From: an uncultured Verrucomicrobiae bacterium
Lineage (GTDB): Bacteria; Verrucomicrobiota; Verrucomicrobiia; Chthoniobacterales; Terrimicrobiaceae
Direction: 5' to 3'
Length of the DNA: 64,000 nt
Assembly (NCBI GenBank): GCA_963706955.1
Contig: CAVPOC010000005.1
Span: 32,001-96,000 of the forward strand
Positions 1 through 64,000 of the stretch are shown here, piece after piece. Under the pieces are notes generated by a model, which searched no databases, was not told the DNA's origin, and worked only from the letters and a program-made list of their open reading frames with translations. The position numbers were made by a program, and so were the translations under genes. The number at the start of each line of letters is the position of its first letter. The first letter of the stretch is position 1.

Positions 1-86
1 GTGAGCGTGGTCTTGCCATGATCAACATGGCCGATCGTGCCAATGTTGACGTGCGGTTTAGTTCTCTGAAACTGTTCTTTTGCCAT
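1..86 (-). CDS. tuf: Elongation factor Tu, N-terminal fragment (runs off the window edge)
   Basis: Reverse complement translates [28 protein letters not shown], the EF-Tu N-terminus with its G1 box; lies just downstream of a tRNA-Thr, as in tufB-type operons. Confidence 0.97.
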
Positions 87-128
87 CTTTAGAATTGCTT
101 TGAATTTGATAGGCGCCTGCCCTGCTGC

Positions 129-204
<76 letters not shown>

Positions 205-339
205 ATTGGCGGCCGAAGCCGAGTGAAAGAAACATGGCGCATATACGTTAACCCGCCTGTAAAAGGGTGTAAGACCCTACCCGTCTCACCGGTCGGCAGA
301 AACGGTTAGAGTCTTTTCCCTATAATAGAAGGGCGGCCA

Positions 340-367
340 AACCTAACAAAGCGCTTCTGGCTGTCAA
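340..367 (-). promoter_or_regulatory. Sigma70-type stable-RNA-like promoter for tRNA-Thr/tuf
   Basis: Minus strand TTGACA-N16-TAGGTT with an extended -10 TG, followed by a GC-rich discriminator (TGGCCGCCC). Confidence 0.6.
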
Positions 368-400
368 AACCAAAAATGAACTTTGGCGGCAGGCGGTAGC

Positions 401-940
401 CTAGGTGCGGCCCAGACCGGAGAGCCTGGATTGCACGAAGGCGCCGACAACGAAGAGCACGATCATGCTGATGAATCGCGCCGTAGGATCAAAGGGGAGC
501 ACGTCGCTGACCATGCTGGCTCCAATCAAGGCCGAGAGAATGATCAAGGCCCAATCGAACACCGCGGAAACGAGGATTGCCGCCAGCACCGCACCGACAG
601 CAAAGAAGACCCAGCCTACGGTCTCGGCGGTTATTCCCAGCACAACGGCTAGCCGCATAGCGAGCATTCCACCGGCGATCCCTCCGGCGAGCGCAACGGC
701 GACGCGTTGCAAGACGATGGCGAGCACGGCCGCCAGCAGCCCGACGCCAATCGCGATGGTCAAGATCAAGATCTCGGATTGGCCGGTTACCAACTGTGCT
801 CCGAAACGCATGCCTGCGAGGAAGCCGACGACACCAACGAAGAGCCAGAAGAGCTTTCTTCCCAACAGCACGAGCACGAGACCGACTAGAACTTGCGGAA
901 CCGGACTTAGCTGGAGCTGTTCGAGATTCATCGACATCAA
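401..940 (-). CDS. Multi-pass membrane protein, DUF4203/TMEM198-like
   Basis: 179-aa very hydrophobic ORF with the GRKLFWLFVGVVGFLAG motif. Confidence 0.7.
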   Translation of the reverse strand: MMSMNLEQLQLSPVPQVLVGLVLVLLGRKLFWLFVGVVGFLAGMRFGAQLVTGQSEILILTIAIGVGLLAAVLAIVLQRVAVALAGGIAGGMLAMRLAVVLGITAETVGWVFFAVGAVLAAILVSAVFDWALIILSALIGASMVSDVLPFDPTARFISMIVLFVVGAFVQSRLSGLGRT

Positions 941-1077
941 TCCGGAAAGGTCAGCATCGGCGGATTTGGCAGTTTTTGATAGGCAGTTTGCGGTGCTTCG
1001 TCCACAAAAGTCTTCTTCATTCCGGCTATCGGCTTTGCACTTGCTCGAGGTTGCCTTCTAGGCTAGCCCCTTGGCCC

Positions 1078-1623
1078 ATGAAACCTAAACTGCTGCAGGC
1101 GAGCGCAGCTATCGCTGTTGTGGCCATCTCCACTTCTGGTTGTGAAAACCTTACGCCAGGTGAGAACGCTGCGGTCTTTGGAACCGCGGCGGGGCTGGCG
1201 ACGGGAATTCCTCTGGTGGCCAGCGGCGTCAACCCGAATATTGCCATTCCGGTGACCGCAGGCGCCGTCGCCGTCGCCGCCGTCGGCGCCTATATTATCG
1301 CAAAGCATCAGGCCACTGAACGTCAGCGAAAAATTGCCGAACAACGCGCGCGCCTCTATATGGCCAGACAGGAAGCTGCCCGCAAGGCGGCTGCCTCGCA
1401 GCCGTCTGCGACCGCTAGAAAAAAGCCGTCCAAACCCCGATATATCGCCGTGAAGACGGTTAAGGAGGAGAACAGCAAAGGTAAAGACCAGGTGATGATT
1501 TTCGACACTCAGAGCAACGAGATCGTCGGAAATAATGTCTATGATCTCAAGGCGGCGCCCCAAGTCGGACAGACCAGCAAATTCGACACCTACACTGCCG
1601 AGTATGTCGGCACGGGATCTTAG
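1078..1623 (+). CDS. Putative lipoprotein with a glycine-zipper-like hydrophobic segment
   Basis: ATG at 1078 gives MKPKLLQASAAIAVVAISTSG-C (lipobox-like), then GTAAGLATG hydrophobic helices and a basic C-terminal domain. Confidence 0.7.
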   Translation: MKPKLLQASAAIAVVAISTSGCENLTPGENAAVFGTAAGLATGIPLVASGVNPNIAIPVTAGAVAVAAVGAYIIAKHQATERQRKIAEQRARLYMARQEAARKAAASQPSATARKKPSKPRYIAVKTVKEENSKGKDQVMIFDTQSNEIVGNNVYDLKAAPQVGQTSKFDTYTAEYVGTGS

Positions 1624-1751
1624 GCGATTAAGCGATAATGCGCCTGCTCCGCAGATTCGAAACTTTGTAGAAACGCTTGTGCCAAGCGCCTATAGATTTG
1701 GGCGAATCCCTCGTGCGGATTCCGCGGATCATTCCCTCCCGCAAGCCGACC

Positions 1752-2519
1752 TCATTCGATAAAGGAAAACAGGGAACGGACGGCGTGGTGATCGGAAGCG
1801 GACGTGGGAATGACCGAGCACGCCTCCAGCCGCAAACGCCGATTATAAAAGATATGGTCGATCACGAAGGGCATCCTGCGCCAGGTGATCTGAGAATATT
1901 GGGAGGGCTGAAAGCCCGCCCGCTTGAACTGCTCGACCAATGTCTCGCCGGGTGCGCAATTGAAGTCACCACCGAGCAGGGTCGGCCCTTGAGACCTTCT
2001 TAGCTCGACCTCGAGCCGATCACGCTGGGTATGATGGTCGTTGCTCGAGGCGTTGATCATGAAGAATGCTTGCAGATGCGTGTTAATAATCCGCAGAGGA
2101 TAGCCATCAATCTCTGTCTCCGCGCCAATCATCAGCCGATGCGAGGGTTTGCGCATCACTCCACCGAACTCAAAGGCAATCTCTGCAGGCGGGAGATCCT
2201 TGCGAACAAAATTCTTTAGCGGTGACTTGGAAAAGATCGCCAGGCCCAAGCCAAAGGGAATCTCCATTTTATTCGGGCGCGGATAGGCAAAACAGGAATC
2301 GTATCCCGTAAGTTCCGCCCTGAGTCGCTCATAGTGCGGAGGTGGTTCGATCTGCCCGCCGCCGTCATAGCCTCGTTCGACCTCCTGAAGAAAGATAACG
2401 TCGGCGTCTTGTTCACCAAGAAAGGCTATGGAACTGCCGAGACTGACCTCATCCTGGTCTGGATCTTCTTCGTTCCAGACCTGCCCGTTTTGCATGTTAA
2501 AGGTCAGCGCGCTAAACAT
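1752..2519 (-). CDS. Endonuclease/exonuclease/phosphatase family protein
   Basis: Motifs TFNM, DVIFLQE, NTHL, GGDFN, IDHIF, SDH. Confidence 0.9.
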   Translation of the reverse strand: MFSALTFNMQNGQVWNEEDPDQDEVSLGSSIAFLGEQDADVIFLQEVERGYDGGGQIEPPPHYERLRAELTGYDSCFAYPRPNKMEIPFGLGLAIFSKSPLKNFVRKDLPPAEIAFEFGGVMRKPSHRLMIGAETEIDGYPLRIINTHLQAFFMINASSNDHHTQRDRLEVELRRSQGPTLLGGDFNCAPGETLVEQFKRAGFQPSQYSQITWRRMPFVIDHIFYNRRLRLEACSVIPTSASDHHAVRSLFSFIE

Positions 2520-2839
2520 CGTCTCTTGCCCGCCTTGTCAATGCTTGCTGGCGAATGATGTGTTCCCCCACACCGAGGACAAGGCGGAGATACCATGCAC
2601 AAACTCTGGACGATTCGTCACGGCGAAAGCGCTTAGCAAGGAAAATCGCCAAGTCGTCGATCCCTAACTGCGGAGATCGCGCTCGCAAGCCGCAAAATTA
2701 CCTGGCTGGGGCAACGGCGCGTCTGCTTTGTAACGTCGGGAAGACCTGCTGGCGCGCGGATTCGATTAGGCCAGCCAAAGGAAGCTTCGCTCTAAGCCAA
2801 CGCCTCACTTCTAAAGGAGAGCCCCTGGCTTCTCCAGAT

Positions 2840-5386
2840 TCACTCCTCCTCCCCGGCTTCGCTGACGACTGGAGCAATGTCTTGAAGCTTTTCTCCTTCA
2901 CGTAAGTCTATGAGCTTGACGCCTTGGGCGTTGCGCCCGGTTTCGCGTATCTCCGCAACGCGAGTCCGGACCATTTTACCCTTGTTGGTGATCAGCATGA
3001 TCTCATCGGCGTCGCGGACGGTGAGCGCTCCGGCGACTCCACCGGTCTTCTCATTTGTCTTCATCGTGATGATCCCCTTCCCGCCACGGCTCTGCACCCG
3101 GTACTCCTCGAAACTCGTCCGCTTCCCAAGGCCGTTTTCTCCGGCGACGAGAAGTTGGGCGTCCTTATTCACGACCGCGGCAGCGACAACATAGTCGCCT
3201 TTTTCCGGACGAATTCCCCACACGCCAACGGTATCGCGTCCTTGATCGCGCATTTCTTCCTCATGAAAGCGAATGCTCATTCCGTCGTGGGTGATCAGCA
3301 CGATTTCATCTTGCCCATTCGTCAACCGGCATTCGATGAGGCGATCGTCATCCTCAATCTTGATGGCGATGATTCCTCCTTTGCGAATGTTCTTAAAATC
3401 ACTAAGATTGGATTTCTTAACGATGCCGCTGCGCGTCGAAAAGGCCACGTGCAACTTTTGACTCCAAGTTTCCTCGTCGCTCTTTTGTGCTTGGACGCGG
3501 ATGGTTGCGGCGATCTTTTCTTCATTGCGCAGTTCGAGGAGGTTGGCGATTGAACGGCCTTTGCTGGCGCGTGAACCCTCGGGAATCTCGAAGACTCGCT
3601 CGACGTAACAGCGACCGCTCTGGGTAAAGAACATCAGGTAATCGTGGGTCGTGGCAGTGAAGAGATGCTCCACGAAATCACTGTCTTCGATGGTCTCCCC
3701 TTCCCGCGCGGTCATCCCGATCACTCCCTTTCCCCCGCGCTTCTGTGCCCGATACGCACTAACCAGGGTGCGCTTGATGAAACCATTGTGCGTTAGGGTG
3801 ACGATGACGCCCTCGTTGGCGATGAGATCCTCAATGGCCATCTCGCCTTCCGCGCTCACGATCTGTGTGCGCCGCCCGGCTCCATGCTTGCTTTGGATCG
3901 CCCGTAGCTCCGTCTTGATGATCTTCAAGACGCGTGCCTCTTTGGCGATAATGTCGGAAAGATCTTTGATCGTTTCGAGCAGGGTATCGTATTCCTTTTT
4001 GATACTCTCGCGCTCGAGGCCGGTGAGTTGATAGAGGCGCAAGTCGAGAATGTGGCCGACCTGCTTTTCGGTGAATCGATACCTCCCTTCGACAATCCGA
4101 GCCTCATCGCGCACAAGGATGCCAATCTGCTCGACGGCTTTGCGAGTCCACGAGAGCGCCAGCAACTTAGCTTTGGCATCGTCACGGTCCCGTGAATCGC
4201 GAATGATCTTTATGAACTCATCGAGGTTCGCCAGAGCGATGAGGTAGCCTTCAAGTTTTTCAGCCTCGACTTCAGCCTGCCGGAGAAGAAAGCGTGTCCG
4301 GCGCAGGACAACCTCGCGCCGGTGCTCAATGTAGCAAGACATCGCGTCCTTGAGCGAGAGAAGCTTGGGCTTGCCTCCGTCGATCGCCAGCATGTTGACG
4401 CTGAAGGAAGATTCGAGGGCGGTGTGCTTGTAGAGATTGTTGATGAGGACCTTTGGGTTACCGTCTCGCTTCAGTTCAATGACCACGCGGGTATTCTCAT
4501 CCGATTCATCGCGAACATCACTGACGCTCTGGAGGACTTTTTCGTTGACCAGCTCGGCAATCCGCTTGACGAGCTCTGCGCGGTTCACTCCAAAAGGAAT
4601 TTCCGTGACGATAATATTCTCGCGACCGCCTTTAACTTCCTCGGTCGCCAGGCGAGCACGCACACGCACCGATCCGCGGCCTGTCTCGAAGTAAGATCTT
4701 ATGCCCGCCATGCCCTGAATAAGGCAACCCGTCGGAAAGTCCGGTCCTTTGATGTGTTGCATCAAGCCTTCGATAACGATGTCGGGATCGTCGATCAGCG
4801 CGCAAAGACCGTCGATTACTTCGCTTAGATTGTGCGGCGGGATGTTCGTGGCCATGCCGACGGCAATGCCGGTGCCACCATTGATCAAGAGGTTGGGAAA
4901 CGAGGCGGGGAAGACGACGGGCTCGGTCAGCCGCTCATCGTAGTTGGGCACAAAATCCACCGTATCCTTTTCGAGATCGTCAAGGAGTGTGCCACCTACC
5001 GGGGTAAACCGCGCCTCGGTGTACCGCATGGCCGCCGGCGGATCGCCTTCGACAGATCCGAAGTTGCCTTGAGGATCCACCAGCGTCTCGCGCATCGCCC
5101 AATTCTGCGCCATGTGCACCAACGTCGGATAAATGACCGCTTCGCCGTGCGGGTGATAATTGCCCGAGGTATCGCCGCAAATCTTTGCACATTTCATATG
5201 CTTGCGCGGCGGATAGAGACTCAGCTCGTGCATGGCATAGAGAATGCGGCGCTGCGAAGGCTTGAGCCCATCGCGGGCGTCCGGCAAAGCTCGTGAAATA
5301 ATAACCGACATCGAATAGTCGAGGAACGACTTCGACATCTCCTCGGCGACATCGACTTTCTCGACGCGTTCGTTGTGCGTATACAT
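2840..5386 (-). CDS. gyrA: DNA gyrase subunit A
   Basis: [16 protein letters not shown], catalytic AAMRYTE, GyrA-box QKRGGKG, C-terminal beta-pinwheel repeats. Confidence 0.97.
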
Positions 5387-5483
5387 GCGAGGTCAACTAG
5401 TGGGGCGATGCGACCTTTGCCTGCGAAGCAACGATCGCCAGAAAACCGATCATGCCGCTTCGAGGCTCCTGTGCGGATTAGCC

Positions 5484-8065
<2,582 letters not shown>

Positions 8066-8211
8066 CAAAATCTCTACAAAATTTGCAAATATCTATAAAC
8101 CCCAGAAGATACGAATGCTCGGCCTGATACACAATGTTTTTTTACCCTAGAAAGCGGTCCAATATGCAGCATTTAGTGGGGCCGGCCTCTCGCTCCCACA
8201 AGATATTGGGG

Positions 8212-9775
8212 GTGATAGGCAAAAAATCGCTCCGTTAGCCGGAATTGTCGTTTGCCTGGGGATCTTTGGCTTTCTTCAAGCTCACAAAGCTCGGTTTATC
8301 TTCCTGCCGGACGGGGTGCACTTCGTCGATGCGGACTGCTATTCACGGATGACGCGGGCGCGAATCATTTCGGCGCAACCAGGCACCTTGATCACTCGGC
8401 ACGCGTTCGAGAACTATCCTTATGGAGTTCGTCCGCATACGACCGCACCGATGGATTACTTGATCGTTGGATTCGGTCGGCTTCTCGGCGCCGGAGTAGA
8501 TCTAGATATCGCGGGTGCGTGGATTTCACCTTTTTGGGCGGCTTCCTCATCATACTGGCAGGGCTTTGGGCTGAGGCAAGACCATCCCCTATCGATGGAG
8601 CATGATGGTGCTTCTCTCTACTTCGCCAGTGATCCTTCACGGCTTCGCGGTGGGCAGGCCCGACCACCAGTCGCTAATCTTGCTCTTAGATCGCTAGCGG
8701 GCTAATGGCTGAAGCGGTTCTGTGGACGAGCCGGTCGTCGGCGACTTCATTATGGTGGGGACTTTCCTGGGGTGGCGCGCTTTGGGTATCGTGGTTTGAA
8801 CCGCTTCTGATTCTGGCACTTGTGCTAAGTGTCCGCGTGGTGGTGTGGCGCAGTCAATGCCCTGGCGAAAACCTGGATCCCCTCCCTGGCGATGCGCAGC
8901 AATCGATTGCCTTGTTAGCGATTCTGCTTGAGGGGCTTCCTAGCGATGGTCTTGAGCGAAATCCGATGTCCTCGTTCCTGCAGTGGGCTGGCAGAATCGG
9001 CGAATTGCAATCATTCAATCCAGTCTCCGCCTCGATCGCCTGGATCGGGTGGCTATCTCTGCTTTTGCCATTCGGATTGGCATGGATGGCATATACAGCG
9101 AAATGAAACGATCTGCTGGCTGTGGCTGGTGCTTTTGCTCTCCATGGGTGCACTGACCGGCTGGCATGCGAGATGGGGCTATTTTCTTGCCGTGAGCGGG
9201 GCACTTGCGATGCCGTTTGCGCTGGCGATAGTTCGCCAGCACTGGCTTGGCTACGCGCTTTTCATCGCAAGTCTCTGGCCGGTCGCTCTGACGCTTGACA
9301 ATGAGCTATTTCCGCATGGAAAAACCGCGCGTTACCGTAATTGGATAACCTCCACGAAACCCAGCAACTTCGTCGTGCGGCCGAGGACATCAAGAGTCGT
9401 GACGGTGACGGAATTCTCGCTCCGTGGTGGCTGACACCTCAATTGGTTTATTGGTCCGGAAAAAAATGGTGTTGCGGGCAGTTCACACGAAAGTCTGGCA
9501 GGCACTCTGGATACTGCTCGCTTCTTCACTTCACAGGATGAAGAGGAAGCCAGGTCCATTCTCCGAATGAGCGGAGGCTGGATTTCGTCGTGGTCTGCGA
9601 CGCGGACCGACTGCTTGACAATTCCTACACCGTGCTCGGCCAAACAAGTGAACCGAATCAATCAACTCGCGGTCACCCTGTTTCGAACCCCCTCCCGATC
9701 TCCAAACTACCTGCATCTAATGTCGCAAAATCCATACTTCAAGATCTACAGGTCGATAAAGAGTTGCTCAAGTAA
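8212..9775 (+). CDS. STT3/AglB-like (GT-C) membrane glycosyltransferase, fragmented by several frameshifts; ends approximate
   Basis: Fragments give FVDADCYSRMTR...HAFENYPYG, RPDHQSL, multiple TM helices and a late GILAPWWLTPQLVYWSG segment at the position of the WWDxG motif. Confidence 0.55.
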
Positions 9776-9969
9776 CCTTTCGTCGGATAACTCGTGCACA
9801 TTATGGCCCTATTTGTTGCGCGTAACAATCTCTACAAGACCTTCTGAATCTTGGGGATAATGACTTGCTTTGATTCAAAAAGATCGGGTGATTGCCGCAG
9901 TGGGATAGTCTTCGCACTTTTCTCGGGCGAATTGCGTTTTTCTGCTCCAGATGGTCTGATTGACTTGAA

Positions 9970-12900
9970 TTGAAAACAGCGTCCACAGGAGCTCCGGCAA
10001 TCCGCATTTTTCTCTCGTCGCCGGGCGACGTTGCGCATGAGCGACGAATAGCTCGTGAGGTAATTAGCCGATTAAACGCCGAGCTTGCCGAGCGTGTTTT
10101 TCTTGAGACCTACTTCTGGGAATACGAACCTTTCGACTTTTCAAAATCTTTCCAAGCTCAGATACCGAATCCGGCCGATTTCGACGTGGTCCTCTGTTTT
10201 TTATGGTCACGACTTGGCTCGCGATTGCACTCCGCCAGCAAGCTTCCCGATGGCTCCCCCGCCCAATCCGGGACGGAATATGAAATTGCCCATGCCTTGG
10301 AGGGCCAGAAACGGCGAGCCGGGGTGCCGGAACTTCATGTCTGGATCAATCGAACAATTCCACCGTTTCCTCCTGATCCCTCCGGAGGTTCACGACGAAC
10401 GCATCGCTCAGTGGCGCGCCCTCAAACAATTTATTGATCGGTGGACGCGTGATACGAGCGAGGATGTTTTTGTCGGGTCTTTCACCGACTATAAGACTCT
10501 CGCTGAGTTCGAGGAACTGATCGAGATCAAGCTGCGCAAGATCGTTGAGCGTCGATGCCCCCAGCTTCCGGAGCGTCCGACGGGCGAGATTCCGGTGCGA
10601 GCGACTTGGACCGCAGGCTCGCCGTTTCGTGGGTTGGAACCGTTCGAGTTCGAGCACGCTCCGATCTTCTTCGGCCGCACTGGTGCCATCGGGGCGGCGT
10701 TGGAGAGCCTGAGAAAAACGCAGATCGATAAGGATGATCCGCGAGGGTTCCTCCTGATGCTGGGTGCCTCCGGATCGGGGAAGTCATCTCTGGCGCGGGC
10801 CGGTGTGATGCCCACGCTGGTGGAACCAGGCGTCATCGATGGAATCGGCCTATGGAGGCGGGCGGTAATGAAGCCTTCGGATGCTGAGGGCAACGTGTTC
10901 TTGGGGCTGGCCCAAGCCGTGCTCAGTGAAAGTGGTTTACCCGAGCTGGTGGTCCATGGATCGACAGCGGAGACACTGGCACAACGATTTCAGCAAGGCG
11001 GAGCGGAAGCCATGCTCGAGAAAGATTCAGAGCGGACTCCTCATTGCCAGTGAACGGGAACGGGCCAGACAGGAGGTCGAGATCAGCGAGCTAATTCATA
11101 AATATCGCGCTGAAAATCGCAACGCTGACGCGCAGGCTTTAGAAGCGTCGCCTCCGAACTCTGGCTCCACCTAAGCCATGTTTGGCACTGCTAATTGATC
11201 AGCTTGATGAGCTTTTTACCGGTGATGTCTCTCCGGAAAACCGCGAAAGCCTTTGTCGAGATGATGGCCCGCCTGGCTCGTTCGGGGTTTGCCGTGATTC
11301 TGACCACATTGCGCAGCGATTTCTATCACCGGGTTGCGGAATACCCGGTCCTCCTCGAACTCGCTCAGGGCACTGCTTCCTACCATCTGGCGCCACCCAC
11401 GCTTGTGGAAATCGGCCAGATCATCCGCAAACCTGCGCAAGTGGCTGGCCTGCGCTTTGACGTCGAGCCACAAAATCGCCAGTCTCTTGACGAAGCTCTT
11501 CGCGATGCCGCCGCGCAGGATCCCCAGGTTCTGCCTTTGCTGGAGTTTGCACTCGAGGAGCTTTACGTGCGCCAGGCGCAACGTGGGGACGGGATCCTGC
11601 GGTGGGAAGACTACGAGTCGTTCAACCGCTTGGAGGGCGTAATTGCCCATAAGGCAGACGAATGCCTCGCTGTCCTCCCTCAAGATCGTCAAGCACCGTG
11701 TCTGAATGCGGTTTTCGGTAAGCTCCTTTCACTTTCTGCCGGCGCGAACGTGCCCGTGCGTCGAACAGCGCTCTACGATGATCTCCTCGTGAACCCGTAT
11801 CGAAAATCCGAAACGGATTCGTCAGAGTTGCCCGGAGCCCGGACGTTTGTTGATTCCTTCATCGATGCCCGTCTTCTCGTGGGGACCCAGGGAGAAAATG
11901 GCAAGCGCGCGGTGAGCGTCGCTCATGAAGCTTTGTTGCGCTCCTGGCCGCGCTTGAAATCTTGGATTGCCTCGAATCGTGAAAAGCTGCGAATCCGCAA
12001 CCAAATTGACCGTTCGCAGGCCGATTGGCTTGCCAACGGAAAACACCCCTCGCTGCTTTTGACCGCGGGACTTCCCCTCAACCTCGCCGAAAATCTGCAG
12101 AAAGAGGCCCCTGAGCTCCTTTCGCGCGATCTCGACGAATACATATCTGCTTCCCTCAGTCACGATCGCACCCGGCGACAACGAAAGCGCTACACAATTG
12201 GTGCGGTCATTGCGGGCCTCTCTGTGCTCGGCATCATCGCCACGGTGGCGGGCGTTCACGGCGGCAAGAAACGCCAGGCAAGCAATCGTGGAGCGGGACC
12301 GTGCTGAGAATCTCGTCTCCTTCATGGTTTATGACCTTCAGAAGAAGCTCGAACCCATCGGCCGGCTGGAGCTCTTGAAGGATATCCATCAAAGGGCGTT
12401 CGAATATTTCGAAGGCGTTGGGGAAACGGCAGACACGAGGAGTCTCGACAGGAAGACCGACGCTCTGATCAATCGCGGCGTTCAGTTGTTCGCTGCCGGT
12501 CAATTGCCCGAAGCTCGGCAAAGCTTTGAACAGGCCGTGGATCTATCCACGAAGTTAGCTGCCGAAAATCCTCCCAAACGGAATGGCAGCATAATTTGGG
12601 GACCGGCTACCAGCAGATTGGCAATGTCTCAGCTGCGGAAGGTAATCTAACAAGAGCGTTGGAGGCGTATGAGGATTCAAGAAAGCTTCTCGAGAAGCTG
12701 ATCGCACAGGACCCAAGCAACTCTCTTTGGCAACGAGACTTATCCGGAGCGCTGGAGAAGATCGGCGACGTTCAATCCAGGCAGGGAAAACTGGGCGAAG
12801 CTTTGCAAACTCATCAGAGAGCCCGGGCCATCCGGCAGGCCTTTAGTGACAAGGATCCCAGCGAGAATCAATGGCGCCGCGACCTTGCGATCAGCGATGC

Positions 12901-13973
12901 CAAGCTGGGGGTAGTTCTCATGAGGCAGGGCAAACTCGACGAAGCATATCAGGCTTTTAAGAACTCACACGAACTTATTGTTTCATTGACCAAGCTCGAT
13001 CCGAATAATCTGAGCTGGCAGAGTGATTTGTCGACAACGTTCCTCCGAATTGGAGATGTGCTTACTCGCCAAGGGAAGCTCTCCGAGGCCTTTGAGGCAT
13101 ACCAACGTTGTTATGCCATCCGTAAATCGCTCGTCGAGCGCGATTCCGCCAATTCGATTTGGCAGAACGATCTCTCCGCAAGTCTTAGTAAACTGGGAGA
13201 CGCACTCGAAGCTCAAGGCAAGCATGAAGAGGCCGTCAAGATTTACTACGATTCCCTCGAGATCAGGAACCTTCTGGCGTACCAAAATCCATCGAATGCG
13301 ATTCTGCAGAGCGGCATCGCGATTAATCTCGAGAAGGTCGGCGATGTTCTGATGGCAGAAAACAAAACCCCACAGGCGCTCGGTATATACCAGCAGACTT
13401 TGGCCATTCGCAGAACACTGGCGGATAAAGATCCTTCGAACGCGGGTTGGAAGCGCGGCCTCTGCTCGAGTCTGGAGAAGATGGGTGATGCTCTGACGAA
13501 ACTCGGAAGTATCGACGAAGCGCAGGAAGTCTACGGCGAAGCGTTGCGAGATTCGAAAGACGCTCGCCGAGCAGGATACCTCTAATTTGGGCGCAAGACA
13601 TGAGCTCTCGAGTGTGCTGGAGAAACTTGGAAACGTGTCTTTGTCTCAAAATAAAGTTCAGGACGCGGTCCGCTCATACACGGAATCGCTCAAGGTCCGT
13701 GAAGAGTTGGTTAATCGCGAGCCTGGCAACGCTGAGTGGCAGAAAGGTCTCGCGCAAGTCCTCGCGCAACTCGGCGCAGCCGCGCAAAAACAAGGGCAGA
13801 TCGATCTTGCGAAACAGCACTATCAGAGAAGCCTCGACATTCGCCAGGCTCTCACCAATTCCGACGGAAAGAAGAGCGGGTCGAATGAAGAAATTATCAA
13901 GCTTCAGGGGCAGCTTGATGCTCTCACTACTCCGGCGATTGCGCCGCCCCAAGACTCCGTCGCGAGTCCGTGA
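9970..13973 (+). CDS. DUF4062-like N-terminal domain + STAND (nSTAND1-type) NTPase + TM helix + TPR repeats, fragmented by several frameshifts
   Basis: IRIFLSSPGDVAHER; SPFRGLEPF..FFGR; Walker A GASGSGKSS; Walker B LLIDQLDE; TTLRSDF; LPLLEFAL; AHEALLRSWPRL; TM IGAVIAGLSVLGIIATVAG; repeated DPSNxxWQxDLS..KIGD TPR units. Confidence 0.8.
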
Positions 13974-14009
13974 AGAGGCTGACTGCACGAGTTCACCGCT
14001 CGCGGCAGA

Positions 14010-14975
14010 TTACCGGCTGGCATTCGGCTTCCTTTTCCCCTGCGACGGATTAGCTTTCAAGCGTTCGGCTTCTTTCGCTTTTTTTTGTTCCGAGCGGATG
14101 AGGAGTCTGCCCATAAAAGTATCTCCGACGCGAGACGTGAGCGCGTCAGCGGAGTTCAAAAGTTCATTTGCCTTGCGCCGGAGTGCACGTCGCTCCGAAG
14201 GCGTCTCTCCGAAAACGTCGCGAAGATCATTGTGAACCTCGTCAAACCGCTTGTCCGAAGATCGAAAAAAGTTCCCCGTCTGATCGACCAGTAGGCGCGA
14301 CTTGGCAATCAACGAATCATCGTCCGACCGATCCAGTTCATTGCCGAGTCTCTCTGCGACCACCCGCCACGTTTCGAGAAGACGATCGAGCTTGGTGTCC
14401 GGTCCAGCCGAAAGGTCCTCGGCTGGCGCATTGAGTTGGTCGAAAGTTCTCTGAATTGACCGCGAGAGGTCTCTCACCGCCTCGGTCGCATCGTCGACCG
14501 ATTGCTTGGCGGGCGCGATGCGAAACTCGTGTCCAATCAGATTATAGCCGCCCACCGGATCGAAGATGAGTTCGATACCGGAAGCAAGGAACCCACCGGT
14601 CAAGGCGCTGGTTTGCAGTCTGGCTTCGTTGCTGAAGCGCCAATCCTTGCCGCCATAATCTTTTTGAATTCGCGCGACGAGTCGGATTTCGATGGTTCCG
14701 TCTGACTTCAATTGCGGTTTACCCACCCGCTCGATGACGCCGATTCTGACGCCACGGCACACGACTGGGCTCTTGTCTCTGCGGATGCCCGTCACGTCTT
14801 CAGCGATGAAGACAGTTTCGATCGAGTCTTCATCCAACGGAACCATGAAATCCACCGCGGTTTGCTTAACAACTTCCAATTTGCGCACCCAGAGCACATA
14901 GGCCACCAAGGCCAGGAGGAAAGCTCCAATCAACAGGTTGATCAGAATGCTTTTCTGGACCGAGCTCAAGCGCAT
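14010..14975 (-). CDS. MlaD/MCE-family protein
   Basis: N-terminal TM, MCE-like SPVVCRGVRIGVIERV, helical C-terminus; in an operon with MlaE/MlaF-like genes. Confidence 0.75.
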   Translation of the reverse strand: MRLSSVQKSILINLLIGAFLLALVAYVLWVRKLEVVKQTAVDFMVPLDEDSIETVFIAEDVTGIRRDKSPVVCRGVRIGVIERVGKPQLKSDGTIEIRLVARIQKDYGGKDWRFSNEARLQTSALTGGFLASGIELIFDPVGGYNLIGHEFRIAPAKQSVDDATEAVRDLSRSIQRTFDQLNAPAEDLSAGPDTKLDRLLETWRVVAERLGNELDRSDDDSLIAKSRLLVDQTGNFFRSSDKRFDEVHNDLRDVFGETPSERRALRRKANELLNSADALTSRVGDTFMGRLLIRSEQKKAKEAERLKANPSQGKRKPNASR

Positions 14976-15000
14976 CTTCTAAGCCTTGGATGAGATTTCT

Positions 15001-15729
15001 TCACGGCCTGTTCAATTGCCTCTCGGCCGCGGAAGGGACTTCCTCCCGAGCCAGCCCCAATGGTAACGAGAGGGGTGCCTGGGCGGGCGAGAGGTCAAGA
15101 TAGCGAGTGGGTAAGTTGTCTAAGCCTTTAGCATCGGCCGTAAAGAGCGCAATCGCATCCACCGCCCCAATTCTTAGGACCGCGGAAAGGAGCTCCAAAA
15201 TTCGCGTTCGCTTCTGCGAAGACATTCCCAATGTCGGTTCCTCAAGCAAGACAATCCTGGTGCCGTGGGCGAGTGCCCGCGCCACCGCCACGCAGCGTCG
15301 TTCTCCGTCCAGGATTTCGTGGGGGTATTTGTTGGCTTTGTCGGCAACGCCAACCAGAGCCAATCTCAGCCGCGCCTGCTCCTTGATCGTTTCATCCGAC
15401 AGCCTCTCGCCTCCGAGCGCCTGACGACAACGATAGGGAAGCACCACGTTGTCGAAAACCGTCAACGAGTGGATCAGGCCGCTATGCTGAAAGGCAATAC
15501 CCAGCGACGAGACGAGTTGGCGGCGCGTCCGCGAATTCGAGAACGTCTGACCGTAATACCGGATTGAGCCTGCTATGGGAGTTCTCAAGCCCGCCAGGTA
15601 AGACAATAGTTGGCTCTTTCCCGAACCGCTTGGACCAACAACGGCCAAGATCTCGCCATAGTCGAGACGGTTCGAAATGGGATCGCTCCGGGCGACGTTA
15701 AGCCTCAGGCCCTCGAATTCCATGGGCAT
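15001..15729 (-). CDS. MlaF-like ABC ATP-binding protein with degenerate motifs
   Basis: Walker A GPSGSGKS and Q-loop AFQ are present; signature reads ILDGE, Walker B LLEEPT, no H-loop His. Confidence 0.8.
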   Translation of the reverse strand: MPMEFEGLRLNVARSDPISNRLDYGEILAVVGPSGSGKSQLLSYLAGLRTPIAGSIRYYGQTFSNSRTRRQLVSSLGIAFQHSGLIHSLTVFDNVVLPYRCRQALGGERLSDETIKEQARLRLALVGVADKANKYPHEILDGERRCVAVARALAHGTRIVLLEEPTLGMSSQKRTRILELLSAVLRIGAVDAIALFTADAKGLDNLPTRYLDLSPAQAPLSLPLGLAREEVPSAAERQLNRP

Positions 15730-15733
15730 TTGC

Positions 15734-16514
15734 TTAGAATGATTCTTCAATGTCGGAGAGAAGCAGATTGACAAGGGTGACCGCGAGATTGCCGATCGTC
15801 AGAGCGAGTGCAGTGAGGGAGCCGACAAGATTGCGGGCTTGCTCGCGTTTTGGCCAAAAACCAAAGGTTCCCGCGACTGTCGCCATGCAAAAGGCAATCA
15901 CGACCGATTTGAACAACGTCTTAGCGTAAGTAGCCGCAGGAAATTTCAGAAATAAAGATCGCCGCAAAGTCCGGTAATGATTGGCCCAGGAGGAAGTTGC
16001 TCCCCAACCAGACTCCGATGAGACCGCAAAAGAATACCAGGAAGCAAAAGAAGGGAGCCACAATAATCAGCGCCACCGCTTTGGGAACGAAGGCTACCTC
16101 GGAAGGGTCCAGGCCGAGGACTTCGAGAACGTCAAGTTCCCGCGACAACCGCATGCTCGCAATCTCTGTGGTGATTGCAACGACCGCAGGCACACAAAAG
16201 AAATTGGCCACGGCGTAGGGGATAACATATTCAAGGAAGATTCTGCCAAAGCGGGGAATGGCGCTCTCCTGGTATTGCGAAAGATCTGGCGCCAGCACTG
16301 CACTTACGAATCCTCCAACGCCAAGCAGGACCAGGAAGAGAAGCGCTGGAGCAACGCATCCCAGCACGCGCCGCATGAGCTGAACACGAAACTCCTCACT
16401 GGAAAGCCCGGCTGAGGCGGCATTCGGACGAAAAAGCAAGTTCAACGCTCCGGTCACGACGGCCCAAGCAAGACCCGCCGCGGTGTATTTCCAAATTGAA
16501 TCACCGGCGGCCAT
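15734..16514 (-). CDS. MlaE-like ABC permease (one frameshift near 15930)
   Basis: ITTEIASMRLSRELDVLEVLGLDP is the MlaE-family motif; continues in a second frame as KTLFKSVVIAF... Confidence 0.8.
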
Positions 16515-16580
16515 AGGGTCTTCCCTCGCATACAATGCGGAAAGTTTTCGTGCCAGTTCATTTTGTGATACGACGACGGT

Positions 16581-18493
16581 GTGGAGGAACTCCCGGGTTC
16601 AATTGATGCCGAAGCGCACCGCGTGGGACAACTCCGCGAGCGGTTGGAACGCGAAGGGGTGGACGTCGGCATCGCGGAACTCAAGCAGATTTGGGAGGGC
16701 CGACTTCGCGCCTTCTGGCGCCTCTATCCCGAGCTCTACTCCACCCTTGCCGGCCTGATGGTTGAACGTTCGGAGAACTTTGCAGCCATTGAAATCTGCG
16801 CCGAGGGACTCTCCTTTTTCCCCAGGCACGGCGACCTCGTCCTCTACCTGGCGTTATCTTTGGCGCGCACCGGATCTCCGAACCGAGCATTTGAGCTGCT
16901 CAATTCAGCCGAGTGGATGGCTGGCGAACATTCCAGATGCTTGGACGCTGCGGGCTCGAATTTACAAAGACCTTTGGAAGCTGACCGGATCATCACGGGC
17001 GCTGGAGCAGTCATTGCACGAGTATGAAAGAGCGGCTGAGAGGAGAAAAGGTGCGGATGCTTACTATCCGGAGGTGAATGTCGCCACACTCGCACTTCTC
17101 GGCGGCGACGAATCGAAAGCCGTAGAATACGCCAAGAAGGTGACCAGCCAACTTACTCCTCTTGCTGAGCGAGACTACTGGGAGGCAGGGAGCTTGGCGG
17201 AAGCCTTGCTCGTCTTACGTCGCGTTGAGGATGCTCGCGGGCAATATGCAACGGCCATGGAGCTTGACCCGCTGCCGGCGCGAAGGCTCACGACTCGGCA
17301 GCAGGCAAGGCTACTTCTTCGGCACCTGGGTGAAGATCCGAATACATTCGAGGATCTCTTTAAAATTCCGCCGGTGGTTTGCGCCACGGGCCACGTCATC
17401 GATCCCCCGGACCGAGCCATTGCTCGATTTCCTGCAACGCGCGAGGCATCGGTCCGCCTTCGCATTCAGTCGCTGCTGAGACGCTGGGGCGTCGGTCTTG
17501 GATATTCCGGAGCGGCAGGCGGCGCCGACATAATCTTTGCCGAGACGATTCACGCTTTGGGAGGCGAGACCTGTCTCATCCTGCCGGTTGACCGGGAGAC
17601 ATTTTGTCGATGGAGCGTCGAAGGATCAGGGGGAGAATATGTGAACCGGTATCGCGTGGCTTTAACCAATGCGGCGTTCGTCAGTGAGTCGCCTTTTTCG
17701 CGCCAAGACCTCCAGGGCGGCGGTCTTTGGGACTTCGGCAATCGAATGATCCTCGGAAACGCGCTGCGGCGAGCGAGCGAACTCGAGACACCGTTAAAGG
17801 TGCTCGCGGTGTGGGACGGCAAGCGCGGCGATGGCCGGGGAGGCACTGCTGACATGGTGGCGCTCGCCCGGCAGTGCGGTCTCACCGTGCACGTGATCGA
17901 TCCGATGGGCGATGAAATCGTGGAACTTCCTGGTTTCTCCGAAAGCGATTTGTCGCCCGCGGAGCGAATCGTTGAACGATCGACGCTCAGATGAGAGCCG
18001 AATCGCTGCCGGAATGTTCCTGTTGTTTCCCGCATCTTGGAAGTCTGAATCGCGCGATTTGGCGATTCCTTCGGAGCGATTCGCAGGCGAGTTTCATAGG
18101 GTAGCTCTCGACGCGGATTTCCGCATCTTCTTTGACTCAGCGACTTCAGCGGTGAGAGCACTGACGCGTCTGCAAGCGAGACTTTGTTCCTGAGGCCGAG
18201 CGAGTTCGGCATTGCTCTCACGGCTGGTCCCGTGCAGGTGCGTTCCTCTGACATCGTTGGCACGCGAGGATGTGCAGGGAACCATGGTGGCTCAAGGGCG
18301 CAGCTTGGCGACGCGGGCACTCCATCCTCCACTGGTCCTCGCATCCGGTGAGTTTGTTGCGCTCGCCGCTACCGAAGGATCTCGCCTGACAAACTTCGAG
18401 TATAGTGGACGCGTGACGTCTCCGGAAGGTAGTTACGCCGTATTTCGTCGCGTCCGAGAGGAAGCTCTCGAGGAAGCTCAGAGTACTCGATAG
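16581..18493 (+). CDS. TPR/MAP3K TRAF-binding (DUF4071-like) + SLOG-like + degenerate class III cyclase-like protein, frameshifted
   Basis: ARIYKDLW..YYPEVNVATLALL..DYWEAGSLAEALL; TGHVID..RFP..GYSGAAGGADIIFAE..AVWDG..GRGGTADMV; C-terminal fragments FGIALTAGPV and VLASGEFVALAA..FEYSG. Confidence 0.65.
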
Positions 18494-18570
18494 CCGAGCG
18501 GCTTCTCGACTCAACGCGTTTTTTGCCGTGCATTCTTGACGGCGAGGTTGCCGGACCGTACGCTTAGCTC

Positions 18571-19967
18571 ATGCCCCTACTCAGACCCAGATCCCACTTT
18601 TTACCCTTCCCCCCGCCTCGCTATGCAGGCGCCTCCCGAGACGCTCGCTTATGTCGCGGCACTCAATCCTCCCGGAAGTAAGCTCCACGATGCCATCCTT
18701 GTGATCGATGTGGATCCGGCATCGCCGAGCTATGGGAAGCGCATCGGGCAAACCGTTCTTCCCCATGCCGGAGACGAATTGCACCACTTCGGGTGGAATG
18801 CCTGCAGTTCGGCACTTTGTCCCTACGCGCCGCATCCACACGTCGAACGCCGCTATCTTGTCGTGCCGGGAATCCGCTCTTCGCGCATCTACGTGTTGGA
18901 TACCAAGCCGGATCCTCGCAATCCCTCGATCGTAAAGATCATCCAACCTGAGGAGGTTCTTGCTCGAACCGGCTATTCGCGTCCGCATACCGTTCACTGC
19001 GGACCCGAGGGCATCTACGTCAGCGCGCTCGGCTCACCGAGTGGAGATGGTCCGGGCGGCATCTTCCTGCTGGATCACTTTAGCTTTGATGTCCTGGGAA
19101 AATGGGAAATGGACCGTGGACCCCAGTATCTCGGCTACGATTTTTGGTGGCATCTGACCCAGGACACGCTCTTGACCAGCGAATGGGGGACACCGAACCA
19201 GATCGAGAACGGCGTCATTCCCGAAGAGCTTCTGCAAAGCAAATACGGCCACCAGTTGCACGTTTGGGACCTGCGCAAGAGACGGCACGTTCAGGCTCTT
19301 GACCTGGGAAAAGAGCATCAAATGGTTCTTGAGATGCGCCCGGCGCACGACCCGACGAAAACCTACGGGTTTGTCGGCGTGGTTGTTTCGCTTGAAAGAT
19401 CTCAGTGCTTCGGTTTGGCTTTGGCATCGCCAAAACGGCAACTGGCAAATTGAAAAAATCATCGAAATCCCGGCGGAGCCGGCAGACGCCGATCAGTTGC
19501 CCGCGCTGCTCAAGGGGTTCAATGCGGTTCCCCCTTTAGTTACCGACATCAATCTCTCTCTCGATGATCGCTTTCTCTACGTCTCCTGCTGGGGGACCGG
19601 AGAGATGCTGCAATATGACGTTTCCGATCCGTTCAATCCCAAAAAGACCGGCTCGGTGCAGATTGGTGGAATTGTGCGGCAAACACCGCATCCGGCAAGA
19701 CCCGAGCAGCCGTTGCAAGGTGGGCCGCAAATGGTCGAAGTAAGCCGCGATGGAAAACGCATCTACTTCACCAATTCTCTCTACGCGGCCTGGGATGAGC
19801 AGTTCTATCCCACGGGCGTGGGAAGTTGGATGGCAAAGCTCGATGTCAACTCTGAAGGTGGCATCAGCTTCGATAAGAGATTCTTCCTTCAGTCGGATGA
19901 CTATCGTGTTCATCAAGTCCGCCTGGAGGGTGGCGACTCCTCGTCCGACTCTTACTGCTATCCGTGA
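18571..19967 (+). CDS. Selenium-binding protein SBP56 / methanethiol oxidase family (apparent +1 indels near 18589 and 19393)
   Basis: PDPTFYPSP, GDELHHFGWNACSS, SSRIY, PHTVHC, GYDFWW, GGPQM..SRDGKR, GGDSSSD-type terminus. Confidence 0.9.
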
Positions 19968-20628
19968 GCGGTGCCTGGCCGTGGCTGGCGCTGCTCGGCC
20001 TTGGCGCCTTTCATGGCATCAATCCGGGGATGGGCTGGCTCTTTGCGGTCGCCTTGGGTCTGCAAGAGCAGCGGCGTTCGGCAGTTTGGAATGCCCTGCC
20101 GCCGATCGCTGTGGGCCATGCACTCTCGGTCGGCCTGATTGTTGTGCTCGTCGCACTCATGCACGCCAGCATCAGCTACGACGCACTTCGGTGGCTGGCG
20201 GCCCTGGCACTCGTTAGCTTCGGGATCTATCGACTGGTTCGCGCGCGGCACCCACGATGGGTGGGCATGCGCGTGGGCTTTCGCGACCTAACGTTGTGGT
20301 CATTCTTGATGGCCTCTGCGCACGGTGCGGGACTTATGCTTGTCCCAGTTTTTCTTGGATCGAGACATCTCGCGGGCGTCGACAACGCACACACTGCGCA
20401 CGCGCATTCGAGCCATGGCGCTCATCTGGACCTCCTTGATAATTCCTGGCTGGCCGCCACTGGCGGTCATCGTTCACACCCTTGGACACCTCTTGGTGGC
20501 TGGGCATGGTGGCGTTGATCGTTTATGAAAAACTAGGTGTGCGTATTCTCCAGCGCGCCTGGTTCAATTTTGATCTGGCCTGGGCCGTTGCCCTCATCGT
20601 TTCCGGACTGGTGACGGCTGTTATTTGA
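19964..20628 (+). CDS. Membrane protein commonly paired with SBP56 genes (frameshift near 20455)
   Basis: GAFHGINPGMGWLFAVALG, LWSFLMASAHGAGLML, His-rich loop, C-terminal YEKLGVRILQRAWFNFD; GTGA overlap with the SBP56 stop. Confidence 0.75.
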
Positions 20629-20652
20629 CGCGCCGAGCTGTCGCTGGAAGAA

Positions 20653-23600
20653 TCATCGGACATCCACGACCGGTTGGTAAGTCGGTTGTGGCGCGGGCAC
20701 TTTTCGTGGCTTAGAGATTCTGCGAATCAGCACATAGAAGACCGGCGTGAGAAAGACGCCGAAAATAGTCACCCCCAACATTCCCGAGAACACAGCTGTG
20801 CCCAGCGTCTGTCTCATCTCGGCGCCGGCGCCAGTTCCGATTACGAGCGGAATCACTCCGGCAATGAAAGCAAACGAAGTCATCAGAATCGGGCGCAGTC
20901 GGAGCTTGCAGGCATCGATTACGGCTGAAACCGGATCTTTGCCCTCGTCCTCGATCTGTTTGGCGTACTCAACGATAAGGATCGCGTTCTTACAGGCGAG
21001 CCCGACGAGGACGACGAAGCCAATCTGGGTGAATATATTGTTGTCCATCCCCCGCAATAACACTCCTGCCAGGGACGAGAGCAGACACATCGGGACAATG
21101 AGAATAATAGCAAAAGGCAGGGCCCAGCTCTCATATTGCGCCGCAAGGGTCAGGAACACGAAGAGGACGCAAAGCGGGAAAATGTACAGGGCGGTGTTTC
21201 CTGCCAGAATTTGTTGAAACGCCATGTCGGTCCATTCAAAACCAAAGCCCGGCGGAAGTAATTGGCGAGACAACTGCTCCATAATGCTAATAGCGTCACC
21301 GGAACTATAGCCAGGGCTGCTACTTCCTGAGATCGCCGATGCGGTATAGAGATTATAGCGCGTGATAAAGGCCGGACCGTAAGTCTCTTTGATCGATGCC
21401 ATGGTACTCAACGGGACCATCTGTCCGGCGACGTTCCGCGTCTTCAGCTTGAGAATATCGGCTGGGGTGACGCGGAATTTGCTGTCCGCTTGCACGTTCA
21501 CCTGGAAGGAGCGTCCCAGAAACGTAAAGTCGTTCACATACGCGGATCCTAAGTAGATTTGCAGCGCGTCAAAGATGTTGTTGAGCGGCACATCCATGCT
21601 TTTCGCTTTCGAGCGATCGACGTCGACATAGATCTCGGGAGTTTCCGCGCGAAAGCCGGAGAACATGCCAACCAGCTCAGGTCGCTTTTCCCCAGCATCG
21701 ACCAGACTTTGCGAGACCGCCTCGAGTTGTTTGAAATTGCCGCCGCGACGATCCTGGACCATCAAGTTGAAACCGCCGGTGCTGCCCACGCCCTGAATCG
21801 GAGGCGGGCCGAAGGCCAGGATCAGAGCCTCCGGGATGGTCGAAAATTTCTTCCTGAGATCACCGACAATCGCATCGGCGGTAAGGTTGGGACCCTTTCG
21901 CTCGTGAAACTCATCCAAGATCACGAAGAGCGAAGCGACGTTTGACGTCGAGGTGCCGGTGAGGATTGAAAATCCGTTGATAATAAGGGTCGTCTTAACG
22001 CCCGAAGTCTCTTTGATCATCGCCAATGCTTTGGCGGTGACCGCTTGGGTTCGCTCGAGCGAGGCGCCGTCGGGAAGTTGACAGCCAACCAGCAGGTATC
22101 CTTGATCCTGCTGAGGAACAAAGCCGGTTGGAGTGATCCTAAATCCGTAGCCAGTCAAGGCGAGCAAACCGGCGTAGAGGATCATGACGATCACGACCTT
22201 GCGCACCAGGCCGGCCACTGATCGTCCGTACCTCTCGATCATCCAATCGAAGCCGCGGTTAAATCCCCTGAAAAACCAGCCGAAGGTCGCATTAAAGAAT
22301 CGCGTTAGGATGTCCTTCTGCTCTCCATGCGGCTTCAAGAGTATCACACTCATCGCCGGGCTCATTGTCAGCGAGTTGAATGCCGAGATGATTGTCGAGA
22401 CCGCTATGGTAAGAGCAAACTGACGGAAGAATTCACCGGAGATTCCGGTCATAAATGCCGTCGGGATGAACACCGCGGACAAGACCAAGGCGACCGCTAT
22501 CACAGCTCCACCGACTTCATTCATGGCCTGACGGGCGGCGTCGCGTGGCGATAGTCCAAGACTAAGCTTATGTTCGATCGCTTCGACGACGACGATCGCA
22601 TCATCGACCACGATCCCGATCGCAAGAACAAGACCGAAAAGCGAGATTGTGTTAAGTGAAAATCCGAAAGCTGCCATGGCCGCAAACGTCCCGATAAGAG
22701 AAACCGGCACGGCGATAAGCGGGATGATTGCAGCCCGCCACGTTTGCAGAAATAACATCACGACGATCGCGACGAGGAGGACAGCTTCAATCAGGGTGTG
22801 CTGAACCGCAGAGATCGACTCGCTGACGAAGACGGTCGTATCATAGACGATCCTGTAATCGACGCCCTTCGGGAAATCCTTCTTAAGCCTCTCCATCGTC
22901 TTGCGAATCGCCTCGGCGGTGGAAAGCGCATTGCTGCCAGGCAACTGATAGACGGCCAAGGTTGCCGTGGGCTTGTCGTCGAGCGTAGATTTAACCGCAT
23001 AAGACTTGGCGCCGATCTCGACCGAGCCGAGTTCACTCAGCCGGACAACTTCACCTCGCTCGCCGCGTTTGACGACAATGCGGGAGAATTCCTGCGGATC
23101 GATCAAGCGGCCCTGGGCATTGACGACCAGCTGAAATTCGGTGCCCTGGGGAGCCGGCTGCTGGCCAACTATGCCAGCGGCAACTTGCCTGTTCTGTTCC
23201 TGCACGGCCGCGACTACGTCGGAGGCGGTCAGCCCGAGCGATGCCAGTTTGTTCGGATCCAACCAGATCCGCATCGAGTACTCGGAGCCGAAGATGTTGA
23301 TTGCGCCGACGCCTTCGACTCGTGCCAATGTGTCCTTGACTTGAAGAATCGCGTAGTTGTTGAGATAGAGCTCGTCGCGCGAATTGTCTGGGGAGATCAA
23401 ATTCACGCACAGGATCATCGAGGCAGACTGCTTGTTGACGGAAACACCCGTGCGTCGAACCTCCTCGGGTAAGATAGGCAGGGCAAGGTTGACGCGGTTC
23501 TGCACAAGCACCTGTGCCGTATCGAGGTCGGTGCCCAGCTTGAAGGTAATCGTCAACGCATACGAACCGTCGCTCGCTGACTGCGAGGACATGTAGAGCA

Positions 23601-23829
23601 TGTTCTCGACGCCGTTAACCTGCTGTTCAATGGGCGCCGCGATCGTTTCGGCGATCGTCTTGGCATTTGCTCCGGGAAAGCTCGCCGAAACCTGGACCGT
23701 TGGCGGAACAATATCTGGATACTGAGCAATCGGCAAAGTCAGCAAAGCAATGCCGCCAACGATCGTGATGACCAGGGAAAGAACCGTCGCAAAGATCGGA
23801 CGGTCGATAAAGAACTGACTGATATTCAC
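20653..23829 (-). CDS. RND efflux permease, HAE1 family
   Basis: 1058 aa; FFIDRPIFA, GIVVDDAIVVVE, KNAILIVE, RLRPILMTS. Confidence 0.96.
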   Translation of the reverse strand: MNISQFFIDRPIFATVLSLVITIVGGIALLTLPIAQYPDIVPPTVQVSASFPGANAKTIAETIAAPIEQQVNGVENMLYMSSQSASDGSYALTITFKLGTDLDTAQVLVQNRVNLALPILPEEVRRTGVSVNKQSASMILCVNLISPDNSRDELYLNNYAILQVKDTLARVEGVGAINIFGSEYSMRIWLDPNKLASLGLTASDVVAAVQEQNRQVAAGIVGQQPAPQGTEFQLVVNAQGRLIDPQEFSRIVVKRGERGEVVRLSELGSVEIGAKSYAVKSTLDDKPTATLAVYQLPGSNALSTAEAIRKTMERLKKDFPKGVDYRIVYDTTVFVSESISAVQHTLIEAVLLVAIVVMLFLQTWRAAIIPLIAVPVSLIGTFAAMAAFGFSLNTISLFGLVLAIGIVVDDAIVVVEAIEHKLSLGLSPRDAARQAMNEVGGAVIAVALVLSAVFIPTAFMTGISGEFFRQFALTIAVSTIISAFNSLTMSPAMSVILLKPHGEQKDILTRFFNATFGWFFRGFNRGFDWMIERYGRSVAGLVRKVVIVMILYAGLLALTGYGFRITPTGFVPQQDQGYLLVGCQLPDGASLERTQAVTAKALAMIKETSGVKTTLIINGFSILTGTSTSNVASLFVILDEFHERKGPNLTADAIVGDLRKKFSTIPEALILAFGPPPIQGVGSTGGFNLMVQDRRGGNFKQLEAVSQSLVDAGEKRPELVGMFSGFRAETPEIYVDVDRSKAKSMDVPLNNIFDALQIYLGSAYVNDFTFLGRSFQVNVQADSKFRVTPADILKLKTRNVAGQMVPLSTMASIKETYGPAFITRYNLYTASAISGSSSPGYSSGDAISIMEQLSRQLLPPGFGFEWTDMAFQQILAGNTALYIFPLCVLFVFLTLAAQYESWALPFAIILIVPMCLLSSLAGVLLRGMDNNIFTQIGFVVLVGLACKNAILIVEYAKQIEDEGKDPVSAVIDACKLRLRPILMTSFAFIAGVIPLVIGTGAGAEMRQTLGTAVFSGMLGVTIFGVFLTPVFYVLIRRISKPRKVPAPQPTYQPVVDVR

Positions 23830-23832
23830 GTT

Positions 23833-25044
23833 CTATTTCGCAGCCTGGGTCGTCGCTGCAGCCGGCGTGGCAGAATCCGCAGGCTTGGGATCTACCTTCT
23901 CACCGGGGCGCACCTTCAGCAGTCCGTCCACCACAACGGTCTCACCGACTTGCACTCCGCTCTTGACCACCTGCATGGTGTCGAAAAGCGTTCCAAGTTC
24001 GACCGGTTGAAACTCAGCCGCATTCTCCTTGTTGACGACGACGACATACTTCTGGCCTTGATCGGACGCCACACAACGCTCCGGCACCAGAATGGCGTTG
24101 TATGGCAATCCCGCGGGAATGCGTACCCGAACGAAGAGTCCTGGCCCAAGCAGACCATTTTCGAAGTCGAAGACGCCTCGGATCCGGATGGTGCCCGTCG
24201 ATGGGTCGACACGATTGTCGAGGAAGTCGATGTAGCCGGTATGCGGAAAGCCTGTTTCGTCCTGTAAAGACAACTCGATCGGGATCTTCACTTCGTCCGC
24301 ATCTTCGGGCCCCTTTTTCTTACTCTGGTAGTAGCGGACGTAACGGAGCAATGAACGCTCATCGACATCCGCATAGGCGTAAACTGGATTCGTCGAGACG
24401 ATCGTCGTCAATGGATCCTTGCCATCGGCGGAGACAAGGTTTCCGACGGTGACATTCGCGAGTCCCGCCCGGCCATCAATCGGTGCTGTCACGGTGCAGA
24501 ACTCCAGATTTAGCTTAGCCCTTTCCAGGGCTGCGCGGGCGGACTGGAAAGCTCCGGTGGCCTGCTGAAAGGTTGCGGCGCGCTGATCGAAATCTCCCGC
24601 AGCCGTGACTCCTTTGTCCCGCAGTTGTCGTGCCCGGTCAAAATCGGCGGAGGCCAGCTTCAAGGCGGAATCAGCTTTGTCGAGCTCCGCCTTGGCTTGC
24701 TCGTAGTCCGCCTGATATGGTCGCGGGTCGATGATGAAGAGCGGCTGGCCTTTCTTGACGAGGTCGCCGTCAACGAATTTGACCTCCGTAATGTAGCCGC
24801 TCACGCGAGGTCGGACGTCGACCGTTCCCATCGGAGCGAGGCGGCCGGTATATTCGTCCCAATCTTGCACTTGCTTTTCAACGGCCTGGGTGACGGTGAC
24901 GATTGGCGGTGGCAGCTCCAGCGCCTCCTGCTTCTTACAAGCGCTTACGGCCGCAAGCGCCAGCCAAAAGAGTAAGGTGGTCCGCAAAGGCAAACGGAAT
25001 GCGGCGAAGGGCGAGCGATCCGAAAGAGTGTTCGAGCGCACCAT
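23833..25044 (-). CDS. RND efflux periplasmic adaptor (MFP), lipoprotein
   Basis: VSA-C lipobox, VRPRVSGYI, APIDGR, DPSTGTIRIR. Confidence 0.93.
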   Translation of the reverse strand: MVRSNTLSDRSPFAAFRLPLRTTLLFWLALAAVSACKKQEALELPPPIVTVTQAVEKQVQDWDEYTGRLAPMGTVDVRPRVSGYITEVKFVDGDLVKKGQPLFIIDPRPYQADYEQAKAELDKADSALKLASADFDRARQLRDKGVTAAGDFDQRAATFQQATGAFQSARAALERAKLNLEFCTVTAPIDGRAGLANVTVGNLVSADGKDPLTTIVSTNPVYAYADVDERSLLRYVRYYQSKKKGPEDADEVKIPIELSLQDETGFPHTGYIDFLDNRVDPSTGTIRIRGVFDFENGLLGPGLFVRVRIPAGLPYNAILVPERCVASDQGQKYVVVVNKENAAEFQPVELGTLFDTMQVVKSGVQVGETVVVDGLLKVRPGEKVDPKPADSATPAAATTQAAK

Positions 25045-25166
25045 TGCTTATCTCCTTTTTCCAGACAATAGGCGGCTGGTCAATACAAACAGAGCAAGCA
25101 ATCGGGGGAAGGTCGCCTGCCACAAAACAGCTGGAGTTAAGGCCAGCGATACGATAGACACGTGCC

Positions 25167-25682
25167 ATGACTCGAAAGGAAGCAATCATTGTAGGCGCGG
25201 CCAGCCTCTCCGCTCTGGCGATGGCCGCACAATCCGGGCGGGCCGAAGAGGCGGCGGAACAAAATCCCGAAGTAACGAAAATCTGGGCGCTTCTTAAGGC
25301 ACACGACGAAGCCATGGCGAACCATGATCTTGGTGGCGTCATGAAATGTCTGACCGAAAAGGCCGCTATCATGGGCACCGGCCCCGGCGAGTTTTGGGTC
25401 GGGCCGGAGGAGATCAAAATAGCTTATGAACATTTCTTTGAGACCTTTGACAAGGGCGCGCAGGATTTTCAGTATCAGTTCAGGATCGGTGGCGTCGGCA
25501 CCGACATGGGTTGGCTGATGGCGTCCGGGAATGTAGCCGCTAAGAAGGATGGCAAGGAGTTGACCTTTCCCTTGAATATTTCCCTGACAGTCGCAAAGAA
25601 ATCGGAAGAATGGCGCATCGCCGCCATGCACTTCTCCACGTTGACCGGAGACATGGGAAGCCACGAGAAAAAGAGCAGTTGA
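25167..25682 (+). CDS. Exported SnoaL/NTF2-like fold protein
   Basis: Signal-like N-terminus; AHDEAMANHDL..GTGPGEFWVG..WRIAAMHFS pattern typical of SnoaL-like proteins; 9 bp upstream of the RiPP precursor. Confidence 0.75.
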   Translation: MTRKEAIIVGAASLSALAMAAQSGRAEEAAEQNPEVTKIWALLKAHDEAMANHDLGGVMKCLTEKAAIMGTGPGEFWVGPEEIKIAYEHFFETFDKGAQDFQYQFRIGGVGTDMGWLMASGNVAAKKDGKELTFPLNISLTVAKKSEEWRIAAMHFSTLTGDMGSHEKKSS

Positions 25683-25691
25683 TCAAACGTT

Positions 25692-26009
25692 ATGAACCCT
25701 GAAGCATCGAATGAGGGAAACGTGCAGGCGGAGAACCAGGAGTCGTTGAATCGGCGATTGTTCTTGCGGAGCCTCGGAAAGTGGTCGGGTGCGGCGGCGA
25801 TTGCGGCTGTCGCTGGAGGAGTTTGGATCGCCTCTTCGCCAAAGGCAGCTGCGGGCTGGTTAAATCGAAGAGGAGTAGTTCGGGGCGGAGGTTGGATCAA
25901 TGGCGGAGGTTGGGTCAATCGAGCAGGAGGATGGATTAATGGTGGTGGTGGTGGTGGTTGGATCAATCGGCGTGTCGGCGGCGGCGGCGGCTGGATCAAT
26001 CGCTGGTAA
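25692..26009 (+). CDS. Putative RiPP precursor: Tat-type leader plus Gly/Arg-rich core with six WxN motifs (GrrA/XyeA-like triceptide motifs)
   Basis: NRRLFL twin-arginine motif, hydrophobic stretch, KAAA|G cleavage site, then GWLNRRGVVRGGGWINGGGWVNRAGGWINGGGGGGWINRRVGGGGGWINRW; lies upstream of an rSAM/SPASM gene. Confidence 0.85.
   Translation: MNPEASNEGNVQAENQESLNRRLFLRSLGKWSGAAAIAAVAGGVWIASSPKAAAGWLNRRGVVRGGGWINGGGWVNRAGGWINGGGGGGWINRRVGGGGGWINRW
25854..26006 (+). repeat. Six GGN-TGG-NTN-AAT (G-W-[ILV]-N) coding repeats separated by Gly/Arg linkers
   Basis: ggctggttaaat, ggttggatcaat, ggttgggtcaat, ggatggattaat, ggttggatcaat, ggctggatcaat. Confidence 0.9.
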
Positions 26010-26027
26010 GCACCCAGGGTCGGTCCC

Positions 26028-26870
26028 ATGCCTCAGGAAGCTGAGATCTTATCCTTCCGGGAGGCTGACTCGAAAGAGAACTCGGACATCGGTCCGTTTG
26101 TAGTCGTCGTTAGAGATTCTCAGCAGATGGGCATATGGCTGCGCGATCGTTCTCCGGCGCTTCAATGGATCCAGGTCGAGGGAGTTTTAAAGGATGACGA
26201 CGTCTGGCGCCTTGCTGCCGAAGACCCTGGCGAAGTGCCGCTCGATGTCATCCTGATCGACCCGGGCAGAGAGTTCGCGGACCTCTATCGGTTGGTGGAC
26301 GTGCGTTCGGCGCGCGATGTTCGCGTCAGCATGCCCGCACGACCCGGATTTCTCAAGGCAGTCCGACTGGCTGCCTCTCTTGGCCTGCCGGTGCGACTCC
26401 TTCCCCAGCAGCCAACAGCCGATGTCTTAGCTGAGCTTCAGGAAGCCCTGACATTTTATCTGCGCAATCCGCTGGTGGAAGCTCCCATCGAATTTTTCCA
26501 TTCGGCCCTGGCCTGGCTCAGAGGGGCACCGACAGGTTCGCTTTGGAGAGTTCTTGAAGAAGATCCCTCGATCTACCAACGCAAGGCGATCAGCACGGCG
26601 TGGGACTCGCCGCAACTCTCGGACCTCCCCATCGATCCTACACAAGACTTTGGCTCCCTATTCTTAGAGCGGCTCACACAGCAGGGCGGCGAATGTGCCA
26701 CCTGTCGCTGGCGTGATTTCTGCGCAGGCTACTTTAAGTGGCCGACTCCTGAATATTCTTGCACGGGCGTTAAACTGCTCTTTTCGAATCTGCTTGCGGC
26801 CGTCAAAGAGATCGAGGACGACTTCCGGACCTTTGCAGCGCCAACTGCTGAACTGCAATCCTCATTATGA
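26028..26870 (+). CDS. Uncharacterised RiPP-cluster protein with a C-terminal partial SPASM-like Cys motif
   Basis: 280 aa, no CxxxCxxC; C-terminal ECATCRWRDFCAGYFKWPTPEYSC; ATGA overlap with the rSAM start. Confidence 0.7.
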   Translation: MPQEAEILSFREADSKENSDIGPFVVVVRDSQQMGIWLRDRSPALQWIQVEGVLKDDDVWRLAAEDPGEVPLDVILIDPGREFADLYRLVDVRSARDVRVSMPARPGFLKAVRLAASLGLPVRLLPQQPTADVLAELQEALTFYLRNPLVEAPIEFFHSALAWLRGAPTGSLWRVLEEDPSIYQRKAISTAWDSPQLSDLPIDPTQDFGSLFLERLTQQGGECATCRWRDFCAGYFKWPTPEYSCTGVKLLFSNLLAAVKEIEDDFRTFAAPTAELQSSL

Positions 26871-28058
26871 ATCGTCGCGTTTTCAGCGTCATTCTTCTTC
26901 CAACGTCAGATTGCAATGTCGCCTGCGAATACTGCTTTGAGCGAAAGGAGAAGCATCGACTTTCAACGAACCTGCTGCCATTGCTGACAACTCGCCTGCT
27001 CGATCATCTCGAGAACGAGGGAATCACGGAATGCGAAGTTTACTGGCAAGGCGGAGAGGCGATGATCATGGGACCGGAGTGGTTCGTCGCAGCCGGGCGG
27101 CTTATGGATCGCGCAGCCGCGGAACGAGGACGTCACTTCATCCACTATCTTCAGACCAACCTCATCAGCTATACCGAATCCTGGAACGAAGTCTTGCGAA
27201 CGATGTTCCAGGGGTCGTTGGGAACTTCCATGGACTATCCCAACCATCACCGGAAGTTGTTCAACGGCGGCCCCGAGGCCTATACGCGTTTGTGGACACG
27301 GAAGCTTAGAGCCGCGCAAGCCGCCGGGATCAAGGTCGGCGTCATCGCCGTGCTTCACCAGGGGAGTTTGGATGCGGGTGCCGGAGGACTTCTATCGCTA
27401 TTTCACGGAGGAACTCGGGCTGACTGACTTCCAAGTCAACACGCCATTTCCAGGTGGTCCCGCCGGGGAAGTTGAAGGCGCTTTTCAGCTCGAGACAAGC
27501 AAGTTGGCGAGCTTCCTTGCGAGGTTGTTCGATATCTGGATGGAGCGCGGTTTCGATGTCGGAGTGTCGCTTGGTCCGTTTGACGCATTGATTGACCACT
27601 TTACCGGCAGGCCGGCGCGATTGCCGTGTATTTGGAAAGAGAATTGTTCCAATCAATTCATCTCGATTGATTCCAAAGGGACGGTCGCTCAATGCGATTG
27701 TTGGGTAACGAGCTATCCCGAAAGCTTCTTCGGCAATATCTTTCGAGAGCCCGACCTTACCCGAATGCTAAGGACCAGCCCGGCGCGGCGCCAGTTCGTC
27801 GAGCGTCCCAAGCACCTCGTTGAACACGAAGATTGCCTCTCGTGTCGTTACCTTTCGATCTGCCATGGTGGCTGCCCCGTGCGGACATACACTGCCTTAG
27901 GGACGATGATGGCTAAGGATCCCTACTGCGAAGTTTACAAAGCGGTCTTCGGACGAGCGGAGGCTCACGGGCGAACGATAGCCGGGCGGCGCCTCCACAC
28001 TTTGCAAAAATCCGAATCACTCCCGTTCTCTTTTCACTCTGAACCCAAACTGCTGTGA
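26867..28058 (+). CDS. Radical SAM/SPASM maturase (anSME-like), one apparent +1 indel near 27381; about 396 aa when corrected
   Basis: CNVACEYC, WQGGE, LQTN, SMD; SPASM region C..NC..QCDC..CLSCRYLSICHGGC..DPYC. Confidence 0.9.
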
Positions 28059-28215
28059 TCTCGTGGGACGCCAACCCCAGCCATCCACCGTGAAAACGTC
28101 CGCTAACTAAGCAAATTCCGGAGATGAACAGGTTGCTTCAATCACTTGTTGGGCGTCTCATCAGCGCGCTGGGCGCGGTGTGGTTGGAATTGCTTGAGCC
28201 ATCTGGGAGAGAGAT

Positions 28216-28509
28216 ATGTCGGCCTTCGTCATCTTCGATGTTGAGATTCGCGACCCGGAGCGTTATCAAGACTTCATGCGCCAAGTGAAACCTGCGCTCG
28301 AGGCCGCTGGCGCAAAGTACCTCGCTCGCGGAGGCGCTCACAAGGTGTATGAGGGTGATTGGTCTCCCAGAAGGATCGTCTTGCTTGAGTTCCCGTCCGT
28401 AGCCGCTTGGGAGAGTTTCTACAACGGGCCTACCTACCAGGGCCTTAAAGCCATCCGTGACGAATGCAGCTCTGCACGGTTGGTCAGCGTCGAAGGGCTA
28501 GCGCCCTAA
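28216..28509 (+). CDS. DUF1330 family protein (cassette 1)
   Basis: GAKYLARGG..EGDW.P.RIVLLEFPS..FYN...YQ. Confidence 0.9.
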   Translation: MSAFVIFDVEIRDPERYQDFMRQVKPALEAAGAKYLARGGAHKVYEGDWSPRRIVLLEFPSVAAWESFYNGPTYQGLKAIRDECSSARLVSVEGLAP

Positions 28510-28533
28510 GGTGCCGAGCATGTGCCGCCAGAC

Positions 28534-28610
28534 GCCCAACCCTCCATCGAGCGGACAGCTTCCGGCATGCTGCGCCTGCCTCCAGCTGCCGCTCATGTCG
28601 AACGTCAGAT
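28534..28610 (+). other. attC site 1 (R' core degenerate: GTCAGAT)
   Basis: GCCCAAC..GAGCGGACAGCT..AGCTGCCGCTC..GTCAGAT, inner arms with an unpaired base, 77 bp. Confidence 0.8.
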
Positions 28611-28627
28611 GACTTCTCGGACTCCAA

Positions 28628-28921
28628 ATGAACGCGCTGCAGAGACTTCAGGATTGTTATTCGGCGCAATGCGAAGGTGATCGGGACCACCAGCAGGGCG
28701 TTCGCATCGAGTCACTGGACAATCCGGGATGGGCGCTCGACATCGACTTGGCTGACACGGCTTTGGCCGACAAACCTTTCACGGAGGTCAAGCGCGGCTG
28801 CGAAGACACGACCGATTGGCTCATTTGCTTTCTTCCCGATGGCAAATTCATGGGAAGATGTGGTCCGCAGAAGCTTCAGGAAATGATCGGGGTGTTTTTG
28901 ACGTGGGCGGAAGAATCTTAG
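28628..28921 (+). CDS. Imm53-family immunity protein (cassette 2), possibly decaying
   Basis: QCEGDRDHQQGVRIESLDNPGW.LDIDL..DWL.C..F.GRCGP. Confidence 0.8.
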   Translation: MNALQRLQDCYSAQCEGDRDHQQGVRIESLDNPGWALDIDLADTALADKPFTEVKRGCEDTTDWLICFLPDGKFMGRCGPQKLQEMIGVFLTWAEES

Positions 28922-28950
28922 ATCATGTCGATCGTGTTGCCACGCCAGTC

Positions 28951-29073
28951 ATCTCACCAGGCGATGGAGCGAACGGCCACTCGCCGCGCGTTCGCGCTTG
29001 GCATGACTCGTACGCCCCCACTGCGGCTGACGTTCGCTCCCGGTAGCCGTCGCTCATCTTATTCTCATTAGCG
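28951..29073 (+). other. attC site 2 (both cores degenerate)
   Basis: ATCTCAC..GATGGAGCGAACGGCCAC..GTAGCCGTCGCTCATC..ATTAGCG; inner arms pair with two extra bases, 123 bp. Confidence 0.72.
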
Positions 29074-29105
29074 CGCACAATGTCATGCAATCGTAGGAGA
29101 GTCAT

Positions 29106-29774
29106 ATGAGGAAACTTATTGCGTCCACATTTACATCCCTGGACGGTGTCATGCAGGCACCAGGAGGACCGACCGAAGATCCAACCGGAAATTTTACGTT
29201 AGGTGGTTGGTTGTTCGCTTTCGGGGACGCAGGGGTGGATCTTTCTGCGTCAGGTTTCGATGGTAAAGATCGAGAGGTTGTCCTCGGTCGCAAAACCTAC
29301 GAAATATTCGAGGCATATTGGCCTTACCAATCAGAGGATCATCCGATTGCGAGGACGCTCAATGCGGCAAAAAAGCATGTGGCGTCCCGCACTTTGAAGT
29401 CATTGCAATGGAACAATTCGTCGGTCCTTGGCGGTGACATCGTTTCAGCCATAACCGCACTCAAGGTTCAGCCCGGACTCGACCTTCAAATCATTGGCAG
29501 CGGCAATCTCATTCAGACGCTACAAGCCGCATCGCTCATTGACGAATACAACATATGGACCTACCCGGTAGTTCTTGGCCGTGGAAAGCGATTGTTTGAA
29601 GATGGTGCAAGGCCATGTGCACTGCGACTCGTGGCTTCGAAGGTTTCAACAACTGGCGTTGTGATGAGCACCTATGTTCCAGCCGGAGATATTCCGCTTG
29701 GTTCGCTTAGCCAGGCCGAGCCAAGCGCGAAGGAATTGACCCGACGCGCCAAGATGGCTACAGATGTGACGTGA
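29106..29774 (+). CDS. Dihydrofolate reductase/RibD C-terminal family protein (cassette 3)
   Basis: SLDGVMQAPGG..LGRKTYE..GSGNLIQTL..IDEY..PVVLGRGKRLF; RBS AGGAG. Confidence 0.9.
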   Translation: MRKLIASTFTSLDGVMQAPGGPTEDPTGNFTLGGWLFAFGDAGVDLSASGFDGKDREVVLGRKTYEIFEAYWPYQSEDHPIARTLNAAKKHVASRTLKSLQWNNSSVLGGDIVSAITALKVQPGLDLQIIGSGNLIQTLQAASLIDEYNIWTYPVVLGRGKRLFEDGARPCALRLVASKVSTTGVVMSTYVPAGDIPLGSLSQAEPSAKELTRRAKMATDVT

Positions 29775-29795
29775 ATATGCTGTCGACAAGCTGTG

Positions 29796-29856
29796 CGCTA
29801 ACAACGCGCTTCAAGGGACGCCGCTATCGCGGCGCCCCTGAGCTCAGGCGTTAGGC
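29796..29856 (+). other. attC site 3 (near canonical)
   Basis: CGCTAAC-AACGCGCTTCAAGGGACGCCGC-TATC-GCGGCGCCCCTGAGCTCAGGC-GTTAGGC, 61 bp. Confidence 0.88.
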
Positions 29857-29869
29857 GTCACACTACGCT

Positions 29870-29980
29870 CTGACCAAAGCGGTAACCGATCCTGATATCG
29901 CTGCCGCCAAGCTCGCTTTCGATGCGATGATGCAGATGAAAAAGATCGACATCGCTGCAATCGAGGCGGCGCGCCGCTGA
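29870..29980 (+). pseudogene. C-terminal remnant of a VOC/PhnB-like (3-demethylubiquinone-9 3-methyltransferase family) gene
   Basis: Translates LTKAVTDPDIAAAKLAFDAMMQMKKIDIAAIEAARR* with no N-terminal part. Confidence 0.75.
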
Positions 29981-30481
29981 GGTTGCATCTTCGAAGCGCG
30001 CATCTCGAAAACGCAAGGGGGACATCACGGGCGGACCCGAACCCGCTCCATCCTGAGCCTGCGGTTTTCGACCGATGGGAGAACATATTCGCGCTCGCAC
30101 GAGAGGCGAGATAACCAGTCGTTGCAGCGGACCGGGCGGGAGTCGCGGTCCTCGTGATTTGAGAGTGCGCCTGGCGTCCGCCCGGCCGCTGAACGTCGGT
30201 CCGTTCGGAAAAGTAGTCGAAACCAGGCCCTGCCGATGACCCGCTCAAAAAGCGAATTGTTACTGACGGCGGCGTTCGCCTCCTCTCTTTTTCCCAACTG
30301 CCTTAAATTTCCCGCGAAACAATGGACCGGCCATGGCAGCTCGCACGCGAGCTTAATGCGGGCGTTGAACGCCTGCTTGCTAGCGGGCGCCGGCCCGCCC
30401 AAGAAAGATTAATGGAGATCCCGCAAAGTCCACAACCCATCCCATATCCGGTGCAACTTGCTTGGCCGCGGCTGCGGCGCA

Positions 30482-31804
30482 CTATGGTGCTGGATGAGAC
30501 CTAACGAATTTGCTAAACCAAATGCCTGTCGGCTCCATGATCAATTCCTTAGTCTCGCGATTGAGACTTGTCAGGCCGAAATTAGCTGCGTAACCCTCCG
30601 CCCACTCATAATTGTCGACGAGCGTCCAAGGGAAGTATCCACGCACGTCCACGCCGTCTGACATTGCGCGACGCATTTGGTTTACGTGCTCGCGATAGTA
30701 ACGGATCTTCTTTTGTTCACTCTGCGTCCCGATGCCGTTCTCGGAGACGACGATCGGTTTGCCATAGCGCTTGAAGACGGTGGCCAGACTTTCATAAAAG
30801 CCTTCCGGGTTGATTTCCCATCCGTTCTGGGTGTAATTCGAGCTTTGCTCTCCATGGCCGCGAAGAATGAAGCGCAGCGGAGTCGCATCTTGGGAGTAGT
30901 AATAGTTTAGGCCAATGATGTCAGTGACGTCGGCTACCTGATCGAGGTGATCCCAGTTCTGATGCATCATCATGTTGTAAACCATCCCAGCGGGATCTGC
31001 GAAATACTTCCGTCTCCAATTTGGAATCGAATAGATTCCCATGATAATGGCGTCTGGCCGGTCTTGGCGGATGATGGCGGCAGCGTCGCGATACATCCGC
31101 ACACTGATCTCTGTCGCCTTTTTTAACTTGAACGGAGTCAGCAATAGGCCGGGAGGCCAATGCCCGCCAAAATAGCCGATGTAAAGGTCGCCATTAGGCT
31201 CGTTCTGTGGAACATAAACTCGGACATAAGGGGAAAGCGCGCCGACCATCTTTTCCACATAGGCGCGCCATGCTGTTTCCACATCGGGATGCAGGAAATT
31301 TGAGCGAGCCTTCTTTTTGGTGTCGTACAACCAAGAGGGAAAGGTAAAATGCCACAAAGTGACAATCGGCTCGATCCCGGCGGCCTTCAATTTACGAGCC
31401 ATCCGCACGTATTGCTGGATTGCCGCTTCATTATAGACGCCCTGTTTTGGCTCAACCCGCGCCCACTCGATGCCAAAGCGGTAATGGTTAACTCCCAGCT
31501 CGCGGAGAGTTCTCAAGTCCCGGTCGAAGTGCGTCCATGAGAAGGTCGCGTCGTCACCGCGTGGCGGGATATGGCCTTCCTCTGCATAAACATCCCAGTC
31601 GGTCTTGAAGTAGTAAGGCGAACCAGGCGTGACCCCCCGATCCTCATTCTGGTAGCTAGCGGTCGAGGTGCCCCACCAGAACTTCCCTGTGTTCACAGGC
31701 GCCGCTATCTCACGCTTCTTGTAGGGCTTCGGTGGCAAGATACAGCCAGAAAAACCTACAAGGATGACGGCCACGCACAGAAGGTGGTGCTTGGAGATAT
31801 TCAT
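30482..31804 (-). CDS. Glycoside hydrolase family 1, with a lipoprotein signal
   Basis: WGTSTASYQNE, YRFGIEWARVEP, TLWHF, catalytic NEP and SENG, DNYEWAEGY; N-terminal FSG-C lipobox. Confidence 0.92.
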   Translation of the reverse strand: MNISKHHLLCVAVILVGFSGCILPPKPYKKREIAAPVNTGKFWWGTSTASYQNEDRGVTPGSPYYFKTDWDVYAEEGHIPPRGDDATFSWTHFDRDLRTLRELGVNHYRFGIEWARVEPKQGVYNEAAIQQYVRMARKLKAAGIEPIVTLWHFTFPSWLYDTKKKARSNFLHPDVETAWRAYVEKMVGALSPYVRVYVPQNEPNGDLYIGYFGGHWPPGLLLTPFKLKKATEISVRMYRDAAAIIRQDRPDAIIMGIYSIPNWRRKYFADPAGMVYNMMMHQNWDHLDQVADVTDIIGLNYYYSQDATPLRFILRGHGEQSSNYTQNGWEINPEGFYESLATVFKRYGKPIVVSENGIGTQSEQKKIRYYREHVNQMRRAMSDGVDVRGYFPWTLVDNYEWAEGYAANFGLTSLNRETKELIMEPTGIWFSKFVRSHPAP

Positions 31805-31843
31805 GTTGAAGCGAGTTTCGAAAGATGCTTCGGTTACGAAGCG

Positions 31844-32785
31844 ATGGCGAGGACTTTAATCACCAATTCAACTTTGCGGCATGCGGCAATCCTGCTGACA
31901 CTATTGACTCTGACAGTGGGCCTGCAGGGGGCCGACGACACCTACCGTTCGCCGGATAGTCTCCACCTGGCCGATGGGACCGTGGTGCGTGGGCTGATTA
32001 TTAAGAATACCAGGGGTTCGGTGGTGATTCAGCAGGAAACCGACGAGCTCGACGTTCCGAAAAGCAAGATCGTGCGCATCATCGACAATGCAGATAGCAA
32101 CGTTCTCTATACCGGAATGAATCGGAAGGGTCAGCTGCCCTCCTGGCGTGTTATTGCCAACGATCTTCGCACACATGACGCCATCAAGTCGCTCGTGGAA
32201 ATCCCGGCGACGGTGATCGACGTGGCCGACTTCAAAAACGTCCCCTACAAATCCTTTCGCGTTAATGAAGACGTCGAGCTAAACATCTATGGCGACCCCG
32301 AGAATCCGGCCGGTGTGGAGCTTGGCATCTACGGTCCCCGCTCGATCGATCGGAAGCTGCGTAAGCTCTTGCGCGCCTACCTGGCGGGGTTTCTGACCAC
32401 GCGGGAAGAGATTGCCGCCCTCTATGCGCTCGGTCTCAGCAAGGGTAAAACTCAAGTCGGCAACATCGTCCTCGAAATCACGCCGGCCAACGCGTTCGAT
32501 GCCTATGGTGCTTGGTGGGTTTCTCTCTACAATCCCAGGGAACTCAATAAGGTGCGCCTCAGCGATGCCGAATACCAAAGGCTCGTCAGACCTGTCAGCG
32601 AAGTCATCGATAGGAAGGGACGTGTTATCTCAGGAGGGTGGAGCCGCAAGGATGCTGAACGTTCCAGAAAAATCCGAGCCGAAGGAAGTTCCGCGCGAGT
32701 CATTCTGAAGGGTTTTTATCGCGACGACGACGGTGTTTTCCGCTTGATCACCGAACCGCATCGCCAGGCCGCGGTGGCGCGTTGA
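31844..32785 (+). CDS. Hypothetical exported protein
   Basis: Signal-like N-terminus, DSLHLADGTVVRGLII beta motif, uninterrupted ORF divergent from the GH1 gene. Confidence 0.65.
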   Translation: MARTLITNSTLRHAAILLTLLTLTVGLQGADDTYRSPDSLHLADGTVVRGLIIKNTRGSVVIQQETDELDVPKSKIVRIIDNADSNVLYTGMNRKGQLPSWRVIANDLRTHDAIKSLVEIPATVIDVADFKNVPYKSFRVNEDVELNIYGDPENPAGVELGIYGPRSIDRKLRKLLRAYLAGFLTTREEIAALYALGLSKGKTQVGNIVLEITPANAFDAYGAWWVSLYNPRELNKVRLSDAEYQRLVRPVSEVIDRKGRVISGGWSRKDAERSRKIRAEGSSARVILKGFYRDDDGVFRLITEPHRQAAVAR

Positions 32786-32902
32786 ACTGCGTTGGTCGCC
32801 GTCTTAACCAGGCCACAGGAATAGGATACCGAGCTCGGAGTCGAGCGCTCCGGTCGTTGCCAGAAGATCCACGATGCGGGATGGCAGACCTCCGGCAGCG
32901 GA

Positions 32903-34513
32903 TCAACGAGACAAGCTTCTCTCTCGCTTCGAGCGGTCTGCATGGCGGGGCTCTTCCCGGACTACCTGTGTGGAATTCTTATCCTCGCGTAATCCGAGAA
33001 ACACTGGCTGACGAAGCCGATTGTCGCGGGTCCATTCCGAAAACTTCACCTGGCAAACAATGTTCGGCTCGACCCAGCGGCAGCGTCTCATCTCCGCAGC
33101 CGTGATCGTCTGGCTGTATCCTGCACCACGTTTTTCCGGTAGATTCGAAAACGGGCACGTGTCGCGGAGAATCTTCTGAAATCTCGCATGCAAGCTGTGC
33201 AGCAAGGCGCTATCAAAGCCCGTCCCAACCTTTCCGACGAAGATAAGCTTTCCGTGTTCATACACGCCCACGAGCAGCGCGCCGAAGTACTTTCTTGTTC
33301 CGCCGGGAGGTGTGAATCCGCCGATGACGAACTCCTGCTCGCACTGGAGTTTGAGCTTGATCCAGGCGCCGCTCCGGCGGCCGGATTCGTAAGGGGATTC
33401 TTTGCGCTTACCGATGAGGCCTTCCAGTCCGAGCTTGCGGACTTGTTCCAGCAGCTGCGTAGCGCTCCCTTCCAAGGAAGAGGATAGCCGGATGACCCCT
33501 GGTGGATTTTTCAAGAGGCGGCCTAGCCTTTCCTGGCGCTCATTCAGCGGCGTCTCACGGAGATCCTTTCCGTTCAGACGAAGCAGGTCGAAGGCATAAT
33601 AAAATATCGGAGGTCTCTCTTGGCCAAGCTCGAATGCCTGGAGGAGCTGGAAGGAGGAAATGCCCTGCTGGTCGAGCGCCACAATCTCTCCATCAATCAC
33701 CGCGTCTTTAGCGTTCAATTCGGAGATTGATTCGAGCACTTCCGGGAACTTTGCCCCGAAATCTTTTTCGTTTCGGGAAAGCAGGCGGGCTTCCGAGCCG
33801 CCTTTGAGAGCAATAGCACGGAAACCATCAAACTTGATTTCGTAGAGCCAATCTCCTCGCGGCGGCGATTCGACCAGCAGCGCTTTCATCGGCTCGACAA
33901 ACTCGGGTAGCGGTGCAGGCGGCGCCTGTTTTCGGCCCGCTCGATTCACGGGAGAGCCTGATCTCCAAATTCGGTCCCCCTTGGCGAGCTCTTTCATGCT
34001 CTTGCCGGAGAGTGCCGAAGTATCGTCAAGTTTCTTGGAAATCGGCGCCATGTCCTCCCCTCCACGGATGAGTAACCATTGCTTTTCGTCGCGTAAGCGC
34101 ACGAGATACCATTCGCCACGCAGTTTTTTGCCACTCAGGATCACATGCAGCTTTCCACCCGAGAGTTGTTTGAGCGGAGCGGCGCCGAGTGGCTCGAATG
34201 TGCCCAGGTCCCACACGAGCACAGTGCCGCCACCGTATTCACCTTTTGGAATTGAGCCTTCGAAATTGATGTACGATACGGGATGGTCTTCAACTTGCAC
34301 CGCGAGGCGCTTCTCTCCCTTCTTCAAGGGAATACCCTTTGGAACGGCCCAAGATTTTAGGGTGCCCTCGAATTCCAGGCGAAAGTCGTAATGCAATCGT
34401 GTCGCGTCGTGCTTCTGAACCACAAAGCGGCGCCTCGCGGCGGTGGAAAGTTCGCCCTCGGGCTCAGAAGTCTTGGAGAAGTCACGCTTTCTTTGGTAAT
34501 CCTTAAGGGACAT
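32903..34513 (-). CDS. ligD: LigD, phosphoesterase + ATP-dependent ligase domains (no polymerase domain)
   Basis: FVVQKHDATRLHYDFRLE..SWAVPKG..EDHP; EIKFDGFR; DGEIV; EGLIGK; W.K.K; LRQPVFLGLREDK. Confidence 0.92.
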   Translation of the reverse strand: MSLKDYQRKRDFSKTSEPEGELSTAARRRFVVQKHDATRLHYDFRLEFEGTLKSWAVPKGIPLKKGEKRLAVQVEDHPVSYINFEGSIPKGEYGGGTVLVWDLGTFEPLGAAPLKQLSGGKLHVILSGKKLRGEWYLVRLRDEKQWLLIRGGEDMAPISKKLDDTSALSGKSMKELAKGDRIWRSGSPVNRAGRKQAPPAPLPEFVEPMKALLVESPPRGDWLYEIKFDGFRAIALKGGSEARLLSRNEKDFGAKFPEVLESISELNAKDAVIDGEIVALDQQGISSFQLLQAFELGQERPPIFYYAFDLLRLNGKDLRETPLNERQERLGRLLKNPPGVIRLSSSLEGSATQLLEQVRKLGLEGLIGKRKESPYESGRRSGAWIKLKLQCEQEFVIGGFTPPGGTRKYFGALLVGVYEHGKLIFVGKVGTGFDSALLHSLHARFQKILRDTCPFSNLPEKRGAGYSQTITAAEMRRCRWVEPNIVCQVKFSEWTRDNRLRQPVFLGLREDKNSTQVVREEPRHADRSKRERSLSR

Positions 34514-34684
34514 CAGCACATGATGCAATCGGTCTGGGCAGTTGGCCAGTCCCTATGATTACTCTGCCGAGATCTAATCTCTTTTCCGCAACGTCTCCCT
34601 CATGATTCGCCCTAGCCTGAACTCAGGGAGAGCATTCGAGGAGGATGACGGGCCGAGGTCCCCGCGAGCGGCGAAGCCATTGGT

Positions 34685-35185
34685 ATGAAAATAAACACAC
34701 TCCAAGATGCGCTTATTCATGAGATGCGGGATCTCTATAGCGCCGAAGTCCAACTCACCGAAGCGCTGCCGAGGATGGCCAAAGCGGCCTCTCACGAGCA
34801 GCTGGCGGAGGCGTTTGAGGAGCACCTCGCGCAAACTAAGGGACACGTTCAACGCTTGGAAGAAGCTTTCAAACGACTCGACGCCTCGCCGCGCGGGGAA
34901 AAGTGTAAGGCAATGGAAGGCCTCATCGAGGGAAGTAAGAGCACGCTCGAACTCGATGCCGACGATATGGTCCGCGATGCACTCCTCATAGGTATCGCCC
35001 AAAAGGTGGAGCATTATGAAATTGCAGCCTACGGAATGGCGCGCACGTTCGCCCAGCGCCTCGGAGAGGACAACATCGCTTCCCTCCTCGAACAAACGCT
35101 GAAGGAGGAATCGGAAACCGATCGCAAGCTTACGAAAATTGCCGAAAGCGCGGTGAATCCCGACGCCGAAGCGCCAGACGACTAA
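34685..35185 (+). CDS. Ferritin-like YciE/YciF (DUF892) protein
   Basis: DLYSAE..HLAQT..HVQRLE..C.AMEGLIE..AQKVEHYEIAAYG..TLKEE..D. Confidence 0.93.
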   Translation: MKINTLQDALIHEMRDLYSAEVQLTEALPRMAKAASHEQLAEAFEEHLAQTKGHVQRLEEAFKRLDASPRGEKCKAMEGLIEGSKSTLELDADDMVRDALLIGIAQKVEHYEIAAYGMARTFAQRLGEDNIASLLEQTLKEESETDRKLTKIAESAVNPDAEAPDD

Positions 35186-35208
35186 GGCAACTTGGGATCG
35201 CTCTTCGT

Positions 35209-35237
35209 GGCCGGCGGGTGACGCTCATCCGCCGGCC
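35209..35237. terminator. GC-rich hairpin between convergent genes (possible terminator)
   Basis: GGCCGGCGGGTGA-CGC-TCATCCGCCGGCC, a 13-bp stem; no clear U tract. Confidence 0.35.
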
Positions 35238-37036
35238 GCAATTTTGTCGGGCTCCAACGTTGAGGGAGGTGACCCGGAAATCCGCTCTTGGCTAGGAAAA
35301 ACGAGATTTTGCCTTATTTCGGCGAGCGCGCTTTGCACGCTTGAGACGACGACGCTGGATGTGACCGCGCGGAGGCGTTCGACACGGTCCTGCGATGCCC
35401 CCCAGAGCGCCGTGACGATTGGCACGTTCGGCATGGCGCCCGTCAATCGCTTGAGTAAGTAACGCGCCTTTCGCTGGGCTAGCGGGGGCGAAGCTGAAAT
35501 GCAGATCTGTGCGCACGCACGATCGGACATGTCGGTGACTATTTCCCCAGCCAGGCTCTGTGAGGACAATATTTCGCAGCGAAAGCCTTCGGCCTCCAGC
35601 ATTCCAGACATCATCCGGACAATGGTTTCGTCGGTGGTTCCGCTTGCAGGCACAAAGACAACCGGCCCCGTGTCGGTTTTTATTCCTCCCGATGGCTGAA
35701 TCTCGCCGATTTGCTCAGCCATGAATTCGTCGATGGTGTCGCAGGCGAATTCGAGATGTCGCTCGTCCAAAACGCCTTCATTCAAACCTGCCTTGATTTG
35801 AATGAGCGCCGGGACGAGCAGCAAATCACAAAGTTCAACAAGCGAGTGTTCTTTGAGAAATTCGCGTGCGACTGTGGCGGCTTCGTCCTCACGGAACGAA
35901 AGTAGTCGTTGATAGAACTGGTCTGAAGGTGCCATCGCGGATCGGGTCCCAAGAAGAACATCGAGAAATCCCAGTTGCGGGATGTACTTTCCCATCACCG
36001 CAAGGCACACAGTGAGTGGCGTGGCGAGGAGCAAGCCAACGCCGCCCCACAACCATGCCCAGAAAATTGCCGCAAGGACAATTGCTGTTTTCGACAACCC
36101 GGTGCTGGAGGCATACAGCCATGGTTCAATAAGATTATTGCTGATAATCTCCATCACTAGAAAAAGTGCCAGCGTGAGGAGCGGCTGCGCCCACCCTTCA
36201 AATACGGCGAAGGAAAGGACTATCGGAAGGGCGGCACCGAGAATCGGACCCAGGTAGGGCACGAAGCGCAGGATAGCGCAAAGCAGACCCCATAGGCCCG
36301 CATTGGGGACGCCAATTAGAAACAGTCCCAAGGCAATGGGAATGCCGTAAGTCACATTGACTATCAGCTGCATCAGTAGGTACCTGCTCACGCGCTTCGC
36401 AGCGTCATTGAGTGCTCGCGTGGTCGTGTGAAAGCGCTGCCTGCCGGTGAGGGAAATAAGCCGATCCCGAATATCGTTGCGATCGATCAGGAAAAAGAGA
36501 ACGCAAACAAAAACGACCGCACCGGTTCCCAACATCGAGATGGCTTGCCCGAGCAGAGTTCGGACGAACTCAAAGGTAGTGGCAGGTTGGGTGGGCGGGG
36601 CAGGCTTGGGAGTTTCGGGCAATGGAGCTCTCGCGGCTGTCTTGCCTTCCATCTCGTCGAGCAAACCAGAGATGGTCGCCGTTGCGCGTGAAAACGGACC
36701 CATTTCAGGGTGCCTGATCGTCTCAAGCTTTTTGGAAATGGTCGCCCGATACTGCGGGAGCTTGTTGGCTAAATCCGCCAATTGGCCGGTGAAGGTGTAG
36801 GCGACTCCCCCCACTACGAGAACTGCGAGCGTAACCGCACAGACTGCAGCTACCACGGACCCCACACCTAACCGTTCGAGTCGGGTAGCTACAGGCGCCA
36901 ACAGGAACGTTAGCAGCACTGCCAGCGCCAATGGGATGAAGAGCTCTCGGAACCAGTAAAGTATTCCAACGATCACCACGAACGACACCAGCGCGCAGGT
37001 CCTCGAAACGACCGGCGGGAGCGAGGATTCCTGCAT
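35225..37036 (-). CDS. AI-2E family transporter with a C-terminal cytoplasmic domain
   Basis: IPLALAVLLTFLL.P, RFVPYLG, NLIEP, FWAWLWG..GLLLATPLT. Confidence 0.9.
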   Translation of the reverse strand: MQESSLPPVVSRTCALVSFVVIVGILYWFRELFIPLALAVLLTFLLAPVATRLERLGVGSVVAAVCAVTLAVLVVGGVAYTFTGQLADLANKLPQYRATISKKLETIRHPEMGPFSRATATISGLLDEMEGKTAARAPLPETPKPAPPTQPATTFEFVRTLLGQAISMLGTGAVVFVCVLFFLIDRNDIRDRLISLTGRQRFHTTTRALNDAAKRVSRYLLMQLIVNVTYGIPIALGLFLIGVPNAGLWGLLCAILRFVPYLGPILGAALPIVLSFAVFEGWAQPLLTLALFLVMEIISNNLIEPWLYASSTGLSKTAIVLAAIFWAWLWGGVGLLLATPLTVCLAVMGKYIPQLGFLDVLLGTRSAMAPSDQFYQRLLSFREDEAATVAREFLKEHSLVELCDLLLVPALIQIKAGLNEGVLDERHLEFACDTIDEFMAEQIGEIQPSGGIKTDTGPVVFVPASGTTDETIVRMMSGMLEAEGFRCEILSSQSLAGEIVTDMSDRACAQICISASPPLAQRKARYLLKRLTGAMPNVPIVTALWGASQDRVERLRAVTSSVVVSSVQSALAEIRQNLVFPSQERISGSPPSTLEPDKIAAGG

Positions 37037-37157
37037 GAGATCACTCTATTATCGCGCAATCGAGTCCCCTGCGCGCACTTTTTACAGGTTCTCCTTCACC
37101 CATGGGTCGCGTCCTTGATCGCCTGCGGAGTCTTCTTTAGATTTTCACCGTCATCTC

Positions 37158-38207
37158 TTGCCCTTGCGAAAAATCATTCACCTGGATATGGACTGCTTTT
37201 ATGCGGCCATCGAGCTTCGAGAAAGGCCCGAGCTCGTCGGCCACCCGGTTGCGGTCGGCGGCGGCAGCCCGCGTGGAGTAATTACGACATGCAATTACGA
37301 GGCTCGAGCGTTTGGCGTTCGTTCTGCGATGCCAGGATTCAAGGCGCGTGAACTATGTCCCGATTTGATTTTCCTTCCCGTTCGCTTCGATCTTTATCGA
37401 GCGAGCTCTGCGGCGATTCGTAAGATACTTCTGAGCTACACGCCACTGGTCGAGCCGCTTTCTCTCGATGAGGCTTTCCTCGACGTGAGCGCCTTGGGCC
37501 GCTACGCATGGGATATCGCGAAGGAGCTGCGCGGACGCATCTTTGATGAGACTGCCCTCACGTCATCCGCTGGCATCGCACCAAACAAGATGCTGGCCAA
37601 AATCGCCAGCGATTGGCGAAAGCCAAACGGTCAATTCGCCATTCCCCCGAGCAAGGTTGAAGACTTTATGAGGACATTGCCGGTGAAGAAGTTGTGGGGC
37701 ATCGGTCCGAAAGGGGCCGAGCGCTTCGCCAGCCTTGGCATCGAGACGTGCGGAGATCTTCAGAAATACTCGCTCACCGAAATGGTCCAGGCCTTTGGTC
37801 GATGGGGACGCGAGCTTTACGCGCTTTGCCGGGGCGAGGACGATCGTCCCGTGGAGCCTAATCGCATTCGCAAGTCTCTTAGTAATGAATGCACTTACTC
37901 TCAGAATCTTAGATCCCTCGGTGCGTGTGAGAACGCGATCGACGAACTAATTGCCGATCTGCAGGCCGAGCTCGGGCAAAAAGCATCGCTGCGCCAGATC
38001 CGAAAGGCTTTCGTAAAAGTTAAGTTTGCTGATTTTTCGCGCACGACCAAGGAGTGTCTCAGCCATGAAGCGACGCGGGAGGTTTTCCATGCTCTGCTCA
38101 AAGTGGCATACTCGCGGAAGGAGAAACATGTGCGTCTTCTCGGCGTCGGCGTGCGTTTTGAAGAGGAGCACGATGAAGAATCCAACCAGATTCTCATGCC
38201 GTTCTAG
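37158..38207 (+). CDS. dinB: DNA polymerase IV
   Basis: IIHLDMDCFYA, CNYEAR.FGVRSAMP, SLDEAF, AKIASD..KPNG, VRLLGV; TTG start. Confidence 0.95.
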   Translation: MPLRKIIHLDMDCFYAAIELRERPELVGHPVAVGGGSPRGVITTCNYEARAFGVRSAMPGFKARELCPDLIFLPVRFDLYRASSAAIRKILLSYTPLVEPLSLDEAFLDVSALGRYAWDIAKELRGRIFDETALTSSAGIAPNKMLAKIASDWRKPNGQFAIPPSKVEDFMRTLPVKKLWGIGPKGAERFASLGIETCGDLQKYSLTEMVQAFGRWGRELYALCRGEDDRPVEPNRIRKSLSNECTYSQNLRSLGACENAIDELIADLQAELGQKASLRQIRKAFVKVKFADFSRTTKECLSHEATREVFHALLKVAYSRKEKHVRLLGVGVRFEEEHDEESNQILMPF

Positions 38208-38318
38208 TAGTTGGCTTCAACGCTAGTCCACTTGGGTCAGGGTTCGGGAGAGGTGGCTGTGCCAAACTTACCCAGCCTTCACGTCAGTCTGCGCCGGAAC
38301 TGCGTGCGCGAATGCCAA

Positions 38319-38777
38319 TCACGCATGCGGAAAGATCTCAAGAATGGTTCTTTGGCGAAACTGAAAAATGGAATGAAGTTGGGCGCGCACGAGCGGCAGG
38401 GCCAGTTCGCCGAGGGGGGGAAAAGGCAGCGCGTACTTGACGCGGTCGCGGATGCGCGTCGTGCCCGCGTCCACCTCGTCAAAGATGTGATGGTGCACCC
38501 ATTTTCGGTAAGGGCCTTTCAATTGCTCATCAATAAACTCAAGCGGTGGGTTCCAGCGGCAGATTCGCGTCCGCCACCGCAAGGGCAGACGGTGAAGAAG
38601 GATCGTGTAGTCGATCAGTGTTCCTTCATCCATGCGAATCGGCATGGGGGTGAGGATCTTGAAGCCAAGGGACGGAGGAGTGATTCGCATCAAATTGGAG
38701 GCATCAGAAAAGAATGCAAAAATTTCCCGACGCGCGATGGGAACGACCACCTCAGTCTCGAGCAGATGTTCCAGCAC
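38319..38777 (-). CDS. SRPBCC family protein
   Basis: FFSDASNL.RITPP..W.T.I..F.DEQ.KGPY..W.H.H.F. Confidence 0.88.
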   Translation of the reverse strand: MLEHLLETEVVVPIARREIFAFFSDASNLMRITPPSLGFKILTPMPIRMDEGTLIDYTILLHRLPLRWRTRICRWNPPLEFIDEQLKGPYRKWVHHHIFDEVDAGTTRIRDRVKYALPFPPLGELALPLVRAQLHSIFQFRQRTILEIFPHA

Positions 38778-38788
38778 TGCTCAGGAAA

Positions 38789-39766
38789 TTACGTGTGGGA
38801 TGATTTTCTCTTCGTCCCCGAGCTCCCATTGAGCGGCTTGAGCCTTGCCTCGATCTCGCGTCGGCGATGCTCAAGAAAGGGGGGCAGTGAGAGACTTTCC
38901 CCAAGCGTCTCGAGTGGTTCGTCGGCCGTGAAGCCCGGCTCGTCGGTGGCGATCTCGAAGAGGATGCCATTCGGATCACGGAAATAAAGGCTCCGAAAAT
39001 AGAAGCGATCTATCGGACCGCTCGAGGCAATTCGTGCTTCCGCGAGGCGCTCTACCCACCCATCGTGTTCTTTGTCAGTCGTGCGCAAGGCGAGATGATG
39101 GACGCTCCCAGCGCCCTGCCTCGCAAATGGCAGTTCCGGTTCAACGGCGACATGCAACTCCGCGGCGGGGCCGCCGGAACCCATTTCATAGACGTGGATC
39201 GTCGAGCTCTCACCTAACCTATATTGGCGGACTGCATGCATGCCCAGAACATCTTCGAGGATGCGCGCGGTGCGATCGAGCCTCGGAACACTGATCGTGA
39301 TCGGGCCCAACCCGCGAATCTGATGTTCGGGCGGGACGGGACTTTCTTCCCATGGGTAGACGCTGCCGGCCCGACCATCCTCAACGAGATTAAAACGTTG
39401 CCCCTCGGGATCTTCAAAGTCGAGGGTCAGTCGCCCGTCACGTGTAGTAACAACGCCATGCTTCACACTGTGACTTCGAAAGCGGCTCTGCCACCATTCG
39501 AAGGCGCTTTCTCCCGCTATTCGCAGCCCCGTCCGGACGATGCTGTGGGTGCCTCTTTCCTCAGGCGTGGCTGGCCAAACGAAGAAGGTTAAATCAGTGC
39601 CTGGACTCCCCTTCCCATCCGCGTAAAAAAGATGGTAGGCAGAGACATCGTCCTGATTGACAGTTTTCTTTACCAGACGCATCCCAAGCACGTCCGTGTA
39701 GAAATCATAGTTACCGCGCGCGTTCGCCGTGATTGCTGTGAGATGGTGGATACCGTGAAGCTGCAT
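38789..39766 (-). CDS. Ring-cleaving dioxygenase / glyoxalase family (MhqO-like)
   Basis: [51 protein letters not shown]. Confidence 0.93.
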
Positions 39767-39872
39767 GAGACACCTTACACCATCCGAACCAGCTTGCCGA
39801 CGCCCGCGATCGAGGAAAATATCGCACCCAATTCCCGCGGCGGACCAGGAAAATTGTCCAGCGAGGCGGCGG

Positions 39873-40874
39873 CTAGGTTTCGTCAAAGGCTTCCATGACG
39901 ATCTCATAGCTGCGGCGTCGCGCCTGATGATCGAAGATCATGGAGTGGATCATCAGCTCGTCTGCACGCGTGAGCTGGCGCAGTGACTGCAATCCTTCTC
40001 GCACGGTCGCGAGACTTCCGATAATTGAACCGCGCACGAACGATGAATTTTCAATTCTTCCCGGGAACACTTCCTCGAAGCTGCCAACCGGAGGCGGCAA
40101 TTCAATTGGAACGCCTCGTGCCAGACTCACGTGCGCCTGCAGGTGCGAGGTCGCCAGGCAAATTGCCTCCTCGTCGGTCTCAGCAGCAAAAACATTGATT
40201 CCGACCATTGCGTAGGGCTCGGACAGCGCTCCCGAGGGCCGAAATCCGCGTCGATAAAGCTCGAGTCCCCCAAGTATGTTGTCCGGTGAGAAATGGCCCG
40301 CAGAGGCGAACGGCAGCCCAAGCTGACCTGCCAGTTGCGCGCTAAACCCGCCAGAGCCCAATAGCCAGATAGGAATGTCCAGCCCGGCGCCCGGGACGGC
40401 TCGGATCCGCTGCCCGGGCAAGGGAGGATTTAGAAGCGTTCGCAATTCCGCGAGCCTCTCTGGAAAGTCCTCTCCAGTAAGATCGGGGTTCTGGCGCAGC
40501 AGTCGGACGGTCGTCTGATCAGTTCCAGGTGCCCGGCCTAGACCCAGATCAATTCGCCCCGGAAACAAGGACTCTAGGGTGCCAAATTGCTCAGCAATCA
40601 GGAGCGGAGCATGGTTTAGCAGCATAATACCTCCCGAGCCGACTCTGATCTTCTCCGTGCCTTGCGCCAGATGGCCGATTACCACCGAGGTAGCAGCGCT
40701 GGAGATGCCAGGCATGTTGTGGTGCTCGGCTACCCAGAAACGTCGATAACCGAGCCGCTCCGTATGGCGAGCCAAGTCCAGCGATCGGGCGAATGCATCC
40801 GCGGCTGATCCCCCCGAGACGATCGGACAGAGGTCCAGAACAGAAAGCGGGATCCTGGTCAGTTCCTCGCTCAT
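39873..40874 (-). CDS. LLM-class flavin-dependent oxidoreductase
   Basis: [35 protein letters not shown]. Confidence 0.93.
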
Positions 40875-41088
40875 CGGAGAAGTTCGCGCGTCGATAGCGC
40901 GTTGGACTTCCGTGAATGCGGACAGATTCCTATGTACATATTTACAGTAAATAACAACTGGAATATGCTAATAATCAGATATCGCAAGCTGCATGCGCGA
41001 ATCAAGTGGTCGTTGGTGCCCGAGAGTGGATCTACCCACACGGGGCATGGGGACCACCGCTGCTCCGACCATTGGGACGCGCTAGTCA

Positions 41089-43187
41089 CTAAAAGGCTAC
41101 TCCGATGGCGAAATGGAAGGCACCCTGCGCCTCCCCTTGCTTTGGAGAGGGGTTCAGACCGTAGTCGAAGCGAACTGCGCCGATGGGCAGGTTATAACGA
41201 AGTCCTCCACCAACGGCGTAGCGCATGTCTTCGACTCCGAAGTGGGAAGCTTCTCGCACAACGTTACCCGCGTCTGCAAAAAGCGCTCCATAGAAATCAC
41301 CCCAAATGGGAAATGTATATTCGATATTAAACACGGTGAAACTCTCCCCCCAATCGGATAGCCGACCCTATCTTTCGGACCCAGAGTCAGTTCCGAAAAG
41401 CTGCGCACCGTGGTGGCGCCCCCATTGAAGAAGAGCTCGTCAATGGGCAGCTGATCATTGCTTAGGGATGAGATGATTCCTGCCCGGGCACCGAGGGCGA
41501 GCGAAGATTTTGACGTCACCTGAACGTAGTAGGAGAAACGAGCGTTGCCGCGAATGAAGGGAATTGCTCCCAGCCCCTCGGGTGCAAAATCCAGCGAGCT
41601 CGCAAAGATGAAGCCTTTGGTGGGCAGAACCTTGTTATTGCGGTAATCAAGCGTTTGAGAGATTCCCAGCCCCACTACCGAATAATCCTCCGGTCCAACG
41701 AACGTTTCGGGCGTTATCAGGATGTCGGTTAGGACGACATACTTTGCCTGCATGAACGCTGACACTTCCCAATGGGAAGTTACCTTTCGGGAGAAGGTCG
41801 GTTGCACCCCGAACTCACGTTTCGAATAACCTTTAAGCTCAGAGGTCAAAGCGTAGAGGCGTAATTCGAATCGGTAGTCGGTATCAAAGAGCCAGGGATT
41901 CGTGTATCTGAATTCTCCACTCAAGCCACGTTGGTTCCATTCCGCGCTAAAACTTATCGGCCGGCCGGAAGCCAGGAAATTTCGATCGGCGTAGCTAAGA
42001 TTAACAATCAGGCCGTAGAAGCTGGCATAGCCGATACCGAGACCGAGTTCCTTCGCGCGGGCCTCCTCCACAGTCACGTCCAATCGCACTTGGTCCCCCG
42101 CGATCGCTTCAGGGGTGATTCGCAAGTTCCGAAATAGACCGGTCTCGATCAGCTCACGAAAGCGACTATCGATCAACGCAGGATCATAGACCTTCCCCTG
42201 TAAGCGCTGGAGCCGTTTTTGAATGAACGAGGGTCTGACGCCTTCCGTGCCACTGACAGTGATCCCGTCGAATCGATATAAGGGACCCGGCGCAATCTTG
42301 AACGTCGCGGGCACATTGCCGCCTCGCGCAGCCTCAACATTGCCAGTGGCTTCAACGCTCGCCATGAAGTAGCCGCGTTTCTTGTAGAAGTCCTCAAGCT
42401 TGCGCTGCGCTGCGGCGAGCCTCCCCTCGGTATAAATGTTCTTAGTTTCCTCAAGGATCTCTGCCAGGAGGGTTTCACGAGGGAAGATGATCGGCCCTTT
42501 CAGCTCGATATCGCCGAAGTGGTATTGGATACCTTCCTTCAGTCTGAGGGTGATGGTCGCGGATGTTTTATCAGCATTCAGAGTGAACTCCGGGGGATCA
42601 ACCTGCGCGTCGAGGAAGCCTTCGGCTGCATAGAGGCGACGGATCAAGTCCACTCCGCTGTAAATATCCGTCTCAATGAAGGGAAGGCCGGTATCTTGAC
42701 GGATGCGCGGGTAGCGTTCGCGCGTCGGTCCGAGCAGATAGTTGGTCAATGCGGCCGTGTCATAAGCCTCATTGCCGATGATTGTAATCGTGCCAACTCG
42801 CGTAAGTGGACCTTCCACCACAGTCAACCGCAGCCGCCACGGGCCCAGGATCTGTGAGCTTACTTCGACCTGAGAATACCCATGTTTTCGATAGAACGAC
42901 TCCAGGAAAAAAACCGCATCATAGGCATTGGCATCATCGAGGCCATATTCTTCGATCGCTTGAATTTGGCGGGCGATGCCTTCCCGCAGCTGGGCTTCTC
43001 TGAAGGCCGATGTGCCTTGAAATTCGACCTGAAGCTTGCCTTGCTTCTTCGGCGCAGGCGTCACCGAGGGTTGCAAGCCCTGAGGCGGCGGCGGCATTTC
43101 GTGCACCGACTCCGCCTCAGGTTGAGAATGCATCCCGCTCGTCGAGATCAGCGCGAGCGCAAAGACAAGCAGCCAGAAGCGTCTCAT
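41089..43187 (-). CDS. BamA/TamA (Omp85) family outer-membrane protein (one frameshift in a G-run near 41345)
   Basis: POTRA-like repeats, FFNGGATTVRSF, FADAGNV..GGGLRY..PIG.VRFDYG, C-terminal F. Confidence 0.88.
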
Positions 43188-46100
43188 TTGAATCGCACGA
43201 GGTATTTTATCTGGCCACGGAAGTTGCCGCCGACATCCAGTCCACCTACCAGGACGATTTGATTCGTCAGCGGAATACCAATGGAGGCTGCTTGCTTCCC
43301 CGTCTTGGGATCCATCGTGCCAATATCCAGTCGAACACGGCTCAGCAAGGAGTCTTGTGCTGGTGCCGGTTTGTTGCGGGCAAACACGCTCCGATAAATT
43401 TTTTGAAACAAGAGAATGGCGGCCCGGCCGGCCAGGGCATTTGGATCGCGGGAGAGCTCCTGAGTGGTTGCGCCGGTGGCGATGAGCGAGACTATCTCGG
43501 CCTGCGGCAGTGGCGGATCGCTGCTGAAGATCGCTTCGGGAGCGGTCGCCGGCCCGGTGATGTAAACAGTGATATTATAGTCACGGATCGTCGAGGTTCC
43601 GCGCAAATTGAGGATCGGGACAAAAGGCTGGTCCCGCTTGAAGTAGATGAACCCGGACTCAATCTGGAGCCGACTGAAAGGCAAGGTCGCCATGAGCTGT
43701 TCGATAAAGATCGTTCCGTCCATCCATGGTCGCAGACCAGTTCCGCCGAGCTTTAAATCCATGGTGATTCGACCATTGGCAAGGTTGCTCTGGATGAGGA
43801 AGGCGTCCTGTGTCCGAATGGAGATGTCGAATCTCCAGTCGCGGAGGGGAGGTTGCGGAAAGCTAATGAAAACCGGCTCCTGCGGGGGCTGGGGGGCAGG
43901 CCGCCCCGGCAGGCCGATGGGCAGAATGTCGATGTTCCTGAAGAATGCGCTCCTGGTGACGAAAACATTTCCGGTAACGCTGGCTGCATTGAGTGGCCCT
44001 TCGACGCGAATGTCACTATTGGCGCGAACGCTAAGATCATCGTTTTGCAAGATCAGGGCGTTTTGCGTCGTTAGACGCAAAGCCAAGGTCGGATTGTCCA
44101 ACGGTTGAACGATGACGCTGCCGCTGGCGGCGAAAGATCCGCCGCCGATCCGGCCTGTGCCTCGTTTGATGGTCACCCGATCGCGCGTGAAATCCACTTG
44201 CAATGCAACATCCGCGATCGGCGGAAGACTCGGATCCGTGAACCGCAACGCAGAAAGATCTGCCGTGATCTCGCCCGACAGAGTCGGTTGCGCAATAGTT
44301 CCGCGGACGCCTATATCAATTGCAGCGGTTCCACGGCTTTGACGAATAGCCGGCACGAGCGTGCTCACAAAGGCCAGCGAGGAACGCGGCATGATTACCT
44401 GCAACTCCACGGGGGTCTGAGGATCGATCTTTGCGTTATTCCTGAAGGCGACGATATCGAACGGAAGATTGCCGGAAATCCGCAATGGCTGGATTAACCT
44501 TTGTTGAACTGACCCATTGAGAGTCAGCCGATCATTCTGAAAATCGAGATCAAGCGAGATCATCGCAGGATCGAGTTGCGAGGCATCGGGCGATTGGATG
44601 CGGCTTGCACGCACTGTCGCTTTGGCGGCCAGTTCATCGAGCGTGCCGCCGGCGTTCACGTCGAGATTGACGATTCCGGTGACCGGCGGTTTCTTTTGTC
44701 CGAGTTGGGTAAAAAGCTTTCGGAGGTCGAGCTCTCGCGTTTGCAGAGCAAGCTTCAGAGGTTCGTTATTGGGAATCAGCCGATCGGGATGTTGCACCTC
44801 GGCGAGATGAAAGGGTAGCTCAGCCGAACCCTGAACCAGAATTAGTTTCTCTTGACGGACTGAGATGTCAAAAATGCTGAGTCGATTATCCTTCCAAAAA
44901 AGTGACAGCAGTGCCTCTCCAAGTCCGCGGGCGGAGACGGTGAGACCCGGCACGTTCACGAATTGTGGGGAATACGAGCCCTTCGCATGCGCAGCGAGGT
45001 TTTGAAGATCGCCGAATTCTCCGCCTCTTAAATCAATGGCGACATCACCGGTATGCTGTGGAGCGCGAAGATCACCAGTGCCCTTCCACGCGATACTTAA
45101 CGCACCGCCGAGGGCAGGCGCCATAGCTTCCTGTTCCAGCAGAGGTTGAAAGATCGAAAGATCCGCGAACTGAACGTCTAGCGATCCGCTGTAGTCAAAA
45201 GGATCCGTCAGGCGCATGGCTCCCTCGCCCCGAATCACATTCTTCTCGTTAAAGACAACCTGAAGTTGTGATAAACGCGCCTGATTCTCAGCCGCATCCA
45301 GGCGCGCGTCGATGCTGCGCACCGTCATTCCCATGGTTTCGATCCCCCGACCCTCGATGAAAAAGTTTCCGTCGTATGCCCCGTCCTTGGCGCTGCCTTT
45401 TCCCGCAATCTTCAGCGTGCCCTTGAGAGTCGCTCCGGTCTCCGGGGCGACAAACGCGCTCAAATCGGGAGCGTCGACACTTAGATTGAATTCCAAGGGT
45501 TGGCGCTCCCAAGATTTCAAGTCTGGCGGAAGGATATAATCCGCCTGCAGGCTCGCGTGGTTCGCACCTTTGGCGAGCGTCAGCCCCTCGAGCTGAACTT
45601 TTGCATCATTGCTCGACAACGCGAGGTTCACCGACTCGACAACATAGTCTTGCAAGCGAACAGCCTTGATGGATCCCTCGACCCGGCTGATGAGATCCTT
45701 AAACAGAGGTTCGTCCGCCTGCGCTTGAAAGTCCTTCGCCAGGTCGAGACGAAGATGTGTCTCCGTGAGCTCGGTTCCCGAAAAGGCCAGACTGGAGGAA
45801 TCGAGCACGCTTTGGGTAGAAAGCTTTCTATTCTCGAAGCGAAATTCCGTGTTCAGCGATAGATCACCGATTGCCGGCAGGTTGAGCGCGGCAAGGTCCG
45901 GAGCGAAAACTTGCAGATGACCACTCGCAGAAACCTTGTCGAGATCGTTAAAAGTCTCCGGCAAGGTGGAGTTTGCCTCGATGTCGATTCGATTCTCGTC
46001 ATCCAAGCGTGAGGCGAGCGTTGCCTTGAGCCGCTGGTCGGCCATATCGAGCTGCAGAGTTGTGTCGCCAAGCACCCGGCGGTCGTAAGTCGCGCCCGAG

Positions 46101-48049
46101 AGACGCACATCGGCTTGCCCGACCCAACTGGAAGGCTTAGAGGGCTCGCCTTGAAACGACACCACCAACCGGTCGAGAGTTCCCGTCACAGGGACGGGCA
46201 GATTGAGATGCTCCGCGATCCTTGGGAGAGACAGCGCGGAACTCTGCGCCTTCAGGTTGAGTCGAACTTTGTCAAAATCGTTGAACGTCTCGGGTAAGGT
46301 AGAGTCTGCCTCGATGTCGATGCGATTCTCCGGATCCATCTGCGAGGCGAGCGTTGCCTTGAGCCGCTGATCCGCCATATCGAGCTTCAGAGTTGTGTCG
46401 CCAAGTATCCGGCGATCGTAGGTCGCGCCCGAGAGACGCACATCGGCGCGTCCGATCCAAGTGGAAGGCTTAGCGGGCTCGCCTTGAAACGACACCACGA
46501 ACCGGTCGAGAGTTCCAGTTACAGGGACATTCAGATTGAAATACTCCGCGATCCTTTGGAGAGATAGCGCTGAAGTCTCGGCCTTCACGTCTAGCCGAAC
46601 CTCATCAAAGCCGTTGAATGTCTCAGGTAAGGATGAGTTTACCTCGACGTCGATGCGATGCTCCGGATCCAACTGTGAGGCGAGCGTTGCCTTGACCCGC
46701 TGGTCCGCCATATTGAGCTGCAGAGTTATTTCACCAACCGGCTGGCGGTTGTAGGTTGCGCCCGAGAGAAGCACATCGGCCTGTCCAACCCAGCCGGAAG
46801 GCTTAGCGGGCTCGCCTTGAAACGACACCACCAATCGGTCGAGAGTTCCAGTCATCGGGACATTTAGATTGAGATGCTCCGCGATGCTCTGGAGAGACAG
46901 CGCTGAAGTCTCCGCCTTCAGGTTGAGCCGAACCTTGTCAAAGTCGTCGAAAGTCTCGGGTAAGGTGGAGTCTGCTTCGACGTCGATGCGATTTTCGGGA
47001 TCCAGCTGTGAGACGAGCGTTGCCTTAACCCGCTGATCCGCCATATCGAGTTGCAGTGCTATCCCGCCAAGCGCCCGGCGGTCGTAGGTCGCGCCCGAGA
47101 GAAGCACATTGGCCTGCCCGGTCCAACTGGAAGGCTTGGCCGGCTCACCTTGAAACGACACCATCAATCGGTCGAGAGTTCCAGTAATCGGGACAGTCAG
47201 ATTGAGATACTCCCAGATCCTTTGGAGAGACAGCGCTGAGCTCTCTGCCTTCAGGTTAAGTCGGTTGCTCGCATTCAGATCGGAAACCTGCGCGCTGAGA
47301 CTGACCGGCGCATCGAAAAGAGAGCCGTCCAGGCTCAATCCCAATTCGGCTTCACTGAGTTTTGAAACATTCAGGTTGAACTTTCGCAGCGAGATCTCGG
47401 GCCCGATGATCAGATCGGTAATTATCAGATTACGGTCCCGAAAGCTTGTCGCACCGGAGATTTCTGTCCAGCGGCGCACTCCGGGGATATCCAGTGTTTC
47501 TATCTTCAGGACGCCGGGACGATCCGGTAGTAGGCTTAGAAACAAGCCACTCAACTCAGTATTTCCGTTCGGACCGTGCGCGATGAAATTTATGTTCTCG
47601 AGGTTAAGGATATCGGGGAAGAGCGCTGGAAATTTGAACTGTTGTGGCTGGCGTTCCTTATCGGCAGGCAAGGGTTCAGCGGGCGTTATTTCAATATAGG
47701 CATCGCGTATGTCGACCAGCTTGAGCAACCCCGGGAAGCCTTCGCGGATTAGCCCGATGAGGCTGTACCGCAAATTAAGCGTGCCGATCTCCAGGCGTTG
47801 AATTGGGCCTTGCTCCGTCGGAGTTCCGCGCAAGTTTGAAATCGTTAACGTCGTAAAGATCGATCCACTCGCGTCGTAGGAGAGATCGAGGTGCTGCTGT
47901 TTCGCTGCACGCACGATAAAGTAGCGCGTGCCCTCAAAGAATATGGGCCGGTGGAAAAGGGCTAATAAGACGAGAAGAAGCAGCAATGCAAGGCCGATCC
48001 AGCGAAGCCATCTGCCGCGACGCTTTGGTTTATTGCTCGACGCGTTCAT
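43184..48049 (-). CDS. TamB-like translocation/assembly module protein
   Basis: 1621 aa, N-terminal TM, beta-rich repeats, DUF490-like C-terminus (SSDPPLPQAEIVSLI); ATGA-coupled to the Omp85 gene. Confidence 0.85.
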   Translation of the reverse strand: MNASSNKPKRRGRWLRWIGLALLLLLVLLALFHRPIFFEGTRYFIVRAAKQQHLDLSYDASGSIFTTLTISNLRGTPTEQGPIQRLEIGTLNLRYSLIGLIREGFPGLLKLVDIRDAYIEITPAEPLPADKERQPQQFKFPALFPDILNLENINFIAHGPNGNTELSGLFLSLLPDRPGVLKIETLDIPGVRRWTEISGATSFRDRNLIITDLIIGPEISLRKFNLNVSKLSEAELGLSLDGSLFDAPVSLSAQVSDLNASNRLNLKAESSALSLQRIWEYLNLTVPITGTLDRLMVSFQGEPAKPSSWTGQANVLLSGATYDRRALGGIALQLDMADQRVKATLVSQLDPENRIDVEADSTLPETFDDFDKVRLNLKAETSALSLQSIAEHLNLNVPMTGTLDRLVVSFQGEPAKPSGWVGQADVLLSGATYNRQPVGEITLQLNMADQRVKATLASQLDPEHRIDVEVNSSLPETFNGFDEVRLDVKAETSALSLQRIAEYFNLNVPVTGTLDRFVVSFQGEPAKPSTWIGRADVRLSGATYDRRILGDTTLKLDMADQRLKATLASQMDPENRIDIEADSTLPETFNDFDKVRLNLKAQSSALSLPRIAEHLNLPVPVTGTLDRLVVSFQGEPSKPSSWVGQADVRLSGATYDRRVLGDTTLQLDMADQRLKATLASRLDDENRIDIEANSTLPETFNDLDKVSASGHLQVFAPDLAALNLPAIGDLSLNTEFRFENRKLSTQSVLDSSSLAFSGTELTETHLRLDLAKDFQAQADEPLFKDLISRVEGSIKAVRLQDYVVESVNLALSSNDAKVQLEGLTLAKGANHASLQADYILPPDLKSWERQPLEFNLSVDAPDLSAFVAPETGATLKGTLKIAGKGSAKDGAYDGNFFIEGRGIETMGMTVRSIDARLDAAENQARLSQLQVVFNEKNVIRGEGAMRLTDPFDYSGSLDVQFADLSIFQPLLEQEAMAPALGGALSIAWKGTGDLRAPQHTGDVAIDLRGGEFGDLQNLAAHAKGSYSPQFVNVPGLTVSARGLGEALLSLFWKDNRLSIFDISVRQEKLILVQGSAELPFHLAEVQHPDRLIPNNEPLKLALQTRELDLRKLFTQLGQKKPPVTGIVNLDVNAGGTLDELAAKATVRASRIQSPDASQLDPAMISLDLDFQNDRLTLNGSVQQRLIQPLRISGNLPFDIVAFRNNAKIDPQTPVELQVIMPRSSLAFVSTLVPAIRQSRGTAAIDIGVRGTIAQPTLSGEITADLSALRFTDPSLPPIADVALQVDFTRDRVTIKRGTGRIGGGSFAASGSVIVQPLDNPTLALRLTTQNALILQNDDLSVRANSDIRVEGPLNAASVTGNVFVTRSAFFRNIDILPIGLPGRPAPQPPQEPVFISFPQPPLRDWRFDISIRTQDAFLIQSNLANGRITMDLKLGGTGLRPWMDGTIFIEQLMATLPFSRLQIESGFIYFKRDQPFVPILNLRGTSTIRDYNITVYITGPATAPEAIFSSDPPLPQAEIVSLIATGATTQELSRDPNALAGRAAILLFQKIYRSVFARNKPAPAQDSLLSRVRLDIGTMDPKTGKQAASIGIPLTNQIVLVGGLDVGGNFRGQIKYLVRFK
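45932..47263 (-). repeat. Four tandem in-frame 333-bp (111-aa) repeats inside tamB
   Basis: Anchor CCTTCA recurs at 46249, 46582, 46915 and 47248 (exact 333 spacing); protein unit RLNLKAE..GTLDR.VVSFQGEP.KPS.W..SGATY..MADQR..LPETF. Confidence 0.93.
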
Positions 48050-48457
48050 GCCGCCGCGACCAAGACGAGAAAAGCCGCGAATTTACGGGCCGGCGGGTGA
48101 TGCTGCATACGTGCCAGGAGCTAATGCCATCGGCGTAGTGCCATGCTTCTGGCGTCACGTCAAAACTTCTCGGCGATTCGGCCCCGGCTGCACGCCGCGA
48201 GACGCTCGTGCGTCCCGTCAAGATGCCGCGGTCTGTTCGCTGGTAACGGCACTCACGTGCAACCTCGAATCAGAAAGAGGATCAGCAGCACAGGGATCGG
48301 AACTCCGAGGAGCCAGAGAAGAATCCACCCGAGTTTTCCGGACTGCGCTGCACGTTGGCTGAGATACTTCATGTTCTTGAATCGCCTTCAGGGACGCTCC
48401 CGCGCGTATGGCCAGTCGCAATTGCGAGCCAGTCGGCTGGACACCCCTGGTGACCGT

Positions 48458-50236
48458 CTACTGAAAGGAGGGAGATATGATGCTCCCCTCCTGACGCTCA
48501 GCCGCCTCCCAGTAATCGTAGGCTGCTGCATACGCGGAAGAGGTAAGGAGAAGCATCTCATGGTCCCCATCGGCGTCCACGCGCCCATGCCGAAGGAAGA
48601 CGATCCGCTGCGCTCTGCGCAGCAGGGCGATTCGATGCGTCACCACGAGGGTGGTCCGGAATGCGCTCAGTTCTTCGAGAGACGCTTGGATCAGCGCCTC
48701 CGTCTCCGGTTCGACCGACGAGGTAGGCTCGTCTAGGATGAGGATCGGCGGATCATGGAGGAAGACACGGGCTATCGAGAGCCGCTGCTTTTGACCGCCC
48801 GACAGCTTTACTCCTCGCTCTCCAACGATTGTCTCATAGCCTTGCGGCAAGTTCCGGATAAAGGCATCGGCATGCGCACGCCGCGCCGCCGCCTGGACTT
48901 CTTCAAACGTCGCGTTAGGCCGAGCGTAGCAGAGATTTTCGCGAATCGTCGCGTTAAAGAGATACGTCTCTTGCAGGACCATGCCGATGGCAGCGCGAAG
49001 AGAATTAAGCGTTACCTCGCGGACGTCTTGGCCATCCACGAGAATCCTTCCAGCGATCGGATCAAAAAATCTTGCGACCAAGCTGACCAAAGTTGTCTTT
49101 CCAACTCCGCTCGTCCCGGCGATCGCGACGACTTCGCCAGGAGCAACTCTAAAGCTGACTCCATCCAGAATTAAGGGACCGGCGCCATAGCGGAAGGCAA
49201 CGTTCCTGAATTCGATTTCGCCGATGCGAACCTGCAGAGACACAGCGCCCGAGATATTCGCAACCTCCACAGGTGTATCCAACACCTCAATCACCCGGCG
49301 AGCAGCGGCCTTAGCCCGCTGAAGGATATCCGTCATTCGGGCGAGCGTACTTATCGGGCTTTGCAGCCGCCACCAATAGCCGCGATAGGCAATCAAACCT
49401 CCCACAGTAAACTCTCCCCTCCAGATAAACCAGACACCCATTCCCAGCATCACGATATTGCTCAAGAATCCGAGCATTCCTACCGCCGGGAAGAACGCGT
49501 TCCTCGCGCGCACCGCCCTCATACTCTGTTCATAGTGGCTCTGCGTCACCGCGCGGAACGCCAGCTTTTCGCGATCAATTTGCGCGAAGCTTTGCGCCAG
49601 TTGGATGCCGGCCAAGCGGTCGTGCACGAAAGTTCCGATATCTCCCAAACGAGCTCTGACCGCCTCGTAGACTCGCTTCACGCGGTCGCTAAATCGCCGC
49701 ACGACAAGGTAGGAGAGCGCCAACGGGATCATCACACAAAGACCGATTATCGGTTGCAGCCAGATGACCACCCCGGCCACGACGACAAATGTGACCAACT
49801 CGCCCAGGAGGTCGCTCAAGTTTGCCAGGACGGAGGTTTCCATCGCATCGACATCGCTGATCACCCGCGCGACCAAATCACCGGTATGCCGCTCATAGTG
49901 ATAGCTCATCGATTGCTCCTCGAGATGTGAAAAAACCGCGTTGCGCACATCGCGCACGAAGCCTTGCCCCGCCTTCTCGATGAAGTAGCTCTGCAACGCA
50001 GCGAATAATGTCGCGGCCAGTTGCGACGCCAGCATTACTCCTAAGGCAACCCACAGGCCGCCCGCGTTTCCTGCAAGCAATACGTCGTCGACCACGTATC
50101 TCCAAACCAAGGGATGAACTTGAGCCAAGGGTGCAGCAATGCAGAGAAACGCGAGCGACAGCACGAGCCAACCTCGGTAGGGAAAAAGGAAAAACCAGAT
50201 GCGTCCGATTAGTCGCTTCGTGTCCGCCGCGAACAT
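48458..50236 (-). CDS. ABC transporter, fused permease/ATP-binding protein
   Basis: TM domain plus GTSGVGKT, LSGGQKQR, ILDEPTS, VTHR. Confidence 0.93.
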   Translation of the reverse strand: MFAADTKRLIGRIWFFLFPYRGWLVLSLAFLCIAAPLAQVHPLVWRYVVDDVLLAGNAGGLWVALGVMLASQLAATLFAALQSYFIEKAGQGFVRDVRNAVFSHLEEQSMSYHYERHTGDLVARVISDVDAMETSVLANLSDLLGELVTFVVVAGVVIWLQPIIGLCVMIPLALSYLVVRRFSDRVKRVYEAVRARLGDIGTFVHDRLAGIQLAQSFAQIDREKLAFRAVTQSHYEQSMRAVRARNAFFPAVGMLGFLSNIVMLGMGVWFIWRGEFTVGGLIAYRGYWWRLQSPISTLARMTDILQRAKAAARRVIEVLDTPVEVANISGAVSLQVRIGEIEFRNVAFRYGAGPLILDGVSFRVAPGEVVAIAGTSGVGKTTLVSLVARFFDPIAGRILVDGQDVREVTLNSLRAAIGMVLQETYLFNATIRENLCYARPNATFEEVQAAARRAHADAFIRNLPQGYETIVGERGVKLSGGQKQRLSIARVFLHDPPILILDEPTSSVEPETEALIQASLEELSAFRTTLVVTHRIALLRRAQRIVFLRHGRVDADGDHEMLLLTSSAYAAAYDYWEAAERQEGSIISPSFQ

Positions 50237-50361
50237 CTGCCTCTATAGTCCAAGCCGATCGCACTGGCAAAGGCCTTCAAGAGCGGACTGAACCCTTATC
50301 GGGTCAGTGGGCGTTGCGCCGCCGCCTATTCTAAACTCGGCGCTCCGTGCAGGCGATACGC

Positions 50362-51072
50362 TCATTTGCGCTGAGGCTCGACTTTGCCGCGCTTTTCCAG
50401 CCAATAGGCCGCCAGCCAGCACAGCAGCGCCCAGGCTGTTCCGCCGGCCCAGCCGGCAATGACGTCAGTGGGATAATGCACCCCGAGATAGACGCGGCTT
50501 GCGCCTATCATCAGGCTGAGCAGCAGGGCCACGGCCACGCAGTAGACTTTTACCCGTCGCCGTTCCATAGCTCGTGCGAGGAGAACGGCCAGAGTGAGAT
50601 ATACCACCGAGGACATCATCGAGTGGCCGCTCGGATAGCTCTTGAACAGCGTATCGGCAAGGTGTGGGACCACGGTTGGCCGATCGCGGTCGAAGTAGCC
50701 TTTGAGCACGTTCGTCAATAACATTCCTCCCCCAACAGCTATCACGAGCAAAAGGGTGGAAGCGTACCATCGCTCGATTAACAGGTAACCAATTACCACC
50801 AAGGTGATCAGAGTGAGAACTACGCCCCCACCGAGAACCGTAACTTCACGACTCACACTCTCCAGCCACGCCGGACCGATCGGTCGTGCGAGGTCCTCGG
50901 GAGACCGAAGATCTTTCATCCATCGGATCTCAGTTTGATGGAGATCCCCCTCCAGAACCAAGTCAGTGACGCCGACGAATACCAAGATTCCACCGAAGAG
51001 CGCGCCCACACTCAACAGCAGCACAAACTCGCGCCACCCGGCAGAGCTCAGCAGTTCACGAAGTCTTGTCAT
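50362..51072 (-). CDS. PAP2 family phosphatase
   Basis: K..F.R.RP, SYPSGH, SRVYLGVHYPTDV. Confidence 0.92.
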   Translation of the reverse strand: MTRLRELLSSAGWREFVLLLSVGALFGGILVFVGVTDLVLEGDLHQTEIRWMKDLRSPEDLARPIGPAWLESVSREVTVLGGGVVLTLITLVVIGYLLIERWYASTLLLVIAVGGGMLLTNVLKGYFDRDRPTVVPHLADTLFKSYPSGHSMMSSVVYLTLAVLLARAMERRRVKVYCVAVALLLSLMIGASRVYLGVHYPTDVIAGWAGGTAWALLCWLAAYWLEKRGKVEPQRK

Positions 51073-51418
51073 GGGCAAAACACAAGCCGAATTTCCCGGC
51101 AGAAGCAAACTGTGGCTGGGCAAGCATTCCTGGGACAAAGACTCGCGCCTGGAAACGAAGCGCCTATTTAAATGCGCGGAGCTTGGCCGACAACGGAGGC
51201 CCAGCGATGCCGCTCGCTCGTTGCTTCCTGATACCTAATGATGACAAGCATCGAGGCTAGTCAAACGCGGCGCGATTTCTAGAATCGAATCAGTTTGAGA
51301 AATGCACAAGCCAGACAGTGTTGAAAGTCCGAGGAGCCAAAAAATCGCCGACCCACCGCCGTCCCGCCAACTTAGGCCCGGTAAACACGGCACTGGCGGC
51401 TTTGCAATCGTGGCTTCG

Positions 51419-51592
51419 ATGAAACGCTTCCGGCAACTCGATTGGGCTGACCGATTGAACCTGATCCTCGCGACAATTCTTGGCTGTGCTCTCCTCCTGG
51501 CCCTTAGTCCCCTCCTTCTCGTCTCCTGGATCTGCATGCAATTTGCCAAGCATGGCCATCCTCGCCACCTAAGAGCCGACCGTCAGGCTTAG
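51419..51592 (+). CDS. Small hypothetical membrane protein
   Basis: MKRFRQLDWADRLNLILATILGCALLLALSPLLLVSW fills the intergenic gap; one hydrophobic segment. Confidence 0.35.
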   Translation: MKRFRQLDWADRLNLILATILGCALLLALSPLLLVSWICMQFAKHGHPRHLRADRQA

Positions 51593-51596
51593 CAGG

Positions 51597-52919
51597 CTAC
51601 TCGGCGACAGAATTCTCGAACCACTCTCCGATGCCGCGAATAAAGAGACCAAGGGCCGCGGCCGGCGATTTCTTGAGCAGCTCAGCCACCCGCGGACTAA
51701 GGTCCTCCCGCGGATTGGTCATCGTCCCACCCAACTGCACTGTGGTCCAGAGATAGCCATCACGTTGCCGGGTGAAGACTCGTTCCGCTTTGGGAAGCCA
51801 CTCGAGATACCCTGGTGTGACCCCGAGCTGGAGCTCTCCGCTTAAGCTCTTCTTGTTAATTGTTGCAGTTCCCTGAAGCCGGAAGACGCCTTCCGCCTCA
51901 ATATCCATCTGCTTGACTTGCACGCGGGGATATTTCCACTCAAATCCCAACGAAAAGCGACTCAGGCTTACTGTGTCGATCGGCTTGCCGATGAGGCTGG
52001 CGACATCCTCGAGAAATCGCGCCCCGGCCACGCGGCCATCTTCGAGTCGGACTTCTCCCCAGCCGGACGAACTCTCCATCCGCATGTCTGTGCCCTTCCA
52101 AGCGACGTTCCCGGAGGCCTTTCCTCTGATCAGCCTTGCCCAGGCTTTCGGTATCCAGGGATCAACCGGTATTTCTGAGAAATTCATCTCGGCGGAAACG
52201 CTCTTGTCGTTTTTCATCCCAGCCCATCCGCTGACACGAATTCGGCCACTGCTTTTCGCGCTGGGAGCAAGCTCAAGGTCGTAAAGTGTCAGGAGTTCTT
52301 TGGTAATGAGCAGGTGTAATTGACGCAGCACAAGATCGGGAACCATACCCGTCTTCATCACGCCGCCCTCCGCACGGTATTCAAAGTCGCGGCCGTAGGG
52401 TGTGATCAACAGGTGGGTCTCAAAAAATCCTGCCTTGCGATCGCGTAATTGCCAGGTCACATCCGCGGAATCACAAACCACCCGATTCAGGTGCACGCGC
52501 TCCGGTAAGAAGATTGCATACCATGGTTTCGGCGGCTTGTTTTCGGGTTTGGGTTCGTACGTCTGGATCTCCGCTTTGCCTGAAGGGATGTGGATGTATT
52601 CGAGCTCCCACCGTCGCAAAAAGATCCCCCATGGATCAAACTTCGCATCCACCTGCCCGGTCGAGAGTGTCTTGAAAGCCTTCACCCCATTGCGTGCTTT
52701 GAAGCCGTCTGTCTCGACGGTGAGAAGACCTGTCCGCCGGATCTTCTGGTACTCGCCTTCGAAATGCAGTCCTTTCGACGTTTGCTTATCGAGTTCACTG
52801 CGAAATGCATCGCTTTCGACGTACTCGGTCAATTTGCGATTCGCGAGCGGAACGGCCAGAAGAACGACAGCGACAAGCGCAACGAAGCTAAGAAGAAGAA
52901 TGAGGCGCGCTCGCTTCAC
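51597..52919 (-). CDS. Hypothetical AsmA-like membrane-anchored protein
   Basis: 440 aa, N-terminal TM, beta-rich, ends in GGT..NPREDL. Confidence 0.6.
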   Translation of the reverse strand: MKRARLILLLSFVALVAVVLLAVPLANRKLTEYVESDAFRSELDKQTSKGLHFEGEYQKIRRTGLLTVETDGFKARNGVKAFKTLSTGQVDAKFDPWGIFLRRWELEYIHIPSGKAEIQTYEPKPENKPPKPWYAIFLPERVHLNRVVCDSADVTWQLRDRKAGFFETHLLITPYGRDFEYRAEGGVMKTGMVPDLVLRQLHLLITKELLTLYDLELAPSAKSSGRIRVSGWAGMKNDKSVSAEMNFSEIPVDPWIPKAWARLIRGKASGNVAWKGTDMRMESSSGWGEVRLEDGRVAGARFLEDVASLIGKPIDTVSLSRFSLGFEWKYPRVQVKQMDIEAEGVFRLQGTATINKKSLSGELQLGVTPGYLEWLPKAERVFTRQRDGYLWTTVQLGGTMTNPREDLSPRVAELLKKSPAAALGLFIRGIGEWFENSVAE

Positions 52920-53030
52920 GGCAAACCTACTTTCCTAGGACGTGTAGCGCTCGACGCCGCGCCCTATCTAGCCTTTCCAATCAACAGTCGGGAATTCGGA
53001 TTCAAGATACACGCGCCGGTCTCATGCCTC

Positions 53031-53177
53031 TCACGGAAGCCTCCGTCCCGAGAAGAATTGCAAAACCAAGACGACGAGCGCAACCACCAGCAAGAGGTGA
53101 ATCAGATTTCCGGCTACCTGAAAGCTAAAGCCCAGTATCCAGAGGATCAGGAGAACAACAAGAGCAGTCCAAAGCAT
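53031..53177 (-). CDS. lmo0937-family (DUF5670) small membrane protein, not in the ORF track
   Basis: MLWTALVVLLILWILGFSFQVAGNLIHLLLVVALVVLVLQFFSGRRLP*, RBS AAGGA. Confidence 0.85.
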   Translation of the reverse strand: MLWTALVVLLILWILGFSFQVAGNLIHLLLVVALVVLVLQFFSGRRLP

Positions 53178-53345
53178 AGAATTCCTTCATGGGTTCGTCG
53201 TTCAGCACGTCCGCGGATGCCTCGACATCCCACCTCACGACAGCTTTCCGGGCCGCCGAGCTCGGAGGGGGGGTTCATCGCACCGCTGGCGATGCTCAGC
53301 CGGTAACTGGAAACAGTTTCAACCTCGGCAACGCTCTCGATCTGT

Positions 53346-53675
53346 TTAAACCATCAAAACCTTGACCATCGTCGCCGCGATACCGCTGGGAATTTCGAAT
53401 CGTATGACATTGTCCTTGAGCATCTGTTGAGCTAGCAATGAGAGCCACTGCCGTGAGCAAGTGAGCTCCGTCGGAACAAAGAATGTTCGGCCGTCGCTTT
53501 CCTCGAGTATGTACTGCAAGCTCGCATCAATCGGCTCTGTTTCTCCAAGGAGGTTGGCCGTGAGTTGAATACGCTTTTCCTGGGTATCGATATGAAGAGT
53601 CGTCATTTTTCCGAAATCTTTGATCTTGTGGTTGAGGAAGGCTTTCAATAGCTGGCCGGTAATTCGGTTCCTCAT
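53346..53675 (-). CDS. Hypothetical protein
   Basis: 109-aa ATG ORF with a natural composition, no competing gene. Confidence 0.6.
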   Translation of the reverse strand: MRNRITGQLLKAFLNHKIKDFGKMTTLHIDTQEKRIQLTANLLGETEPIDASLQYILEESDGRTFFVPTELTCSRQWLSLLAQQMLKDNVIRFEIPSGIAATMVKVLMV

Positions 53676-54002
53676 AGAATTGAGTTTGTAACATCCTGGA
53701 AGGGACTTTGGGAACTGGTTGTCGAGGGGTGAGAATTTTCGACGCGAATATAACGTGCAGTTAGATTCTATAACTTATTACTGGGTAGTCCCCTGTACTC
53801 CATTTTACGTGTAACACGGTTTTGAATGCGAGCAGTCGCTTCTGAGAAAAACACGCTTTTCTCCATGAGAGATAAGGGGCAAGCATTGATGGCCGCTCCG
53901 AGATCTGCGAGCGTCACGCCAAAACTTTCTTTCCTTTTAAATCCCTCGGATGAAACAAGATGATGGTCAGTGTGAAAAAAGAGATTGCGAAACTTACGGC
54001 GA

Positions 54003-54020
54003 ATCGTGAATTTACACGAT
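54003..54020. promoter_or_regulatory. Candidate LexA operator palindrome
   Basis: ATCGTG-AATTTA-CACGAT directly abuts the lexA ATG. Confidence 0.4.
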
Positions 54021-54659
54021 ATGAAAAGTCTGCTTTCTCCTGTTCACTATCGCATTGCTAAAGCGATCTTAGGCTTTGAGCAAAGAAAGGAACCCTCTTT
54101 CGTCTCGGATTTGGTAACGAAATTGGGATATGCGGCCGAAAGCAGTCTCACCGCAACACTTCGCATCATGGAACGAAATGGCTTTTTAGTTATCCAAGGC
54201 GGAGGAGAGCGAGGGCGCGCGCGTGTGGTGACATTGACAGCGAAGGCGCGGTTTGCGCTCGGGGTCGGTGGTATTCCGCTTTTGGGAACGATCCCGGCTG
54301 GTCCTTTGCAAGAAGCCTTCGCGCAAGCTGATGAGATTATCGAGACGAACAACCTTTTCCCTTCCAGAGAGGGAGACTTTTTCCTGCGCGTTCGAGGAGA
54401 CTCGATGATTGGCGATGGAATTTTGGATGGCGACTGGGTGCTCTTGCGTCCAAACCTTGAGGTGCAGCATGGCGAGATCGCCGCTCTTCTTGTGGGAGAA
54501 GCGCATGAAACCACGCTCAAGCGGATATTCTTTCTCCCTGAGCAGGCGGAGATCATCCTGCGCGCCAGTAATCCGCGCTATCCTGATCTCGTGGTAAATG
54601 CGCAGGATGTGAAAGTGGCTGGCATTTTTCGAGGGCTAATCCGACATGCAATCCCATGA
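54021..54659 (+). CDS. lexA: LexA-family repressor (S24 peptidase)
   Basis: N-terminal wHTH-like region, cleavage site IPAG, catalytic GDSM and TLKR; heads the imuA-imuB genes. Confidence 0.85.
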   Translation: MKSLLSPVHYRIAKAILGFEQRKEPSFVSDLVTKLGYAAESSLTATLRIMERNGFLVIQGGGERGRARVVTLTAKARFALGVGGIPLLGTIPAGPLQEAFAQADEIIETNNLFPSREGDFFLRVRGDSMIGDGILDGDWVLLRPNLEVQHGEIAALLVGEAHETTLKRIFFLPEQAEIILRASNPRYPDLVVNAQDVKVAGIFRGLIRHAIP

Positions 54660-55305
54660 TTCCAGACTCATTCAACTGGAAGCATTACGCAGTTTGGTGG
54701 CGGAAAAATTCCCTCCATCTCCGCGCAGATGTAATGGCCGATTCCTGACAGGTTGCCTCCCTTTTGATCAAAAGGGAGGTTTTCTCCAAGGAGCGATTAC
54801 GGAGGTCTGCGGCTCCGGCGCGGGAGGTTCATTGCTGTTGGCGGCGATGGTGAATGCAGCGGGGCGCGATGGATTTTTTATTGGGTTTATTGACGCGGCA
54901 AATTCATTCGAGCCTTCCGATTGGGCGGATGAACATTTACGCCGCATCCTCTGGGTGATGTGCGGGGCGGCGGCCCCGGCAATCAAGGCAGCGGACATTT
55001 TGCTGCGGGATGGCAATTTGTCGGTAGTAATTTTAGATCTGCAGATGTTGCCGGCCGCGCAATTGCGGCGCATTCCGGTAAGCACCTGGCATCGCTTTCA
55101 ACGAGTGCTCGAGCCTACTGGCACAGTCTTTGTGGTGCTTTGCCCAAATCCACTCGTCGAAAGCGTGCCAGTTCGCATGGCCATCCATACAGATGTGAGC
55201 TTGGCAGCCATGCATCTCCCGCGGGCTGCACTCTGGGAACACCTCCAGGTGCAGGTTTTTGAACGCGGTGCCGCCCCGCTGGCGGTGCTTCAAAAATCCG
55301 CATGA
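54646..55305 (+). CDS. imuA: ImuA / RecA-like translesion accessory protein
   Basis: GAITEV, FIDAANSFEP, AADILLRDGN..VILDL; no intact Walker A; sits between lexA and imuB. Confidence 0.8.
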   Translation: MQSHDSRLIQLEALRSLVAEKFPPSPRRCNGRFLTGCLPFDQKGGFLQGAITEVCGSGAGGSLLLAAMVNAAGRDGFFIGFIDAANSFEPSDWADEHLRRILWVMCGAAAPAIKAADILLRDGNLSVVILDLQMLPAAQLRRIPVSTWHRFQRVLEPTGTVFVVLCPNPLVESVPVRMAIHTDVSLAAMHLPRAALWEHLQVQVFERGAAPLAVLQKSA

Positions 55306-55311
55306 GGTATC

Positions 55312-56775
55312 ATGTTTGGCTGCATTTTCCTGCCACGATTTCGACTTCAGGCAGCCTTGCGCTGGCATGATGTTCGTGGGCCGTCTGTAGTTGTCAATGA
55401 AACCACCCTGAAAGGCATTGTCGCGGAGGCGAGCGAAGAAGCCGCCGCCCGAGGCATCGTTGCCGGCATGACATCGGCCCAAGCCATGGCGCGTGTAAGA
55501 GGGCTGGTCATTCGCTCGCGCTCCCCCGCACAGGAACAATGCTTGAACCAAATCCTCGTGCAAACGGCTCTGGCGCTCTCCCCGGATGTGGAACTTTGCT
55601 GCGACGGCGCATGCATAGCTGATCTTTGCTGTGTTCGGAAGGGAACCTGCTGGCAGCAACTGGCCGATGAACAAGTGGCTCACCTTCGCACCCATGGTTT
55701 GTCCGCCGTGATGGGTGTTGCTCCCACGCCAGATCTCGCCTTTCTTGCCGCCCGCGGAGCGCGCCCCTCGGCTGTTATTTATGATCCTGGAGCTTTCGCC
55801 AGCTCCTTGCCCATTGAGACTCTCGAACCTCCCGAAGAATTTCTGCGAATTTTGCATGGCTGGGGGATTCGTCGCGTGGGGGAATTTCTTGCCCTGCCAA
55901 AAATGGAAACAATCGAGCGCCTTGGCCCTATCGCCGAAACCCTGCGCCGGAAGGTATCCGGACGCCACAAGCGCTTGCTTCGTTTGGTCCGTCCCATGCC
56001 CGAATATGCGGAGGCATTTGATTTCGATTGCGAGATCGAAACCATTGAACCGCTCTTGTTTTTGCTTCGCCGCTTTCTGGATGAGTTGTGCGGGCGGCTG
56101 CGGGGGGTCTATCGGGTGGCTCAACGAATGGTCCTCCGTCTCCCGCTTGAGAATGGTGGCTGCCATGACCGTGCTTTTTCCATTCCAGCACCGACGGCTG
56201 ATGTGGAAGTGCTCTTCCGCATCCTCCATACACATCTGGAAAATTTAAAACTTCCCCAGCGTCCCGTGGGTGTTCGGCTAAGCCTTCAGGCAGTCGCTCC
56301 CACAAGGGATCAGCTTCAACTCTTCGAAAGCACACTTCGCGATCCCAACCGCTTTGGCGAAACGCTTGCCAAATTAAAAGCGTTTCTCGGCAATGAACAT
56401 GTCGGTGTGCCTGCGAGAAGCAACACCCACCGGCCGGATAGCTATGTTTTGGAAGAATGCTTTCCTGCTTCAAAGCAAAAGCGAGAAGACCCCCGCGTGG
56501 CCCTCGAATCGCTTCGGGGGCTTCCCTTGCGACGATTTCGTCCAGCCATCTCGAGCTTGGTGGGTGTCCTAGAGGGCCGTCCGATCTCGGTGAAATCCTC
56601 AGCGTTGCGTGGCGTCATTCGCAGCTGCGCCGGCCCCTACAGGCTGTCCGGCAATTGGTGGGATTGCGAATGCTGGGAGCAGGAAGAATGGGATGTCGCC
56701 TTGGCTAAGGGCGGACTCTACCGACTCTCACGTCATGAAGCCGTCTGGAACATCGAAGGTTGCTATGAAACCTGA
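55312..56775 (+). CDS. imuB: ImuB, inactive Y-family polymerase
   Basis: GIVAGMT.AQA, SP.VE, WGIRRVGE, QLQLF clamp motif, GPYRLSGNWW. Confidence 0.88.
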   Translation: MFGCIFLPRFRLQAALRWHDVRGPSVVVNETTLKGIVAEASEEAAARGIVAGMTSAQAMARVRGLVIRSRSPAQEQCLNQILVQTALALSPDVELCCDGACIADLCCVRKGTCWQQLADEQVAHLRTHGLSAVMGVAPTPDLAFLAARGARPSAVIYDPGAFASSLPIETLEPPEEFLRILHGWGIRRVGEFLALPKMETIERLGPIAETLRRKVSGRHKRLLRLVRPMPEYAEAFDFDCEIETIEPLLFLLRRFLDELCGRLRGVYRVAQRMVLRLPLENGGCHDRAFSIPAPTADVEVLFRILHTHLENLKLPQRPVGVRLSLQAVAPTRDQLQLFESTLRDPNRFGETLAKLKAFLGNEHVGVPARSNTHRPDSYVLEECFPASKQKREDPRVALESLRGLPLRRFRPAISSLVGVLEGRPISVKSSALRGVIRSCAGPYRLSGNWWDCECWEQEEWDVALAKGGLYRLSRHEAVWNIEGCYET

Positions 56776-56890
56776 CCGGCGGGAACGTTACACCGCTTTT
56801 CACAGAAGGTCGCAAAGGGAGCTAAGCGTTCTTCTTCTCTTCGTGAGCAACGACAGGGCGGCCAGCTACACCTTCAAACCCTGCTGCAAA

Positions 56891-57154
56891 TTAGTCACGG
56901 CGCTCACGGAGGATCTTGAGCGACTTCATATCCACCTCCTAGCCATCCGGCGACGTTGCATCCGCCTCGAAGCGGCCGTCATCGACCTCCATATCGTTGA
57001 CGTTTTGATAACCGCGCTTCTCGAGCGCCTCGGTGACCCGCGCGCGTTCTTTGTTCGTGGCGGGACGGTCCTCAGGAGGAGCTGGGTCAGCCGCCGGAGC
57101 AGCTTGCGCGATGAAGACGATGGCTGCGAGAGTCCGAACAATTCCGGGAATCAT
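56891..57154 (-). pseudogene. PepSY-like exported protein with an in-frame TAG at 56939-56941
   Basis: Signal peptide, ALEKRGY..MEVDDGRFEADATSPDG*EVDMKSLKILRERRD*. Confidence 0.6.
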
Positions 57155-57317
57155 TTTTCCACCCTGATATGGTCGCCATGGGTGTTCAAACCAGAAGCGC
57201 CTCTCATCCGGCGGCTGCCGGGCCGCAAAGGAAGCAAAGCGTTTTTCCCAAGCAAGATCTTTTCATCCGTTGGCTCCCCTCTGGCGTCCTTCTGTTCAAA
57301 AGGTCTTACAAGGTACC

Positions 57318-60300
57318 ATGATCTACCATGAGCTGCATGCGCGCAGCGCCTTCAGCTTTCTGCGCGGCGCCTCCAATCCGGAAGATCTGGCCTGCGCCGC
57401 AGCACGGCTTAGCCTTCCGTCAATTGCGTTGTCTGATCGCGACGGAGTTTATGGCTCTCCCCGCCTGCACGCGGCTGCAAAAGAACAGGGCATTCGCGCG
57501 CTGGTCGGGGCAGAGCTCACCATGGAAGACAAATGCATTCTTCCGGTTCTGGTTGCCACTCGCACGGGATATCAAAACCTGTGTCGCCTGGTGACAAATT
57601 CCCGCCTGCGAGGCAGCAAAACAGAATCGACGGTGCTCTGGAACGAACTCCCCGCTTACGCAGAAGGACTCCTGGCCTTGACCGGAGACGAAGAAGGGAT
57701 CCTCCAGGATCCCTGCCATCCGCAAACTTCAAAAAGACTCGAGCAGCTGAGGACAGCTTTTGGCAACGGGAATGTTCTTGTTGAAATTCAGCGCCACCTG
57801 CGTCGCGGCGAAACCTGGCGCAACAAACAGCTCGTGGACCTCGCCCGAGGACACAAACTTCCTCTCGTCGCCACCAACGGGGTCCTCTATGCAGAACCGG
57901 ATGCGCGCCGCGCGCTTGATCTCTTCGCGTGTGCCCGGAATCACACAACTTTCGATTCCGCCGGACGTCTTCTAAGCATCAACGCCGAACGCTATCTGAA
58001 ATCCGCTGCGCAGATGGAGCGGCTCTTTGCCGATCTGCCCGAAGCAGTTGAAAATACCGCGAAGATTGCCGAGCGTCTCGAATTCTCTCTCGAGAATTTA
58101 GGCTACGAATTTCCAAAATATCCGGTGCCTCCCGAGGAAACAATGGATTCCTTTTTGCGCACGGTTGCCTTTGCCGGGGCGCGGGCCCGTTATTCTCATC
58201 TCAGCGCAAAGGTCCTCAAGCAATTGAACTTCGAGCTCGACTTGATCGAGCGGCTCGGCTTCTCCGGCTATTTTCTTATTGTCTGGGACATTGCCAACTA
58301 TTGCACCCAGAATGACATTTTTATGCAAGGGCGCGGCAGCGCAGCCAATAGCGTCGTCTGCTACAGCCTGGGCATCACCGCTTGCGATCCTATTGCTAAT
58401 AATCTGCTCTTTGAGCGCTTCCTAAGCGAAGGCCGAAAAACATGGCCGGACATCGATTTGGACCTTCCCAGCGGTGATCGTCGCGAACGCGTAATTCAGG
58501 AAGTTTATCGCCGTTATGGCAAACATGGGGCGGCTATGACCGCCAACGTCATTACCTACCGAGGCCGCAGCGCCATGCGGGAAATCGGCAAGGCGCTTAA
58601 CTTCTCACCAGATGTCATCGATCGGTTCTCGAGTCTCTACGGGCACGGTGATTTTCCGCACACGCTCGACTTGAGAGATCAACTGCAGCAAGCGGGGATT
58701 TCGGCTGACCATCCTCGCGCGGAAGCTGCCCTCGAGCTTTACGCTCAGATTTACGGTTTGCCGCGACATCTTGGCCAACACTCCGGGGGCATGATCATCT
58801 GTCAGGACGCGCTCAGCTCGATAGTTCCTCTCGAAAATGCCTCTATGCCCGGCCGCGTTGTCGCGCAGTGGGACAAAGACGATTGCGAGGATCTCGGCAT
58901 CATTAAAGTGGACCTTCTTGGTCTCGGTATGATGGCGGCAATGCAGGACGCCATAACTCTCTGCGCAGAGCGCAAACACCCTGTCGATATCGCTGCCATT
59001 CCGAAGGATGACTCCGCGGTTTACGACCTCATGACCCGCGCGGATACCATCGGCACTTTCCAGGTTGAAAGTCGCGCCCAAATGGCCACCCTCCCCCGCC
59101 TCAAACCCCGATGCTTTTACGATGTCGTCGTCGAAGTTGCGATCATCCGTCCGGGGCCAATCCAGGGTGGCATGGTGCATCCCTACTTAGCGCGACGCGA
59201 AGGCACCGAGCCAGTCACTTACATCGATGAGCGGCTGCGCCCAACTCTGGAGCGCACCCTCGGCGTTCCCCTGTTTCAAGAACAACTCTTAAAGATGGCC
59301 ATGGTGATGGCGGATTTCAGCGGCAGCGAAGCCGAGGAGCTCCGCCGCGCGCTCAGCTTTCATCGTTCTCAAGAGAAGATGGAAAAAGTCTGCGTCAAAT
59401 TGCGCCGCGCGATGGCAGCGAAAAATGTCAATCCCGAGGTAACAGAAAAGATTGTTCAATCCGTCCAATCTTTCGCTGTCTATGGCTTTCCCGAGAGTCA
59501 CGCGATCAGCTTTGCCCTGATCGCCTATGCGAGTTGCTGGCTAAAAGTGCATCGCACCGCGGAATTTTATTGCGCCCTGCTCAATAACCAACCGATGGGC
59601 TTTTACAGCAATGCCACACTGATTCGTGACGCCAAGGCACATGGCGTGATCGTGCGGCCGATCTCCGTCTTGTCTTCTGAATGGCTCTGCACGATCGAGA
59701 ATGATGGCGCCGTCCGTTTGGGACTTTCGATGATCAAAGGATTTGATTCTGCAATCGGCCAACGCATCGCTTTGGAAAAGCCTTTCGCCTCGTTGCAGGA
59801 TTTTCAGAATCGCGTCACGACTGACAAGCTGGCGCTCCGCATCCTGGCTCGAATCGGAGCTCTCAATGGCTTGGTCGAACATCGTCGGGACGGACTTTGG
59901 AAAATCGAGTCGACCCATCGGCCTGAAGATTTGCCAGGTCTCACTGCTGCCTCGGGCACACCTCGACCTCTTGCTTGCATGAATGCCTTTGAACGACTCG
60001 AGGCCGATTTTTCTGGCACCGGCGTCACCACGGGAAGGCATCCGATGGCCCTCATTCGTGAGCGACTTCGGGACGTAACCTTGGCGAGCGATTTGCCTCG
60101 GTGCCGGAATGGAAAGCCTGTTCATGTCGCGGGAATGGTCATTTGCCGCCAGCGACCAGGAACTGCTAAGGGATTTGTCTTTATAAGCCTCGAAGACGAA
60201 ACTGGTGTTTCCAATGTTATTGTCGATCCGCGACTCTTCGAACGGCGGAGGCTCACTATTACCCAGGAACCCTTCCTCTCCATCCAGGGTAAAGTTCAAA

Positions 60301-60392
60301 ACACGAGAAACACGACCATAGTCCAAGCTCGACTCATCGATCCCCTGCCCTACGAAACCCTCGGCGCACCGACTTCCCACGATTTTCGTTGA
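57318..60392 (+). CDS. dnaE2: Error-prone DNA polymerase DnaE2 (ImuC)
   Basis: ELHARSAFSFLRGAS, GRGSAANS, PDIDLD, PRHLGQHSGG, YGFPESH, RQRPGTAKG, C-terminal SHDFR. Confidence 0.96.
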   Translation: MIYHELHARSAFSFLRGASNPEDLACAAARLSLPSIALSDRDGVYGSPRLHAAAKEQGIRALVGAELTMEDKCILPVLVATRTGYQNLCRLVTNSRLRGSKTESTVLWNELPAYAEGLLALTGDEEGILQDPCHPQTSKRLEQLRTAFGNGNVLVEIQRHLRRGETWRNKQLVDLARGHKLPLVATNGVLYAEPDARRALDLFACARNHTTFDSAGRLLSINAERYLKSAAQMERLFADLPEAVENTAKIAERLEFSLENLGYEFPKYPVPPEETMDSFLRTVAFAGARARYSHLSAKVLKQLNFELDLIERLGFSGYFLIVWDIANYCTQNDIFMQGRGSAANSVVCYSLGITACDPIANNLLFERFLSEGRKTWPDIDLDLPSGDRRERVIQEVYRRYGKHGAAMTANVITYRGRSAMREIGKALNFSPDVIDRFSSLYGHGDFPHTLDLRDQLQQAGISADHPRAEAALELYAQIYGLPRHLGQHSGGMIICQDALSSIVPLENASMPGRVVAQWDKDDCEDLGIIKVDLLGLGMMAAMQDAITLCAERKHPVDIAAIPKDDSAVYDLMTRADTIGTFQVESRAQMATLPRLKPRCFYDVVVEVAIIRPGPIQGGMVHPYLARREGTEPVTYIDERLRPTLERTLGVPLFQEQLLKMAMVMADFSGSEAEELRRALSFHRSQEKMEKVCVKLRRAMAAKNVNPEVTEKIVQSVQSFAVYGFPESHAISFALIAYASCWLKVHRTAEFYCALLNNQPMGFYSNATLIRDAKAHGVIVRPISVLSSEWLCTIENDGAVRLGLSMIKGFDSAIGQRIALEKPFASLQDFQNRVTTDKLALRILARIGALNGLVEHRRDGLWKIESTHRPEDLPGLTAASGTPRPLACMNAFERLEADFSGTGVTTGRHPMALIRERLRDVTLASDLPRCRNGKPVHVAGMVICRQRPGTAKGFVFISLEDETGVSNVIVDPRLFERRRLTITQEPFLSIQGKVQNTRNTTIVQARLIDPLPYETLGAPTSHDFR

Positions 60393-60618
60393 CAGCAGTC
60401 CCATGGCGAAGGGCTCGCATCGCTTCTGGAGCGACGGTGTCCTGCACCGTCAAAAGAGCCCTCGGACGTGGGGCCCGACCCACAGGGTCGCTACAAACTG
60501 CAAAGTAGCCTGCCGCTCTTCGCTCTGGAGAACCGCGTTGCTGAAACGATCTCAGACTAGTCAACAGGTGAACGCAAAACCTACACTCGCAAAACCGGCC
60601 TACATCGATCACTTAGTT

Positions 60619-61182
60619 ATGAACGCAAGTGTTGTTGACAAGAAAGTCGCCATCCTGGCGACGGATGGGTTTGAGCAATCTGAACTGGAAAGCCCGCTGG
60701 AGGCGCTGAAAGCGTCGGGGGCCCTGCCGAAAATCGTTTCTCTCAAAGCTGGGAAAATTCAAGCCACCGTTCACGGCGAAAAAGGCGATAACTTCGATGT
60801 TGATCTGGTCCTTGATCAAGCGAACCCTGAGGATTTCGACGCGTTAGTTCTTCCGGGAGGACTTTATAACCCGGATACCCTGCGAGCAAATTCGGCTGCG
60901 GTCGACTTCGTCCGCAGTTTTGCGCAAGCAGGGAAGCCGATCGCAGCAATCTGTCATGGCCCTTGGCTCTTGATCGAAGCAGACGTTGTGCGTGGTCGAA
61001 AGTTAACCTCTTGGCCGGCGATTAAGACGGACGTGCGCAATGCTGGCGGTCGCTGGGTGGATGAAGAAGTCGTCGTGGACAATGGTCTTGTCACCAGTCG
61101 CAAGCCGGATGACCTGCCCGCCTTCAACCGCAAAATGATCGAGGAGATCGGAGAAGGCGTCCATCCTCAGCTGATACACTGA
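60619..61182 (+). CDS. PfpI/DJ-1 family type 1 glutamine amidotransferase-like protein
   Basis: VAILATDGFEQSEL, LVLPGG..NPD.LR, AICHGPW, TSRKPDDL. Confidence 0.93.
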   Translation: MNASVVDKKVAILATDGFEQSELESPLEALKASGALPKIVSLKAGKIQATVHGEKGDNFDVDLVLDQANPEDFDALVLPGGLYNPDTLRANSAAVDFVRSFAQAGKPIAAICHGPWLLIEADVVRGRKLTSWPAIKTDVRNAGGRWVDEEVVVDNGLVTSRKPDDLPAFNRKMIEEIGEGVHPQLIH

Positions 61183-61318
61183 AGAATGCGCGTGCGGGGG
61201 CTGCCTCTGCAAACTTTCGAAAGACACGCTATGGCGACCTCGATGTTTCAGGTCTCCCGTTTTGACATTTCTGTGACCTCAGCAGGTGGCATCCATGTCG
61301 GGAGGTCGCTGCGAAACA

Positions 61319-61552
61319 ATGAGCGAAGCGATGAAGACGAAACGCCCACGTCCTGAGAGGCTTTTCAAGGACAGTTGGCGCCCCGAAGACAAGGCGATCG
61401 AATCCGCGGAGGAGGAGGCCCTGGAACGAGACTATGGAGATGAGATTGCCAGGGATCGCGCCCAACGTCATCAACAAACTCCCGCGATAGGAGGGTTCGA
61501 GAAAGCTCCTTCGGAATTGTCCTCCAGAGACTCGCCTCCTGGAGGTCGGTGA
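61319..61552 (+). CDS. Small hypothetical charged protein
   Basis: ATG ORF with GGAGG upstream; no recognisable motif. Confidence 0.4.
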   Translation: MSEAMKTKRPRPERLFKDSWRPEDKAIESAEEEALERDYGDEIARDRAQRHQQTPAIGGFEKAPSELSSRDSPPGGR

Positions 61553-61630
61553 ATACCCTGAGGGGCTTGTCAGGTAATCTCTCAGAGACGCGCTCCGTAT
61601 GGCGAACGATTTTGCTTAAACAACATCTCC

Positions 61631-61819
61631 ATGAAAATTGTCCAAATAATCTGCCTTTCCCTGGGAGTTACAGCTTTGATGGGTTGCGACGGCTCGAACC
61701 CGCCCGCCGCCGCGACACCCACCCCGGCGCCTCCGGCCGCACAAACTGCACCTGCACCCGCACCCGCCGCGCCCGCACCAACTCCTGCGACGACTCCAGC
61801 CGCGCCGCCCGCCTCGTAG
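61631..61819 (+). CDS. Small Pro/Ala/Thr-rich lipoprotein
   Basis: MKIVQIICLSLGVTALMG-C lipobox followed by a PAPA low-complexity tail. Confidence 0.7.
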   Translation: MKIVQIICLSLGVTALMGCDGSNPPAAATPTPAPPAAQTAPAPAPAAPAPTPATTPAAPPAS

Positions 61820-62333
61820 GTAGCCGCCTTGTGCCGCAAGTGGCTCTTGCCGGGAGGTCAAAAAACCAAGCAGCAGCTACGAAGGCCTCGCGCTCGGCAC
61901 CGTAGACATTCCTTTGGTGCAGGCGAGCTTGTCTTGGGCGTTTAGATGCTCTGCTTGGGCGAATTCGTGCGGTGCATCCAGTGGATCCGCTGAAAACGAC
62001 AGTAGGTAGCCACTCTGATGGGTCTTGGGCGAACTGGAAAGACTCTCACACTGCGGTTGCGGTAATCATTGAGACAGATGCCCACAGGATTAACTCCTGC
62101 GAGGCAAGATACAATGAAACAGAAAGCAAATGGTGCTTCGATCTCCAGTGGCATGCGGCCAGGAGGCTGCCTCCTTGCCCCATTTTCTGGAACGGCTTAT
62201 CGGGCACCTCGGGGTCAGGAGGTGCGCTGGTCTCCGAGCTCGAAGCAGTGAAGTCGTGATCGGCGACGATGGAACTTGCGTTCTGATCGGTGGTGGATAC
62301 GCGCGAGGATCGGCCGCCCCGCGATAAGAGGGT

Positions 62334-62411
62334 ATGGGCTACAATATATTCTATATCATTGGCGTGATCGTTGTCGTCGCATTGATTCTCAAGCTTCTCG
62401 GATTGTATTAG
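62334..62411 (+). CDS. 25-aa single-TM small protein, not in the ORF track
   Basis: MGYNIFYIIGVIVVVALILKLLGLY*, preceded by AGAGGG. Confidence 0.6.
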   Translation: MGYNIFYIIGVIVVVALILKLLGLY

Positions 62412-62452
62412 TTTAGCGCCCGTTCACGAATCCTGCGTCTCTATTGCCGGGA

Positions 62453-63556
62453 ATGGCCAATCGGCCCGCGACTCAAGCATCCGACACCTCGTCTGAGCTG
62501 GCGATTTCAGCTCGTAATGCTGGCCTGCACTATGTCACCGACCGTCGACCAGGAATAGTTCGCGCGCGCAATCGCGGAGGAGCATTCGACTATTTCGATC
62601 CTCAGGGCCGTCGGATCCGCAAGTCACAGCCGCTCGAGCGGATAAAGCGGCTGGCAATTCCGCCCGCCTGGCAGGACGTATGGATTTGCCAGGATGCCTC
62701 AGGGCATCTTCAGGCCACCGGACGCGACGCGCGCGGTCGCAAACAGTATCGCTATCATTCAAATTGGCGCAGGACCCGCGACGAGACCAAGTACGATCGC
62801 GTGATCGGATTCGGCCGTGCTTTACAAAAGATTCGCCGACGGATCGCGCGAGATCTCTCCCGCCGCGGCTTGCCGCGCGAAAAGGTGCTCGCGACCATCG
62901 TCCGATTGCTCGAGACGACGCTGATTCGCGTGGGCAATGAGGAGTATGCGCGCGATAACAAATCTTACGGTCTGACAACGCTCCAGGACCGCCATGCGGA
63001 AATTCGCTCGGGCAAGGTCATCTTTAAATTTCGCGGCAAGTCTGGCAAAGATCACGTTTTCGACATTCGTAATCGCAAGTTGGCAAATATCGTCAAACGA
63101 TGTCGCGATCTTCCCGGCTACGAGCTTTTCCAATACGTCGACGATTCAGGTGCGCCGGTGGACATCACCTCCAGCGATGTAAATGCCTACCTGCGCGAGA
63201 TCTCAGGCGCGGATTTTACTGCCAAGGACTTTCGGACTTGGGCGGGAACAGTCCTGGCGGCAAGAGCGTTGCAAGAATTTGAGAAATTTACCTCCGAGGC
63301 CGAAGCGAAGAGGAATCTTTTGCAAGCGGTCGAAGCCGTCGCCCGGATGCTCGGAAACACTCCCGCCATCTGCAGAAGGTGTTACGTTCACCCCATAGTG
63401 TTGGATAGTTACCTCGATGGAACGCTTGTGGACCAACTAAAGCGTCGGGCCGAGCAAAAACTGATCAGCGGAATCCGAAAACTCCCGCCGGATGAGGCGG
63501 CAGTGCTGATGCTTCTCCAACAGACGCTCTCCCGACGACCCCGGAAGAAAGCCTAG
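62453..63556 (+). CDS. Bacterial DNA topoisomerase IB
   Basis: LAIPPAW.DVWI, GRDARGRKQYRY, IRVGN, FRGKSG, AKDFRTW, LGNTPAICRRCYVHP. Confidence 0.93.
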   Translation: MANRPATQASDTSSELAISARNAGLHYVTDRRPGIVRARNRGGAFDYFDPQGRRIRKSQPLERIKRLAIPPAWQDVWICQDASGHLQATGRDARGRKQYRYHSNWRRTRDETKYDRVIGFGRALQKIRRRIARDLSRRGLPREKVLATIVRLLETTLIRVGNEEYARDNKSYGLTTLQDRHAEIRSGKVIFKFRGKSGKDHVFDIRNRKLANIVKRCRDLPGYELFQYVDDSGAPVDITSSDVNAYLREISGADFTAKDFRTWAGTVLAARALQEFEKFTSEAEAKRNLLQAVEAVARMLGNTPAICRRCYVHPIVLDSYLDGTLVDQLKRRAEQKLISGIRKLPPDEAAVLMLLQQTLSRRPRKKA

Positions 63557-63562
63557 CGACAT

Positions 63563-63976
63563 TCAATCGTGCTTGTCGACGCGATTGGCGCCGGCGGCCC
63601 GCAACATCTCCATCGCCCGGTCAGCGTCCTTACCGCTAGCGCGCACGAGGACAAACCGTCCGCTGTGCGCGAATGTCGTGGCATATGCATCGATCACGTC
63701 TTCGGACAATCCGTAGTCTTCGTCGAGCCGGGCCCTGAATGCCCTGCTGAGAGCATTTTTATCGCGCTTTGGCATTAAGTTCGGTTCGTCTCTTCCTGCG
63801 ACAATCTCAGCGGCGGCACCCGGCACCAGCGCAGGCCCGACCGGGTCTACACTGCCCGGCTCCTGGGCGAGGCCGGTTTCATCAACAACCGCCGTGTCCA
63901 ACCCCGCAGTAGCAAGGCGATTGACTGCATCTTCGACCTGCTCGGCCGAGTCAAATATTGCGACAACGGTTGTCAT
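63563..63976 (-). CDS. Hypothetical protein, general-stress-protein-like
   Basis: TVVAIFD..VEDAV..L..AG, and GLSE..Y..G.FVLV..A.EML..AGA pattern. Confidence 0.6.
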   Translation of the reverse strand: MTTVVAIFDSAEQVEDAVNRLATAGLDTAVVDETGLAQEPGSVDPVGPALVPGAAAEIVAGRDEPNLMPKRDKNALSRAFRARLDEDYGLSEDVIDAYATTFAHSGRFVLVRASGKDADRAMEMLRAAGANRVDKHD

Positions 63977-64000
63977 GGTTCTTCGATTGCGCGGCGGATT

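Follow-up and report, generated by a model that had tools for sequence, protein, structure and literature searches.

RiPP leaders are normally cut off by dedicated peptidases. The cassette described here raises the question of how a peptide modified in the cytoplasm could be exported and freed of its leader by machinery encoded elsewhere. It lies in the window, the whole stretch of 64,000 nucleotides that was analysed, from an uncultured Verrucomicrobiae bacterium, and consists of four closely spaced genes on the same strand in the order N-A-B-C. The initial annotation had read the leader of the precursor, gene A, as a twin-arginine (Tat) signal peptide through which a rigid, cross-linked core would be exported and released by housekeeping Tat and signal peptidase. 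The features of the cassette are listed below with their positions in the window, the strand and the basis of each assignment.

25167..25682, + strand: gene N, protein of NTF2/SnoaL_3 fold carrying an export signal of its own (an R-K variant in the window); domain match and fold
25692..26009, + strand: gene A, precursor of 105 aa (54-aa leader and 51-aa Gly/Trp/Arg-rich core); ORF translation and homologue search
25692..25751, + strand: acidic, variable n-region (aa 1-20); negative charge before RR across leaders
25752..25766, + strand: twin-arginine motif R-R-L-F-L (aa 21-25); leader comparison
25773..25787, + strand: L-G-K-W-S (aa 28-32), candidate maturase docking element; conserved beyond the Tat consensus
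25782..25841, + strand: uncharged Ala/Gly-rich h-region (aa 31-50); composition
25845..25853, + strand: A-A-A site for signal peptidase I (aa 52-54), cleavage predicted in front of G55; AxA enrichment in leaders
25854..26006, + strand: core with six W-[LIV]-N motifs (aa 56, 68, 74, 81, 90, 101); sequence and homologous cores
26028..26870, + strand: gene B, 280 aa, degenerate radical-SAM/SPASM-fold protein; structure model and Cys pattern
26867..28058, + strand: gene C, radical-SAM/SPASM enzyme whose reading frame is interrupted in the window by an additional base near 27383; profile search

The leader of gene A and its conservation

The three elements of an export signal that had been claimed for the leader are all found in it. 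The Tat motif is N20-R21-R22-L23-F24-L25, with RR starting at nt 25752; the hydrophobic h-region is an uncharged stretch of 20 aa from W31 to P50 with a mean Kyte-Doolittle value of 1.15 (2.0 over the central 14 aa); and the AxA site directly before the first GWLN motif is A52-A53-A54, followed by G55-W56-L57-N58, which places the cut after nt 25853. In Tat signals the h-region typically spans about 13-20 uncharged residues, is rich in Gly and Ala and is moderately hydrophobic, which the window leader matches. NRRLFL in the window leader matches RR.[FGAVML][LITMVF], the pattern given as the TatP default (PMC1182353). When the first 55 aa are shuffled 20,000 times, 0.71% of the results meet this pattern and 0.025% meet it together with an h-region and a terminal AxA. 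Under a looser rule (pattern plus uncharged stretch), 52 of 3751 crudely called ORFs of the genome pass, many of which are plain membrane proteins, so that a single motif match proves little and the case rests on conservation; this ORF set omits precursor A itself, for which the ORF caller picked an antisense frame. Among Tat profiles, the window peptide matches TIGR02811 (formate_TAT) alone, at 17 bits against a cut-off of 48. It has no Pfam match and gives no hit to TIGR01409 or PF10518, two Tat models that weakly match 8/22 and 7/22 homologous precursors, respectively.

The core of the window precursor contains seven Arg and no acidic residues, has an unmodified mass of about 5.3 kDa and ends in a terminal Trp after its six W[LIV]N motifs; W-x-N is the dominant motif of homologous cores. 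Gene A is single copy in its genome. A protein homologue search with it gave 1281 matches, and an ESM Atlas search returned unnamed clusters only, with recognition under the usual mark, the nearest named clusters (0.77-0.79) being leads only. In a verrucomicrobial subgroup (L015, L016, L019, L021 and related loci), Arg/Pro-rich cores of the type W-I-N-R-W-G-P-R-R replace the poly-Gly spacers; these cores resemble Trp/Arg-rich antimicrobial peptides. A promoter scan of the cassette region stayed near shuffle level and the accompanying terminator scan found no convincing terminator. Small contigs from RNA runs overlap N, A and parts of B and C, an overlap that cannot show expression.

Loci for the comparison of leaders were collected with an alignment of gene B, without use of RR, which gave 80 genome and 80 metagenome loci; leaders were located by the motif [KR]-W-S. 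Seventy-four genome loci yielded 77 leaders and L047 one more, making 78 precursors. The five genome loci without a leader comprise three that end too near B, L018, which has no leader, and L055, which has no precursor. The proposal had been tied to the retention of RR among homologues, and the pair is kept in 75 of these 78 precursors. The other three read K-R (L015, L053) and K-R-R-F-L (L022), so that the first Arg alone is changed to Lys, a replacement described as tolerated by Tat (PMC1182353). Over all 338 unique leaders from genome loci, metagenome loci and two protein searches, 334 have RR, three KR and one RH, counts that are inflated by the protein sets P0001-P0120 and P0391-P0510, which were picked by leader similarity, and that include kin that are not independent. 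Among the 115 unique leaders from genome and metagenome loci, the second Arg is present in all 115, Phe in 110 (Tyr in 4, Leu in 1) and Leu in 114. The TatP pattern fits 323/338 leaders, or 333/338 if Tyr is allowed. An origin of RR as a DNA-level artefact was ruled out, as synonymous Arg codons vary freely and all six are in use at both positions.

The layout around the pair is kept as well. The net charge of the 15 aa preceding RR is negative in 111/115 leaders, the uncharged stretch measures 11-29 aa in each of the 111 leaders with a scorable core, and in 108 of those 111 the first Arg stands 31-37 aa from the first core Trp. Leaders outside Verrucomicrobiota read [S/T/D/N]-R-R-[D/E/N]-F-L, and the acidobacterial ones match the TatP pattern in 14/14 cases. 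By record label, the precursors come from at least five phyla (Verrucomicrobiota, Acidobacteriota, Competibacteraceae, Nitrospirales, Vulcanimicrobiota and bacterium UASB14, which we take to be KSB3), a few of the bins being possibly mislabelled. At the level of sequence, this comparison confirms that the front end of gene A has the make-up of a conserved twin-arginine export signal.

Probable export and release, and the neighbour N

The initial annotation had also pointed to the lack of a dedicated protease and transporter, and this is borne out in the flanking genes: no C39 peptidase or ABC membrane domain occurs among 136 annotated proteins (of 189 called) from 20 of the 80 loci. The scattered matches found there comprise one soluble ABC ATPase, one MFS protein, two RND pumps, one trypsin-PDZ protein and one Lon-like domain. 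Genes for TatA/B, TatC and signal peptidase I are present in the source genome. Of the 80 genomes, 50 cluster-bearing drafts were searched for TatC; it turned up in 45 of them, and also in 11 of 14 control genomes; as it is near-ubiquitous in the controls, its presence is weak evidence. The system probably relies on the general Tat exporter and signal peptidase and not on a transporter or protease of its own.

Two other export systems lie in the neighbourhood. A MexE/MexF-like RND efflux pair is encoded at 20653-25044 (- strand) of the window, divergent from N; such a pair stands within 8 kb of the cassette in 15/80 loci, the window included, in variable position and orientation. About 70 kb off on the same contig (G000:C5:123500-130720), a C39-peptidase-containing exporter of about 1040 aa accompanies an HlyD-like gene, and downstream of it follow a regulator-like gene and five tandem peptides of 46-57 aa that share an almost identical Lys-rich front end but differ in their tails, which together look like a separate peptide system. 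Both were rejected as core parts, the pump for being missing from most loci with a changing arrangement, the exporter for having its own HlyD-like gene and five short peptides. We regard it as highly improbable that the precursor leaves by Sec, or by one of these exporters acting in trans, with RR being incidental. The Tat consensus is S-R-R-x-F-L-K, and paired Arg are described in some Sec signals as well (PMC5539426). However, Sec signals have a positive n-region, whereas that of the leaders is almost always acidic, and the h-region here is Gly/Ala-rich; the objections to the two exporters as core parts also count against their acting in trans.

Conservation of the cleavage site, the second element on which the proposal had leaned, holds in part: AxA is enriched across leaders and canonical in the window, but it is not universal, as 8 of the 14 acidobacterial leaders lack a small-x-Ala site. 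Of 330 leaders (8 of the 338 were dropped because their core was not scorable), 225 have an AxA no more than five residues away from the first core Trp, compared with about 100 when the ten residues concerned are shuffled. A relaxed small-x-small rule is passed by 328/330 leaders, but also by 265/330 shuffles. In the genome loci, a small-x-Ala site is present in 45/51 verrucomicrobial leaders (canonical AxA in 37/51), 6/14 acidobacterial and 10/12 other leaders, whereas the remaining eight acidobacterial leaders offer only [ATS]-x-G|W. A lipobox-like Cys is found in 5 of 9 non-acidobacterial leaders without small-x-Ala versus 6 of 200 that have it, and a KSB3-type paralogue carries L-[SP]-G-C (LSGC/LPGC) in three sequences. 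These counts are descriptive, kin among the leaders not being independent; they suggest that some signal peptidase site is under selection. In bacterium UASB14 (L077:5998-7894), four tandem precursor paralogues lie between N and B, all with R-R-[DE]-Y-L, and one of them combines a lipobox-like Cys with an acidic first core segment.

The variation in this region bears on whether Tat export would be followed by release at all. The precursor might instead stay in the membrane, as a signal anchor or lipoprotein, or be cut by another protease, for example at N-R-R sites in the core, to give short single-ring units. The lipobox paralogues, the repetition of W-x-N-R-R in the core and the acidic -3 position relative to the nearest Ala in 8/14 leaders from Acidobacteriota, whose N is a lipoprotein, are in line with such an outcome. 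It nevertheless seems unlikely, given the canonical sites of the window and of most verrucomicrobial leaders and the [ATS]-x-G|W sites still on offer in the acidobacterial ones; release by signal peptidase I remains our preferred reading.

Gene N, whose constant export signal the initial annotation had missed, is present in 68/80 genome loci. An export signal was found in all 53 loci in which N could be scored (33 RR, 11 RK, 6 lipobox, 2 Sec type and 1 degenerate), a count in which seven rows were reclassified by eye and from which 15 unparsed or truncated copies are left out. Its fold is generic NTF2-like with many tied structural matches and indicates no function. As N always carries an export signal, whatever the route, it points to a product located outside the cytoplasm. 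N also stands beside precursors with no maturase gene found adjacent (L173, L197). A Contendobacter bin (G430) holds five dispersed precursor paralogues (L173, L178, L180, L182, L184) with one shared leader and differing cores (W-Y-N, W-H-N, W-A-N and W-Y-D), which suggests combinatorial use of one maturase; A-B and N-A-C lie at separate loci in this bin. As a whole, the reading of the initial annotation is partly supported: RR is kept, and the best independent support comes from this neighbour with its export signal, while export and cleavage we infer.

Genes B and C and a possible second role for the leader

Gene B gave no family match in profile searches. Its structure model (pLDDT 77) aligns best with ChlB (Z 11.5, rmsd 4.1, 242 aligned), followed by anSME (Z 10.9), TigE (8.8) and 5wgg (8.8), ChlB and anSME being tied within 1 Z. 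A Foldseek search with B yielded no hit at E<=0.001, and an HHalign comparison of B with C is weak (probability 31%, E 5e-4, the C-terminal part alone). CxxxCxxC is absent from the first 120 aa of B in 114/114 full-length representatives and CxxCx5C is kept in 109/114; in the window protein, four retained Cys (C223, C226, C232, C245) are spaced as in a single auxiliary Fe-S site. From the model and the Cys pattern, B can be read as a degenerate radical-SAM/SPASM paralogue with one auxiliary Fe-S site. The B family forms 383 clusters at 50% identity. Five long homologues were scanned (P0309, P0314, P0346, P0326, P0334); in three of them the B-like domain is fused to radical-SAM domains and in the other two to DUF483, with or without a methyltransferase. 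The use of this family is thus not confined to cassettes of the present kind.

The SPASM domain of C scores 53 bits against a cut-off of 27. Three intact C homologues score 83, 93 and 78 bits against TIGR04261 (GrrM/OscB, cut-off 310) and 131-159 bits against DynA (cut-off 450); the DynA and anSME models together give 127-159 bits, far below cut-off, and C stays under every NCBIfam maturase cut-off, including that of every described cyclophane synthase. In a plasmid search with C, all matches were below 60% identity. The extra base that splits C in the window is probably an assembly error rather than the mark of a dead gene, because a contig (depth 6.5) of a near-identical strain from a soil run, with 6 differences in 1732 nt, lacks it and C is one frame in 69/73 loci. 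A gene for a selenium-binding protein (SBP56) at 18536-19967 (+ strand) of the window is likewise split over two frames, its L004 homologue being one ORF of 464 aa, and may represent a second assembly frameshift. Two genes past C, at 28628-28921 (+ strand), lies an Imm53 immunity-family gene that did not emerge as a conserved neighbour in clustering.

The conservation of the leader extends beyond its Tat motif. In a set of 48 leaders, entropy is zero at W, S, L and the second R. W-S is present in 75/75 genome loci with a readable leader and G-K is near-invariant, and neither of these two pairs belongs to the Tat consensus; the signal of N, unlike the W-S of the leader, varies freely. The leader helix would accordingly be read by something besides TatC, and the invariant G-K-W-S, which exceeds what Tat needs, probably docks the maturase. 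The earlier suggestion that the leader may double as a maturase recognition element is plausible on these grounds. In three acidobacterial loci (L067, L071 and L082, at about 7400-8700), the leader and B are kept and the core is short or broken; neither N nor C was found in these incomplete genomes, and the loci may represent either a relic or a minimal module. C has no N-terminal extension that could serve as a recognition element, its Cys motif beginning at residue 16. Because leader and B persist together in these three loci and C lacks such an extension, there are hints that B is the reader of the leader. A complex prediction of C, B and leader (48-row alignments) gave 0.80, with 0.01 and 0.00 when the leader was replaced and 0.75 when C was replaced, values that speak neither for nor against binding.

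Pressed further, the same observations would make the leader a docking helix for B and/or C alone, perhaps descended from a Tat signal, with another protease freeing the product and no Tat export. The best argument for this is the persistence of leader and B without detectable C or N in the three acidobacterial loci. Conservation of the leader goes beyond the demands of Tat, and docking to a partner could by itself explain RRxFL; C without a recognition extension fits as well, and ChlB, the closest structural match of B, was solved with the leader of its precursor according to the PDB entry title. Such a role would, however, leave unexplained the enrichment of AxA, the lipobox swaps, the fixed spacing and the Lys variants confined to the first Arg, as well as the always-exported partner N and the missing dedicated exporter, and we consider it a minor contender. 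We therefore favour a leader that is both docking element and Tat signal.

Relation to known systems and a possible route

The cassette shares with the GrrA/OscA1-GrrM/OscB triceptide systems a Gly-rich precursor, a repeated aromatic-x-Asn motif and an adjoining radical-SAM/SPASM enzyme. OscB joins Trp-C7 to the C-beta of Asn/Asp at positions i and i+2 (PMC11002830). Aromatic-x-x motifs in a core next to a radical-SAM/SPASM enzyme, a feature of the triceptide class, are present here as the six W-x-N motifs. The precursor model TIGR04260 matches 13/22 precursors at E<=1 (best E 2.6e-9), but the window precursor reaches 10.4 bits against a cut-off of 31, with a match on the core only, and no precursor above the cut-off was found in any of five cluster-bearing genomes (0/5). 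Likewise, C at 78-93 bits differs from GrrM/OscB (310) and scores higher against the DynA and anSME models. The available part of the OscB account mentions no N, B or Tat motif, all of which are present here (PMC11002830). Judged by its sequences, the cassette appears to work like a triceptide cluster, yet falls outside GrrA/GrrM on both models. ChlB (PDB 9gm3/9gmc), a multiple-cyclophane synthase, heads the structural matches of B and is also related to C in sequence (E 5e-10); it differs in that B lacks CxxxCxxC and in that ChlB is described as acting on a YDR-type motif (PMC11499958).

With regard to the leader, TorA/TorD and NapA/NapD offer a comparison, as cofactor-bearing Tat substrates with signal-binding chaperones. 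Here too a Tat signal has extra conserved residues and is plausibly held by a cytoplasmic protein until its cargo is mature, but the cargo is a modified peptide of 5 kDa and the candidate chaperone is radical-SAM/SPASM-folded. In bufferins, oxazolins and other MNIO-modified RiPPs, the leader is likewise an export signal served by housekeeping machinery; theirs is a Sec signal combined with MNIO chemistry on Cys, unlike the Tat signal and radical-SAM chemistry on W-x-N considered here. Signal-peptide leaders, of the Sec type, have been called 'an original feature' of MNIO substrates, and on preliminary evidence the authors speculate that the signal peptide also belongs to the recognition sequence, with a partner protein masking it; 'Tat' and 'twin-arginine' occur 0 times in that paper (PMC12452194). 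A review of RiPP leader proteases has no occurrence of Tat, Sec or 'signal peptidase' (PMC10885120). No Tat-signal RiPP was found in the literature searched, mostly open papers, and the primary triceptide papers and their supplements could list the family. Within that literature, a radical-SAM peptide system with a Tat-type leader appears to be undescribed so far, RiPPs with Sec signals having already been published.

We consider it probable, from the sequence comparisons above, that Trp-Asn cross-linking in the cytoplasm is followed by Tat export, release into the periplasm by signal peptidase and contact with N. Precursor A would be made in the cytoplasm and retained there while C, probably helped by B, links Trp to Asn in each W-x-N, giving several three-residue cyclophanes by analogy with the products of OscB and XncB. 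Since C lies below all cyclophane synthase cut-offs, the Trp-Asn link in A is itself an analogy. The helix R-R-x-F-L-x-x-L-G-K-W-S would be read twice, its W-S region by the maturase machinery and RRxFL by TatBC. Tat would then carry the modified peptide over the inner membrane and signal peptidase I would cut at AAA|G, freeing the cationic 51-mer in the periplasm, whereas lipobox paralogues would remain anchored. The product would finally meet exported N, which may bind, shield or further process it.

The initial annotation had explained the use of Tat by the rigidity of a folded, cross-linked core. That part of the reading is probably not the main reason, as a Gly-rich peptide of 5 kDa would hardly be folded; a likelier gain lies in the post-translational action of Tat, which would leave time for Fe-S chemistry in the cytoplasm. 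A more specific version, which we put forward tentatively and hold possible rather than probable, makes B a signal-peptide chaperone that grips R-R-x-F-L...K-W-S and hides the helix from TatBC until C has closed all W-x-N rings. The polycyclophane would then be exported by Tat, freed or lipid-anchored by housekeeping signal peptidases and paired with N as a periplasmic component of the envelope, not as a secreted antibiotic.

The cassette is found in 14/18 genomes of one soil verrucomicrobial genus, and by record label its cultured carriers include Chthoniobacter flavus and Verrucomicrobium sp. BvORR034. If the proposed route is correct, Tat would be a post-translational exit for radical-SAM RiPPs without a cluster-encoded transporter or protease, which would explain the incomplete look of such minimal clusters and would give engineering efforts a route for the export of cross-linked peptides. 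Two further partners in the cassette are open to study, the degenerate radical-SAM/SPASM protein B and the putatively periplasmic NTF2 protein N.
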